NCBI GenBank assembly: GCA_043767805.1
Contig: JAYUGC010000182.1
Location: 1-48,425 of the forward strand
Origin: Pseudomonadota bacterium
GTDB taxonomy: Bacteria > Bdellovibrionota > FAC87 > UBA2466
Direction: 5' to 3'
Length of the DNA: 48,425 bases
Part shown: positions 1-48,425 of the stretch, piece by piece
Position numbering within the stretch: position 1 is the stretch's first letter
How the letters are laid out: each line of letters begins with the position of its first letter
The notes under the pieces: model-generated
The model's input: the letters and a program-made list of their open reading frames with translations, nothing else
What the model was told of the DNA's origin: nothing
Databases searched by the model: none
Position numbers and translations under genes: made by a program

Positions 1-2
1 GG

Positions 3-1070
3 CGCGAGAAAAGGCCACGGGACGCCAAGGCGTTCTTGAAAAAAGCCATCGAGCTTTCGCCTCAGTCCGCTCGGCTCTACGTTCAGCTCGCCTTGGTGGA
101 AAACACCATCGGAAACGACGACGGCGCCTTCCGTGCTGTCGAGAAGTTCACAGAAATCACGCTGGGCCGCAGCAAGGCTAGCGAGTACCAACCGTACTTG
201 GAAAAGCACCTGGTGCATCTGCCCACGCTTCGCCAGGTCTTCTACCGCGGGCTCCTCGCTCTCGATCGCACCGACGCGACTCCGTTTCTCGCTTACGCCC
301 AGGCCGCCATCGACAAAAGCGACTGGGAAGACGCCCGTGAAATGCTCGTGGACGCTTTGAAGACGAAGTCGATGCCCGATCAAGTCGGCGAGAAGCTCAT
401 CGCGGTTCTGCACGCTCTGGGGGACGCGGCCGGCGAGCGCGCCGTCGACAGTTTCCGCTCGGGCCGCATGCCGCTGAAAGATCTCCTCGCCATTCTCGGC
501 AAGAAATCGAAGGGCGGCGGCGCGAAAGCGCCGGAGGCATCCATAGAGCCCGAGGACGAGTCTTTGGATGGTCTCATCGCCCGGCTCGAGGGCGAGATGG
601 GCATCGAGCTCCATGAGAAGCACGACAACGTGCGGCCCTTGGTGAATGAGTTCCGCCGCCGCTCGGAAGCGGTGCTTCGCTCCGATCCGAAAACACGCAT
701 GGATCTCGCCATGGCGTTTTTCGACATGGGGCTCGTCGACGACGCCCGCTCGGAGCTCTCTGCGGTGAAGCCTTCCGACGGCCCGTACCGGGACGCGCAG
801 ATGCTGCTCGGAGAAATTTTGTTTCAAGAAGGTACTTATCTCGAAGCCTTGGACGTGTTCCAGCGATGTCTGCGGGATGAGGCCGCGAGCCCTGAGCTGA
901 AAACGGAAGCGCTTTATAAGCTCGTGCAAACTTACGAGCATTTGGGAGACGACGAGAAGGCCCTCAAATGGGCGGAACGTTTGGAGTCGAAGTCACCGAC
1001 CTACCGCGATATACGTCAGATCAGGCGGCAAATCGAGGAACGGATCAAGGATCGGGCGTCCAAGGCCTAA
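3..1070 (+). CDS. TPR-repeat protein, 5'-truncated by the window edge; SgmX/Bd2492-like
   Basis: The frame is open from position 3. TPR-like helices include MDLAMAFFDMGLVDDARSEL, MLLGEILFQEGTYLEAL and ALYKLVQTYEHLGDDEKA. It lies directly upstream of tamB-tamA. Confidence 0.75.
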   Translation, partial: REKRPRDAKAFLKKAIELSPQSARLYVQLALVENTIGNDDGAFRAVEKFTEITLGRSKASEYQPYLEKHLVHLPTLRQVFYRGLLALDRTDATPFLAYAQAAIDKSDWEDAREMLVDALKTKSMPDQVGEKLIAVLHALGDAAGERAVDSFRSGRMPLKDLLAILGKKSKGGGAKAPEASIEPEDESLDGLIARLEGEMGIELHEKHDNVRPLVNEFRRRSEAVLRSDPKTRMDLAMAFFDMGLVDDARSELSAVKPSDGPYRDAQMLLGEILFQEGTYLEALDVFQRCLRDEAASPELKTEALYKLVQTYEHLGDDEKALKWAERLESKSPTYRDIRQIRRQIEERIKDRASKA

Positions 1071-1076
1071 AGAGCG

Positions 1077-4000
1077 ATGCGCAAACCTTTCGTCATCTTC
1101 GCGGGGGTGCTGGCAGGATCTTACCTGTTGCTTCACCTTGCTCTCGGCAGCAGCCCCGTGCAGCGCTGGGTGCTGAGCGAAATTCAAAAGACTCTCGCGA
1201 AGTACGGCGTCGAGCTCAATATCGAGAGCATCGAGTTCTCGGCCTTCACGCCGAAAATTTATTTGAACCGCGTGAAGCTGTCGACCTCTCCGCGGGCCAT
1301 CCTCCAGTTGAGCTCCCCCTTGAGTGTCGACAAGATCAAATTGCAGTTTCAGCCTTTGGCGCTCATCTCCCGGCGCATCGTCATCGAGGAGGTCGTCCTC
1401 TTTCATCCTCAGGTCTTCGTGCCTCGGGCGGACCGGCTTTATAAGCGCATCACGGGCCTCATCAAGGAAAATCAGTCCATCGAGCTTAAGGGCGGGGGCA
1501 ACGTCTCGGTTCTGGTTCGCAAGGTCGGCGTGGTCGATGCGCTCTTCGACGTGAAGTCGCTCGATCCCCCCTTCTCGGTTCGCTCGCGCAGTCTTTCCGC
1601 CTTTCTCGAACGAAGCGCGGGGCAGCAGCAGGAGATCAGCATTCAGTCCAGAAACCTCGAGCTCGAGCGCGGGGCCCTGCGGCTCGTGTTGCAAAACCTC
1701 GACGTGGACGTCGACATCACGCCGACTTCCCTGCGCGTGAACCGCTTTCTTGCCTCCGGCGAGAATCTCTCGGTGAACGTGAAGGGAACGTCCTCGCTCC
1801 CCTTTCTGCCTTCTAAGGGACCTGAGTCCTGCCGGGTCAGCTATGACGTGAAAGTGCCGCTCGGCTTTCTGACTCAGGTGCCGGAGCTAAAGGTGAATAA
1901 GCTCTCCGGAGAATTTAATTCCGGCGGCTCGCTCACTTTGAATAAAGGCACCGTCACGGGAAGCGGCGACTTCTCTTACGCCAATCTCAAATTCGACGGC
2001 TATAAAATCGGTGGTGGGAAGGCCGCGTACAGTATCGACGATCAAAAGGCGACGCTCTCCAAGATCGACGCTAATTATGCGGGGGGGCAAGTCACCGCGA
2101 AGAGCGTCAAGGTGGGTCTCGGCGGCCGCTATCCCATCGAGGGCGACCTGGACTTGAATGGCTTTCTCATCGAGGGTTTACTCGACTCGCTGAGAACCCC
2201 GGACTCCGCGGTGCGCACGAAGCTCAGTGGCACCCTCAAGGCAAAAGGATTTCTCGATGGGCCGCTCGCCATCGACGGCGACTTGAGCGCCCACTACTCG
2301 GACTTCTACGTCTTGGGCTCGGGGGATAAGCCCGTCACGCCCGACAACACCATCTTCAACTTCGGCAGCGGCGACGTGAACGGCAAAGTCGCCTTTCTTG
2401 ACGACCGTTTCACCTTTCAGACGAAGCTCGAGGGTCTCGGCGGCACGGCCGACACGGAAGGCTTCGTCAGCTACAACAGCTCGGCTCGCATCAAAGCCAA
2501 AATGGAGAACGTGTCTTTCAGCCAGATTAAGCGCATCGCCTCTCTCGAAGTGGGTGGCAAGGTGGGGCTCACCGCGGAGGTCGAGGTCAAAGGCAGCGAC
2601 GTGAAAGCCGTGGGCGGCCTCGATTTCGCCAATGCCGAGATTGCCGGCATCCTACTCGGCAATTTGAAAGGGCAGGTCTACTACCAAAACATGCTCCTCT
2701 CTTTCGAGAATATCGAGATCCCGGCCATCGAGCCCATTCGGGGCAATGGCTACATCGATTTCAGTAAGGACGACTTGCACTACAAGTTCGGCGTCGACAT
2801 CAACCGCGCCAGCATGAATCAGCTCTTCGACATCTTCCAGAAAGTGAAGCTGGGCTTTTCTCCGCCGAAAGGGGGCGAAGGCTCCGCTCGGGTATCCATC
2901 GAGGGCGGGCACGACAAGCGCGGCATCGAGGTGCTTGCGTCAGGTAAATCGAAGAACTTCGAGTGGTACAACGAGAACTGGGCCTCTTCCAAGTTCATCT
3001 TCACTTACCGCCCGGACTCCATCGAGCTCAATCGAGTCACGCTATTTAAGAAATCCGGAGCGCTCGATACCCAAGGGCTCTTCACGCCCACCCGAAACCG
3101 GCTGACGTTGCGAAGCCAAGGCTTGCGGGTCGAAGAGTTCGACTCGATTCAAGGCGCTCCCCTTGGCGGCGAGGTCCAGGGCGATCTCACGCTCGACGGC
3201 TCGGCCGGGGATCTTCTCGGCGGAGGCGAGGGCGAGATGAAGTGGTTGCAGGCCACCTTCCGCGGACAGCCGCTGCCGGACTCGACCCTTCGGATCAAGC
3301 CACAAGGAAAAGGGGTCGAGTTCCTGGGCAATCTTTTGGGCGAGGGCATGCGAGGCCGTTACGTGCGCGGCGCTCCCGGCGCCAAGAACGACGAGCTTCT
3401 CCTCTTCTTCCAAAAATTCGACTTCATGCCGCTCGTGACGTTCTGGATGGGAAAAGACATCACCACCGTAACCTCGGTGCTGGCGAGCGGGGATCTTTCG
3501 CTCAAGGGAAGTCTTCTCGATTGGCGCACGCTAAAGGGCACGGGATCGGTGCACAACTTGGAACTTGGCCTCAGAGGCACGCCATTAAAGAACCGCGAGC
3601 CTATCTTTTTGAAAGTGGAAGATGGCGACTTCGATTTAGGGAAGTTCTATCTCACGGGTCTCGACGGCGAGATTGCGGGGCAGGCGAGATTTCGCGCCGA
3701 TCGCGACGTGGAGGTCAACCTCGACGGAAAACTCGATCTGCAATACCTGCAGCCTTTCATTCCGGTGCTGGACTACGGCTTGGGAAAAAGCGTCATCTCT
3801 CTGCGGGTCTCCGGGAAGCCCGATAAGTTCAAGCTCTTGGGAAGCCTCGGGCTCGAGGACGGCGTCCTTCGCTTTACCGGATTAAAGGATGAGTTCCGCA
3901 ATGCGCAGCTGCAGATGAGCTTGTCGCAGGAGCAGGTGACCGTGGATAAATTCGAAGCCAACGTGAACGGCGGAAAGCTGCGGGCGACGGGCAGTATCGG

Positions 4001-5015
4001 CGTCAATCGCTTCACGACGTTCAAGCCGAAGCTCCTGCTGGTCGCCGATAAGATCGAGCTTCGGGTGAAGGACTACCTCTCGGTGCAGCTCTCGGGTGAT
4101 TTGAGCATTACCGGGAATGAAGCGCCCTACCTGCTTGCCGGTCAGTGCAATATCATCGAGGGCAAGCTCACCAAATTCGAAATGGGGCCGGTAGTCGACC
4201 TTTCAAAGGAAAAGCCGGCGTTTCTTTTCGATCTCAACTGCGAGGCCGATGACCGCCTCTTCGTGTTGACCGAACTCATGGACGCCGAGTTCAAGGGCAA
4301 GTTTCATCTGCTCGGCTCCAGCGAGAAGGTCGGTCTGGTGGGCCGGGCCGAAGGCATCCGAGGATCGGTCCTGTTCCGCGAGACGCGGTTCAATATGGAA
4401 TCGGCGAACGTCCGGTTCGGAAACCCCCAGGAAATCGAGCCTCGCTTCCGCGTGGCCGCCCGTGCGCTCGTCAAAGAACAAAAGACGATTACCCCGCAGG
4501 AATACGACATCAACCTGCAAACGTTCGGAACGCCCGAGGACTACAAGATCATCCTGTCCTCGAGCCCCGCCCTGACTGAGAATGACATCATTTCCTTGCT
4601 TCTGCTTGGCGTGACCAGCCGGGATGAAGCGAATTACGCCGGTCTCGGTAGCACCATCGCCGGGCAAGTGCCGTTTCAATCGAAAGTGGGTAACGAACTC
4701 GGTGTGAACATCAAGATTAAGACGCAGACCATGAAGGGTGGCGACGTGAACTCAAACACCACCAGCACCGCCGGCTCGGGCGGCGACATCACAGTGCCCA
4801 GCGTGCAGATTCAAAAAGAGATCACGAAGAAAACGAAGGTTTCCTTCTCGAACTCTCTCGATCCGGTGATTCCCATCCGCGAGCTTCGCATCGAGCAGAT
4901 TTTGGACGAAAACCTCTCCGTGAACGCGACTACCGTCAATCGCCCCCGGGGTGCGACGGAAACGCCCACGCAGAGCTACGGTTTGGATTTTAGATATCGG
5001 TTCCAGTTCGACTAA
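1077..5015 (+). CDS. tamB: Translocation and assembly module TamB (AsmA-like, DUF490 C-terminus)
   Basis: 1312 aa with an N-terminal TM anchor and a long beta-rich body. The DUF490-like end reads LSSSPALTENDIISLLLLG...YGLDFRYRFQFD. It is adjacent to an Omp85 gene. Confidence 0.85.
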   Translation: MRKPFVIFAGVLAGSYLLLHLALGSSPVQRWVLSEIQKTLAKYGVELNIESIEFSAFTPKIYLNRVKLSTSPRAILQLSSPLSVDKIKLQFQPLALISRRIVIEEVVLFHPQVFVPRADRLYKRITGLIKENQSIELKGGGNVSVLVRKVGVVDALFDVKSLDPPFSVRSRSLSAFLERSAGQQQEISIQSRNLELERGALRLVLQNLDVDVDITPTSLRVNRFLASGENLSVNVKGTSSLPFLPSKGPESCRVSYDVKVPLGFLTQVPELKVNKLSGEFNSGGSLTLNKGTVTGSGDFSYANLKFDGYKIGGGKAAYSIDDQKATLSKIDANYAGGQVTAKSVKVGLGGRYPIEGDLDLNGFLIEGLLDSLRTPDSAVRTKLSGTLKAKGFLDGPLAIDGDLSAHYSDFYVLGSGDKPVTPDNTIFNFGSGDVNGKVAFLDDRFTFQTKLEGLGGTADTEGFVSYNSSARIKAKMENVSFSQIKRIASLEVGGKVGLTAEVEVKGSDVKAVGGLDFANAEIAGILLGNLKGQVYYQNMLLSFENIEIPAIEPIRGNGYIDFSKDDLHYKFGVDINRASMNQLFDIFQKVKLGFSPPKGGEGSARVSIEGGHDKRGIEVLASGKSKNFEWYNENWASSKFIFTYRPDSIELNRVTLFKKSGALDTQGLFTPTRNRLTLRSQGLRVEEFDSIQGAPLGGEVQGDLTLDGSAGDLLGGGEGEMKWLQATFRGQPLPDSTLRIKPQGKGVEFLGNLLGEGMRGRYVRGAPGAKNDELLLFFQKFDFMPLVTFWMGKDITTVTSVLASGDLSLKGSLLDWRTLKGTGSVHNLELGLRGTPLKNREPIFLKVEDGDFDLGKFYLTGLDGEIAGQARFRADRDVEVNLDGKLDLQYLQPFIPVLDYGLGKSVISLRVSGKPDKFKLLGSLGLEDGVLRFTGLKDEFRNAQLQMSLSQEQVTVDKFEANVNGGKLRATGSIGVNRFTTFKPKLLLVADKIELRVKDYLSVQLSGDLSITGNEAPYLLAGQCNIIEGKLTKFEMGPVVDLSKEKPAFLFDLNCEADDRLFVLTELMDAEFKGKFHLLGSSEKVGLVGRAEGIRGSVLFRETRFNMESANVRFGNPQEIEPRFRVAARALVKEQKTITPQEYDINLQTFGTPEDYKIILSSSPALTENDIISLLLLGVTSRDEANYAGLGSTIAGQVPFQSKVGNELGVNIKIKTQTMKGGDVNSNTTSTAGSGGDITVPSVQIQKEITKKTKVSFSNSLDPVIPIRELRIEQILDENLSVNATTVNRPRGATETPTQSYGLDFRYRFQFD

Positions 5016-5020
5016 AAGTC

Positions 5021-7798
5021 ATGAAGCAATTGCGGCACATAACGACCCTTCTTTGGCTCGCCTTGCCTCTCTCTGTGCGCGCCTCGGACACTTCCGTCAT
5101 CGACGTCATCGACGTCATCGACGTCATCGAGTCCACGGCGTTCACCAAGGAAGAGACGAGCGACTTGGCTCGCGCTTTGGGCATTTCCGTGGGGGACGCG
5201 CTGGATCCCAGGCGCGTCAACGAAGGCATTAAAGCCGTCCATCAAAGAGGCAAGGTGGAAAGCCTTTTCGTGGAAGTGATCGGGCGCAAGGGCCGGCACG
5301 TAGCCGTCCTCTCCGGCGCCCGCTCGCGCGTACTCAGAACGCTCACCTTCAAGAACGTCGACGCCGAAATTCTCGCCTCCGTGCAACGAGGGCTGTCTCT
5401 CGAGGAGGGCAAGATCGTCGACATGCGGGCTTTTACCGAGCTGCGGGACCGGATTAAGGAAGCGTATCAGGAACGCGGCTATGCTTTCGCGGAAGTGGAT
5501 GTGATTCTCCACGACGTGGCCGGCTCGACCGAGGCCGACGTAGAGGTCGTCCTCAATACGGGCAAAGCCACTGAGGTTTCAGCGGTCCTGGTGACGGGTG
5601 GGACTCCCGAAGAGAATACGTCTCTCGCGGGGCTGGTCGGTATTCGCAAGGGAGATACTTATAGCCGCCGCGCCGTGGATGAAGCCGCCGAGAAGATTAA
5701 TCGGTACCTCCGGGCCAATCAGTACCCCACCTCGAAGGTCGAGCAGGTGCTCACCGAGTTTTCCGAGAATAAGCTAGAGGTGGAGATCCGGTTACTGGTG
5801 AAGCTGGAGGATCGTTTTTTATTCCAGTTCCGGGGCAACACGATTTTCGAGGACGTCACCATCCGCTCGATGCTGACCGAAGAAGTGCTGTCGCAAATCG
5901 ACGCTACGGCGAAGGTCGTGGAGCTACTGGAGACGAAGTACCGCGAGATCGGTAATCACTTCGCGAAAGTCGCGGCGAAGGAAGAGTCCTTCAAGAGCCA
6001 AAAGCTGAAAGTGGTGACCTTCGATGTCGATGAGGGGCCCAAAGTCATTCTGGACACGATCCACGTCAATGGCGGGGAGCCTTTCACGGAACGGCAACTC
6101 GGCCGGATGTTTCTGGCGGGAGCGCCCGGCGCACTTGCCCGAGGGGTTTACTGGGAGAAGGGCCTCGCGGCAGCCGCCGATACCCTGAAGCGGACCATCG
6201 TTGAAGACGGCTATCTGAGTGCGACCGTGGGCGCGCCGCGCGCGGTGTTTACGCCTGATAATAAAGGCGTCGATCTCTTTCTCGACGTCGATCCGGGCAC
6301 GCGCACCTTCGTCGCGCAAATCGATCCCCAAGGTTTTTTTCATTTTCCCCAAAGCAAGATCTTGCAGATTTTGGGAGTGAAAGCGGGTGACCCCATCAAC
6401 CGCAAGGCGGTGGACGAAGGCCGGGCGAAAATACTCGAGGCATATTCGGAGGCGGGCTACGTCGATGCGAAATATCAAGACGGCGAAGGCCACGAGACAA
6501 TTCAGCTCTCCGGCTCCCGCAAGGAATGCGTCATCCGCTTGCACTTGGTGGAGGGCGTGCAGTATCTCGTCGGTGACATCTCCGTCGTCGGAAATGAAAA
6601 GACTCAAGCCGAAGTGATCTTGCGCGAGATGAAGCTCGCGACGGGGGACCGTTACGATCCCAGACTCCTTCGTCAGTCGGAAGAGGACATCGCGCTTCTC
6701 GGTCTATTTACCCGCGCCGAAATCCTCGCCAGTAACAGCGCCTCTCATCCGAATCGCAAAGATCTCAAGATCGTGGTCAAAGAGAACCGGCCTGGCCTGG
6801 GCGAGGTCGGCTTCGGCGGCGAGTTCGAGGATCCGACCCTGCGCTTGAAATCGTTCTTCGGCCTCACTTATCGTAACTTGATGGGCCTCAACCAAACGGC
6901 CTCGGTGCGCGGCGAAGTCTCGCTTCCGTTTACCTCAGACAAGTTCATTCCGTTCGTGGAGTACGCGGCGGTGCTGGGGTACCGTGCCCCGTATCCCTTC
7001 AAGATTCCGATCTCCTTCGCGACACAAATCGGTTTGGACGGGTTTCAAATCGCGAGTATCGGCCCGAAGATTCAAAGACGCGCCCGCATCGAGCTGCGCA
7101 TTGAGAAAAAGATCTCGAAGTCGTTTACGGCGGTCTATCGCCTCTATCGTTACGAGCGCACCAGCACGGAGCTACTCGCCTCCAGCGTGACGACCCCATC
7201 GCTCAAAGTCGACATCATCGGATCGACCGGACCGGGCCTCATCCTCGATTTGAGAAACGACTCGTTTAATCCGACCTCGGGCAGTTATCACACGGCGGAC
7301 GCGGAGTTCGCGCACCCGAGCCTGCTTTCGGGCTCGAACACGGCGTTTGCCATGGTGGTGAATCGCAACTCGTTCTATTTGCCGATTTTCTCGCCGTTTC
7401 AACTCTCGGCGTTTGTGGGGGTGGGCTATGCGCGCTCGCTGCTTTCCGGACGGCCGCTTCCGACCGCTCGTTTGGACAACGATTTGGCGCTCGGCGGGCA
7501 AGGCTCCATCCGTGGGTTCTCGGTGCGAGTTTTCGCGCCGTCCGATACCTCGACGGAGACGGCTTTTTACAATGTGCGCAGCGAGCTTGGGGTCGGGATT
7601 TTCACGAACGTGACCTTCGCTTTATTTTTTGACAGCGGGCAGATTTTCCCGAACCTGAAGGCGGACCGGCGGCATGATGGCGTCGGCTTCGGCGTCCGCT
7701 ACAAGACGCCCGTGGGGCCGCTTGTCGTCGACATCGCGCAGGGGCTCGGTCCCGACAAGGAGTCGGTGAAGCTATACTTCACGGTAGGTACGTTTTAG
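5021..7798 (+). CDS. Omp85-family (TamA/BamA-like) outer membrane protein with multiple POTRA domains
   Basis: Signal peptide, POTRA motifs (VVGNEKTQAEVILREM), barrel motifs LGGQGSIRGF and GVGFGVRYKTPVGPLVVDIA, and a terminal Phe. Confidence 0.9.
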   Translation: MKQLRHITTLLWLALPLSVRASDTSVIDVIDVIDVIESTAFTKEETSDLARALGISVGDALDPRRVNEGIKAVHQRGKVESLFVEVIGRKGRHVAVLSGARSRVLRTLTFKNVDAEILASVQRGLSLEEGKIVDMRAFTELRDRIKEAYQERGYAFAEVDVILHDVAGSTEADVEVVLNTGKATEVSAVLVTGGTPEENTSLAGLVGIRKGDTYSRRAVDEAAEKINRYLRANQYPTSKVEQVLTEFSENKLEVEIRLLVKLEDRFLFQFRGNTIFEDVTIRSMLTEEVLSQIDATAKVVELLETKYREIGNHFAKVAAKEESFKSQKLKVVTFDVDEGPKVILDTIHVNGGEPFTERQLGRMFLAGAPGALARGVYWEKGLAAAADTLKRTIVEDGYLSATVGAPRAVFTPDNKGVDLFLDVDPGTRTFVAQIDPQGFFHFPQSKILQILGVKAGDPINRKAVDEGRAKILEAYSEAGYVDAKYQDGEGHETIQLSGSRKECVIRLHLVEGVQYLVGDISVVGNEKTQAEVILREMKLATGDRYDPRLLRQSEEDIALLGLFTRAEILASNSASHPNRKDLKIVVKENRPGLGEVGFGGEFEDPTLRLKSFFGLTYRNLMGLNQTASVRGEVSLPFTSDKFIPFVEYAAVLGYRAPYPFKIPISFATQIGLDGFQIASIGPKIQRRARIELRIEKKISKSFTAVYRLYRYERTSTELLASSVTTPSLKVDIIGSTGPGLILDLRNDSFNPTSGSYHTADAEFAHPSLLSGSNTAFAMVVNRNSFYLPIFSPFQLSAFVGVGYARSLLSGRPLPTARLDNDLALGGQGSIRGFSVRVFAPSDTSTETAFYNVRSELGVGIFTNVTFALFFDSGQIFPNLKADRRHDGVGFGVRYKTPVGPLVVDIAQGLGPDKESVKLYFTVGTF
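5096..5130 (+). repeat. 9-bp tandem repeat (GTCATCGAC) x3.9, in frame, encoding VIDVIDVIDVIE
   Basis: Read directly from the sequence. Confidence 0.9.
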
Positions 7799-7803
7799 GA
7801 CCC

Positions 7804-9606
7804 TTACGCGTTACGCGATCGGCGGCGGTGGCGGACGCGCGATTCGCGCTCGGACGCGGCGGCGCGCTCGGCGGACTTGATCTTCAAGCGCTTGCCGGCG
7901 GCGATGGCCGAACGGTGGAGCTTGTTCCACTTCTTAATCTCGCGGATGGAAACGTCGTAGTCCTTTGAAATGGACCACAGCGATTCTCCGGGCTGCACCA
8001 CGTGCGTGACGAAGCCGGCGTTATCCGCCGGATGCCGAGGCTCCTCGGCCGAAGCCGCGGTCTCTTCCTTCTCATCGCCGCCCTTGGCGGGCTCGCGGGC
8101 TTCCTCGTCTTCCTCTTCATCGGCGCTTTTTGCGGGCTTACGTACCTTAAGGGTCATGCCGGGATAAATCTTGGGGCGATCAAGATTGTTCCACTTATAG
8201 ATCTCCTGAATCGTCACGTCGTACTTCAGCGCGATCGCCCATAAGGACTCCCCCGAGCGCACCTTGTGGTTCGCAAGGTCTTTCGGCGCTGCTTCAGCCA
8301 CCTTCGGAGTGGGACGAGACACGGCGGCCACCCGAGGCGCGCGCGTCGCGGGAACGCGGGCGTTGTCCGGAATGAGGAGCCGATCGCCGGCCTTTACTTT
8401 TTCTTTGCGGCCCAAGTTGTTCGTGTTCATCAAAGACGCGGGCTGCACGCGGTAACGGCGCGCGATGCTCGCCAAGGTCTCTCCGCCGCGAACGATGTGC
8501 TCTTTCGGCATTTCGTTCTCGTCGGCCGCGAGCTTGTTGCGGATGGAGCCCAGCGCGCGTTCCACGAGAACCTTGGTGCCCATGGGCACGCGCAGCTCGT
8601 AGGAAGCGACGTCCGGCGGAACCATGCTGCGCAGGAGCTCAGGGTTCAAGTCTTCGAGCTCTTCAACCGGCTCGTTCACCAGTTTCGAAAGCTCTCTCAG
8701 ATGGATCGGAAAGGTGACGGTGACCGTTTCGAAATTCAGCGGCTCGTCGTAAGTCACGCCGCCGAAGCCGTACCGATCGGGGTTTTTAGCGATGATGGCC
8801 GCGGCGATGAGCTTCGGCACGTAGTCCTTGGTCTCGCGGCGGACTTTCTTGCTGGCCCGGATGGTCCAGAAGTTATTGGATTTGAGCGCTTCGACTGCGC
8901 GCAAAATCTTGTACTCGCCCGCGTTGTAGGCCGCGGCCGAAAGGTACCAGGACTCGAAAATGAGATAGAGATCTTTTAAGTACCGGGCGGCGGCTTCCGT
9001 CGAGTGCACCGGATCGCGGCGTCCGTCGATCCAGGGATCGACGCGAAGGCCATAGCGGGTGCCGGTGGCGCGCATGAACTGCCAGGGGCCGACCGCGCGG
9101 GCGCGGGACTTGGCCTTCATGTTGAAACCGCTCTCGATGAGCGCGAGGTAGACGAGATCTTCCGGGAGGCCGTCTCGCTTCAAAATCTTTCGCATGGACG
9201 GGATGTAGCGGCTGGAACGGCCGAGGTAACGTTCCATGTGCTCACGTCCGCGGCCCGTGAAGTAATCGATCCAGCCTTCGACCGCGGAGTTCATGGTGAT
9301 TGGAAAATCGTAGTGCGAGTTATCGTAGAGCGTCTGGGTATTGGGCTCTTCGATACGGATGATGTCCTCGATGCTGGCTTTTTCCAGATCGGCGGCGGAC
9401 GTCTCTTTGCTCGCCGCGACCGTGGCCTCGATTTTTTCGGCTTCGGTGGCGGAGACTTTAGTCTCTTCCGTGGAGGTGGTCGTCGTGGTCGACGTCGTCG
9501 TTTTGGATTTTTCCGTGAGGGCCGCGCAAGAGGTCAAAAGCACCGACCCGAGGCTCAGCAAGGCAATGAAAAACGAGGAACCTTTTTTTGGTTTCACAAC
9601 CGTCAT
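7804..9606 (-). CDS. mltD: MltD-like membrane-bound lytic transglycosylase lipoprotein with three LysM domains
   Basis: Lipobox LLTSC. SLT motifs IESGF, AVGPWQFM and AAYNAGE. Three LysM repeats (HIVRGGETLASIA, HKVRSGESLWAIA, HVVQPGESLWSIS). Confidence 0.85.
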   Translation of the reverse strand: MTVVKPKKGSSFFIALLSLGSVLLTSCAALTEKSKTTTSTTTTTSTEETKVSATEAEKIEATVAASKETSAADLEKASIEDIIRIEEPNTQTLYDNSHYDFPITMNSAVEGWIDYFTGRGREHMERYLGRSSRYIPSMRKILKRDGLPEDLVYLALIESGFNMKAKSRARAVGPWQFMRATGTRYGLRVDPWIDGRRDPVHSTEAAARYLKDLYLIFESWYLSAAAYNAGEYKILRAVEALKSNNFWTIRASKKVRRETKDYVPKLIAAAIIAKNPDRYGFGGVTYDEPLNFETVTVTFPIHLRELSKLVNEPVEELEDLNPELLRSMVPPDVASYELRVPMGTKVLVERALGSIRNKLAADENEMPKEHIVRGGETLASIARRYRVQPASLMNTNNLGRKEKVKAGDRLLIPDNARVPATRAPRVAAVSRPTPKVAEAAPKDLANHKVRSGESLWAIALKYDVTIQEIYKWNNLDRPKIYPGMTLKVRKPAKSADEEEDEEAREPAKGGDEKEETAASAEEPRHPADNAGFVTHVVQPGESLWSISKDYDVSIREIKKWNKLHRSAIAAGKRLKIKSAERAAASERESRVRHRRRSRNA

Positions 9607-9775
9607 GCTTACCTCACGAGAATGGGAATGTCTAAAATTGCTGCGGGATTAGCCGCGGGCGATCGGGAGAGGACTATTACACATTATAGCGAGCTGATTC
9701 AATGGAATGCCATGTATTTCCGGAGGTGACGCTTCTTGGCAAATCCGGGAAAAAGGTTCACGAAAAAGACTCGCG

Positions 9776-10015
9776 TCAATGGCCGCGGTCAGGCTTGCGG
9801 GCAGGTTCGAGCAGGCTCGCCATGATCTCGCGCAGGTAGCTCGCCACGACGCCACGCAGCTGGTCGAGAGTCAGCTCCTTGGGGTCGAGCCCTTTTCGTT
9901 TCATGATGGCGTTGAGCTCTTTGCGGATCGTGCGGGCAGGGATGCCCGTCATTCGGATTACCTGACTCATCAGATCCTCAGTGGGTGAGGACTGTTTTTT
10001 AGGTCGTTTCTTCAA
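9776..10015 (-). CDS. Small helical hypothetical protein (start TTG 10015 or ATG 9970)
   Basis: Fills the gap between dnaB and mltD on the same strand. Protein-like amphipathic helices (TGIPARTIRKEL...LTLDQLRGVVASYLREI). A candidate TTGAGC-N16-TAGCAT promoter lies just upstream. Confidence 0.6.
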   Translation of the reverse strand: MKKRPKKQSSPTEDLMSQVIRMTGIPARTIRKELNAIMKRKGLDPKELTLDQLRGVVASYLREIMASLLEPARKPDRGH

Positions 10016-10088
10016 GGTGTCCGAATGGGAGAATGAGCCTCATGCTAGCACACGAGTTTTTGCGCTCAAAAGAAATCTTTACCGAGAG

Positions 10089-11411
10089 TTACGCCGGTTC
10101 CGACGCAAGGTTTTCGAAGGACGCGTACGCGCCGACCCAGACGACGCGCGCCGTGCCGCGGGGGCCGTTACGGTGCTTGCCGATGATGAATTCCGCGGAG
10201 CTCGCGGGCTGGCTCATGGCCTCAATGTCTTCGCGGTGAATGAAAATGATGATGTCCGCGTCCTGCTCGATGGCGCCTGATTCGCGAAGATCGGCCATCA
10301 TGGGCTTTTTGTCCTGGCGAAGCTCGACGCTGCGGTTTAGCTGGGAGAGCGCGAGCACCGGTACGTTGAGCTCTTTAGCGAGCGCCTTTAACCCGCGCGA
10401 GATTTCGGAAATCGCGTTCTCACGGTTTTGAGACGATTTACTCGTGCCCATGATCTGGAGGTAATCGACCACCACCAGCCCGAGAGAACCGAGTTCCGCT
10501 TTGAGCCGCCGCGCTTTTCCGCGGACTTCGAGAACGGTGAGAGCCGGCGTATCGTCGATGTAGATCGGCGCTTCGGACAGGATTCCGGCCGCTCGCGTCA
10601 TGCGAGCCCAGTCATTTTCGGCAAGCTTTCCGCTGCGGATGCGCGACTGATCGACTTTCGCTTCGGAGGCGAGCAGACGGGTGACGATCTGCTCCTTCGA
10701 CATTTCCAGCGAGAAGAAAACAATGGGCGCCTTGGCGTGCACGGCGGCGTTACGGGCCACGCCGAGCGCGAAACTGGTTTTACCCATTGAGGGACGGCAA
10801 GCTACGATGATGAGATCGGACTTTTGAAACCCGTTCGTCATCTTGTCGAGCTCGAGCCAGCCCGAAGGCACGCCCGTCAGCTTGTCCTGATTTTCAAAAC
10901 GCGCTTCGAGCTCCACGAAAGCGGAACGAACGATGTCCCGGATGGGCGCCATGTTTTTTGAGCGCTTCGACGAGGTGAGCGCGAAAATTTCTTTCTCGGC
11001 GTAATCGAGAAGCTCCGCCGTGGCTTCCGACGGATCGAGGCCGCGGCTCGCGATGTCGTTACACGCACTGACCAGATTTCGCTTTAGCGCCTGGTTGGCG
11101 ACGATACCCGCGTGGTACTCGGCATTGACCGCGGTGGGCACGAGCTCCATGAGCTCGGCGATGCCGGGAGCGCCCCCCACTTCCTCGAAGGTCCCTAGCT
11201 CTTTGAGCTTGGCTTGGAGGGTAACGACGTCGATGGGATCGCCTTGGGAGGCGAGTACCGACATGGCCGCGAAAAGTTTCCGGTGCGCGGGACGATAAAA
11301 ATCGTCTTCCGCGACGACGTCCACCACCCGGTGGAAGGCTTGCGTATCGATGAGGATGCCGCCCAATACGGATTGCTCGGCCTCTAAATTTTGGGGTGGG
11401 ACGCGTTCCAT
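10089..11411 (-). CDS. dnaB: Replicative DNA helicase
   Basis: PPQNLEAEQSVLG, Walker A CRPSMGKT, VVVDYLQ, DLRESGAIEQDAD and KHRNGP. No intein. Confidence 0.98.
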   Translation of the reverse strand: MERVPPQNLEAEQSVLGGILIDTQAFHRVVDVVAEDDFYRPAHRKLFAAMSVLASQGDPIDVVTLQAKLKELGTFEEVGGAPGIAELMELVPTAVNAEYHAGIVANQALKRNLVSACNDIASRGLDPSEATAELLDYAEKEIFALTSSKRSKNMAPIRDIVRSAFVELEARFENQDKLTGVPSGWLELDKMTNGFQKSDLIIVACRPSMGKTSFALGVARNAAVHAKAPIVFFSLEMSKEQIVTRLLASEAKVDQSRIRSGKLAENDWARMTRAAGILSEAPIYIDDTPALTVLEVRGKARRLKAELGSLGLVVVDYLQIMGTSKSSQNRENAISEISRGLKALAKELNVPVLALSQLNRSVELRQDKKPMMADLRESGAIEQDADIIIFIHREDIEAMSQPASSAEFIIGKHRNGPRGTARVVWVGAYASFENLASEPA

Positions 11412-11495
11412 GTTTCGCCGATTTTTAACCGCTCAGCGCGGGGATGGCAAAGAGATTGGCTCGCTATTGTAGTGCAACGCGTTATCTGGCGAGGT

Positions 11496-12713
11496 TCAGG
11501 CCGAGCGGGCGTAGCTTCGGAAGAGTGGCAGCTGGCGGGAAAAACGTTCCGAGACAAAAAGGAGGCAAGAAGTGAGCAAAAGGGTGAGGGGAATGACGGA
11601 AAAGACGAGCTGCTGAACTTCGCTGCCGCCAGTGACCCCTCTTTGGGCGGCAAGTCCGGCCACCACCGCGCAGGCAAGCCCTCGCGGCCCCATGGCGAAT
11701 ACGGTGAGCGCGTCGAGCTTCGGCGCTTTGAAAGGAAGAAAGAGCCGGGCCACTAGATACCGGGTCAGGAAAACGAGAGCGGTGAGCAGGACGGCGAGCC
11801 CCAGGTTCTCGGGATTATCCCAGCGGAGCACCACTCCCATATAAATGAAGAAGTAGACCCTAAGCAAAAAGGTCAGCTCCGCGAGCAGATCTTTTTCGGC
11901 TTCGGGCAAAACTTCGTCGTCTTGGAAGTGCTGGCGCAACTTCGCGGTGAGTAGCCCTAAATTGCCGAGCACGAGTCCCATGGAGAGCACGGCGAGAGCC
12001 CCATTTAATCCCATCAATCCCGCGACGCCGTATCCCATCAAAACCGAAATTTCCGTCGAGAAACGGATATGAGAAAGCGGCGGGGAATAGCGTTTCACGA
12101 AAGCAAAGCTGAGTCCAAAGCCGGCACCCACTAGAAGAGAAGCGACCACCGCCGGAAGCAGCGTCATGGCGGCATCGAAAGGCCCGACTCCGCCGCTCGC
12201 CGCGATTTCCAGCGCAATCACGCCGAGCACGACGACGAGCACGTCGTTGACCGAGCTTTCGAGCATGAGGATGGTGCGAGTCCGCTCGTTCACGGGAAGC
12301 CGTTTTACCAGGGGAATGACCAGGGCCGAGCTCGTGGAGCCGAGCGCGATGGCTGCGTAGAGCGCCATCGGCCAGGGAAGCGTGGTGAGACCAGCCGTAA
12401 GACCGGCCGCCAGCGGAACGAAAAGGAAAAAAGCCCCGAAGGTAATCTTGAGAGAGGTGACCGAGGCGTCTCTGAGCTGTGAAATCGAAAACTCGAGACT
12501 GCCTTCGAGCAAAATGACGACGAGCGCGAGCTCGGCGAGGAAGGGACCGATGGCATTGAAATCCTCGGGCGTGATTAGCCCTGAGACGGGCCCTACCAAG
12601 ATGCCGACGGCGATAAAGAGCAGAAGATCAGGGATCTTGGTGCGGTTAAAGACCCACCACAAGCTATGGCCAAGAAAAAAGAGCGCGCCCAGAATGACGA
12701 AGGCGGAGCTCAT
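11496..12713 (-). CDS. Cation:proton antiporter (CPA1/NhaP-like)
   Basis: About 12 TM segments, with IPDLLLFIAVGILVGP, LESSVND and MGPRGLA. ATGA overlap with rmuC. Confidence 0.85.
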   Translation of the reverse strand: MSSAFVILGALFFLGHSLWWVFNRTKIPDLLLFIAVGILVGPVSGLITPEDFNAIGPFLAELALVVILLEGSLEFSISQLRDASVTSLKITFGAFFLFVPLAAGLTAGLTTLPWPMALYAAIALGSTSSALVIPLVKRLPVNERTRTILMLESSVNDVLVVVLGVIALEIAASGGVGPFDAAMTLLPAVVASLLVGAGFGLSFAFVKRYSPPLSHIRFSTEISVLMGYGVAGLMGLNGALAVLSMGLVLGNLGLLTAKLRQHFQDDEVLPEAEKDLLAELTFLLRVYFFIYMGVVLRWDNPENLGLAVLLTALVFLTRYLVARLFLPFKAPKLDALTVFAMGPRGLACAVVAGLAAQRGVTGGSEVQQLVFSVIPLTLLLTSCLLFVSERFSRQLPLFRSYARSA

Positions 12714-13903
12714 GAATTAGTCGGCAGAAGCTTCTCAGCCGCTGCGGCGGCCGCTTCGATGGCGTTAGCGTCTTCTCCCGTGAGTCTCTGCACGGCGCTG
12801 CTGTAACGGCCGAGATGGGTGTCCGCCGTTTGATACGCGTTTTGGGCGCGGCCTAACTGGGTACCGATTTCCTCGAAGCGCTTTTCGAAGTTCTCGAAGT
12901 GTTGCTGAGCCTTTTTTACGTCGGTAATGGTCTTCTCGACGCCTTTTGCCATTTCGTAATAATTGCGCGAAACGGAAATCGCGTGGAGCGTGACGGAAAG
13001 CGTATTGGGAGACACCGCGAAGATTTTGAACTTCTGCAGGTCTTCGCAAAGCTTCATATTGCGCAATATTTCGAAATAGAGCGTCTCCGAGGGAACGAAG
13101 AGAAGCGCGATGTCGGTGGTGCCGTGCTCAGGATGGACGTACTTGTCGCGGATGGACTTGGCCTGGGCGCGCATCACTTCGGTTAAAGTCTTCCGGGCCG
13201 CTTCGAGCGCCGTCGGATCATTGGCCTCGAATAACGGCAGAACCTGTTCCCGCGGGAACTTGCTGTCGATGGGGAGAACTTGCTTCGGGTACTTGATGAC
13301 GGCGTCCACGCGCTCGGTGGAACCGGGCACGATGCGGTACTGGAGCTCGTACCCGTCGATGGGGAGCAAGTCGGCGAGCAGCCTTTCGAGCGTGGCTTCG
13401 CCGAAGCCGCCGCGCAGGTGGGGCAGCTTCAAAAGATTATTCAGATCATTGATGGAGCTGCCCACCACGTTCAGGTTGCGGAGCTGAACCTCGGCGAGAG
13501 ACAGGTGATGCTGCACCTTTTCGAACTGCTCGAAACCTTGCTTCAAGTTCGCGGTGAGATTGGTCTGCACGCTCGAGGTCAGATCCTTCATGCGCAAGTC
13601 GAGGCGGCCGTCGATCTGGGCGAACTTGCCTTCCAAGGTCTGCGTGGTGCTGAGCAAGCCTTGCTGAAGCTCCTGGCGGTTCGCCTGTAGCTCTTTGGCG
13701 ATTTCCGATCGCAAGGTATTCACTTTCGTGTCTTGCGTGCGCTCGAACTCGCTCTGAAACACGACGATGTTTTTCTGCAGTCCCTGGAAAGTGTCCTGGA
13801 GCAGGCGAAAGCCCGATTGAAGCTGAGAGTGATTGAGGCGCAATAAGAGAAACGCGGTGAGTCCTAAGGCGACGCAAACGACCGCGACCATGATCCATTC
13901 CAT
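12710..13903 (-). CDS. rmuC: DNA recombination protein RmuC family (start refined to ATG 13903)
   Basis: TM helix plus coiled coil, then RGGFGEATLE, RVDAVI, PIDSKFP, TTDIALLFVPSE and SPNTL. Confidence 0.9.
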   Translation of the reverse strand: MEWIMVAVVCVALGLTAFLLLRLNHSQLQSGFRLLQDTFQGLQKNIVVFQSEFERTQDTKVNTLRSEIAKELQANRQELQQGLLSTTQTLEGKFAQIDGRLDLRMKDLTSSVQTNLTANLKQGFEQFEKVQHHLSLAEVQLRNLNVVGSSINDLNNLLKLPHLRGGFGEATLERLLADLLPIDGYELQYRIVPGSTERVDAVIKYPKQVLPIDSKFPREQVLPLFEANDPTALEAARKTLTEVMRAQAKSIRDKYVHPEHGTTDIALLFVPSETLYFEILRNMKLCEDLQKFKIFAVSPNTLSVTLHAISVSRNYYEMAKGVEKTITDVKKAQQHFENFEKRFEEIGTQLGRAQNAYQTADTHLGRYSSAVQRLTGEDANAIEAAAAAAEKLLPTNS

Positions 13904-13968
13904 GGGCCGGACAATAACTAGGCGGGTTCTGGGTGTCAGCTGCAAAAAAGCGGGGTAGATTCCGGTTT

Positions 13969-15033
13969 ATGCGAGTTGCGTTATTTTTCGTTTTGCTCTC
14001 AGGTCCGGCCTTCGGATGGAAACTGTCTGCCCTAGCCAAAGGCTTCGAGTTTCCGGCGGCGGCGGTCGTCGAGCCGGGCACCAGGGCACTCTTCGTCGTC
14101 GAACAGAAGGGCAAGATCCGCTCCTGGAAAGACGGGAAGATCACGCCGGTTCTCGACTGGACTAAAAAAGTCTCCTTTGGCGGCGAGTGTGGACTGCTCT
14201 CCGTCGCCTTTCATCCGCGGTACGAAAAAAACGGCCGCTACTTCGTCAACTACACGGCCCGGACCCCTGACCTCATGACTTACGTCTCCGAGTTTCACCG
14301 CGGCGAATCTACCGAGAAGGTGCTTTTGAAATTCAAACAGCCGTACCCCAACCACAATGGAGGCCAGCTCGCCTTCGATGCGAAGGGCTATCTCTATATC
14401 GGCGTGGGCGATGGGGGCAGCGCGGGGGATCCGCTCGGAGCGGGGCAGGATCCGAAGACCATTCTCGCGAAGATTCTCCGCATCGACGTCGATCGGGGCG
14501 ACCCGTACGGCATTCCCGAGGACAATCCGTTTAGTCAAGCCGGCGGCCTAAAAGAAATGTTTGCCTGGGGCCTTCGCAATCCCTGGCGCTTCAGCTTCGA
14601 CCCGAAAACCGGAAAGCTTTTCGTGGCGGACGTCGGCCAAGACAAGTGGGAAGAGATCGATATCGTCGAAAAGGGGAAAAACTACGGCTGGAACGTGCGA
14701 GAGGGAAACCACTGCTACATTCCCGAGGAGGGTTGCGGTGATAGGTTTGCGCCCGCGCTTTGGGAGTACAGCCACGACGACGGGCAATCCATCACGGGCG
14801 GGTACGTGTACCGCGGCAAGAAAATCAAAACCCTCGAGGGTGCGTACGTCTACGGCGATTACGCCTCGACTAATATCTGGGCGCTTCGGATGGATGAGGC
14901 CCAGACCAAAGCCGTGAAAAACGAGCTACTGATGGTAAGCGGCGTTCCCATCTCGTCTTTTGCCTTGGATGCGGACGGAGAAATCCTCGTGCTCGATCAC
15001 GAGGGCGGCCGGGTACTTCGCCTAGATTTGTAA
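13969..15033 (+). CDS. Secreted PQQ-dependent glucose/sorbosone dehydrogenase-family beta-propeller (start refined to ATG 13969)
   Basis: GECGLLSVAFHP, NHNGGQLAF, GLRNPWRFSFD, NYGW and SITGGYVYRG. Confidence 0.9.
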   Translation: MRVALFFVLLSGPAFGWKLSALAKGFEFPAAAVVEPGTRALFVVEQKGKIRSWKDGKITPVLDWTKKVSFGGECGLLSVAFHPRYEKNGRYFVNYTARTPDLMTYVSEFHRGESTEKVLLKFKQPYPNHNGGQLAFDAKGYLYIGVGDGGSAGDPLGAGQDPKTILAKILRIDVDRGDPYGIPEDNPFSQAGGLKEMFAWGLRNPWRFSFDPKTGKLFVADVGQDKWEEIDIVEKGKNYGWNVREGNHCYIPEEGCGDRFAPALWEYSHDDGQSITGGYVYRGKKIKTLEGAYVYGDYASTNIWALRMDEAQTKAVKNELLMVSGVPISSFALDADGEILVLDHEGGRVLRLDL

Positions 15034-15990
15034 GGTCAGGCTCGGCTTGAAGCTCGCATCGTCGAGCTGATATTCGTCGAAATAAAGATGATGCACGTGC
15101 GAGCGGAATTTCCGGCACTCGTCCTCGTGAATTTTCCGCGTGAGAGTGCCCGAGCGCTTTAGCTGCCGGAGGTGTTTTCGCACCTGAGCCGCCTCGTCCA
15201 TAGTCTTATGACCGGTGGGATCCACGCGGTAAACCGGCGACTTCTTCCAGTCGCGCAAAAGGAGAACCATCGCGGTAACGCAAAGCCGGTTGTACTCGTC
15301 CAGATGCTCCATATCGAACTGCAAGTTGGAGCGCTTGTTCACCGTCTTGACGAACTGCTGCCATTTTTTCAGACGCTGAATGGCCATCATGGAGCTAAAC
15401 AAAATCTTGTTCGTGCGAAACGAAAAAATCGTATCTTTCAGCGCGCCGTCGAGCAGCCGATCGTGAGTGTTGTTTCGCTTATTGGCGATGATGTCCTCGA
15501 GCTCGTGCCAGACCCGATCGCCGAAATGCTCATCGAGACGCACTTCCCAGTAGGCATGGCGGAACGTGGCGTTCTCGAAATGGCGGACATTTTGAAACGG
15601 GACGAAATAGTTGTGAGACACCGTATCGCACGCGAGGTGCGAGAGGTAGCCGTAGACGAAAGCCTGTTCCGCCGGCGTTTTCGCGTGGTCGAGCAGACTG
15701 ATGCCGACGTCGAAGTTATGGCAGTTGTACATGTACTCGACGTAGGCCTTGCCGAGAGTGATGTCGGCTGCGATGCACCCATAGAGGAAGTCCGGCCGAT
15801 AGGCCGTGAGAATCTGGCGCACCGTCTCGGGCAAGAGGTAGCTGAAGTGCAGCAGCTCTTTGGCGTAGTAGAGATGGGTGACGGGAGCCCAGCCAAACGC
15901 CTCGCGCGGGACGAAAGCAACGAGTAAGGCCAAGGCGAACAAAGTTACTCTATTCATCGTCACCCATCCTTTGTATCTTAGTTTCGGCAT
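15022..15990 (-). CDS. Zinc-dependent phospholipase C family protein (start 15990 or 15957)
   Basis: Signal peptide followed by mature N-terminal W-A-P-V-T-H. Zn-ligand motifs IAADI, GYLSHLACDTVSH and HAYWE. Confidence 0.8.
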   Translation of the reverse strand: MPKLRYKGWVTMNRVTLFALALLVAFVPREAFGWAPVTHLYYAKELLHFSYLLPETVRQILTAYRPDFLYGCIAADITLGKAYVEYMYNCHNFDVGISLLDHAKTPAEQAFVYGYLSHLACDTVSHNYFVPFQNVRHFENATFRHAYWEVRLDEHFGDRVWHELEDIIANKRNNTHDRLLDGALKDTIFSFRTNKILFSSMMAIQRLKKWQQFVKTVNKRSNLQFDMEHLDEYNRLCVTAMVLLLRDWKKSPVYRVDPTGHKTMDEAAQVRKHLRQLKRSGTLTRKIHEDECRKFRSHVHHLYFDEYQLDDASFKPSLTLQI

Positions 15991-16031
15991 TTTTAGGATA
16001 AGTTCCGCTCGGATAAAAGAAGTGGGTGGGG

Positions 16032-16637
16032 ATGAGTAGCGAACTGAGGCAGAGCGTCAAAGAGTACCGTAAGATTTGGGAAGAGGCGGGCGTGGATTTT
16101 CTCTCGCCGCGGTTTTGGACGCTCACTCGGCGCGCGGCCCCGGCTCCCGTCCCGGCGCCTTCCCCCCCAGCCTTGCCGCCGTCGCCCGCGCTTCGCGCGC
16201 CGTCCGCCCGGTTTTTCTACGGTCAGGCGACGGCTGCCGGAAAATGCCGTGTGCTTTTCGTGGGCGACGCCGAAGGCTTCAGCGACGAAGCCGGTCAGCT
16301 GCTCGGCAAGATTATCGATGCCATGGAGCTTGGCCGGGAAAAAGGCACTTACCTCGCTGACCCGAACGCGGAGTGGTCGAGCTTTTTGCGAGAACAAGTG
16401 GGAATCGCCCAGCCCGCGGTGGTGGTCGCGCTGGGTCCCGTGGTGGCCGCCTCGCTTTTGGGCGGAGACGGGATCGCTTCGCTTCGCGGGAAGTGGCATT
16501 CGCTTCCTTGGTCGAAGGAAGTGGCGCTGAGAGTGACGTTTCATCCCGCCCACTTACTGACGGCGCCCGCCTCGAAAAAGGAAGTTTGGGAAGACATGAA
16601 GCTCGTCTTACAAAAACTGGGCGGAGCCGCTAAATGA
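16032..16637 (+). CDS. Family-4 uracil-DNA glycosylase-like protein, degenerate
   Basis: VLFVG, AGQLLGKII, VVVALG, LRGKW and TFHPAHLL are present. Fe-S cysteines and part of motif A are missing. Confidence 0.75.
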   Translation: MSSELRQSVKEYRKIWEEAGVDFLSPRFWTLTRRAAPAPVPAPSPPALPPSPALRAPSARFFYGQATAAGKCRVLFVGDAEGFSDEAGQLLGKIIDAMELGREKGTYLADPNAEWSSFLREQVGIAQPAVVVALGPVVAASLLGGDGIASLRGKWHSLPWSKEVALRVTFHPAHLLTAPASKKEVWEDMKLVLQKLGGAAK

Positions 16638-17896
16638 AAATCGCGGCGCTTTGGCTGGCGTTTCTCGCAAGTCTGGCCAGTGGAGCCACCGTGCCGGTCA
16701 TTCGCCTGAATGGCCCGTTGAACCCGGGAACCGGTGCCTATTTACGAGACGGCTTGAATGAGGCCGCGCGCCTTTCCGCGCCTTACGTGATTTTGGTTTT
16801 AAATACCGACGGCGGGCTTTTACCTGCGGCTCGCTCCGCCGTGCAACGCGTGCTCGAGTCTCCGGTCCCCGTGGTGGCTTTCGTCGGTTCCGCGGGAGCG
16901 CGCGCCGGATCGCTCGGCGCGCTTCTGCTCGTCGCCAGTGACGTGGCGGTGATGCATCCGCAGGCTTTAGTCGGTGGAGAACCTCTGGGCGTGACCGAAG
17001 AGTACCGGGCGGCCCATAACCGGTTCGAAGGGGAAACCGCGGAACTTGCCGATCACATCGCCCGTGCCCGCGCGCGAAACGCCCACGGCGCGAGTAAGGC
17101 GATTCACGGTAAAGAAGCACTGACGGGTGAGGCGGCTCTCAGAGAGAGTCTCATCGATTTCACGGCCGAGGATCTGGCGGCCGTGCAAGCGCGGCTCGTC
17201 GGGTTTCAGCTTCGGGTGGCAAAGGCAGGCGCCGCGGTTCTTCCGACCGAAGTGGGTCCGTTAAATGAGGTGGGCCCCTCGCTCTGGCAAACCTTTCTCG
17301 CCGGCGTTTCCGACTCTCGTTTGGCGTACGGCCTTTTCTTTCTGGGCTTCGTGCTACTCGCCTTGGAGCTTTCGCGGCCGGGAGCGATGTTTCCTGGCGT
17401 GCTTGGCGGGGCCTGCGTTCTGTTCAGTCTCTTTCTCTTTTACTGGCTGCCCATTTCGTATGGAGCGCTCGCGATGATGGTGGTGGGGTTCGCGCTGATT
17501 CTGGGCGAAGGACTCTATCCGAGTTACGGGCTTTTCGGGCTCTTGGGTCTGGGTGGCTTCATTCTGGGATCGCTTTGGCTCGTCGATACTTCGGCGCCGG
17601 ACTATCAGTTGCCGCTCGGTTGGGTTCTGGCGTGTGCGGCGACGCTGGCTGCGGTCGGGTTCGCGCTGAGTTACGGAGTTTTTCGCGGGCGCAAGCGGCG
17701 CCGGGCCTCGGGACTCGAGGCGCTGGTGGGAGAGTTCGGGCAAGCGCGGGGCAAAGTGACGCCGAGCCAGGGCAAAGTTTTCGTTCAGGGCGAGGTTTGG
17801 ACGGCGGTGTGTGAAGCGAGCGAGGAAATAGCCGCGGGCGCGCTGGTGATCGTGACTGGCGTGCGGGGGCTATCTCTTGTAGTAGCGCCGAGATAA
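16634..17896 (+). CDS. nfeD: NfeD-family membrane protein (ClpP-like domain, TM domain, OB fold)
   Basis: LNTDGGLL, GARAGSLG, ELSRPG..FPGVLG, SGLEALVG and GKVFVQGEVWTA. Confidence 0.85.
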   Translation: MKIAALWLAFLASLASGATVPVIRLNGPLNPGTGAYLRDGLNEAARLSAPYVILVLNTDGGLLPAARSAVQRVLESPVPVVAFVGSAGARAGSLGALLLVASDVAVMHPQALVGGEPLGVTEEYRAAHNRFEGETAELADHIARARARNAHGASKAIHGKEALTGEAALRESLIDFTAEDLAAVQARLVGFQLRVAKAGAAVLPTEVGPLNEVGPSLWQTFLAGVSDSRLAYGLFFLGFVLLALELSRPGAMFPGVLGGACVLFSLFLFYWLPISYGALAMMVVGFALILGEGLYPSYGLFGLLGLGGFILGSLWLVDTSAPDYQLPLGWVLACAATLAAVGFALSYGVFRGRKRRRASGLEALVGEFGQARGKVTPSQGKVFVQGEVWTAVCEASEEIAAGALVIVTGVRGLSLVVAPR

Positions 17897-17945
17897 ATTC
17901 AGCCCTATCAAACGAGTTCGTGATTCGCGGATCGCCCGGCTGAAT
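17897..17945. repeat. Partial arm of the palindromic repeat family (ATTCAGC-N34-GGCTGAAT)
   Basis: Same motifs, spacing and internal CGCGGA as the full arms. It starts immediately after the nfeD stop codon. Confidence 0.7.
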
Positions 17946-17963
17946 GAGAAGGATGCGCGTGCC

Positions 17964-18200
17964 GTTCAGCCCCTCGGAAGAAACCTAAGTGGCGCGGACA
18001 AGCCGGCTGAACCGGGTAGGTAAAAGTCGTGAGGGCGAAAGACGTGCCCGGCGGCTGTTCGTATCTTAAAAGGTAGCGCCCTACCTTTTAAGTTACTCGG
18101 AAGGGGAGTCGGGCAAGTCTTGCGACCTCTCGCTGCTTTCCTCGCCGGTTCAGCCTGTGCAACCGCGCTGCTAAGCTGGTCGAGAGGGGCTGAACTGCTC
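17964..18200. repeat. Palindromic element A: two inverted ~90-bp arms with a central perfect 12-bp hairpin
   Basis: GTTCAGC 17964, GGCTGAACCGG 18005, GCCCG 18046, hairpin 18065-18092, CGGGCAAGTC 18110, CCTCGCCGGTTCAGCC 18140 and GCTGAAC 18189. Confidence 0.85.
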
Positions 18201-18986
18201 TCAAAGAGCATCCCCAATCCCATACATCCCCGACCGATCGTACATCGGAATCACCTTCGGCAGCTGCGCCTGCAGCGCCTCTTGCCGAGTGCCGCTCGCC
18301 GGATGGGTCGACAGAAACTGCGGCGGGGCCGAACCGCCCGCCTTGGCAAAACGTCCCCAGAACCGGGGCGCCTCGCGCGGATCGTACCCGGCGCGCGCCA
18401 TATAGATGAGCCCGATTTCATCCGCTTCCGATTCATTCCCGCGGCTAAAGGGCAGAGCGATACCAATCTGCGCGCCAAGGCCCAGCGCACCCATGATCAA
18501 ATTCTTTTTCTGCGGATCGCTCCCGCCGAGAAGCGTTCCTAAAGCCGAGACTCCGAGCTGCGTCCCCATCGCTTGAGTGATGCGCTGACCGCCGTGTCTC
18601 GCGGTGGCGTGCGCTACTTCGTGTCCCATGACCGCGGCCATGCTAGCTTCGTTTTGGAGAAACGGAATGATGCCGGTGTAGAAGGCGACTTTGCCGCCGG
18701 GAAGGCAGAAGGCGTTCGCTTCCTTGGACTCGATGAGGCGGAATTCCCACTGGTACTCGGGCTTATTCGCCACGGCCGCGATGCGCTTGCCGACCCGTTG
18801 AAGGATCGCGTTCCACTTGGCGTTGGTGGAAACCCGCTCTTTTTGCAGGACCTCGGTGTAGGCCTGGTTGCCGAGCTGAACCTCTTCGCTTTCGCTAGTG
18901 ACGATGAAAGCACGGCGTCCCGTTTCGGGAGTAGTTACGCAAGCGGTGAGTGAGAGGAGGAGACCGAGAAGGATCGCGTTTCGCAT
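18201..18986 (-). CDS. M48-family zinc metallopeptidase lipoprotein (Oma1/LoiP-like)
   Basis: Lipobox LTAC, NAFCLPGGK, HEVAH, ESEADEIG and FLSTHP. Confidence 0.92.
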   Translation of the reverse strand: MRNAILLGLLLSLTACVTTPETGRRAFIVTSESEEVQLGNQAYTEVLQKERVSTNAKWNAILQRVGKRIAAVANKPEYQWEFRLIESKEANAFCLPGGKVAFYTGIIPFLQNEASMAAVMGHEVAHATARHGGQRITQAMGTQLGVSALGTLLGGSDPQKKNLIMGALGLGAQIGIALPFSRGNESEADEIGLIYMARAGYDPREAPRFWGRFAKAGGSAPPQFLSTHPASGTRQEALQAQLPKVIPMYDRSGMYGIGDAL

Positions 18987-18998
18987 TCAGCGAAAATA

Positions 18999-19199
18999 GA
19001 GCAGTTCAGCGGCAATAGGCAAGCTTGAGGGCACGGATAAATAGGCTGAACCGGCGAGGAAAACGGCTTGAGACTAAAAACGGCGCCCGATTTGACCGAC
19101 AGGCCGCTCCGGGCAAGTCATGCGCCTCGATGCTATTAGCCTCGCCAGTTCAGCCTCCTAATCCGCGCCGCCGAGTTTTTTTAAGCGGCTGAACCGCTC
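18999..19199. repeat. Palindromic element B, homologous to element A
   Basis: GAGCAGTTCAGC 18999, GGCTGAACCGGCGAGG 19044, GCCCG 19085, CGGGCAAGTC 19110, CCTCGCCAGTTCAGCC 19140 and GCTGAAC 19188. Confidence 0.85.
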
Positions 19200-20115
19200 A
19201 TTTCAACCAACCGCGCTTGCGGAACCAAACGTAGAGCCCACCCGCGATGACCGCCATGACTCCCAATACGACGGGATAGCCCCACTTCGAGTTCAGCTCC
19301 GGCATGAAATGGAAATTCATGCCGTAGACGCCGACGATAAAAGTGAGCGGCATGAAAAAGACGGAGAAGACCGTCAAGACCCGCATGATCTCGTTCGTGC
19401 GATGGGACGCGAGCGAGATGTGCGTGCTGAGCAGGGTAGTCACATCTTCGGTGAGCTCGTCCGCCCACCCTTGCAGTCGCTCCGCTTCCTCTTTCAGATC
19501 CTGAACGAAAGGGGCGAGGGCAGGGGGCGCCTCGTGCAAGCGTGGGATGAGATCCAACGTCTGGCGGAGCACCCTGCGGTACACCGAGGCCCGACGCTTT
19601 AAAAAATACATCTCTTCCAGAATCTGGCCTTCCGCCAGGTTATTGAAGATGCGGACCTCGAACTGCTCGAACCCGGTGTCGGCTTCGGCCAAAGCGAGAT
19701 CGAAGCTCAAGATGGCCTCGCGAAACAGATCGAGCACCACCGGAAAAAGCGAGTCCGTGGAAAGATCCGTGCTCTCCGACCAGCGCGCCCGAAGCCGTGC
19801 CATGAGAGACGCTTCCTTGCGGTGAATCGTGATGAGCCATTTCTCGTCGATAAAGAGCGAGACCTTCCGAGTCAGCTCCATGACGGTGTCGTTCTCGGCT
19901 CTTTTGAGCGCCTTCTCATCCAGGTGGCGCAAGATGATGAACTTGCGGGTCCCGATCTTCTCGTACTTCGGTAAATGCCGCGGCTCGAGGCAGTCTTTCA
20001 CCCAAGTGGGATGCAGGCCGTACTCTGTGGCGAGCTGCTTGGTTTCCTCCGGGGACGGCGAACACACATCGATCCATCTGAGGCCGTTCGCGAAGGTGAC
20101 AACGGAATGAATCAT
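19198..20115 (-). CDS. corA: CorA-family Mg2+/Co2+ transporter
   Basis: YGMNF..MPEL signature with two C-terminal TM helices. Confidence 0.92.
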   Translation of the reverse strand: MIHSVVTFANGLRWIDVCSPSPEETKQLATEYGLHPTWVKDCLEPRHLPKYEKIGTRKFIILRHLDEKALKRAENDTVMELTRKVSLFIDEKWLITIHRKEASLMARLRARWSESTDLSTDSLFPVVLDLFREAILSFDLALAEADTGFEQFEVRIFNNLAEGQILEEMYFLKRRASVYRRVLRQTLDLIPRLHEAPPALAPFVQDLKEEAERLQGWADELTEDVTTLLSTHISLASHRTNEIMRVLTVFSVFFMPLTFIVGVYGMNFHFMPELNSKWGYPVVLGVMAVIAGGLYVWFRKRGWLK

Positions 20116-21266
20116 CGTTTCGCTCCTTTTCCGCAGCGGAGCGTTTTCTCCCGGCCGAAGATGATCCGGCTAATCCAGCGGTACTTGCCGGCGGCGATGG
20201 GCTTTTTCCTGAAACAGAATCTCTCGGGCGCAACGAGGTAGGCCGCGACAGCGTCTGCGAAATCTTCGGAAGTGTCGCCCGAAGCCGAGACGCGGGCGTA
20301 GGTTCTTCCCAGGGGAAAGCCCTCAAATTTCTTGCCCTCGCTATCCAGGGCTCCGATGACCGGATCGGGAAGTAGGGTGAAGGGAGAGCCCTTGGAGAGT
20401 TTCGAAAGGATATCGCCCCGAGAGGCCGCGAGTTGCTCGGGCTTCAAATCAGGAAGTCCCCATCCGGAGAAAGCCGCGAACTCAGGGACCCAGGCCGCTT
20501 CTTCGATTATTGCGGCCTTTCTCGCGGCGGCGTGAGCGAGCTCATGGATGATCACCAAGCGGTGAAGCGGGTTATTCACTTCCACGAGGCTTCGGGAAAG
20601 AACGAGCGACGCCGTCTCCGGGACATAAGCCGCAAGGCCCCCGTGTTCGGTGACGAGCACCTTGTAGATGGCGCGCTTATCCCAAAACGCGCAGGCATCG
20701 ACCGGGCAAAGTGTCTTCAGAACCGAGTCTAAAATCTTATGGGACACGGGCTTTGAGGAAACGAGCATCGCGCCCCGGTACACTTCGGCCGTGCCGTAAA
20801 CGGCCTTTGCCAAGCCGATCGCGGTTTTCGCTTTGGACGCTTTCAGCTTGGCGGCGATGGCCGGGTGATCCTCTCGGGTCGCCAGAAACGCGCGGAACGC
20901 GAGGTCTCGTTCCGCGGGTGGCACTTCGAGGCCGAGGTGCTTGAGGTAGGCCATCTGCAGCTCGGTGGTCAAAGCGTCGAGCGGCAACTCGGCGCACGCC
21001 GGGGCCATTTCCTGCTGAAGGACGAGCACGAGGTGAAGGAGCAAATCCGAAGACCAGGCCGAAAGCTCGGCTCGGGCCGCGTCGGGGATCGGCTTTTTCT
21101 CGAGGAAAGGCACGAAGCCCGTCCATTGGTCGAGAGCTCTCAAACCTTGGCTTTTCTGCCAGCGTCCGAGACAAGCGGGCGCCGCGATCCGTCCCTGCAC
21201 CGCCGGAGGCGGAACCGAGTCGGAAAAAGCCGACAAGCCGATTAGGAAAAGAAATTTCGCGAGCAC
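20112..21266 (-). CDS. Secreted hypothetical zincin-like metalloprotease
   Basis: Signal-like N-terminus, IIHELAH (HEXXH) and a downstream SEDFADAVAAY. Coupled to both neighbouring genes. Confidence 0.6.
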   Translation of the reverse strand: MLAKFLFLIGLSAFSDSVPPPAVQGRIAAPACLGRWQKSQGLRALDQWTGFVPFLEKKPIPDAARAELSAWSSDLLLHLVLVLQQEMAPACAELPLDALTTELQMAYLKHLGLEVPPAERDLAFRAFLATREDHPAIAAKLKASKAKTAIGLAKAVYGTAEVYRGAMLVSSKPVSHKILDSVLKTLCPVDACAFWDKRAIYKVLVTEHGGLAAYVPETASLVLSRSLVEVNNPLHRLVIIHELAHAAARKAAIIEEAAWVPEFAAFSGWGLPDLKPEQLAASRGDILSKLSKGSPFTLLPDPVIGALDSEGKKFEGFPLGRTYARVSASGDTSEDFADAVAAYLVAPERFCFRKKPIAAGKYRWISRIIFGREKTLRCGKGAKR

Positions 21267-21944
21267 TTAAGCAGCAGCGGCGCCATAGCGGCGCTCGACG
21301 CCACTCAAGAACTCATATAGCGCGTCCAAAGTTTCCGACGCAGCCTTGAAAGCTTTTTCCTTCTTTTCCTCGGTATCGCACAGCTGCTCGAGGCAGCTCA
21401 CTTCGGTCTCGGCGTGGTAGACGTCCGAAATCTGATGAGCGCGGAAAAAGGAGACTGTCGCTTCGTCTTTGACGTCGTAGAAGCGTTGGAGTCCGTCGAT
21501 CTTTTGACGGGCGATGTCGGGTTGCTGGCGCTCGTACGCGTACAAGGCGGCAAGCCCTTCGATGGGGTCGCCCGACTGCGTGTACTTACGGAACACCCGG
21601 AGAAGGTGCTGGGTCTCGTCGGAATGAAAGTGCCCTTGCACGTCTTCCCGGGAAACGCCCATGCCTTCCGCGAAACGGAGCCAGAGCTCCGCGTGGTGCT
21701 CGGTGCCTTGTTCCTCGTGGATCAAGTTCTCGAGCAGCACTTGGCGCATGGAAAGGTCTTCCGTGCGCGAGTGCACGCTGCTTACGAAGCGGGAAAATTC
21801 TTTCTCAAAGGCGTAATACTCTTTGGAGTAGCCCCGAAGCTCTTCTTTAGAGAGCTCGCCGGATTGCCAGCGTGTGTAGAAGGTGTGGGCCAGCATGTGC
21901 CTGCCCTGGATGCGAGCTTCCAATTGAGAACGGAGATTTAACAC
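21267..21944 (-). CDS. CADD-family (TenA/PqqC heme-oxygenase-like) dimetal oxidase, putative self-sacrificing pABA synthase (start refined to GTG 21944)
   Basis: HMLAHTFY..W..GEL, ENLIHEE, HAELW, ALYAYE, IARQKI.GL and H...D..H match the Chlamydia CADD layout as I recall it. Confidence 0.85.
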   Translation of the reverse strand: MLNLRSQLEARIQGRHMLAHTFYTRWQSGELSKEELRGYSKEYYAFEKEFSRFVSSVHSRTEDLSMRQVLLENLIHEEQGTEHHAELWLRFAEGMGVSREDVQGHFHSDETQHLLRVFRKYTQSGDPIEGLAALYAYERQQPDIARQKIDGLQRFYDVKDEATVSFFRAHQISDVYHAETEVSCLEQLCDTEEKKEKAFKAASETLDALYEFLSGVERRYGAAAA

Positions 21945-21996
21945 GGGGACCGCCTTTCTGTGGCCCCGAAGCGGGGCAAAGCAGTGAAACGCCCCC

Positions 21997-22025
21997 AATA
22001 TAGACGGCGGTTTCTAGGCGGTCAA
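21997..22025 (-). promoter_or_regulatory. sigma70-type promoter of the CADD-zincin-corA operon
   Basis: TTGACC-N17-TATATT on the minus strand. Confidence 0.65.
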
Positions 22026-22046
22026 CGAGCGTTCGGATAAGGAGGT

Positions 22047-22337
22047 TTAGCGACGGTGCCGACGACGAGCGTGATGCCGGCGAGCCCCACGGCGACCGTG
22101 GTGACGCTTGCCCCGAGCTACGTAGCCGCGGCTGGAGCGGTAAGATTGACGCGAGCTACCACTGTAATGGGCAAAGCGCGATCCGAAGTAGGGAATCTTT
22201 TGTAAAAGCCCGGTGAAGCTGGGACGGCTGTGTCTCCAGTGGCTAGTCTTATAAAGATGATACCCGCCAAAGGCGACGCCGCCGATAACTAGGAACGGCA
22301 TCAATTTCCGAAACAGTTGTTTTAATCTCCAACCCAC
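22047..22337 (-). CDS. 96-aa single-TM protein with an Arg/His-rich tail (start GTG 22337)
   Basis: Strong SD (GAGGAGG) 9 nt before GTG. TM segment PFLVIGGVAFGGYHLY and tail RGKRHHGRRGARRHHARRRHRR. Confidence 0.65.
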   Translation of the reverse strand: MGWRLKQLFRKLMPFLVIGGVAFGGYHLYKTSHWRHSRPSFTGLLQKIPYFGSRFAHYSGSSRQSYRSSRGYVARGKRHHGRRGARRHHARRRHRR

Positions 22338-22520
22338 TTGCGAATCCCTCCTCGCGCGAGGCTTTCCCCGCGTAGCCAGGAGCGGTTGAGCAAGCTCTAT
22401 GCCGGAGTCGGCTACGCAGGGTTTGCGGGTGAAGACCGGGGGAGGGCGCAACCTCGGTGTACACCGGTGACAATTCGCGTCCAGGGGACGGGACCCCGCG
22501 CTAGCGCGGGGTCCCCTTTT
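22338..22520 (+). ncRNA. Candidate structured sRNA or antisense RNA (identity unknown)
   Basis: Long rod at 22338-22451, hairpin at 22454-22467, ending in an intrinsic terminator. No + strand CDS lies upstream. Confidence 0.4.
22490..22520 (+). terminator. Intrinsic terminator
   Basis: GGGACCCCGCG-CTAG-CGCGGGGTCCC followed by CTTTT. Confidence 0.7.
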
Positions 22521-22527
22521 CCTTCCG

Positions 22528-22555
22528 TTGCCAAACTTGGTATCCGACGTAGAAT
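22528..22555 (+). promoter_or_regulatory. sigma70-type promoter of the acyl-CoA dehydrogenase operon
   Basis: TTGCCA-N16-TAGAAT. Confidence 0.55.
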
Positions 22556-22595
22556 AGGAGGGTTTTCCAAGCTCCCCCATGGAAAGGACTTCACC

Positions 22596-24416
22596 TTGGC
22601 GAAGAACTACTTCTCCGATTATCCGGAACGGGTCGACCTTCTCACTAAATATTCGAGCATTCGCGATCTGGCTCTTCCCCTGGAAGAAGCCTTCGGCGAG
22701 CCGGGCTATTACAAGAGCCCCGAAGAAGCCATGGAGTTCTATAAAGGCGCACTCGACGAGATCGGGAAATTCGCGGCCAACGAAGTCGCGCCCACCGCCA
22801 ACGAAATCGATCAGACGGGCTGCAAGGTCATCGATGATGACGTAAAACTTCCCGATGCCTTGATGAGCCACCTCAAACGGTGCGCGGACTTGGGGATGTA
22901 CTCGGGCAATGTCTCCCGCAAGGACGGCGGGCTCAATCTGCCCCGTTCCATTTCGATGATTGCGCTAGAGCTTTTCGCTCAGGCCTGTCCCAATACCGCT
23001 TTGACGCTTGCCTGCTTTTCCATGGCCGACTTCATTCAGCTCTTCGGCACGGAAGCGCAAAAAGCCCATCTGCTACCCAAGGTGATGTCCAACGAGTGGC
23101 AGACTTCCATGGCGCTCACCGAGCCGAACGCCGGCTCGGACTTGGGAAAGTTGCGTTCGCACGCCGCCCGCGATCCGAATGCGACCGACGAGCGCTGGAT
23201 CATCAACGGCACGAAGCAGTTCATCACCAACGGCAATAGCGACGTGACTTTCGCCTTGGTCCGCACCGACCCGAAAAGCGAGGGTTTGCGCGGTCTTTCC
23301 GTGATGGTCGTCGAGAAGTGGGTGGACGGGAAACGCAACGTCAAGCTCGCGAAAATCGAGGACAAGGTTTGTCTCCACGCTTCGCCCACCTGTGAGATTC
23401 TTTTCGAAAATAGCATCGGCTATCTCTTTGGTCCCGAGGGGGAGGGCTTCAAGGTTATGGCGGAGCTCATGAACGGCGCCCGCCTCGCCATGGGCGCGCT
23501 CGCGGTCGGTATTTCCACGGCCTGCATCGAGGAAGCGAAAGCCTACGGGCGCACGCGCGTGACCATGGGAAAGCCCATCTTGCACCACCCCATGGTGGCC
23601 GACATGGTTTACGAGATGGAAGTCGAAGTGCGCGCCATTCGTGCCATGGTGATGGAAGCGGCTACCGCGTCCGACTGGATGAATATCGCCCGGAAAAAGG
23701 GCGATCAGGCGGCGTACCGCAAATGGAAGACGCGCTACCGCCGTCTGACACCACTTTGTAAGTACATGGCGTCCGAGCGCGCCATCGTGCACGCGAGAAA
23801 CGCCGTGCAGATTTTCGGCGGTTACGGCGTGTGTCGGGATTATCCGGTGGAGCGGCTTTTGCGTGAAACGCTCATTTATCCGATTTACGAAGGCACGTCG
23901 CAGATTCAGTCCTTGATGGTCCTGAAGGACACCTTGAAAGACGTGGCTTCCCACTCGGGCGGATTCCTCGGCTCCCTCGCGGGCGCTTGGGCCGAGTCGA
24001 AGCTCACGCGCGACCCGGTGAAGTCCTATCTTCTGCAAGCGCGTAACGAGCTCAATCAGGGTATTCGTCACATCATGGCGAGCATTCTGAAGGACAAGTT
24101 CAAGTCCGACCTAGAGTCCTTGAAGCAAAGTAAGATTCAGGAGTTCCTGAAAGCGTTCTCGGCGAACTTGGTGAGCGAGAAAACCGATCTCACGATGCCT
24201 TTTCTCTGTGCCGAGCGCTTTACGCGGATCACCTGCGATTACTACGCGCTCAAATGTATGGTCGATCATCACGAGCCCGGGGACAAAGAGAGCGAGAAGT
24301 GGATCTGCCGCTTCGCCGAGCTCGCGCTCCCGCGCATGCGGTATGAGAATACCATCATGGCGGAACGGCTCCCCGAGACGCTCACTTATTTGAAGGAGCT
24401 CCAGGCTCAAGAATGA
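22596..24416 (+). CDS. Acyl-CoA dehydrogenase (start refined to TTG 22596, SD AAAGGA)
   Basis: MALTEPNAGSD, INGTKQFITNG, MNGARL, QIFGGYG and IYEGTSQIQ. Confidence 0.93.
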   Translation: MAKNYFSDYPERVDLLTKYSSIRDLALPLEEAFGEPGYYKSPEEAMEFYKGALDEIGKFAANEVAPTANEIDQTGCKVIDDDVKLPDALMSHLKRCADLGMYSGNVSRKDGGLNLPRSISMIALELFAQACPNTALTLACFSMADFIQLFGTEAQKAHLLPKVMSNEWQTSMALTEPNAGSDLGKLRSHAARDPNATDERWIINGTKQFITNGNSDVTFALVRTDPKSEGLRGLSVMVVEKWVDGKRNVKLAKIEDKVCLHASPTCEILFENSIGYLFGPEGEGFKVMAELMNGARLAMGALAVGISTACIEEAKAYGRTRVTMGKPILHHPMVADMVYEMEVEVRAIRAMVMEAATASDWMNIARKKGDQAAYRKWKTRYRRLTPLCKYMASERAIVHARNAVQIFGGYGVCRDYPVERLLRETLIYPIYEGTSQIQSLMVLKDTLKDVASHSGGFLGSLAGAWAESKLTRDPVKSYLLQARNELNQGIRHIMASILKDKFKSDLESLKQSKIQEFLKAFSANLVSEKTDLTMPFLCAERFTRITCDYYALKCMVDHHEPGDKESEKWICRFAELALPRMRYENTIMAERLPETLTYLKELQAQE

Positions 24417-25231
24417 AGTGGCTGAGGTTCGCCTGCTTCGGGCTGGTTCTGGGCTGCGTGAGCCGCACGCTCCCCGAAGGCCGTTTCAGTCAAAGTCAGA
24501 CTTTGAGTCTGCCGACCGGCGCCCTCACGGCCTCGGTCAGTGATGCCGAGCACTTTAGTTTCTTGGCGGTGGGAGATTTGCACATTTCCCAAGGGGACAC
24601 CTCGCGCCTCGGCCGCATCCTCGACGCGGGAGCGGCGAAGGGGGATGCGTTCGTGGCGCTGCTCGGCGACATCGTCGACTCCGGCGAAGCTTCGGATGTG
24701 AATGCCGTTTGGTCTTTGATTGCGGCTAAAGGCTGGGCGGGTAAGGTCGCGCCGGTCATCGGCAATCACGATGTCTTTCACGAAGGCTGGGAGGCCTGGC
24801 GGACGAGTAACGGCCCGAGCCACTACAGCTTTGCCGTCGGCAATAGCCAGTTCATTGCGTTGGATACGGCTGACGGGACTCTGGGCGAAGCCCATCTCGA
24901 TTGGTTCGAGAACGAGCTCCGAGCGACGAGGCCTTCCCATCTTTTCGTGCTTTCGCATTACTTGCCCGTGGTGCCCGGCGTGCGGACGTATCTTCGGTTT
25001 TCGGATGAGTCGGAAGCCCTGCGCGTCCGGTCTCTGGCGCACCGCTACGAAGTTTCTGCTTGGCTGGGCGCTCATTATCATAGTTTTGTCGAGGGCACGG
25101 TCGACGGCGTACGGTACGTGGTCGCCGGGGGCGGCGGAGGTCGGCGCATGCCGCCCGTACTCAATTACTTTTTCGTGCGGGTGACGGTGGACGGAGCGAA
25201 CGTGAGAACGGAAATGGTGCCGGTTGAATAA
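24413..25231 (+). CDS. Calcineurin-like metallophosphoesterase, probable lipoprotein
   Basis: GDLH, LGDIVD, IGNHD, SHY and AHYH. Lipobox LVLGC. Confidence 0.88.
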   Translation: MKWLRFACFGLVLGCVSRTLPEGRFSQSQTLSLPTGALTASVSDAEHFSFLAVGDLHISQGDTSRLGRILDAGAAKGDAFVALLGDIVDSGEASDVNAVWSLIAAKGWAGKVAPVIGNHDVFHEGWEAWRTSNGPSHYSFAVGNSQFIALDTADGTLGEAHLDWFENELRATRPSHLFVLSHYLPVVPGVRTYLRFSDESEALRVRSLAHRYEVSAWLGAHYHSFVEGTVDGVRYVVAGGGGGRRMPPVLNYFFVRVTVDGANVRTEMVPVE

Positions 25232-26660
25232 GAGCCTCCTCATTCTGTTTTGTCTGTTTTCCCGAGCGGCCTTGGGCCTAAGCCTAGATTGGCGCATGAG
25301 CCGCGTGCATGGGCTCATCAATTTCGCGGAGACCATCGCGGGCGATCCGCACCGGTCCAAAACCCTCAAAGACGTTTTCGATAAGAGCCCGCAGACGCCC
25401 ACTACGATCGAGGCCGTCGAGAAATACAAGAAGGCGCGGTTACGGCTCGAAACGGGGTGGACGTTTCCCGGCTTTCCGGTCGATCGAGTCGTTGGCCAGT
25501 CCCTCGAAAAACTTTTGCTGGTCCAAAGCGCGTTTGCCACCGATGTCGACGATTTCAGCGTGCGGTCTCAGGGGCTCATGCCGCCTTCCGAGCACGCGGC
25601 CTTCATCGCGGCGTTAAAAGGCCTCGAACCGGTTTACGACGCGCTCGTTTGGACGCCTTCTTTGCCGAAGCTGACTCGTGTGCGCGATCAGCTCGTAACG
25701 CTCGCGAAAGCCAAGGACTTGAATGCGCTCTTTGGCCGGGCGGCGGCCTTTTACCGGGCCCAGTGGCCGGAAGGGGTTCCGATCACAATCGCGCTCTATC
25801 CCGTTCCCGGAGCTCTCGGGCACAGTAGCGCCGAGTCCATGAACGGGCTTCAGTCTCTCGGGGTTCTCATCGATCGAGAGGTTGGGGGGAACGAGCTGGG
25901 CGTTTTGTTCCATGAGCTCTGTCATTCCCTTTATGAGGCGCAGGCCGCGGAGTTTCAGGCCGAGTGGGAAAAGTACTTTCGCGCGTCGTCTTCGGAATCG
26001 GCCGAGTCGGCCTACGTCTTAATCAACGAGGCATTGGCGACTGCACTCGGTAATGGCTGGGCCCAGGAAAAAGTCGCCTCGCTCCGGGTGGGAAGCTGGT
26101 ACGGCGATCCTTACATCGACGTCTTTGCCCACGAGCTTTATCCGTCGGTTAAGGCTTATGTGGAAGCTTCAAAGCCGCTCGATCAGGCGTTCGCGAGCAA
26201 GGCGATTGCGGTCTTGGAGCACGCGGTTCCCGGCGCCGCACTGAACCTCGAGTTTCGCCTGAAAAAGACTTTGCTCGTCGTCGAGGGCAAGATCGACGGG
26301 CCTCGCCGGGAGCTGCAAAAGCAGTTCACCGTTTCGAGCTTGAAATCGCTTTCGACGATTGGGTCTTCTCTGGACGAAATCAAACGAAGCCGTGCAAGCC
26401 TCATCGTGGTGGTGGGCCGGGACTCGCTCTCCGAGCTGGCGCACGTCGAGCGCATCGTCAGCGGGCTGCGCGTGCCCTGGGCCGCGTTTCGCGGGCGTCC
26501 GGGTCCCGTGGTGTACTCGGTCCTCCAAGGCCATCGCCCCATCCTTCTCATCCGCGCGGATGGCGAGAAGGAAATGGCGGAAGCCTTCTCCCGTATCGGC
26601 AAAGCACGGCGCCTCGAAAAGAAGGCGTCGTTCCTGCTGCCGTCTACTGCAAAAACCTGA
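25224..26660 (+). CDS. Secreted hypothetical gluzincin-like metalloprotease
   Basis: Signal peptide. LFHELCH followed by NEALA. Confidence 0.6.
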   Translation: MNKSLLILFCLFSRAALGLSLDWRMSRVHGLINFAETIAGDPHRSKTLKDVFDKSPQTPTTIEAVEKYKKARLRLETGWTFPGFPVDRVVGQSLEKLLLVQSAFATDVDDFSVRSQGLMPPSEHAAFIAALKGLEPVYDALVWTPSLPKLTRVRDQLVTLAKAKDLNALFGRAAAFYRAQWPEGVPITIALYPVPGALGHSSAESMNGLQSLGVLIDREVGGNELGVLFHELCHSLYEAQAAEFQAEWEKYFRASSSESAESAYVLINEALATALGNGWAQEKVASLRVGSWYGDPYIDVFAHELYPSVKAYVEASKPLDQAFASKAIAVLEHAVPGAALNLEFRLKKTLLVVEGKIDGPRRELQKQFTVSSLKSLSTIGSSLDEIKRSRASLIVVVGRDSLSELAHVERIVSGLRVPWAAFRGRPGPVVYSVLQGHRPILLIRADGEKEMAEAFSRIGKARRLEKKASFLLPSTAKT

Positions 26661-27339
26661 CTTCGGCGCCCACTATCAGCTCGTTCAAGCGGCCGAAGCC
26701 GAGCAGCATCTGATAGCGCGCGTAGCCGCGCCAAGTTTCGTCGGGCGCGGCCGCATAATCCGCCGCGGCCTGAAGAAACGGGCCGTTCAAGTTGTAAACC
26801 TCGTACTCGTCGAAAGAGGCCGTCTCGAACTGAATCGTCCATCGATCGGCAACCCGCGCTCTGGTGCCTAGGCGAAAAAGTAAGTCATGCTCACGCTCGG
26901 CGTGACTCGCGGGCAGCGGGAGAATGCCCGCGCCGAAAGCTTGCGAGAAACGCTCGTACCAGCCGAAAGCGCCGTAAACGTCGAACCAGTTCGTGCTAAT
27001 CGGCACGTCGAAGGCGAATTTACCGACGAGCCCCGTCCAGCCGGCGCCCGCCGCGGGTAGCACGAGGTGAAAGACCGAGGTTTCCAGCCGGAGGACTGGG
27101 AAAAACGCGTAGGACAGTCCCGCCTGATAGACCAGGTGGCGAACTTCCCGAGGGGAGAATGCGAGCTGGGCCGCTCCGCTGAAGAGCAGGGCACTGGCGA
27201 CGCGGGCCTCGTATTGAAACCCGGGCGCAAGGGCGTCCGGTTGCGAGGGGGAGAAGCGAAAGCGAAGATCGACCGCCGTTTCCGCGCCCCATGCCGAAAA
27301 GCCCACCATCGCCAGAAGGATGAATAGCCGGCTAAGCAC
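26644..27339 (-). CDS. Hypothetical outer-membrane beta-barrel (start refined to GTG 27339)
   Basis: Signal peptide, alternating aromatic beta strands and the end VGAEVRFLQ. Overlaps the stop codon of the upstream gene. Confidence 0.6.
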   Translation of the reverse strand: MLSRLFILLAMVGFSAWGAETAVDLRFRFSPSQPDALAPGFQYEARVASALLFSGAAQLAFSPREVRHLVYQAGLSYAFFPVLRLETSVFHLVLPAAGAGWTGLVGKFAFDVPISTNWFDVYGAFGWYERFSQAFGAGILPLPASHAEREHDLLFRLGTRARVADRWTIQFETASFDEYEVYNLNGPFLQAAADYAAAPDETWRGYARYQMLLGFGRLNELIVGAEVRFLQ

Positions 27340-28546
27340 CGCGCTGCACCTGGTAGCCACGGGCCTGCAACGTACTGATGAGCCCCTGGCTATGTTCTTC
27401 CCCACGAGTTTCGAGCAGGAACTCCACCATGGTTTGGCCAACCGCTTGCTTGAGCGAATTGCGCTGGTGAAATACCTGCAGGATATTGGCTTTCTCTTTG
27501 GCCAGAATTTCAGTGATGGCAAATAGGCCGCCCGGCCGATCGGTTATGGTGACGTCGAGGCGTACGAGACGTCCTTGTTCGACGAGACCTCTTTGTAAAA
27601 CGCTGGAAAGGGCGAAGAGATCGATGTTTCCTCCCGAGAGGACCAGGGCGATGCGCTTCTCCGGAATGAGATTTTCGAGAATGGCGGCGAGCGGCAAGGC
27701 GCCCGCGCCCTCGACAATCATTTTGCCGTGTTCGGCGATGAGCGAAATAGCGTGCGCGATAGACTCTTCCGAAATTTGCAGCATGCCGTCCACCGAGGAT
27801 TTCAAGAGCTTCAGCATGTCGGGGTTCGCGCTTTTGGTGGCAACCCCTTCGGCAAGCGTGTGGGTGACCGGCTCTGTCTGCACGGTTCCGGTGTGAAAGG
27901 ATTTCCAAACGGAAGGCGCGTTTTTCGCGGTCACACCATAGATCTTTAGGTTAGGGCGCTTTGCCTTGATGGCGGCGGCAATCCCGGAGATGAGCCCGCC
28001 TCCGCCGACGCTGCAGACGATGGCGTCGATGTCGGCGAAACGTGGCTCTTCGAGAAGCTCGAGGCCTACCGTGCCTTGCCCCGCGATGATGAGCGGATCA
28101 TGAAAAGGATGCACGAAGAGAAAGCCATGCTTTTTCGATAATTCGAGAGCGTGCGCGTAGGCCTCGTCATACACGTCGCCGATGAGCTCGACTTGGGCGC
28201 CGTAGCGCTTCGTATTGAGCACTTTGAGAGTCGGCGTGAGGGAAGGCATCACGATGGTGGCCTTGATCCCGAGCTTTTGGCAGATGGCGGCCACCCCTTG
28301 CGCGTGATTGCCCGCGCTGGCTGCTATGACGCCCGCCTTCTTCGCGACGGCGAGGTTGCCCAGCACGCAGTTCGCGGCCCCTCGCATCTTGAAGGATCCG
28401 GTGAACTGAAACATCTCGCACTTGAGGTAGATGTCTCTCTGCACCGTTCGGCTCAGAAATTCCGAAGGCAAGAGCGGCGTGGGAATGATGTAGGGCGCGA
28501 TGGCCTTTCGGGCCTTCTCGATGTCGCTGAAAGTGATGGGCGTCAA
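27332..28546 (-). CDS. ilvA: Threonine ammonia-lyase with a C-terminal ACT domain (start refined to TTG 28546, SD GGAGG)
   Basis: LKCE..Q.TGSFKMRGA, ASAGNHAQG, GGGGL, LSGGNID and DRPGGL. Confidence 0.92.
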   Translation of the reverse strand: MTPITFSDIEKARKAIAPYIIPTPLLPSEFLSRTVQRDIYLKCEMFQFTGSFKMRGAANCVLGNLAVAKKAGVIAASAGNHAQGVAAICQKLGIKATIVMPSLTPTLKVLNTKRYGAQVELIGDVYDEAYAHALELSKKHGFLFVHPFHDPLIIAGQGTVGLELLEEPRFADIDAIVCSVGGGGLISGIAAAIKAKRPNLKIYGVTAKNAPSVWKSFHTGTVQTEPVTHTLAEGVATKSANPDMLKLLKSSVDGMLQISEESIAHAISLIAEHGKMIVEGAGALPLAAILENLIPEKRIALVLSGGNIDLFALSSVLQRGLVEQGRLVRLDVTITDRPGGLFAITEILAKEKANILQVFHQRNSLKQAVGQTMVEFLLETRGEEHSQGLISTLQARGYQVQRGA

Positions 28547-28601
28547 CTTAGGACCTCCGCTATTACCCGGAGAATAAACCAGCGACGACCGAACGGCTAG
28601 C

Positions 28602-29006
28602 TTAGTGGCGAACGACGACCTGGAAGGAGCAGCTGCCGGTGAGCCCGGCCGCATCATGGATGAGGACCCGGCGCGTGACGCGCCTATCAGCGCTTCCCGT
28701 GAGGGTGACCCGGCCGGAAACGGTCGCGCGGCTGGTCGTGATGCCCGACGCAAAGCCCACGATCTCAAAAGGCGACGTGCCATTGGAAAAGACCACGTCG
28801 ACGGAGAAATTCGTTTCCGAGACGACCTCGGCGGCCGATGGAGTCGCCTGGCAATCCAAATCGTCGTTGCCCGAAAGCGTGTCGTTGGAGGTCGCGTTGG
28901 TGGAGCCGTCCGCGAAGGAGGGGCGAAGGCCGCCCTCATCTTTGGCGCAAGCCGTAAGCCAGAGACCTAATAGCATCACGAAGCCGAGTCGAGTCGCGCT
29001 AATCAT
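28602..29006 (-). CDS. Small lipoprotein with one Cys-bracketed Ig-like domain
   Basis: Lipobox LTAC. LDC...PFEI...HDAAGLTGSCSFQVVV. Confidence 0.7.
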   Translation of the reverse strand: MISATRLGFVMLLGLWLTACAKDEGGLRPSFADGSTNATSNDTLSGNDDLDCQATPSAAEVVSETNFSVDVVFSNGTSPFEIVGFASGITTSRATVSGRVTLTGSADRRVTRRVLIHDAAGLTGSCSFQVVVRH

Positions 29007-29047
29007 AAAACCCCCTGGACCGAAACTAGAAACTTACCCCTTGAATG

Positions 29048-29063
29048 TGCAAGGGGTGGGCCG
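29048..29063 (-). promoter_or_regulatory. sigma54-type -24/-12 promoter candidate
   Basis: CGGCCCACCCCTTGCA (GG-N10-GC), about 40 nt upstream of the ATG. Confidence 0.45.
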
Positions 29064-29181
29064 CTCCCGCCCGTGCCTGGGGAAGTAGTCTAACTGTCAA
29101 TGGAGGTGACAGCTAATGCGTTTGTTTCATGATTCCAGACAGATACGTCGTGGGGCCTCTGTCCTCGGATCCGACAGTTTT

Positions 29182-31416
29182 TTACAGCCCGCCCGCGCCG
29201 CCGCCCACGAACATGCCTTGGGTGTGGGCGATGGAGTACGGCACGAAGTAACGGAACGCGTACGTGAAGTAATCGTAGACCTTGAAGGAGCTGCCGTACC
29301 CGTCGAAGGGCATCGCTTGACCTGGGACCGCGAGAATGTCCGCGCGTCCGTCGCCGTCGAGATCGCCCGCGGAGATACGGATGCCGCCTTCATAGGAGGA
29401 ACCGAACGGCGCGGGCTTATAGCTCTGGAGCGCTCCGCTCACGCCGTCGTAGATGTAAACTTCGTGCTTGTAGTTAGCGCCGTCGGTGGACGCTTTGACG
29501 TCGAGAGACGTCAAGATTTCCGCGCGTCCATCGCCGTCTAGATCGCCCGCCGCGACAAACGCGCCACTGTGAAGGGGCAGATCGTTCGTCACTTTGAGGG
29601 CGCTGACCGGCGTGAAAATCGTAGACCAGGGCGCGGTCGCCATGAGGCGTCCGTTATAAGCCTTGAGGATCGCGCCGCCTTCCTTGCCGGGAACGGCGAG
29701 GATGTCGGCGAAGCCGTCGCCGTTCACGTCACCGACCGCGACGCGGACGCCGAAGTTTCCAGCGAAGGGCTGCACTGCATATTTCAGTACCGGCGAGCCA
29801 GTCGCAATGCTGTAAACCTTGATCCAGCTCGAAGCCTTGCCGGCCACGTAGTCGGCGTCCTGTCCGACGATGATCTCGGCCTTGCCGTCCGCGTCCAAAT
29901 CACCGCCAGCGACGAAGAGGCCGCCGTTGCCATCCGGATGACTCGGGAGCGGATTGAAATCATAGAGCACTGTGCTCAAATTGCGGCCGTCGCGCACGAC
30001 GACGCGGTAAATGGGATTTCCACTAGGAAGATACTTGCCGCCGCCGACGATGAGATCGGCCACGCCGTCTCCGTTCACGTCCGCCATGGCGACGCGAGCG
30101 CCGCGGTGATTGGCGTCCGGAAGCGAAGTGGTCGGCCCGAACTGAGGCGTGAGGCCCGTGTACGTATTGACCGAGAAAGCATTGGATTGATCGGGGCTGA
30201 TCGCAAATCCGCCCGCCGCGTTCGCCTGGTGATTCGCGCTGCAGCTGCCGCGCACCGTGCCCGCCGCGTTCCGGTAGTTGACCGTGAGCGCGTGGAAGCC
30301 GGCATCCCGGAATCGAATCTTGCGCTCGAGCAAGCTCGGACGAGGGATTAAGGGCAAATCGTCGACATTCGAAGGCAGGCCGCGGCTGCGGTTCTGGCTC
30401 GTGATGCCGGGAATTGATTCGGACTGGCCCGCGATCTCGAAGGGGCCACCGCTCACGTAAGCGGGAATGACGACTTTGAGATTGGAGAGCGTGCCGGCGA
30501 TGCCGGGGCTCGGGCTCAAGACGATATCGCAAGTATTGATCGTGGGAGGAACCGGCAAGACGGGGAGCGGGTAGAAGAACCCGCCGCCATTATAGCCGCC
30601 GCCGTAGTTGAACCAGGGCGGTAAACCGGACCAGTCCCAACCCGATTGATAACCACCGGGAAGAGAGCCGCCGACGAAAATGGGAGCGCGGCAGGACCCG
30701 ATGGCCGTTCCGTTGGTGACGATGACCGAGGCAAAGCGAGTTACGGGAGTCGTATAGAAGAAGGCCGACCGGCTCTCGGTGTTCGAAGTCTTCGTGATGC
30801 TCGTGTCGGGGAGCAAGCGTTCCGCGTAAGGACGGAACTCGGTGAAAGTGTAAGTGCCATTTCCGCCACGGCCCAAGAACTGAAAGTTCACTTGGCTGCC
30901 GGCCGCGGGCGAGTTGTTGCTCACCACGATGTCGCAACCGAGGCTCGAAGCCGAGTTTTGCGGCGCCACCACGACCGTATAGTTGCACGAGGCATATTTC
31001 CCGGAAGCGTCTTTGAGGGTCACGCCACCCGTGCGGCGTACGGAAGCGGCGGTAGTGTTGTTCAGGCTGCCGAAGATTTTTAGGTTCTGATAGAAATTTT
31101 CAACCGGGTAGAGAAGCCCTTGAGTGATCTCGAGCGGCGGCTTGAAAGTGCCTTGCGCCGTAACGGTCACGGCGAACTGTTCTCCGTGTTTGACCGCGGT
31201 GTAGTCGGAAGCGACGGAGCAGGTGAAGCCGCTCGCCACCGTAACCACTTCCGTATTGCTTGAAGTGCTGTTGAGCTTCGGATCTACGTAGCCGGAGCAG
31301 CCTAAGCTTAAGCAGCCTCGGTCGTCATCCTGGCTGCTGCTACTGCAACCGGTGATGCCTACCGCGAGGAACGCGGTAAACGCAAAAACCAACTTAAAGA
31401 GTTTGTGTTCACTCAT
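29182..31416 (-). CDS. Surface lipoprotein with three Ig-like domains and an FG-GAP/VCBS integrin-alpha-like propeller (start refined to ATG 31416)
   Basis: Lipobox ITGC. Five DxxxDGxA(D/E) Ca-binding repeats (e.g. GVRVAVGDVNGDGFADI). SD GGAG. Confidence 0.85.
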   Translation of the reverse strand: MSEHKLFKLVFAFTAFLAVGITGCSSSSQDDDRGCLSLGCSGYVDPKLNSTSSNTEVVTVASGFTCSVASDYTAVKHGEQFAVTVTAQGTFKPPLEITQGLLYPVENFYQNLKIFGSLNNTTAASVRRTGGVTLKDASGKYASCNYTVVVAPQNSASSLGCDIVVSNNSPAAGSQVNFQFLGRGGNGTYTFTEFRPYAERLLPDTSITKTSNTESRSAFFYTTPVTRFASVIVTNGTAIGSCRAPIFVGGSLPGGYQSGWDWSGLPPWFNYGGGYNGGGFFYPLPVLPVPPTINTCDIVLSPSPGIAGTLSNLKVVIPAYVSGGPFEIAGQSESIPGITSQNRSRGLPSNVDDLPLIPRPSLLERKIRFRDAGFHALTVNYRNAAGTVRGSCSANHQANAAGGFAISPDQSNAFSVNTYTGLTPQFGPTTSLPDANHRGARVAMADVNGDGVADLIVGGGKYLPSGNPIYRVVVRDGRNLSTVLYDFNPLPSHPDGNGGLFVAGGDLDADGKAEIIVGQDADYVAGKASSWIKVYSIATGSPVLKYAVQPFAGNFGVRVAVGDVNGDGFADILAVPGKEGGAILKAYNGRLMATAPWSTIFTPVSALKVTNDLPLHSGAFVAAGDLDGDGRAEILTSLDVKASTDGANYKHEVYIYDGVSGALQSYKPAPFGSSYEGGIRISAGDLDGDGRADILAVPGQAMPFDGYGSSFKVYDYFTYAFRYFVPYSIAHTQGMFVGGGAGGL

Positions 31417-31474
31417 GCTGTACTCCAAAGGCGTCGTAAAATTCGCGTATGAAAAAAGGCTTACCGAGAGGAAT

Positions 31475-31490
31475 TGCAAGACGGGGGCCA
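31475..31490 (-). promoter_or_regulatory. sigma54-type -24/-12 promoter candidate
   Basis: TGGCCCCCGTCTTGCA (TGG-N10-GC). Confidence 0.55.
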
Positions 31491-31685
31491 GGGTGTAGAC
31501 CGTCGGCGTACAGGGGGTAATCCCCGGCGATCCGCGGGGTTAGGGAAAAGTGTCGAACTGTCTTACGGACCAACAGTATGTAAAAAACCAGTGCACCTGG
31601 AATAGGGAAAGGCAGATGTGGCAGCCGAAGGCTCATGACGGGTGGCGTTTGACTTAAAGAGAGGCGGTACCCGAAAATTCATTCG

Positions 31686-32669
31686 TTGACGCGGTTCGAG
31701 CTACATTTTCACGGCATTCGGGTTCGTCTCATCGGCGCCTCCTCCGAAGTCGCCTCGCATTTTCGCCACGACTTCCATTATTTTTTGAAAAGTCCTTCGA
31801 AAGCCGGGCCTCATCTCACCTTGCGGTTTAGTAAAACTCCGCCGAAGTGGGGGAAAGGCCGGCGTATCGGGCGGGCCGAGCTCTTTGGCAGTGCGGCCGG
31901 CGAGCGGCGGGTGAAATATTTCGGCACGACGTGGGTTGAGTATCAGCCTCACTCGCAACGCGCGAAAGTGTTTGGTTCCGACCCCGCGCACCTTTATGAA
32001 AGCGCCCTCGCGGTGGTGCTTTCCTTCGTGGGGGAATGGCTCGACGGCTTAGGCATGCACCGTGTCCATGGGCTTGGCGTCTCCTCCGAAGGCGAGGGGG
32101 CTCTGTTCCTCGCGGCCTCGGGCACGGGGAAGAGCACTTTGGCTTTGAGCTTGCTGAAGCGCACCGCCGTCGACTTGCTTTCGGACGATACCCCACTCGT
32201 TTTGTCGGGCGCGAGAATGGCGAGCTTTCCGCAGCGGATTGCGACGCGGGAAAAACCGAAAGGGTTTTCGGATAAGTATTTGAGAAAATTTCGCCGCGTC
32301 GAGTACGGCGAGAAGTTCGTTTTGGGAGCCGAGGCTTTTTCGGATCGCATTCAGACCGACGTGCCCATCCGCCAAGTGTTCGTGACTCGCCGGCACGTGG
32401 GAGAGCCCGCGCTGGAAGCAATCTCGCGCTGGCGTCTTGCGTGGCCTTTGGCCAAATGGCTCGTTATTGGCTACGAGACGCCCCAGATGTGGGAGCTTTT
32501 CTTGCGGCCATCGCCTGCGGATTTCGGCCGCAAGCTTGGTATTTTGCGAAGCCGTGTCTCGGTGGCCGCGAGTCTTCTCCGCAAGGCCAAGGCCTATCGG
32601 CTGGTGCTCGGCGGCGATAGCGAACAGAACGCCCGCTTCGTCGAGCATTTCCTGGGGGACAAGACGTGA
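31686..32669 (+). CDS. HPr-kinase-like P-loop protein
   Basis: VHGLGV...GALFLAASGTGKST...LLSDD shows the His, Walker A and DD signature of the HprK/PEPCK fold. Confidence 0.75.
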   Translation: MTRFELHFHGIRVRLIGASSEVASHFRHDFHYFLKSPSKAGPHLTLRFSKTPPKWGKGRRIGRAELFGSAAGERRVKYFGTTWVEYQPHSQRAKVFGSDPAHLYESALAVVLSFVGEWLDGLGMHRVHGLGVSSEGEGALFLAASGTGKSTLALSLLKRTAVDLLSDDTPLVLSGARMASFPQRIATREKPKGFSDKYLRKFRRVEYGEKFVLGAEAFSDRIQTDVPIRQVFVTRRHVGEPALEAISRWRLAWPLAKWLVIGYETPQMWELFLRPSPADFGRKLGILRSRVSVAASLLRKAKAYRLVLGGDSEQNARFVEHFLGDKT

Positions 32670-33685
32670 AGCTCAGCGTTTTCGTAATCACCTGGCGGCG
32701 CGCGACGTTACTCGAAGCTTGTGTGACGACGGCTCTCGCCGATTTGCCAAAGGACGCGGAACTGGTCGTCGTCGTGAACGGGTCGGATCCCGACGCTGAG
32801 GCCATTTTGTCCCGGAAAAACGACCCCCGCTTTCGCTGGCTCGTGGGGCCGCGAGAGCTTAGAGCGATTTGCCGTAACCGAGGCTTCGAGGAGGCGCGAG
32901 GAGAGGTGCTTCTCTTTCTCGACGACGACGTTCAGGTCCCGAGAGGGTATTTCCGGGAAGTGATGCGCCGGTTTGAGGCGGATCCCAAGCTCTCGGTCCT
33001 TGGCGGGCCAAACCGAACGCCCCCCGACAGCCCTTGGCGGGAGAAAGTGTTCGGCGCCGTCATGACGAGCCCTTTCGCGGCGCCGTTCGTGTACCGCCGC
33101 TACGCCGAGGGCGGCGCCTACCGCGCGGCCGGCGAGCACGATCTGATTCTCTGCAATCTGGCGCTGCGCCGGTCCCACGTTCCGGAGGCCTTGCGCTTTG
33201 AAGGCGGGCTGAAAAGCAATGAAGAGAATCTGTTTCTCTTTCGGTGCCGGGCGCGGGGGCTCAGCTTAAAAGCGTCCGGAACTTGCTTCGTCTACCACCG
33301 CCGGCGTGCGTCGCTCGCGGGATTCCTTCAGCAGATCTTTTCGTACGGCTTTGGGCGAGCGCAGCAGACTGTGCGCGCCCCGTCCAGTATGCACCCGGCG
33401 TTTCTCGTGCCTTCGTTGGCTTTGGTGGGAGGACCGCTCTTTGTCGCGCTCAACCCCGAATGGCTTCTGGCTTACGGCGCGCTCTCGTTATTCGGCGCCT
33501 TGGCTTCTCGGGAGACGCGGCAGCTCGGTGCGCTCGGAACGCTCGGCGTTTGGTGCCTCACGCCGCTTCTGCACGTCAGTTACGGCGTCGGTTTTTGGGC
33601 GGGCTGCGGAGAAATCCTGAAGCCTCGCTTGGCGCAAGTGGAGAGCAGCGTAGTTGAAGCCGACGAGCGACCGGGCGTCGCTTAA
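32666..33685 (+). CDS. GT2 glycosyltransferase with C-terminal TM helices
   Basis: LSVFVIT, RNRG, LFLDDD, GGP, NEE and FSYGFGR. Confidence 0.88.
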   Translation: MKLSVFVITWRRATLLEACVTTALADLPKDAELVVVVNGSDPDAEAILSRKNDPRFRWLVGPRELRAICRNRGFEEARGEVLLFLDDDVQVPRGYFREVMRRFEADPKLSVLGGPNRTPPDSPWREKVFGAVMTSPFAAPFVYRRYAEGGAYRAAGEHDLILCNLALRRSHVPEALRFEGGLKSNEENLFLFRCRARGLSLKASGTCFVYHRRRASLAGFLQQIFSYGFGRAQQTVRAPSSMHPAFLVPSLALVGGPLFVALNPEWLLAYGALSLFGALASRETRQLGALGTLGVWCLTPLLHVSYGVGFWAGCGEILKPRLAQVESSVVEADERPGVA

Positions 33686-34933
33686 GTCCACCACTCTACC
33701 GGGGCTCCCGCCAAATTTTCCCAGATCGTAGCCTTCTTTTAGGCCGCTCAGCTTGTGCGCAAAGAATAGGAAGTTCGCCGCCGGGTGGGGAAGAGGCAAG
33801 GCTTCGCCGGCTCGCTCGCGCAGCGTGTGGTACTGCTGCGGTTTTATCGACGAGAACACGAGCTGCGTAAGGACGGCCAATGCCACCGCGCCTTTAAAAA
33901 CGGGCGTCAGCGCATACTGACCTCGGGGGGCGGCGAGCCAAAGCAGCGGTAAGATCGGAATGAGGTACCGCGGTCCAAAGGCATGCTGTCCGGCCGGGTC
34001 GTACCAACGGGCGTGGAGCAAAAGCTGAAGGCCCGCGGCTAGAAAGAGGCAACGCGCGAGCGGTGACCGCCAAGCCGCTTTCGAAAAAAGAAAGAGTAGG
34101 GCGAGAGGCGCGGTAAAGAGCAGTCCCTTTTCCAGGGAGAAGAGCTGGATCCAGAGCCCGCGCCACACACTCGTCTTCCAGACGTCGCTCTGAAACCCTG
34201 TCACTGACAGGCCGTAGCCCGGATAGAAGGGGCTTCCCCAAGCTCGCCACTGATAAAGCATTTGAGCGAGGGCCGCGAAGCCGACGGGTAAGAGCAGCTC
34301 ACCGAGCTGGCGACGGCGGATCCAGAAAAGGGGAAGGAGCGGAATCAGGAGCGCGTGCTTCGTGAGGAGAGCCGCCGCCGCCCAAAGTCCTGCTCGAAAG
34401 GGGCGGTCTTTGCTCTGGGTGTAAGCGCCGACGAGACACAGGGCTTGGAGTGGCTCGCGCAAACAGGTTTTGGAGTAGGGGAGAAGTAGCGTGCCGGCCC
34501 CCAGCGCGGTGGTAAGCCACAGGCTTTCCGTCTTCGAGTGCGTGCGGCGGAAGAAGCCGTAGACCAAAGCGAGTAGCCACGCTGTCAAAAGGGGATTTAG
34601 CAGAGAAAGCAGGAAATCGAGGACTCGGGCTTCCGGTAGTCCCGCACGAGAGATCCAGCTCGCCGCGAGGACCAAGGGCACGTCGAGGACGGTGGGCAGC
34701 AGTCCCATCTTCGAGTACCAGGCGCCGTAGCGGCCTTCGTGCAAGACCATCGTGTTGGGATACAAGGGCCTGAGACCGAAATCTCCGGTCTCGACGAGTG
34801 AGCGCGCGGTGAGCAGAGGGCCGGTCGCGTCGATCGAATCGTTATAGCCGGCGGAAAGAAGCACGAGGGCCACGAGCCACGCCAAGAAGACGAAGCGAAC
34901 CTCTCGCCGGCTTTGGGTGGTGGGCTCAGGCAT
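33488..34933 (-). CDS. GT-C fold (ArnT/PMT-like) polytopic membrane glycosyltransferase
   Basis: Acidic SID loop after TM1, YSK, LLPYS...EP, KGLLFTAP and GPRYLIP. Confidence 0.7.
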   Translation of the reverse strand: MPEPTTQSRREVRFVFLAWLVALVLLSAGYNDSIDATGPLLTARSLVETGDFGLRPLYPNTMVLHEGRYGAWYSKMGLLPTVLDVPLVLAASWISRAGLPEARVLDFLLSLLNPLLTAWLLALVYGFFRRTHSKTESLWLTTALGAGTLLLPYSKTCLREPLQALCLVGAYTQSKDRPFRAGLWAAAALLTKHALLIPLLPLFWIRRRQLGELLLPVGFAALAQMLYQWRAWGSPFYPGYGLSVTGFQSDVWKTSVWRGLWIQLFSLEKGLLFTAPLALLFLFSKAAWRSPLARCLFLAAGLQLLLHARWYDPAGQHAFGPRYLIPILPLLWLAAPRGQYALTPVFKGAVALAVLTQLVFSSIKPQQYHTLRERAGEALPLPHPAANFLFFAHKLSGLKEGYDLGKFGGSPGRVVDLSDARSLVGFNYAALHLRQARLQDFSAARPKTDAVTDVQKRREAPNAERSERTELPRLPRSQGAE

Positions 34934-35207
34934 CCCGGATGCTCAAGCAATCGTTTTCCCAGTGGGCGACGCCGACACAGGTGATGTGATGTTTGATGAT
35001 GCCAGTCTCGAGCCGATCCGTGCTCGTCCAGGAGCGCACGTGGATGGTGACTTCCCGGGCGAGCTTTTCCTCTCCGTTCTCGAGCACCCGCCAAACGGGG
35101 AGATCGAGCTCGGGATTCTTCACGGTGTCCGTGTTGAAGCGGATCTGAAATTTTTGAGGAGTGGCTTCCACGGCCTTAAGGGTAACGCCGTTGGACTCTG
35201 GGGACAA
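34926..35207 (-). CDS. 93-aa hypothetical beta-rich protein
   Basis: SD AAGGGGA before TTG. The stop overlaps the GT-C start (ATGCCTGA). Protein-like motifs IRFNT, WRVLENG and KHHITC. Confidence 0.6.
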   Translation of the reverse strand: MSPESNGVTLKAVEATPQKFQIRFNTDTVKNPELDLPVWRVLENGEEKLAREVTIHVRSWTSTDRLETGIIKHHITCVGVAHWENDCLSIRDA

Positions 35208-35252
35208 CAGAATCCCCTTGTTACGGGGTGCCAGCCGACGGACAATTCGGAG

Positions 35253-35753
35253 ATGACGGAATGGTCGAAGCCCCTGGCGGCGGGGGAAGCGGTTTTCTTG
35301 CTGCTGGCCGTCGTCCTTTTTGTGGCCGGCGTAAAAGCGGCGTATCGGGCGCGGTGCGCTAAGACTTCTGCCTCGAGGTCCGCGTCACCTTGGATGCTCG
35401 CCTGTTTCTCTCTCGTCTTCTTGCGCCACTGGGCACTCGAGCAGGAGGTCTTTCGCGGGCCGTCGGAAGCTTTGCAAAGGCACGTGGAAAAAGTGCCGGA
35501 GCTGGTGCAGAAACTCCAAGGCATGAACGACTGGATTTTTCATAACGCCATTTTGATTGGTATCCCGCTCGCCTTTCTCCTGGGCTTTCTCTTCCACATG
35601 GCGGCGAGCTTCGCGCTTCGTTGGGTGTTCCGCATCCCGCTCTTTATTCTGGGCTGCGCCGGACTCTTCATCCTCCATCAGATCGTCACGAAACGCGCGG
35701 ACGGCGTCGCCGAAGCCGTCGGCCACCTCTGGTCCACAATCAAAGGCAGCTAA
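35253..35753 (+). CDS. Hypothetical four-TM membrane protein (start probably ATG 35253)
   Basis: Four hydrophobic segments. The upstream part of ORF 34917 is antisense to the 93-aa gene. Confidence 0.55.
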   Translation: MTEWSKPLAAGEAVFLLLAVVLFVAGVKAAYRARCAKTSASRSASPWMLACFSLVFLRHWALEQEVFRGPSEALQRHVEKVPELVQKLQGMNDWIFHNAILIGIPLAFLLGFLFHMAASFALRWVFRIPLFILGCAGLFILHQIVTKRADGVAEAVGHLWSTIKGS

Positions 35754-35824
35754 AAGGTGTGTGGATACTTTTAGCCAGCGACGGTCCGAATCTTGTCGTG
35801 GCTAAAAGTATCCACACACCTTTT
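35752..35824. repeat. REP/REPIN-like perfect 26-bp inverted repeat; likely bidirectional terminator
   Basis: AAAAGGTGTGTGGATACTTTTAGCCA (35752-35777) and its exact reverse complement (35799-35824), between convergent genes. Confidence 0.85.
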
Positions 35825-35840
35825 GGCTCTTTTAGACGCT

Positions 35841-37640
35841 TTATTCGAGGGCGTTTTTGGCGGCTTCGAGCTCTTGCCAGCGGGCGAAGAGTTTTTCGAC
35901 GGCGGTCTGGGCGACCGTGATTTCGCGGAAGAGTTCCGTGAGCCGGCCGGCGTTTGCGGCAAGAGCCGGGTTTTCCGCTTCGGCGTTGAGCTTCGCGAGT
36001 TTTGCCTCGGCCGCCGCGATGGTGGCTTCCATGTTTTCTAGCTCTCGCGTTTCGTTGTAGCTGAGCTTTTTCTTTTTCTTTGGTGCGGCCGGCGCATTGG
36101 ACACTTTGGCGACGGGCGCGTCCTCGATGGTCGCGTGCCAGGCTTCCCATTGGCGCAAATCCGAGAAGGTCACCAGCTCGCTCTCTCCCGGAGGAAAGGC
36201 GAGGAGCTCGTTTGAAACCTGATCGAGAAAGAAACGATCGTGGCTTACCAGGATGACGGCGCCCGGAAACTCTTCGAGACAACCTTGCAAAACGTCCAAC
36301 GTCGAGATGTCGAGATCGTTGGTCGGTTCGTCCAGTACGAGAATGTCGGCTTCCTTGAGCATGAGGCGCGCGATGAGTACGCGGGCTTGCTCGCCGCCCG
36401 AAAGACGGCCCACCGGTAAATCCGTCTGCTCTTTGGCGAAGAGAAACCGATCGAGATAGCTTCGGATATGCAGGAACCGGCCCTGAAATTTCACGTGATC
36501 GCCCGACGGACAGATAGTCTTCATCAGGCTTACGTTCGGATCTAGGGACTCTCTGTTCTGCTCGAAATAGGCGACCGATAAACCGTCGGCGCGTTGCACG
36601 GTCCCGGCATCCGCGGGCTCCGTGCCGAGCAGGACGCGAATCAGGGTCGATTTACCGCAACCATTCGGCCCGAGAAGCCCGATGCGGGTGCCGGGCCCTA
36701 GAAAACAGTCGAGATGCTGAAAGAGAGTCCGGTCGGCACGCTTGCGCGCGATTTGCTTTGCCTCGACGAGACGCTTCGTGCGGCGCTCGGTGCCGGAGAA
36801 CGCCATGCGAACTGTGCTGCTCGCGTTTCTCGCGGAGAGGTTCGACACTTCGTCTTTTAAATCTCCCGCTCGTTGGATGCGCGCCTGCTGCTTCGTCGTG
36901 CGCGCTTTGGCGCCCTGGCGGAGCCATTCCGTTTCGCGCCGCAATTTATTGCTCAACGAATCTTCACGCGATTTGGAGACCTGCAAGATGGAGTCTTTGC
37001 GCTCCAGGTATTCCGTGTAGTCGCCGTTGACGTCGAGGATCCCGCCCGCGTTCCGCCGGTCGAGCTCGAGAATGCGGTTTGAGACGTTTTGCAAAAAGTA
37101 ACGATCGTGAGTCACGGTGACGACCGCGAACGGCGCCCGCGCTAAAAACTTTTCGAGCCAGAGGATGGCCTCGATGTCCAAATGGTTGGTGGGCTCGTCC
37201 AAAAGAAGGACGTCCGGGCGGCGCGCCAAGGCGCGGGCGAGGGCGACCCGTTTTTGCCAGCCTCCCGAGAGCTCTTTCACTGGCGTTTCGGGACCCCGGC
37301 CGAGCCCATCGAGACCGACCCGGGAAAAAAGCTCGAGCGACCACGGGAGCGGGTCGGCTTCGTCTTCTGCCCCTTCCAGGATGACGTCCAAAATGCAGCC
37401 CTCCCCAAGAACCGGAGCCTGCTCCAGGACCGAGGTCCGCAGACCCCGTTTCCGCACCACTTCGCCGGCGTCAGGGTCGCCTTTTCCGGCCAAAAGTCCC
37501 ATGAGAGTGGATTTTCCGGCGCCGTTCGGCCCGATAAGGCCCACGCGATCGCCCTGATTGATGCTGAAATTGAGTCCTTCGAAGAGAACTCGAGACCCGA
37601 AGGATTTTTTCAGGGCTCTGGCGGTGATTAAGACTTCCAC
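35841..37640 (-). CDS. uup: ABC-F ATPase Uup
   Basis: Two ABC domains (GPNGAGKST, GPNGCGKST, LSGG, DEPTN), linker EWLRQGAKARTTK and C-terminal KKLSYNETREL...RWQELE. Confidence 0.92.
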   Translation of the reverse strand: MEVLITARALKKSFGSRVLFEGLNFSINQGDRVGLIGPNGAGKSTLMGLLAGKGDPDAGEVVRKRGLRTSVLEQAPVLGEGCILDVILEGAEDEADPLPWSLELFSRVGLDGLGRGPETPVKELSGGWQKRVALARALARRPDVLLLDEPTNHLDIEAILWLEKFLARAPFAVVTVTHDRYFLQNVSNRILELDRRNAGGILDVNGDYTEYLERKDSILQVSKSREDSLSNKLRRETEWLRQGAKARTTKQQARIQRAGDLKDEVSNLSARNASSTVRMAFSGTERRTKRLVEAKQIARKRADRTLFQHLDCFLGPGTRIGLLGPNGCGKSTLIRVLLGTEPADAGTVQRADGLSVAYFEQNRESLDPNVSLMKTICPSGDHVKFQGRFLHIRSYLDRFLFAKEQTDLPVGRLSGGEQARVLIARLMLKEADILVLDEPTNDLDISTLDVLQGCLEEFPGAVILVSHDRFFLDQVSNELLAFPPGESELVTFSDLRQWEAWHATIEDAPVAKVSNAPAAPKKKKKLSYNETRELENMEATIAAAEAKLAKLNAEAENPALAANAGRLTELFREITVAQTAVEKLFARWQELEAAKNALE

Positions 37641-37771
37641 GGAAAGGAAAACCTATCTGGCCGGATCAAAGCGGTCTACCTTTTTGTGGAGCGCTGGGCT
37701 ATAACCCCCCTCGTCAAAGTCCGCTAAGTGTGAGAAACTACAAAATTCCAACCTGTTACTGAGGGAGCGTC

Positions 37772-40700
37772 ATGGCCGACCAGGATCTCGCCCTGGGGTT
37801 AAAGGGATTTAACTTCGCTGATCTCTATGAGCCCGTTCGTCTCAAGGCGCTTCACGGCGAGTTTTGGAAGTTCGCCGAGACGAACTCGCCCGGGCTAAAG
37901 GGTCGATTCGACGGAGCGCCTTCGCTACCCGCCCCTAAAGAAGCCGACGTTCTCATCGAAGTAGGCCATCAGATCGGCCATTTTCTCGCCGCTCTTTTTC
38001 AGATTCAGAAGGAAACCAAGGTCATTCTGGACGACGCCAAGGCGTGGGACCCCGTTTTCCGCTTCAAGCGCGATTTTCTCAATCTCCGCGTGTTCAAGCG
38101 CTTCAACGAAGCGCCCATGAACGGCTCCGACTTCACGAAAGTCGAAGGCGCGGTCGAAGCGCTTTTAAAGAAATATTACGGCCAGAAAATGCCCTTGGAC
38201 GAAGGCGCGCTGGCGCCGGTCGCGCTCCTTCTCATGGACGCGGAAAAAGGCATCAAGGCGAACGCCCTCGATCCAAAGCTCGTCCAAAAAGTGATGGCTG
38301 TCGCGGGCGCCTCGACCCTCGAGGCGGTGCAAGCCGCGCAAAAGCCGCTCGAAGATTTTTGCACTCACCTCTGCACGGATACGACTCGCCGTAAGCGCGT
38401 CGCGGGCTGGCTCTCCTACGTCCGGCCGCAAAAGCTCGACTTCGAGCACCTCGTTCCGGTGGAACGTCCCGATCCCGCGCTCCCTGAAAAAATGAAGGGC
38501 CACGACGAGCATCTACGTCACCGCGACGGCTTCAAGCTCACCGATCCCCGCATGGATCGGCCCCAGTACCTTCGTGAGATCGATTACTGCCTCTTCTGCC
38601 ACGAGCGCGAGAAAGATTCCTGTTCGAAAGGCTTCCCCGAAAAAACGGGCGGCTATAAGAAAAATCCGCTGGGCATCTCGCTCACGGGCTGTCCTCTCGA
38701 CGAGAGAATCAGCGAGATGCACAAGCTCCGCCAGGAGGGTGACGCCATCGGCGCGCTTGCCATGGTGGTGCTCGACAATCCCATGTGCCCCGGCACCGGA
38801 CATCGCATCTGCAACGATTGCATGAAGGGCTGCATTTTCCAGAAGCAAGATCCGGTCAATATTCCGCAGGCCGAGACGGGCATTCTGACCGACGTCTTGA
38901 ATCTGCCTTACGGTTTTGAGATCTACAGCCTCCTCACGCGCTGGAACCCGCTGAACCGCGAGCGCCCCGTCGCGCTACCTTATAACGGCGTCGACATCAT
39001 GGTCGTGGGCCTCGGCCCCGCCGGGTATACGCTCTCTCACTTTCTCGCGAACCAAGGCTTCGGCGTCGTCGGCATCGACGCTTTGAAGCTCGAGCCCGTT
39101 CCCGACGAGTGGACCGGGGCAAACGGCAAAGCGATAAAGCCCATCCGCGATTTCGACGAGCTGAAAAAAGCTTTGGACGAGCGCATTCTCATGGGCTTTG
39201 GCGGTGTGTCCGAGTACGGCATCACCGTGCGCTGGGATAAGAATTTCCTGGCCGTGATTTACCTGACGCTCCTTCGCCGTAAGAACTTGCGCTTTTATGG
39301 TGGGGTACGTTTCGGCGGCACGCTCACTTTGGACGATGCGTGGGAGCTCGGCTTCAAGCATGTCGCGATTGCGACCGGCGCCGGCAAGCCGACCATCATT
39401 CCGATGAAGAACAATTTGATCCGCGGCATTCGCAAGGCGAGCGACTTGCTCATGGCTTTGCAGCTGACCGGCGCCTTCAAGCGCTCCCAGCTCGCGAATC
39501 TACAGATTCGTCTCCCGTCGGTCGTCATCGGCGGCGGCTTGACCGCCATCGATACGGCCACCGAGATTTTTGCGTACTATCCGGTTCAGGTCGAAAAGAC
39601 GCTCGATCGCTTCGAGAAGCTGTCGGCGAAATACGGCGAAGACTCTGTCTGGAAGATGTGCGACGAAGAAGAGACCGGCATCTTGAAAGAGTTCCTGGAG
39701 CACGGTCGCGCTATCCGAAACGAGCGCAAAAAAGCGGCAGCCGAGCAGAGAGAGCCGAACCTCGTGGGCCTCGTGCGATCGTGGGGCGGCGTTTCCCTCG
39801 TCTATCGCAAGACCATGCAGGATTCTCCCGCGTACCGTTTGAACCATGAAGAAGTGGTGAAGGCGCTCGAAGAAGGCATTCACTTCATCGAGAACCTCTC
39901 TCCCACGGAAGCCGTCCGCGATACGTTCGGTGCGGTCGCTTCCATGAAGTTCAAGCGAGCAGACGGCACGGAAGTCGAGCTTGCCGCCCGCTCGGTGAGC
40001 GTCGCGGCGGGCACGAGCCCCAATACGATTTACGAGCGCGAGAAACCGGGCACGTTCAAAACCGACGAGAAGGGTTACTTCTTCCAGAAGTACCGCGCCG
40101 TCGAGAGCGGCTCGGGCTTTGAGCTCAATGAGTGCGCCCCGGGCGAAAAGGGTTTCTTCCTCTCCTACGAGAAGGAAGGGAAATTCGTCAGCTACTACGG
40201 CGACAATCACCCGGATTACGCCGGCAACGTCGTAAAAGCCATGGCATCGGCCAAACACGGTAGCCCCGAAGTGGAGCGTCTCTTCAAAGGCGCCATCGTG
40301 GCGGCTGAAGTTGCCGGACAATCGACCGCGAAGTTCGAAAAGCTCCTCGCACACCTGGACGACGCTCTCGTTCCGAAAGTCGTCGAAGTGAAGCGTCTTA
40401 CGCCCACCATCGTCGAAGTCATCGTGAAGGGACGTTACGCGTCTCGCAAGTTCGAGCCGGGCCAGTTTTATCGCCTGCAGAACTACGAGACCAGCGCGAC
40501 CGTGATCGATGGCGTGCGCTTGACCCTAGAAGGCATCGCGCTCACGGGCGCTTGGGTGGATAAAGAAAAAGATCTCTTGAGTCTCATCGTCCTCGAGATG
40601 GGCGTAAGCTCTCGTCTCGTCGCGACGCTTCGGCCCGGAGAGCCGGTTATCGTCATGGGCCCAACCGGAGAGCCCTCGGAAACGCCGGGCGGAGAGACGG

Positions 40701-41344
40701 TTTTGCTCGTCGGCGGCGGACTTGGAAATGCCGTGCTGTTTTCCATCGCGGCCGCGCTCAAAGCCGCGGGCTCAAAGGTTATCTATTTCGCGGGCTACCG
40801 GAATCCTCAAGATGTGTTCCACCGCGATCAGATCGAAGCGGGCACCGACCAAGTGGTGTGGGCCGTCGACCGCGGTGAGCCCATTAAGGCGCGCCGGACC
40901 CAAGATCGCCCGTTCGTTGGCAATATTGTCGAAGCCATGGTCGCTTACGCTTCGGGAAAACTCGGCGGGCCGCCGCAGATTCCGTTCTCGGAAGTGAATC
41001 GCATCATCGCCATCGGCTCCGATCGCATGATGGCCGCCGTGGCGCAAGCCCGTCACGGGGTGCTGCAGCCTTTCTTAAATCCCAAGCATCACGCGATCGC
41101 GAGCATCAACTCGCCCATGCAGTGCATGATGAAGGAAGTTTGCGCGCAGTGCCTCCAAAAGCACATCGACCCGGTCACGAAGAAAGAAACGGTGGTCTTC
41201 ACCTGCTTCAATCAGGACCAGGACATGGACAAGGTGGACTTCGCGAACCTCAGAGAGCGGCTCAAGATGAATAGCCTCTCCGAGAAGCTCTCGGCGCGGT
41301 TCCTCGATTTGCTTTTCGATTCAAAGCCGGTCGAGCGGGTTTAA
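37772..41344 (+). CDS. Fused Fe-S flavoprotein: GltD/NfnB-like domain plus PyrK/NfnA-like FNR domain
   Basis: CLFCH..DSC, GCP, CPGTGHRICNDCMKGC, GLGPAG, GGGLTAID, MGPTG, GGGLG and SPMQCMMKEVCAQC...FTC. Confidence 0.85.
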   Translation: MADQDLALGLKGFNFADLYEPVRLKALHGEFWKFAETNSPGLKGRFDGAPSLPAPKEADVLIEVGHQIGHFLAALFQIQKETKVILDDAKAWDPVFRFKRDFLNLRVFKRFNEAPMNGSDFTKVEGAVEALLKKYYGQKMPLDEGALAPVALLLMDAEKGIKANALDPKLVQKVMAVAGASTLEAVQAAQKPLEDFCTHLCTDTTRRKRVAGWLSYVRPQKLDFEHLVPVERPDPALPEKMKGHDEHLRHRDGFKLTDPRMDRPQYLREIDYCLFCHEREKDSCSKGFPEKTGGYKKNPLGISLTGCPLDERISEMHKLRQEGDAIGALAMVVLDNPMCPGTGHRICNDCMKGCIFQKQDPVNIPQAETGILTDVLNLPYGFEIYSLLTRWNPLNRERPVALPYNGVDIMVVGLGPAGYTLSHFLANQGFGVVGIDALKLEPVPDEWTGANGKAIKPIRDFDELKKALDERILMGFGGVSEYGITVRWDKNFLAVIYLTLLRRKNLRFYGGVRFGGTLTLDDAWELGFKHVAIATGAGKPTIIPMKNNLIRGIRKASDLLMALQLTGAFKRSQLANLQIRLPSVVIGGGLTAIDTATEIFAYYPVQVEKTLDRFEKLSAKYGEDSVWKMCDEEETGILKEFLEHGRAIRNERKKAAAEQREPNLVGLVRSWGGVSLVYRKTMQDSPAYRLNHEEVVKALEEGIHFIENLSPTEAVRDTFGAVASMKFKRADGTEVELAARSVSVAAGTSPNTIYEREKPGTFKTDEKGYFFQKYRAVESGSGFELNECAPGEKGFFLSYEKEGKFVSYYGDNHPDYAGNVVKAMASAKHGSPEVERLFKGAIVAAEVAGQSTAKFEKLLAHLDDALVPKVVEVKRLTPTIVEVIVKGRYASRKFEPGQFYRLQNYETSATVIDGVRLTLEGIALTGAWVDKEKDLLSLIVLEMGVSSRLVATLRPGEPVIVMGPTGEPSETPGGETVLLVGGGLGNAVLFSIAAALKAAGSKVIYFAGYRNPQDVFHRDQIEAGTDQVVWAVDRGEPIKARRTQDRPFVGNIVEAMVAYASGKLGGPPQIPFSEVNRIIAIGSDRMMAAVAQARHGVLQPFLNPKHHAIASINSPMQCMMKEVCAQCLQKHIDPVTKKETVVFTCFNQDQDMDKVDFANLRERLKMNSLSEKLSARFLDLLFDSKPVERV

Positions 41345-41416
41345 TCTTTACCGTCCTCTGTTTTGACTTTTTCCGACGTGCGTGTGAGCGTCCGTCCCGG
41401 GTTCACGGGGGTAAGG

Positions 41417-42238
41417 ATGCTTCGTTTCATTCGTCTCTTAGGAATTTTTCTCATTTTGGCGGCTCTCGCCCAAGCGGCGGACGCGCCAGTCTCGACGCTC
41501 GAGACGTCGGTGTCTCCTTTGGACCGGGTTCGGGTGAAGCTCTGGTCGAACTATTCCGGCCCACAAATCGCGAACCCCTCGAAATACACCACCGACTCTT
41601 TCGGTAAGACGACGTCCAAGACGCAAACCGGGGACTCTCACCTCACGGCCGCCTACCAGCTGACGCCCGGCCTTCGCCCCGGCATCGGCATTCCGTTCAA
41701 TTTTCTGCCCGCGGCTGACGATAAAATGCAATTTAAGCCCCTCTACTTCGGCCTCTTGGACATGAGGATCCTCGAAGAGGGGAACTTTTCGTTCCACGCC
41801 GACCTTCGCATCTACACGCCCTTCGGCGACATAGCTGAGGCGCAAGACGTACGGTCGGGCATTCGCACGACGCAAACCATCCTTTACCGCGTGCCGAACT
41901 CCAACTGGACGTTTGGCTCGGTGACTTACTTCCGCGTTTGGATGTACGGCCCGAAGGGCACGGGCTATCGCAACGACGTCGAAATCTATTTTTCGCCTTT
42001 TGCCGACTACCGCCTCACCAAAACGTTTTATGCGACGCTTTGGACGGACGTTTTGCAGCTGGGCCTTCAACACGGCGGGAAGGGTGGGTTCAGTAATCTA
42101 CCGGTCGATCTCCAGCCCGGGGTTCGTTGGGAAGTAACGCCGTCTTTGAGCCTGAATCCCTATCTGAATTTCATTCCGGCGAGAGTCAGGCTCGACACCG
42201 TTAACGTCGGCATGGTCGTGAACGCCCGGTTTCTCTGA
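41417..42238 (+). CDS. Hypothetical outer-membrane beta-barrel (start refined to ATG 41417)
   Basis: Signal peptide (AALAQA), amphipathic strands and the end VGMVVNARFL. Confidence 0.65.
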   Translation: MLRFIRLLGIFLILAALAQAADAPVSTLETSVSPLDRVRVKLWSNYSGPQIANPSKYTTDSFGKTTSKTQTGDSHLTAAYQLTPGLRPGIGIPFNFLPAADDKMQFKPLYFGLLDMRILEEGNFSFHADLRIYTPFGDIAEAQDVRSGIRTTQTILYRVPNSNWTFGSVTYFRVWMYGPKGTGYRNDVEIYFSPFADYRLTKTFYATLWTDVLQLGLQHGGKGGFSNLPVDLQPGVRWEVTPSLSLNPYLNFIPARVRLDTVNVGMVVNARFL

Positions 42239-42275
42239 ACTTGTCCGTACCGGGGAATGGGGTTAAAACCCCGGG

Positions 42276-43067
42276 ATGAAAGCCTTTCTCCTGATTCTCT
42301 GCGTCGTAACTGCCACCGCGGGATGGGCGGACACGCTGAGCGACATCAAAACGGGGAAAGCGCTGAAAGTGGGTTTACAATCGGGCTACGTCCCCTTTGC
42401 GATGCGAAAGCCGTCGGGCGGTTATGTCGGGTACGAGATCGACATGATGACGGCCTTCGCGAAAAGCCTCGGCGCCGCAGTCTCCTTCGTCGACACGAAA
42501 TGGGAGGGCATCATCGCTTCGCTCCACGCGAAGAAATTCGACGTGCTCGTCTCTGGCATGTCCATCACGCCCGAGCGCTCTCGGGCCGTGCTTTTCAGTG
42601 AGCCGTATTACTTCGCTGGGCTCATGCTGATGGTCGCGAAAAAGCACGAAGGCAAGATTAAGCACGTCGCTGATTTAGAGGCGGCCGGCCTGTCCGTGGG
42701 CGTCGAGCTTGGGACTACGGGCGATTTCTTCGCGGGCAAGAACTTCAAGAAGGCGAAAGTCGTGAAGCTCGATCTCGAGTCGGATGCCGCCAATGCCGTC
42801 CTGCTTGGAAAATTGGACGCCTTCATTTTCGACGCGCCTTATCTGCAGCTTTTTTCCCGGCGTCACCCCGGGAAAGTAGTTCTCTTGCCGGGGCTTCTCT
42901 CCGAAGAAAAGCTGGGACTCGCAGCTAGAAAGAAAGACACGACTCTCGTCGCCGCGTTCAATCAATTCTTGGTGGACTGGAAAAAGGGCGGGGAGGCCGA
43001 CAGGTCGGCCAAATTCTACTTTCAGGACATGACCTGGCTCAAAGATTTTCCCCAGCTGATGAACTAA
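42276..43067 (+). CDS. Polar amino-acid ABC transporter substrate-binding protein (family 3)
   Basis: YVPF, GYEIDM, KFDVLVSGMSITPER and FSEPYY. Confidence 0.92.
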   Translation: MKAFLLILCVVTATAGWADTLSDIKTGKALKVGLQSGYVPFAMRKPSGGYVGYEIDMMTAFAKSLGAAVSFVDTKWEGIIASLHAKKFDVLVSGMSITPERSRAVLFSEPYYFAGLMLMVAKKHEGKIKHVADLEAAGLSVGVELGTTGDFFAGKNFKKAKVVKLDLESDAANAVLLGKLDAFIFDAPYLQLFSRRHPGKVVLLPGLLSEEKLGLAARKKDTTLVAAFNQFLVDWKKGGEADRSAKFYFQDMTWLKDFPQLMN

Positions 43068-43068
43068 C

Positions 43069-43845
43069 GTGCCAGTACGCCGCTTATCTCCGCTTTACTC
43101 GATTGCCGTGGCCCTCGTCCTCGTGGCGGGTCTCGGGTTTCTTGGCTACTCCTTCTTCAAGCTCGACTACGAATGGGACTTTAGAGCGCTCGGCGCCTTC
43201 TTTTGGGAGAATGGTGCCCCGGGGCTCATTCTCAAAGGCATCTGGGGGACGCTTTATATAAGCGCCATCGCCATCGTGGTGGGTACGATCATCGGAAGCG
43301 TCCTAGGCTTAGTTCTCGTCGGTAAAGAGCCCGTCTCCAAAGCGGCGGCGATCGCCTACGTGGATATTTTCCGAAATACCCCGGTCCTCGTGCAGCTCTA
43401 CATCGCGTACTTCGTCGTCGGCGGTGCGTTTTCGCTTTCAGCGGAGCAGGCGGGAATCTTGACGTTATCGCTCTTCTGCGGCGCTTATGTCTCGGACATC
43501 GTACGCGGGACCTTGGTCAATTTCGAGAAGGGACAAATCGATGCCGCGAAAAGTCTCGGTATGACGTCCCTGCAGGTCGCGACCCATGTGGTCTTACCCC
43601 AGGCTTTGCGGCGCATGTTACCGCCGCTAGTCGGCCAGTTCGTGACCTTGGTCAAAGATAGCTCCCTAGTCTCGGTTCTGGGGATTTTGGAGCTCACCAA
43701 GGCGGCGCTCAGCGTGGTGTCGGTCACGTTCCGTGGCTTTGAGACCTGGTTCGTCATTGCGGCAATTTATCTCGTCATCAATCTGGTGGTGAGCTCTTTG
43801 GGGCGTTATCTCGAGCACCGCTTGAGCCTTTCGTTGAGAGCATGA
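43069..43845 (+). CDS. Polar amino-acid ABC transporter permease
   Basis: FRNTPVLVQL, GQIDAAKSLGM, LPQA and KDSSL. Confidence 0.93.
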   Translation: MPVRRLSPLYSIAVALVLVAGLGFLGYSFFKLDYEWDFRALGAFFWENGAPGLILKGIWGTLYISAIAIVVGTIIGSVLGLVLVGKEPVSKAAAIAYVDIFRNTPVLVQLYIAYFVVGGAFSLSAEQAGILTLSLFCGAYVSDIVRGTLVNFEKGQIDAAKSLGMTSLQVATHVVLPQALRRMLPPLVGQFVTLVKDSSLVSVLGILELTKAALSVVSVTFRGFETWFVIAAIYLVINLVVSSLGRYLEHRLSLSLRA

Positions 43846-44576
43846 TGAACCCCATTATCGAGCTAAAAGACGTGCGCAAATCTTTCGGGACTCATCAGGT
43901 CTTGAAAGGCGTGGGCTTCGACGTACATCCCGGTGAGGTAATTTGTCTGCTCGGGCCTTCGGGCGGCGGCAAGAGTACCGTTCTTCGCACCATCAATGCG
44001 CTGGAAACCATCGACTCAGGGGTGGTGCGGGTTTGCGGCGAGGAATACGGGAAGGCGAAGCCTGAGTATGAGATACGCCGGCACACGGCGATGATCTTTC
44101 AGCGCTTCGAGCTTTTTCCGCATTTGACCGCGATGCAGAATGTGGCGCTGGCTCCGCGAACCGTCCTGAGTAAACCGCCGGCTGAAGCTGAGCGGCTCGC
44201 GAAAGATTTGCTCGCTCGGGTGGGACTCGCCGATCATGGGCATAAATATCCGAACTCGCTCTCTGGTGGCCAGCAGCAACGAGTCGCTATCGCCCGCGCT
44301 TTGGCGTTGGGGCCGAAGGTGCTGCTTTGCGACGAGCCCACGAGTGCCTTGGATCCCGAGCTCGTTCAGGAAGTGCGCGATCTTTTAGAGCAGATCGCCC
44401 GCGAAGGGATGACGATGATTGTCGTTACTCATGAGATTAGTTTTGCTCGGTCCGTTGCCCACCGGTGCTTGTTTTTGGATTGTGGCGAAGTGGCGGAGCA
44501 AGGTTCTTCTAAAGAGTTCTTTGAGAATCCGCGGAGTGCTCGGTTGAAGCAGTTTTTGGAGAAAGTGCGGCACTAG
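43842..44576 (+). CDS. Polar amino-acid ABC transporter ATPase (GlnQ family)
   Basis: GPSGGGKST, LSGGQQQRVAIARALA, DEPTSALDPE and VTHE. Confidence 0.95.
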   Translation: MMNPIIELKDVRKSFGTHQVLKGVGFDVHPGEVICLLGPSGGGKSTVLRTINALETIDSGVVRVCGEEYGKAKPEYEIRRHTAMIFQRFELFPHLTAMQNVALAPRTVLSKPPAEAERLAKDLLARVGLADHGHKYPNSLSGGQQQRVAIARALALGPKVLLCDEPTSALDPELVQEVRDLLEQIAREGMTMIVVTHEISFARSVAHRCLFLDCGEVAEQGSSKEFFENPRSARLKQFLEKVRH

Positions 44577-44849
44577 GCTGCCTTTTGTTCCGCTCCGGCG
44601 TCGGATGACCGCGGACCTACTGCGTTTCTCGGCCGGAGCGTGCTCCCTTCTTGCTTGAATTTTGCTGGACAGGTTTTTGGCGTGTTGCCTCTTTGACGAC
44701 GATAGTGGCGCTTTTTGTGGCCTGTTATCGTTTAATTGCCTGCCTGACGGATGGTATTTCCTTGCCCCTATGTTTGCTTGGGTTGAGGTGAGTGGTTCGC
44801 CTGGCGGCGTTGTGGGACGGGTTCTTTTTGGTGGGTGTAGAAATGGGGA

Positions 44850-45713
44850 ATGGAAAATCTGCGAGACGACGAATTGTTGGCAAGACTGAAAGGAAATATT
44901 GGGCAGGAACGTTTGGGTCATGCGGAGTGTTTGGCTTATCTCGCTGAAGTTGATGTTAGGCAACTTCATCTCAAAGAGGGTTATCCTTCGCTGTTTCAGT
45001 TTTGTTTGAAAGTGCTTGGGCTTTCGGAGGCGAGTACCTGTAAGCGTATTCAGGTGTCGCGGATCGCGCGGAAATTCCCGCAGGTTCTGGAGCTCATTCG
45101 GCAGGGGAAGCTGACGATGAGTAATGCGAGCCTTTTGGCGCCCCATTTAACTCAGGAAAATTGCCAAGGCTTGCTGGCTCAGTCCGAAGGCAAACGGCGA
45201 TTCGATGTCGAAAAGATTACGGCCACATTTCCCGGGGAATGTAACCGCCCAGTGGCGAAGCCGAAGCCTGAAATACTTAAGCCTATCTCCGAGAGTCGAA
45301 CCATGTTCGTTTTTTCGGGGGATGATGAGATGGTTGCCATGTACCGTACCCTTCAAGATCGGCTGCGGCATAAGTATCCGCACGGCAAAATTGAGGAGCT
45401 GGTGAAAGAAGCTTTCGCCGTGCTGGTCGATAAGACAGATCCTGTGAGAGAGCCCAAGCGAAAAGTCCCCGTCCGAACTCCAGCCAAACATACCCGTTAT
45501 ATTCCTGTCGGGATCCGACGTGAGGTTTGGCGCAGAGATGGGGGCGAGTGCGGATATGGACTTCCGTCAGGCATACGCTGTGGTAGCAAAGCCTTCTTGG
45601 AGATCGACCATCTGGTTCCGTGGAGTGTCGGCGGTAGCTCGCACGATCCGCACAATCTAGCTCTCAGATGCCGAGGGCATAATCAACTCAAGGGAGGTGC
45701 AAGACCCGCATGA
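44850..45713 (+). CDS. HNH endonuclease with a DUF222-like N-terminal domain; possibly a selfish element
   Basis: N-terminus LAEVD.RQL...GYPSLF..C...LGLSE. C-terminus RREVWRRDGG.C...C...LEIDH..P...GG......NL...C..HN. GC is lower than the flanks. Confidence 0.85.
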   Translation: MENLRDDELLARLKGNIGQERLGHAECLAYLAEVDVRQLHLKEGYPSLFQFCLKVLGLSEASTCKRIQVSRIARKFPQVLELIRQGKLTMSNASLLAPHLTQENCQGLLAQSEGKRRFDVEKITATFPGECNRPVAKPKPEILKPISESRTMFVFSGDDEMVAMYRTLQDRLRHKYPHGKIEELVKEAFAVLVDKTDPVREPKRKVPVRTPAKHTRYIPVGIRREVWRRDGGECGYGLPSGIRCGSKAFLEIDHLVPWSVGGSSHDPHNLALRCRGHNQLKGGARPA

Positions 45714-47175
45714 GGTCGAGCCACCGCTGAGGGAGAATGCCGATCTGGAGGGTCAGCAGGACTAGCGCGGACGCCGTGAGGAGGACGCCGCGAGAGAGGC
45801 GGTTCGAGCCGAGCTCCGTGACTGGGTCGCGCATGTACATGAACACCAGGACGCGCAGGTAGTAGTAAACCGAAACCAGACTGCAGAGCACCGCGATGAT
45901 GACTAGGTTCGTCTCGCCCGCCTGCACTGCGCCGTAAAAGAGCGAGTACTTCGCGACGAATCCCGCCGTCGGCGGAAGGCCCGCGAGCGAGAAGAGAAAG
46001 ACCGCGAGGGCGAACGCGAGGCCTGGACGGCGATTAGCGAGGCCCGAAAGATGGGGTAGCTCAAGGCCCGTGTCCGCCGGTCCCGAAAGCACCGAGAGAA
46101 CGCTGAAGGCTCCCATGGTCATCACCGAGTAGGTGAGGAGATAGAGCATTACGGATGCGCCTGTGTCGATTCCAGCGGCCGCCGCCAAAAAGCCCAAGAG
46201 CAGATAACCGCTGTGCGCAATCGACGAGTACGCGAGCATGCGCTTCAAGTTCGTTTGCGCGACCGCGAGTAAATTGCCGCCAATCATGGTGGCGATGGCC
46301 ACCGCGCGAAGGAGCGTGTCCAATTGCCCGAAAAAGAGCGGATTGCGATCCGCGGCGGGTTCCATGAAGAGGAAGAGGCGCAGAAAAGCCGCGAACGCCG
46401 CCACTTTCACCCCCGTCGTCATAAAGGCGGTGACAGGTGTGGGCGCGCCTTCGTAAACATCCGGCATCCACATGTGGAAGGGAACCGCCGCCACTTTGAA
46501 CAGAAAGCCCACGACGAGAAGCCAAGCGCCCAAGGTGTACACGAGAGTGCCCCGGCCGACCGCGCCCGCCTGCCAGAGGTCGTGGAGCTGGAGCGTGCCG
46601 GTGCAGCCGTAAAGGAGCGCGCCACCGTAGAGCAAGATAGCGGAAGCCGCCGAGCCCAGGACGAAATATTTCAGCGCGGCTTCGTTCGACTTACGATCAG
46701 TGCGGCGAAAGCCGACCAGAGCATAAATCGAAAACGACATGAGCTCGAGGCCGATGAACAAGACCAGCAGGTCTTCGGCGGAGGCGAGCAGCATCATGCC
46801 GAGGGTCGAGAGGAGAACGAGGACGTAGTACTCGCCGTGATCGAGGCCTTGGCGCTCCAAATAGCGGTAGGAAACGACTGTGACGGCAGCCGCCGCGCCC
46901 AAAAAGATCAAATTGAAGAAGTGCCCATAAGGATCGGAAGCTAAGGTGCGCCCGAAGAGCTGAGTGGCATCCGCTCCCATTTGCAGCATCGAGGCCCAAG
47001 CCGCTCCGCCCAAAAAGAGGAGGGTCAAAGCGGGAATGACGATTTTCGAAAGCTTGCGTTGTACCGAGAAGAGAAGCGTGGCGATGGCGCCCAGGAATAC
47101 CACGAGGTAGGGCAGGGTTCCGTTCAGCGTCTCCTGGCTGAAACTGAGCATGTCGGTTTGAATCAGGGTACTCAT
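45688..47175 (-). CDS. nuoN: NADH-quinone oxidoreductase subunit N
   Basis: EAALKYF, FKVAAVPFHMWMPDVYEGAP, KRMLAYSSIAH and SLAGLPPTAGF. Confidence 0.95.
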   Translation of the reverse strand: MSTLIQTDMLSFSQETLNGTLPYLVVFLGAIATLLFSVQRKLSKIVIPALTLLFLGGAAWASMLQMGADATQLFGRTLASDPYGHFFNLIFLGAAAAVTVVSYRYLERQGLDHGEYYVLVLLSTLGMMLLASAEDLLVLFIGLELMSFSIYALVGFRRTDRKSNEAALKYFVLGSAASAILLYGGALLYGCTGTLQLHDLWQAGAVGRGTLVYTLGAWLLVVGFLFKVAAVPFHMWMPDVYEGAPTPVTAFMTTGVKVAAFAAFLRLFLFMEPAADRNPLFFGQLDTLLRAVAIATMIGGNLLAVAQTNLKRMLAYSSIAHSGYLLLGFLAAAAGIDTGASVMLYLLTYSVMTMGAFSVLSVLSGPADTGLELPHLSGLANRRPGLAFALAVFLFSLAGLPPTAGFVAKYSLFYGAVQAGETNLVIIAVLCSLVSVYYYLRVLVFMYMRDPVTELGSNRLSRGVLLTASALVLLTLQIGILPQRWLDLMRVLHLP

Positions 47176-47179
47176 GAGC

Positions 47180-48424
47180 TCACTCCGCGGAAGGGTAATG
47201 GGAAGCCGGCACCACCGTCTGGCGCTGAACTACCTGATTCACGCTGGTTTCCATTTTCGAGAGAAAATAGTTGGGACAAAGGCCCATGACGAAGATGGCA
47301 ATGACCAGAGGCGCGAGAATGAGGGCCTCTCTCGTCGATAAATCTCTCAAGCCCTCGTTTTCTTTAAGCAGCACCTTACCGAGCATGGTGCGCTGGTAGA
47401 GCCAAAGCATGTACACCGCGCCGAGCACGACACCCAAGGCGGAAACCGCGGCTACATACGGCGCTTGCAGGAACGTGCCGAGTAAAATCAGAAATTCACC
47501 CACGAAGCCGTTCGTACCCGGGAGCGCGATGGACGACAAGGTGACGATGAGAAAAGCGATGGCGAAGAGGGGCATCACCCGGGCCAGTCCGCCAAAGTCC
47601 CCGACTTCTCGGGTGTGGCGCCGGTCGTAGAACATTCCCACCAGAAAGAAGAGTCCTCCCGTGGATATGCCGTGGCAAAGCATCTGGTAGAGCGAGCCGG
47701 TCACCGAAAGTGGCGTCAGCGCGAAAAGGCCGACGACGACGTAACCCATATGGCTGACCGACGAATAGGCGACCAGCTTCTTGATGTCCGACTGGACGAG
47801 CGCCAGACACGCGCCATAAACGACGGCGATGGCGCCGAGCCACATGAAGGGCAACCGATAGAGCGCGACCGCTTCCGGAAAGAGCGGAAACGCGAACCGT
47901 AGGAACCCATACCCGCCCATCTTGAGGAGCACGGCGGCCAGAATCACGCTACCGCCAGTGGGCGCCTGCACGTGCGCGTCCGGCAGCCAGGTGTGAAAGG
48001 GAAAGAGCGGAACCTTGATGGCAAACGCTAAGGCGAACGCCAGAAAGAGTAGGGACTGAGGCGAGAGGTAGCCGCCGCCAGGAATCCGCACCCGGATCAG
48101 GTCGGAGAGCGCGAGCGAGTAGCTGCCGTACTGCACGTGAAAATGGTGCGCCAGGTAGAAGATGGCGACGAGCATGAGAAGTGAGCCCGCCATCGTATAA
48201 AGGAAGAACTTCATGGCGGCGTAGATGCGCTCTTTGCCACCCCAGATGCCCACCAGGAAGTACATCGGAACGAGCATGGCTTCCCAAAACACGTAAAAGA
48301 GAAACGTATCGAGGGCGACGAAAGCGCCAATCATGCCCGTCTCGAGGACGAGCATCAGGCCGAAGTAGCGGCGCGTGTCTACGCTGATCGATTCAAAGGA
48401 AGACAGAATCACGAGGGGCGACAA
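47180..48424 (-). CDS. nuoM: NADH-quinone oxidoreductase subunit M, 5'-truncated by the window edge
   Basis: FYVFWEAMLVPMY, IKVPLFPFHTWLPDAH, LLKMGGYG, KKLVAYSSVSHMG and LPGTNGFVGEF. Confidence 0.95.
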   Translation of the reverse strand: MSPLVILSSFESISVDTRRYFGLMLVLETGMIGAFVALDTFLFYVFWEAMLVPMYFLVGIWGGKERIYAAMKFFLYTMAGSLLMLVAIFYLAHHFHVQYGSYSLALSDLIRVRIPGGGYLSPQSLLFLAFALAFAIKVPLFPFHTWLPDAHVQAPTGGSVILAAVLLKMGGYGFLRFAFPLFPEAVALYRLPFMWLGAIAVVYGACLALVQSDIKKLVAYSSVSHMGYVVVGLFALTPLSVTGSLYQMLCHGISTGGLFFLVGMFYDRRHTREVGDFGGLARVMPLFAIAFLIVTLSSIALPGTNGFVGEFLILLGTFLQAPYVAAVSALGVVLGAVYMLWLYQRTMLGKVLLKENEGLRDLSTREALILAPLVIAIFVMGLCPNYFLSKMETSVNQVVQRQTVVPASHYPSAE

Positions 48425-48425
48425 G

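Follow-up and report, generated by a model that had tools for sequence, protein, structure and literature searches.

An M48 metallopeptidase gene in a 48,425-nt stretch of DNA (hereafter the window) is flanked on both sides by long imperfect palindromes, which are composed of four diverged units of ~95 nt. Our tentative reading is that both are copies of one extragenic palindromic repeat, specific to its lineage and of the REP/BIME, REPIN or TIR-repeat kind; we prefer this reading but hold it with somewhat less than even confidence. Its building block would be a polar ~95-nt unit carrying four boxes at fixed spacing, and two units set tail to tail would form a 190-250-nt imperfect palindrome just downstream of genes. 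A trans-acting protein with its gene elsewhere in the genome, possibly an HUH/Y1 or other-class transposase, or a host DNA-binding protein, would recognise the boxes by their sequence and so keep them conserved. Under such protein recognition the arms would be old members that diverged independently, not recent copies.

Layout of the elements and their neighbourhood

Three genes border the elements. An nfeD-family gene (16634..17896, + strand; Pfam NfeD_membrane, NfeD and NfeD1b_N) converges on the gene for an M48 lipoprotein metallopeptidase (18201..18986, - strand; Pfam Peptidase_M48, 2.8e-37), which lies between the two elements and is preceded on its own strand by corA, encoding a Mg2+/Co2+ channel (19198..20115, - strand; Pfam CorA, 1.5e-62; TIGR00383, 185.8 bits). 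The nfeD/M48 and corA/M48 gaps are filled by the palindromes, with onset 1-6 nt past each stop codon. The two tail-to-tail palindromes comprise four full units, A2-A5, and a truncated one, A1; bit scores below are from a covariance model (R1) built from the four full arms.

Element 1 (17890..18204, no strand assigned) occupies the entire 304-nt nfeD-M48 gap and consists of A1 followed by A2 and A3, the latter two tail to tail round an apical hairpin. A1 (17890..17945, + strand; 15.3 bits, E 0.06) holds box 1 (GAGATAA-ATTCAGCC), box 2 (CGCGGAT) and, of box 3, only the first half (GGCTGAAT), and has no tail; the nfeD stop TAA (17894-17896) falls within its 5′ flank. A2 (17955..18050, forward on the + strand; 90.2 bits) reads GTTCAGCC-N33-GGCTGAAC, then CGGGTAGG-N25-GCCCG. 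The apical hairpin (18061..18096, no strand assigned) has 16-nt arms, 94% complementary, and a 4-nt loop. A3 (18110..18204, forward on the - strand; 95.5 bits) begins 5 nt past the M48 stop TGA (18201-18203), which lies within the GAGAGCAG 5′ flank of the unit.

Element 2 (18995..19203, no strand assigned) occupies the 211-nt corA-M48 gap and is formed by A4 (18995..19089, forward on the + strand; 91.5 bits) and A5 (19110..19203, forward on the - strand; 92.0 bits), tail to tail with a 20-nt apex, as against 59 nt in element 1. A5 begins 3 nt past the corA stop TGA (19198-19200), and the outer end of A4 is 17 nt from the M48 start codon. That start codon (18984-18986, - strand) is overlapped by a solo box-1-like copy, TTCAGCGAAAATAG (TTCAGCG-AAAATAG; 18986..18999, + strand), 86% identical to the start of A4. 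Read on the - strand, element 2 presents its rod and then UAUUUU, 6 nt ahead of the M48 AUG.

The arms, motifs and spacings that a sequence-only reading of the window had described agree with the sequence in every coordinate, and so does its remark that the element ends abut the nfeD, M48 and corA stop codons. The elements stand only downstream of coding regions, element 1 between convergent and element 2 between unidirectional ORFs, and every one of the three genes runs first into a forward-oriented unit no more than 1-6 nt past its stop. This placement, in one convergent and one unidirectional gap, argues for the repeat reading, as does the close apposition of opposite-orientation units that fold into a larger hairpin. 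So do the mosaic features, namely the truncated A1, the solo box at 18986-18999 and the variable apex.

The flanking genes appear unaffected by the elements, which also suits a repeat. The N- and C-termini of the M48 protein agree with those in an alignment of 13 orthologues. The corA-M48 linkage is common to three relatives with 71-81% protein identity, where co-location was inferred; the pair is thus probably ancestral and M48 no newly arrived cassette. Among 5.8 billion proteins only five relatives of CorA reach 68-73% identity, and nothing useful came of a protein search with the unannotated ORF that lies upstream of corA.

Among the window's 35 ORFs of at least 80 aa we found no transposase, Y1/RAYT, integrase or resolvase, in keeping with the earlier remark that the window holds no cognate enzyme. 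This lack of a transposase, RAYT or recombinase gene in the window counts against the repeat reading. Only short ORFs cross the arms, and they differ from arm to arm. A coding reading of the arms was rejected: the crossing ORFs have only a box-3-derived RLNRRGK in common, and in A5 a stop follows directly.

Fixed spacing and constraint in the boxes

The pattern TTCAGC-N{28,40}-GGCTGAA occurs at five sites in the window (17898, 17965, 18149, 19005 and 19149), with spacers of 34, 34, 33, 33 and 32 nt. Four of the five can also be read on the other strand, giving nine matches against a shuffle expectation of 0.02; none of 100 shuffles reached nine. All nine occurrences of GGCTGAAY in the window fall within 17897-19194 (shuffle expectation 3.3, nine reached in 0 of 100).

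The full unit has four boxes and is polar. It opens with GAGCRG-GTTCAGCC, where conservation reaches 5′ of GTTCAGCC as far as GAGCRG in three of the four full arms. CRCGG follows, the C(G/A)CGG box lying 22 nt past TTCAGC, and then AGGCTGAAC-YGGSKAGG. The unit closes with GCCCG after exactly 25 nt, so that (C/T)GG(CG/GT)AGG-N25-GCCCG is found in all four full arms without variation in the spacer. The 17-mer of box 3 is the same in A3 and A4, with one change in A5 and three in A2; A3 and A5 also have an extended 3′ box (GACTTGCCCG). Unit length is ~95 nt (87-100), of which self-pairing takes in only an 8-bp stem round a 33-nt loop.

Between the boxes the units have diverged widely. Full units are 54-65% identical to one another, and 39 of 103 aligned columns are invariant, clustered in runs of 8, 7 and 5. 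The variable columns are 27-43% identical, which is near random, and mismatches show transversion:transition ratios of 22:13 and 21:20; outside the boxes the four arms are saturated, and they lie at about equal distances from one another. Run clustering, measured as the sum of squared run lengths, was matched in only five of 20000 permutations. Since the invariant columns are clustered to this degree, the boxes are under constraint, and the pattern points to such constraint rather than to recent duplication. The sequence-only reading had noted motifs that were kept while intervening bases diverged, and both the clustering and the low identity of the variable columns bear this out. For the repeat reading, these clustered columns and the exact N25 of four arms out of four are favorable evidence.

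The same measurements bear on whether the boxes are no more than a residue of uneven decay by chance in old, functionless local duplications. Only four and a half copies are present, all within 1.3 kb, no more were found anywhere searched, and covariation is not significant (see below), all of which fit a neutral relic. It would not be expected to keep spacer lengths, nor 8- and 7-base invariant runs and a 17-mer box 3 amid 27-43% identity, and we consider it very improbable.

What is constrained appears to be the sequence and not the pairing. Matched columns number 66 and 59 between partner arms and 63 and 65 between non-partners, and G.U pairs are without strand bias (6 versus 7 and 8 versus 12). 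Because partner arms are not extra complementary and G.U pairs show no bias, protein recognition of the boxes fits better than selection on an RNA helix. Constraint on the box sequence that is independent of pairing favors the repeat reading. Two further explanations also involve recognition by a protein.

One is an array, specific to this locus, of sites on double-stranded DNA that an architectural or regulatory protein would bind, with M48 bracketed by a roadblock, loop anchor or insulator. The GTTCAGCC half-sites, ~41 bp apart centre to centre (about four helical turns), would be joined by accessory boxes. Sites are indeed restricted to two gaps round one gene, with none elsewhere in 48 kb; boxes and spacing are kept among near-random spacers, N25 is exact in all four arms, and the constraint is independent of inter-arm pairing. 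We nonetheless regard such an array as distinctly unlikely. Element 1 lies between two convergent stops, where no promoter is expected, and a consensus scan found no sigma-70-like promoter in 17600-19500. Operators of eight or more boxes over 200-300 bp at gene 3′ ends would be unusual, and there is no adjacent regulator gene. The boxes resemble no binding motif known to us. Interpretations of the boxes as sigma-54 or ECF-type promoters, DnaA boxes or boxA were tried by eye and discarded, as spacing or motif varies across the arms.

The other, which we hold to be unlikely, is that the ~95-nt unit is a new protein-recognised cis module under purifying selection, not selfish DNA, that marks the 3′ ends of nfeD, M48 and corA. 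A dedicated protein would recognise the unit as duplex DNA or as duplex segments of an RNA rod, and the module might serve a post-transcriptional or architectural ‘3′-end regulon’ of a few envelope and membrane genes in a rarely sampled lineage. Arms that are equidistant and saturated outside the boxes, exact spacers and the confinement of copies to one gene neighbourhood are consistent with this proposal.

Folding of the elements and the RNA explanation

Element 1 folds into a rod of -136.5 kcal/mol (z -6.7) and element 2 into one of -109.1 kcal/mol (z -7.2), and the rod is better than the arm-hairpin fold by 21-32 kcal/mol. Single arms have no extra stability over shuffles on either strand (nine folds, z -1.45 to +0.64). 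Of the two alternative folds that the sequence-only reading had proposed, the rod is thus supported and the arm hairpin, no better than shuffled sequence, is not; the two are far from isoenergetic. Under the repeat reading, nfeD and M48 transcripts would carry element sequence at their 3′ ends, as would the intercistronic RNA between corA and M48, and each transcribed element would presumably form a long rod. Such a rod may act as a 3′-end barrier, a partial terminator or a target of double-strand RNases, roles that have been ascribed to REP-like repeats.

Covariation was seen in one of 12 pairs, which 104 of 500 shuffles equalled, and is therefore not significant; six of eight P1 pairs are invariant. 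The sole double change is compensatory, the closing pair of A1 being A:T in place of G:C. The earlier suggestion of a structured RNA switch finds no backing in this level of covariation, in arm hairpins of ordinary stability or in a rod that dominates thermodynamically.

It is possible, though doubtful, that the elements are nevertheless selected as RNA, either the forward unit past each stop or the whole rod, as a feature of 3′ UTRs and of the RNA between cistrons. Such a feature might determine processing or stability, serve as a corA-M48 terminator-attenuator, couple or occlude M48 translation, or be an RNA motif bound by a protein. Three genes each meet a forward unit 1-6 nt past the stop, the rods are very stable, and the base of the element-2 rod, as read on the - strand, links the corA stop to a point at most 12 nt from the M48 AUG, followed by UAUUUU. 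REPs of E. coli that lie no further than ~15 nt from a stop codon reportedly stall ribosomes and trigger trans-translation. The single compensatory change, G:C to A:U at the closing pair of A1, likewise speaks for RNA. Yet any tail-to-tail palindrome necessarily offers forward units to the genes on both sides, which means that the orientation rule adds no independent evidence, and A4 comes after no gene. The RNA explanation also has against it the non-significant covariation, the ordinary stability of single arms on both strands, partner arms that are no more complementary than non-partners, G.U pairs without strand bias, and the absence of a match to any Rfam family.

The apical hairpin at 18061-18096 has a GC core between an A-run and a T-run and folds with z -2.8 (+ strand) and -2.4 (- strand); this core and its flanks make it a candidate terminator, weak and bidirectional, where nfeD and M48 converge. 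A consensus terminator scan of 17600-19500 found none inside the elements, its stem and loop limits excluding both the apical hairpin and the element-2 rod; the three sites that it returned, against 2.1 expected, are all in coding sequence. That the consensus scans gave neither terminator nor promoter inside the elements counts against the repeat reading, while the UAUUUU that follows the element-2 rod on the - strand counts for it.

Further copies and comparison with known systems

Many dispersed copies are the defining property of such a repeat, and that no others turned up counts against the preferred reading. With filters off, the model R1 scored the full arms at 90-95 bits and A1 at 15.3 bits, and found nothing else above 11 bits in the window except reverse readings of those arms. 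The window is a complete contig, and there are no further copies in its remaining 47 kb, a stretch with about 14 other intergenic gaps above 80 nt, and the other intergenic gaps of the 48-kb window hold no related palindromes. An exact-pattern scan of 185,579 species-representative genomes, a collection without the source genome (which would give four matches at one locus), returned 15 loci, all single matches of 14-24 bits. This is the chance level (6-15 expected), and the best-scoring match is inside an ORF. Distant-mode blastn with both elements matched none of 72,556 plasmids and none of 50,697 phage records.

Rfam 15 gave no match at gathering score over the whole window, which agrees with the statement of the sequence-only reading that the family was not recognised. 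A PreQ1 candidate at 19166-19203, from an E-value search of 17700-19400, was taken as chance (20.5 bits, where the gathering score is 39; E 0.3). No tRNA or tmRNA origin of the elements was found, and a literature search for the box strings gave unrelated primer-like matches only.

The word ‘family’ in the sequence-only reading accordingly goes too far: copies are lacking in the other 47 kb, in plasmids and in phages, the species genomes gave chance-level matches, and there is no significant covariation. On the sequence searched, the family claim thus fails by the conditions that the sequence-only reading had itself set for refutation, namely a lack of more copies and of covariation, and the repeat family is a putative one. 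Against the repeat reading stand these searches and the confinement of both elements to adjacent gaps round one gene, which suggests that local function or duplication is at least as likely as dispersal. The arms, at 54-65% identity, have moreover diverged far beyond typical active MITE or REPIN populations.

What the elements would mean depends on their distribution. If they prove dispersed in the genome, they would form a further family of lineage-specific extragenic palindromes, this one from a lineage that has been little sampled; it would be notable mainly for a four-box unit of fixed spacing and could help to track down its transposase. If instead they occur at this locus alone and relatives conserve them, they would be a new protein-recognised 3′-end module for a membrane-protease/Mg-channel gene cluster, the outcome that we rate the more interesting.

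Several known systems share part of this organization. ERIC/IRU and Correia (NEMIS) elements are co-transcribed with their neighbours into long RNA hairpins that are reported RNase targets and alter mRNA stability. Like these and other MITE-like palindromes of 100-250 bp, the present elements are imperfect, non-coding palindromes of 190-250 bp. ERIC/IRU and Correia elements, however, have dozens to hundreds of similar copies where here there are none more, and the present arms are far more diverged, with block-wise conservation. Correia elements also have a TA target duplication. The sequence-only reading had called for a check for target duplications, and none is visible at the outer ends of either element, which again weighs against the repeat reading. 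MITEs are resembled in the ~95-nt inverted repeats with conserved termini GAGCRGTTCAGCC, the small size and the lack of coding capacity, but in place of a direct repeat at the outer ends the flanks extend the palindrome (AAAT...ATTT at element 2).

Integron attC sites have RYYYAAC/GTTRRRY cores in a single bulged palindrome of ~57-141 nt and stand in cassette arrays with or without intI. The comparison raises the least probable explanation, hardly credible in our view, that the elements are site-specific recombination sites, attC-like or other, with M48 as an excisable or invertible cassette. Exactly one gene does lie between two complex palindromic sites, and short inverted cores ending in AAC or beginning with GTT are kept round a variable centre, geometry being conserved rather than sequence; the inner palindromes GGCTGAAC...GTTCAGCC span ~112 nt in element 2 and ~151 nt in element 1. 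The cores GCTGAAC and GTTCAGC are nonetheless each off at one position, fitting the attC consensus at only six of seven, and the extra outer core copies have no attC counterpart. A window without integrase or recombinase, a single ‘cassette’ and no array, the orthologue-like M48 termini, and a gene order common to relatives (the corA-M48 linkage in three of them arguing for vertical inheritance) all oppose recombination.

The extragenic palindromic repeats of the preferred reading offer closer parallels. REP families, as described in PMC3733652, lie downstream of ORFs as small imperfect palindromes of 20-40 bp with dimer organisation, and REPINs, as outlined in PMC3116915, are inverted REP doublets plus a spacer that form hairpins in ssDNA or mRNA. 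On the features so described, the present elements are like REP, BIME and REPIN sequences in being extragenic, downstream of ORFs and between convergent or unidirectional genes, and in their mosaic organisation with partial units; as in REPs and REPINs, two inverted doublets and a spacer fold into a larger hairpin (the rods of z -6.7 and -7.2). The differences are substantial. Instead of the 20-40-bp palindrome given in that account, the unit here measures 87-100 nt, its stem being 8 bp and its loop 33 nt, and the conserved unpaired GTAG or CGTC tag that marks one end of a REP is lacking, GTAG being found in A2 only (GGGTAGG) and CGTC only on the reverse strand of A2; both points tell against the repeat reading. 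The arms are ~60% identical, with no other copy in 47 kb, and the window holds no RAYT, the Y1 HUH tyrosine transposase that mobilises REP doublets and whose gene the repeats typically flank.

TIR repeats are described in PMC3733652 (Di Nocera et al. 2013) as partly or wholly self-complementary, ‘double palindromic’ sequences in dimers or clusters, reported from deep-branching soil phyla such as Acidobacteria. The same paper presents TIRtrons, in which long inverted repeats flank TIRYT tyrosine-transposase genes, and moderately abundant solo families. No TIRYT or other HUH gene lies near the present elements, which are likened to TIR repeats by that description and not by sequence, and the GGGGWSAS motif that it gives for several TIR types is absent from the arms. 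Like TIR repeats, the elements are long self-complementary inverted repeats, arranged as dimers and unrelated in sequence to the GTAG REPs.

Unit structure and placement

The repeat is built from units of ~95 nt, four of them full (arms A2 to A5) and one truncated (A1), and alignments of the arms confirm the box syntax and spacing proposed in the sequence-only reading. The unit contains box 1 (GTTCAGCC), box 2 (C(G/A)CGG, 22 nt beyond GTTCAGCC), box 3 (GGCTGAAC-(C/T)GG(CG/GT)AGG) and a tail box, GCCCG, which follows box 3 after exactly 25 nt in all four full arms. Conservation extends 5′ of GTTCAGCC as GAGCRG and, in A3 and A5, on the 3′ side as GACTTGCCCG. The pattern TTCAGC-N32-34-GGCTGAA occurs at five sites in 17890-19203 where shuffles expect 0.02, and the same interval holds every GGCTGAAY octamer in the 48-kb window, nine in number (expected, 3.3; none of 100 shuffles reached nine). 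The local repeat is real and statistically solid, and its fixed-spacing syntax is unusual.

The units are paired tail to tail on either side of an M48 lipoprotein peptidase gene (18201-18986, −; Pfam). Element 1 (17890-18204) comprises A1, A2 (forward on +), an apical hairpin and A3 (forward on −), and fills the gap between M48 and the convergent nfeD (16634-17896, +; Pfam). Element 2 (18995-19203), made of A4 (+), a 20-nt apex and A5 (−), fills the gap between corA (19198-20115, −; Pfam) and M48. The ends were said to abut stop codons, and each of the three (nfeD, M48 and corA) indeed has a forward unit beginning 1-6 nt past it. The apical hairpin of element 1 (18061-18096; 36 nt, 16-bp arms, A and T runs on its flanks, fold z −2.8 and −2.4) is a plausible candidate for a weak bidirectional terminator serving nfeD and M48; since element 2 has only its 20-nt apex instead, the apex is a variable module. 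A second, unrelated palindrome, near-perfect, lies at 35745-35832 (30-nt arms, 97% complementary, 21-nt spacer; RNA fold −62.8 kcal/mol, z −13.7), filling the 88-nt gap between two ORFs that converge on it, one at 34917-35753 (+) and one for an ABC-F type ATPase at 35841-37640 (−). This palindrome has TAAAAGGT...ACCTTTTA in common with the apical hairpin, and could represent a bidirectional terminator or a different family of palindromic repeats.

In alignment the N- and C-termini of M48 are the same as in 12 relatives, so the elements did not reshape its ORF. The closest M48 and the closest CorA relatives are on contigs of 5465, 83032 and 4992 nt, with the same sources for both; from this we infer corA-M48 linkage in those relatives as well, which is evidence against a recent arrival of M48 as a cassette. 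The window is a complete contig of 48,425 nt, and its lineage is sparsely sampled: the closest M48 relative has 81% identity, and CorA has just five relatives at 68-73%, after which identity drops to ≤51%, some of these lower matches being labelled Gemmatimonadales MAGs. A 384-aa ORF (20112-21266, −) that overlaps the corA start by 4 nt belongs to no family in Pfam or NCBIfam. A metallopeptidase is hinted at only weakly, by SprT-like and YgjP-like matches (E ~0.1) and by protein-atlas neighbours in which 12-18% of members have Peptidase_Mx. An RmuC-family gene (12710-13945, −) lies 4 kb from the elements. RmuC proteins are associated with the restraint of recombination at short inverted repeats; the nearness of the gene here is probably coincidental.

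Constraint and folding

The four full arms are 54-65% identical in pairs and 27-43% in non-invariant columns, with transversions exceeding transitions, so that outside the boxes they are near saturation. Invariant columns number 39 and bunch together in runs of 8, 7 and 5, to a degree reached by only five of 20000 permutations. Boxes and spacing alike are thus under constraint, which bears out the sequence-only reading on this point. Set beside this clustering, a neutral relic seems very unlikely. The constraint does not act on pairing: partner arms agree in 66 and 59 columns and non-partner arms in 63 and 65, and G.U-compatible mismatches have no strand bias.

The whole palindromes are much more stable than shuffles (z −6.7 for element 1, −7.2 for element 2). 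Single arms have no such advantage on either strand (nine folds, z −1.45 to +0.64), and arm hairpins, when forced, are 21-32 kcal/mol worse than the rod, the long fold that pairs partner arms. The equilibrium switch between two mutually exclusive folds that had been suggested is thus not supported. Covariation is not significant: among 12 pairs in the arm hairpin and a short second helix, one has changed on both sides (from G:C to A:U, in A1), a result equalled by 104 of 500 shuffles, and six of eight hairpin pairs are invariant. Rod stability derives from the boxes common to the arms, and the rod is the form predicted for any transcript or extruded single strand. We consider it unlikely that the repeat is an RNA element of the 3′-UTR or intercistronic region.

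Copies and relatives

A covariance model built from the four full arms was run over the window with filters off. It scored those arms at 90-95 bits and A1 at 15.3 bits; nothing else exceeded 11 bits, reverse readings of the same arms excepted. Searching the window for solo boxes outside the locus (≤3 mismatches in box 3, ≤2 in box 1) yielded none beyond a single match at 24359 that is within chance expectation. Every copy clusters around one gene and the ~14 other intergenic gaps are without any, which leaves locus-specific readings some probability; we consider a locus-specific DNA-binding array improbable. At 18986-18999, overlapping the start codon of M48, is a solo TTCAGCG-AAAATAG, which coincides with the first copy of a 14-nt direct repeat (TTCAGCGAAAATAG / TTCAGCGGCAATAG, 18986-19023, 19-nt spacing); this repeat may be left over from another unit or have arisen by slippage duplication. 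The M48 AUG is not preceded by a Shine-Dalgarno-like sequence.

We found no Rfam family match, no tRNA or tmRNA, and no blastn match among 72,556 plasmids and 50,697 phage records. An exact 20-base pattern met by all four full arms was sought in 185,579 species-representative genomes (the source genome is absent from the set). It gave 15 single matches in unrelated phyla, a number equal to the chance expectation of 6-15; they score 14-24 bits by the covariance model, and the best sits inside an ORF. A protein-level search with an 85-aa ORF crossing element 1 returned nothing, missing even the window's own sequence, and is therefore uninformative. The sequence-only reading had named a lack of further copies and of covariation as refuting; neither more copies nor significant covariation turned up, and the claims of a family and of an RNA switch are unsupported.

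No transposase, Y1/HUH enzyme, integrase or resolvase is encoded in the window, in agreement with the earlier remark that a cognate enzyme is missing there; that the units are recombination sites is hardly credible. A 287-aa ORF (44850-45713, +), 26 kb from the elements and otherwise unannotated, has an HNH endonuclease domain at its C-terminus (Pfam HNH, 1.3e-05) and a weak NCBIfam IscB match to the HNH part only (20 bits).

Interpretation and comparison with known repeats

The most economical reading is that the repeat belongs to a well-known kind. We tentatively propose that the elements work like, and probably are, a lineage-specific extragenic palindromic repeat of the broad REP/REPIN/TIR-repeat kind. 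Architecture, position, box constraint and rod potential are the demonstrated parts of this explanation. The boxes would be recognised by a trans-acting protein and the elements would be mobile; at the RNA level the rod could serve as a 3′-end barrier, with partial termination perhaps at UAUUUU after the element-2 rod, 6 nt ahead of the M48 AUG, and possible cleavage of the rod by a double-strand RNase.

Unlike REP or REPIN units proper, those here measure 87-100 nt rather than 20-40 bp and have no GTAG or CGTC tag, and no RAYT was found in the window. Unlike a classical MITE, the elements have no target duplication, and arm identity is ~60%. Their placement and organisation match published descriptions of extragenic palindromic repeats. 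REP families are found chiefly 3′ of ORFs, where neighbouring genes converge or run in one direction, in closely spaced units of opposite orientation able to fold into larger structures (PMC3733652); REPINs are described as inverted doublets with a spacer, forming hairpins (PMC3116915). TIR repeats are long, self-complementary and 'double palindromic', and occur in dimers around TIRYT transposase genes, with soil Acidobacteria among the hosts (PMC3733652).
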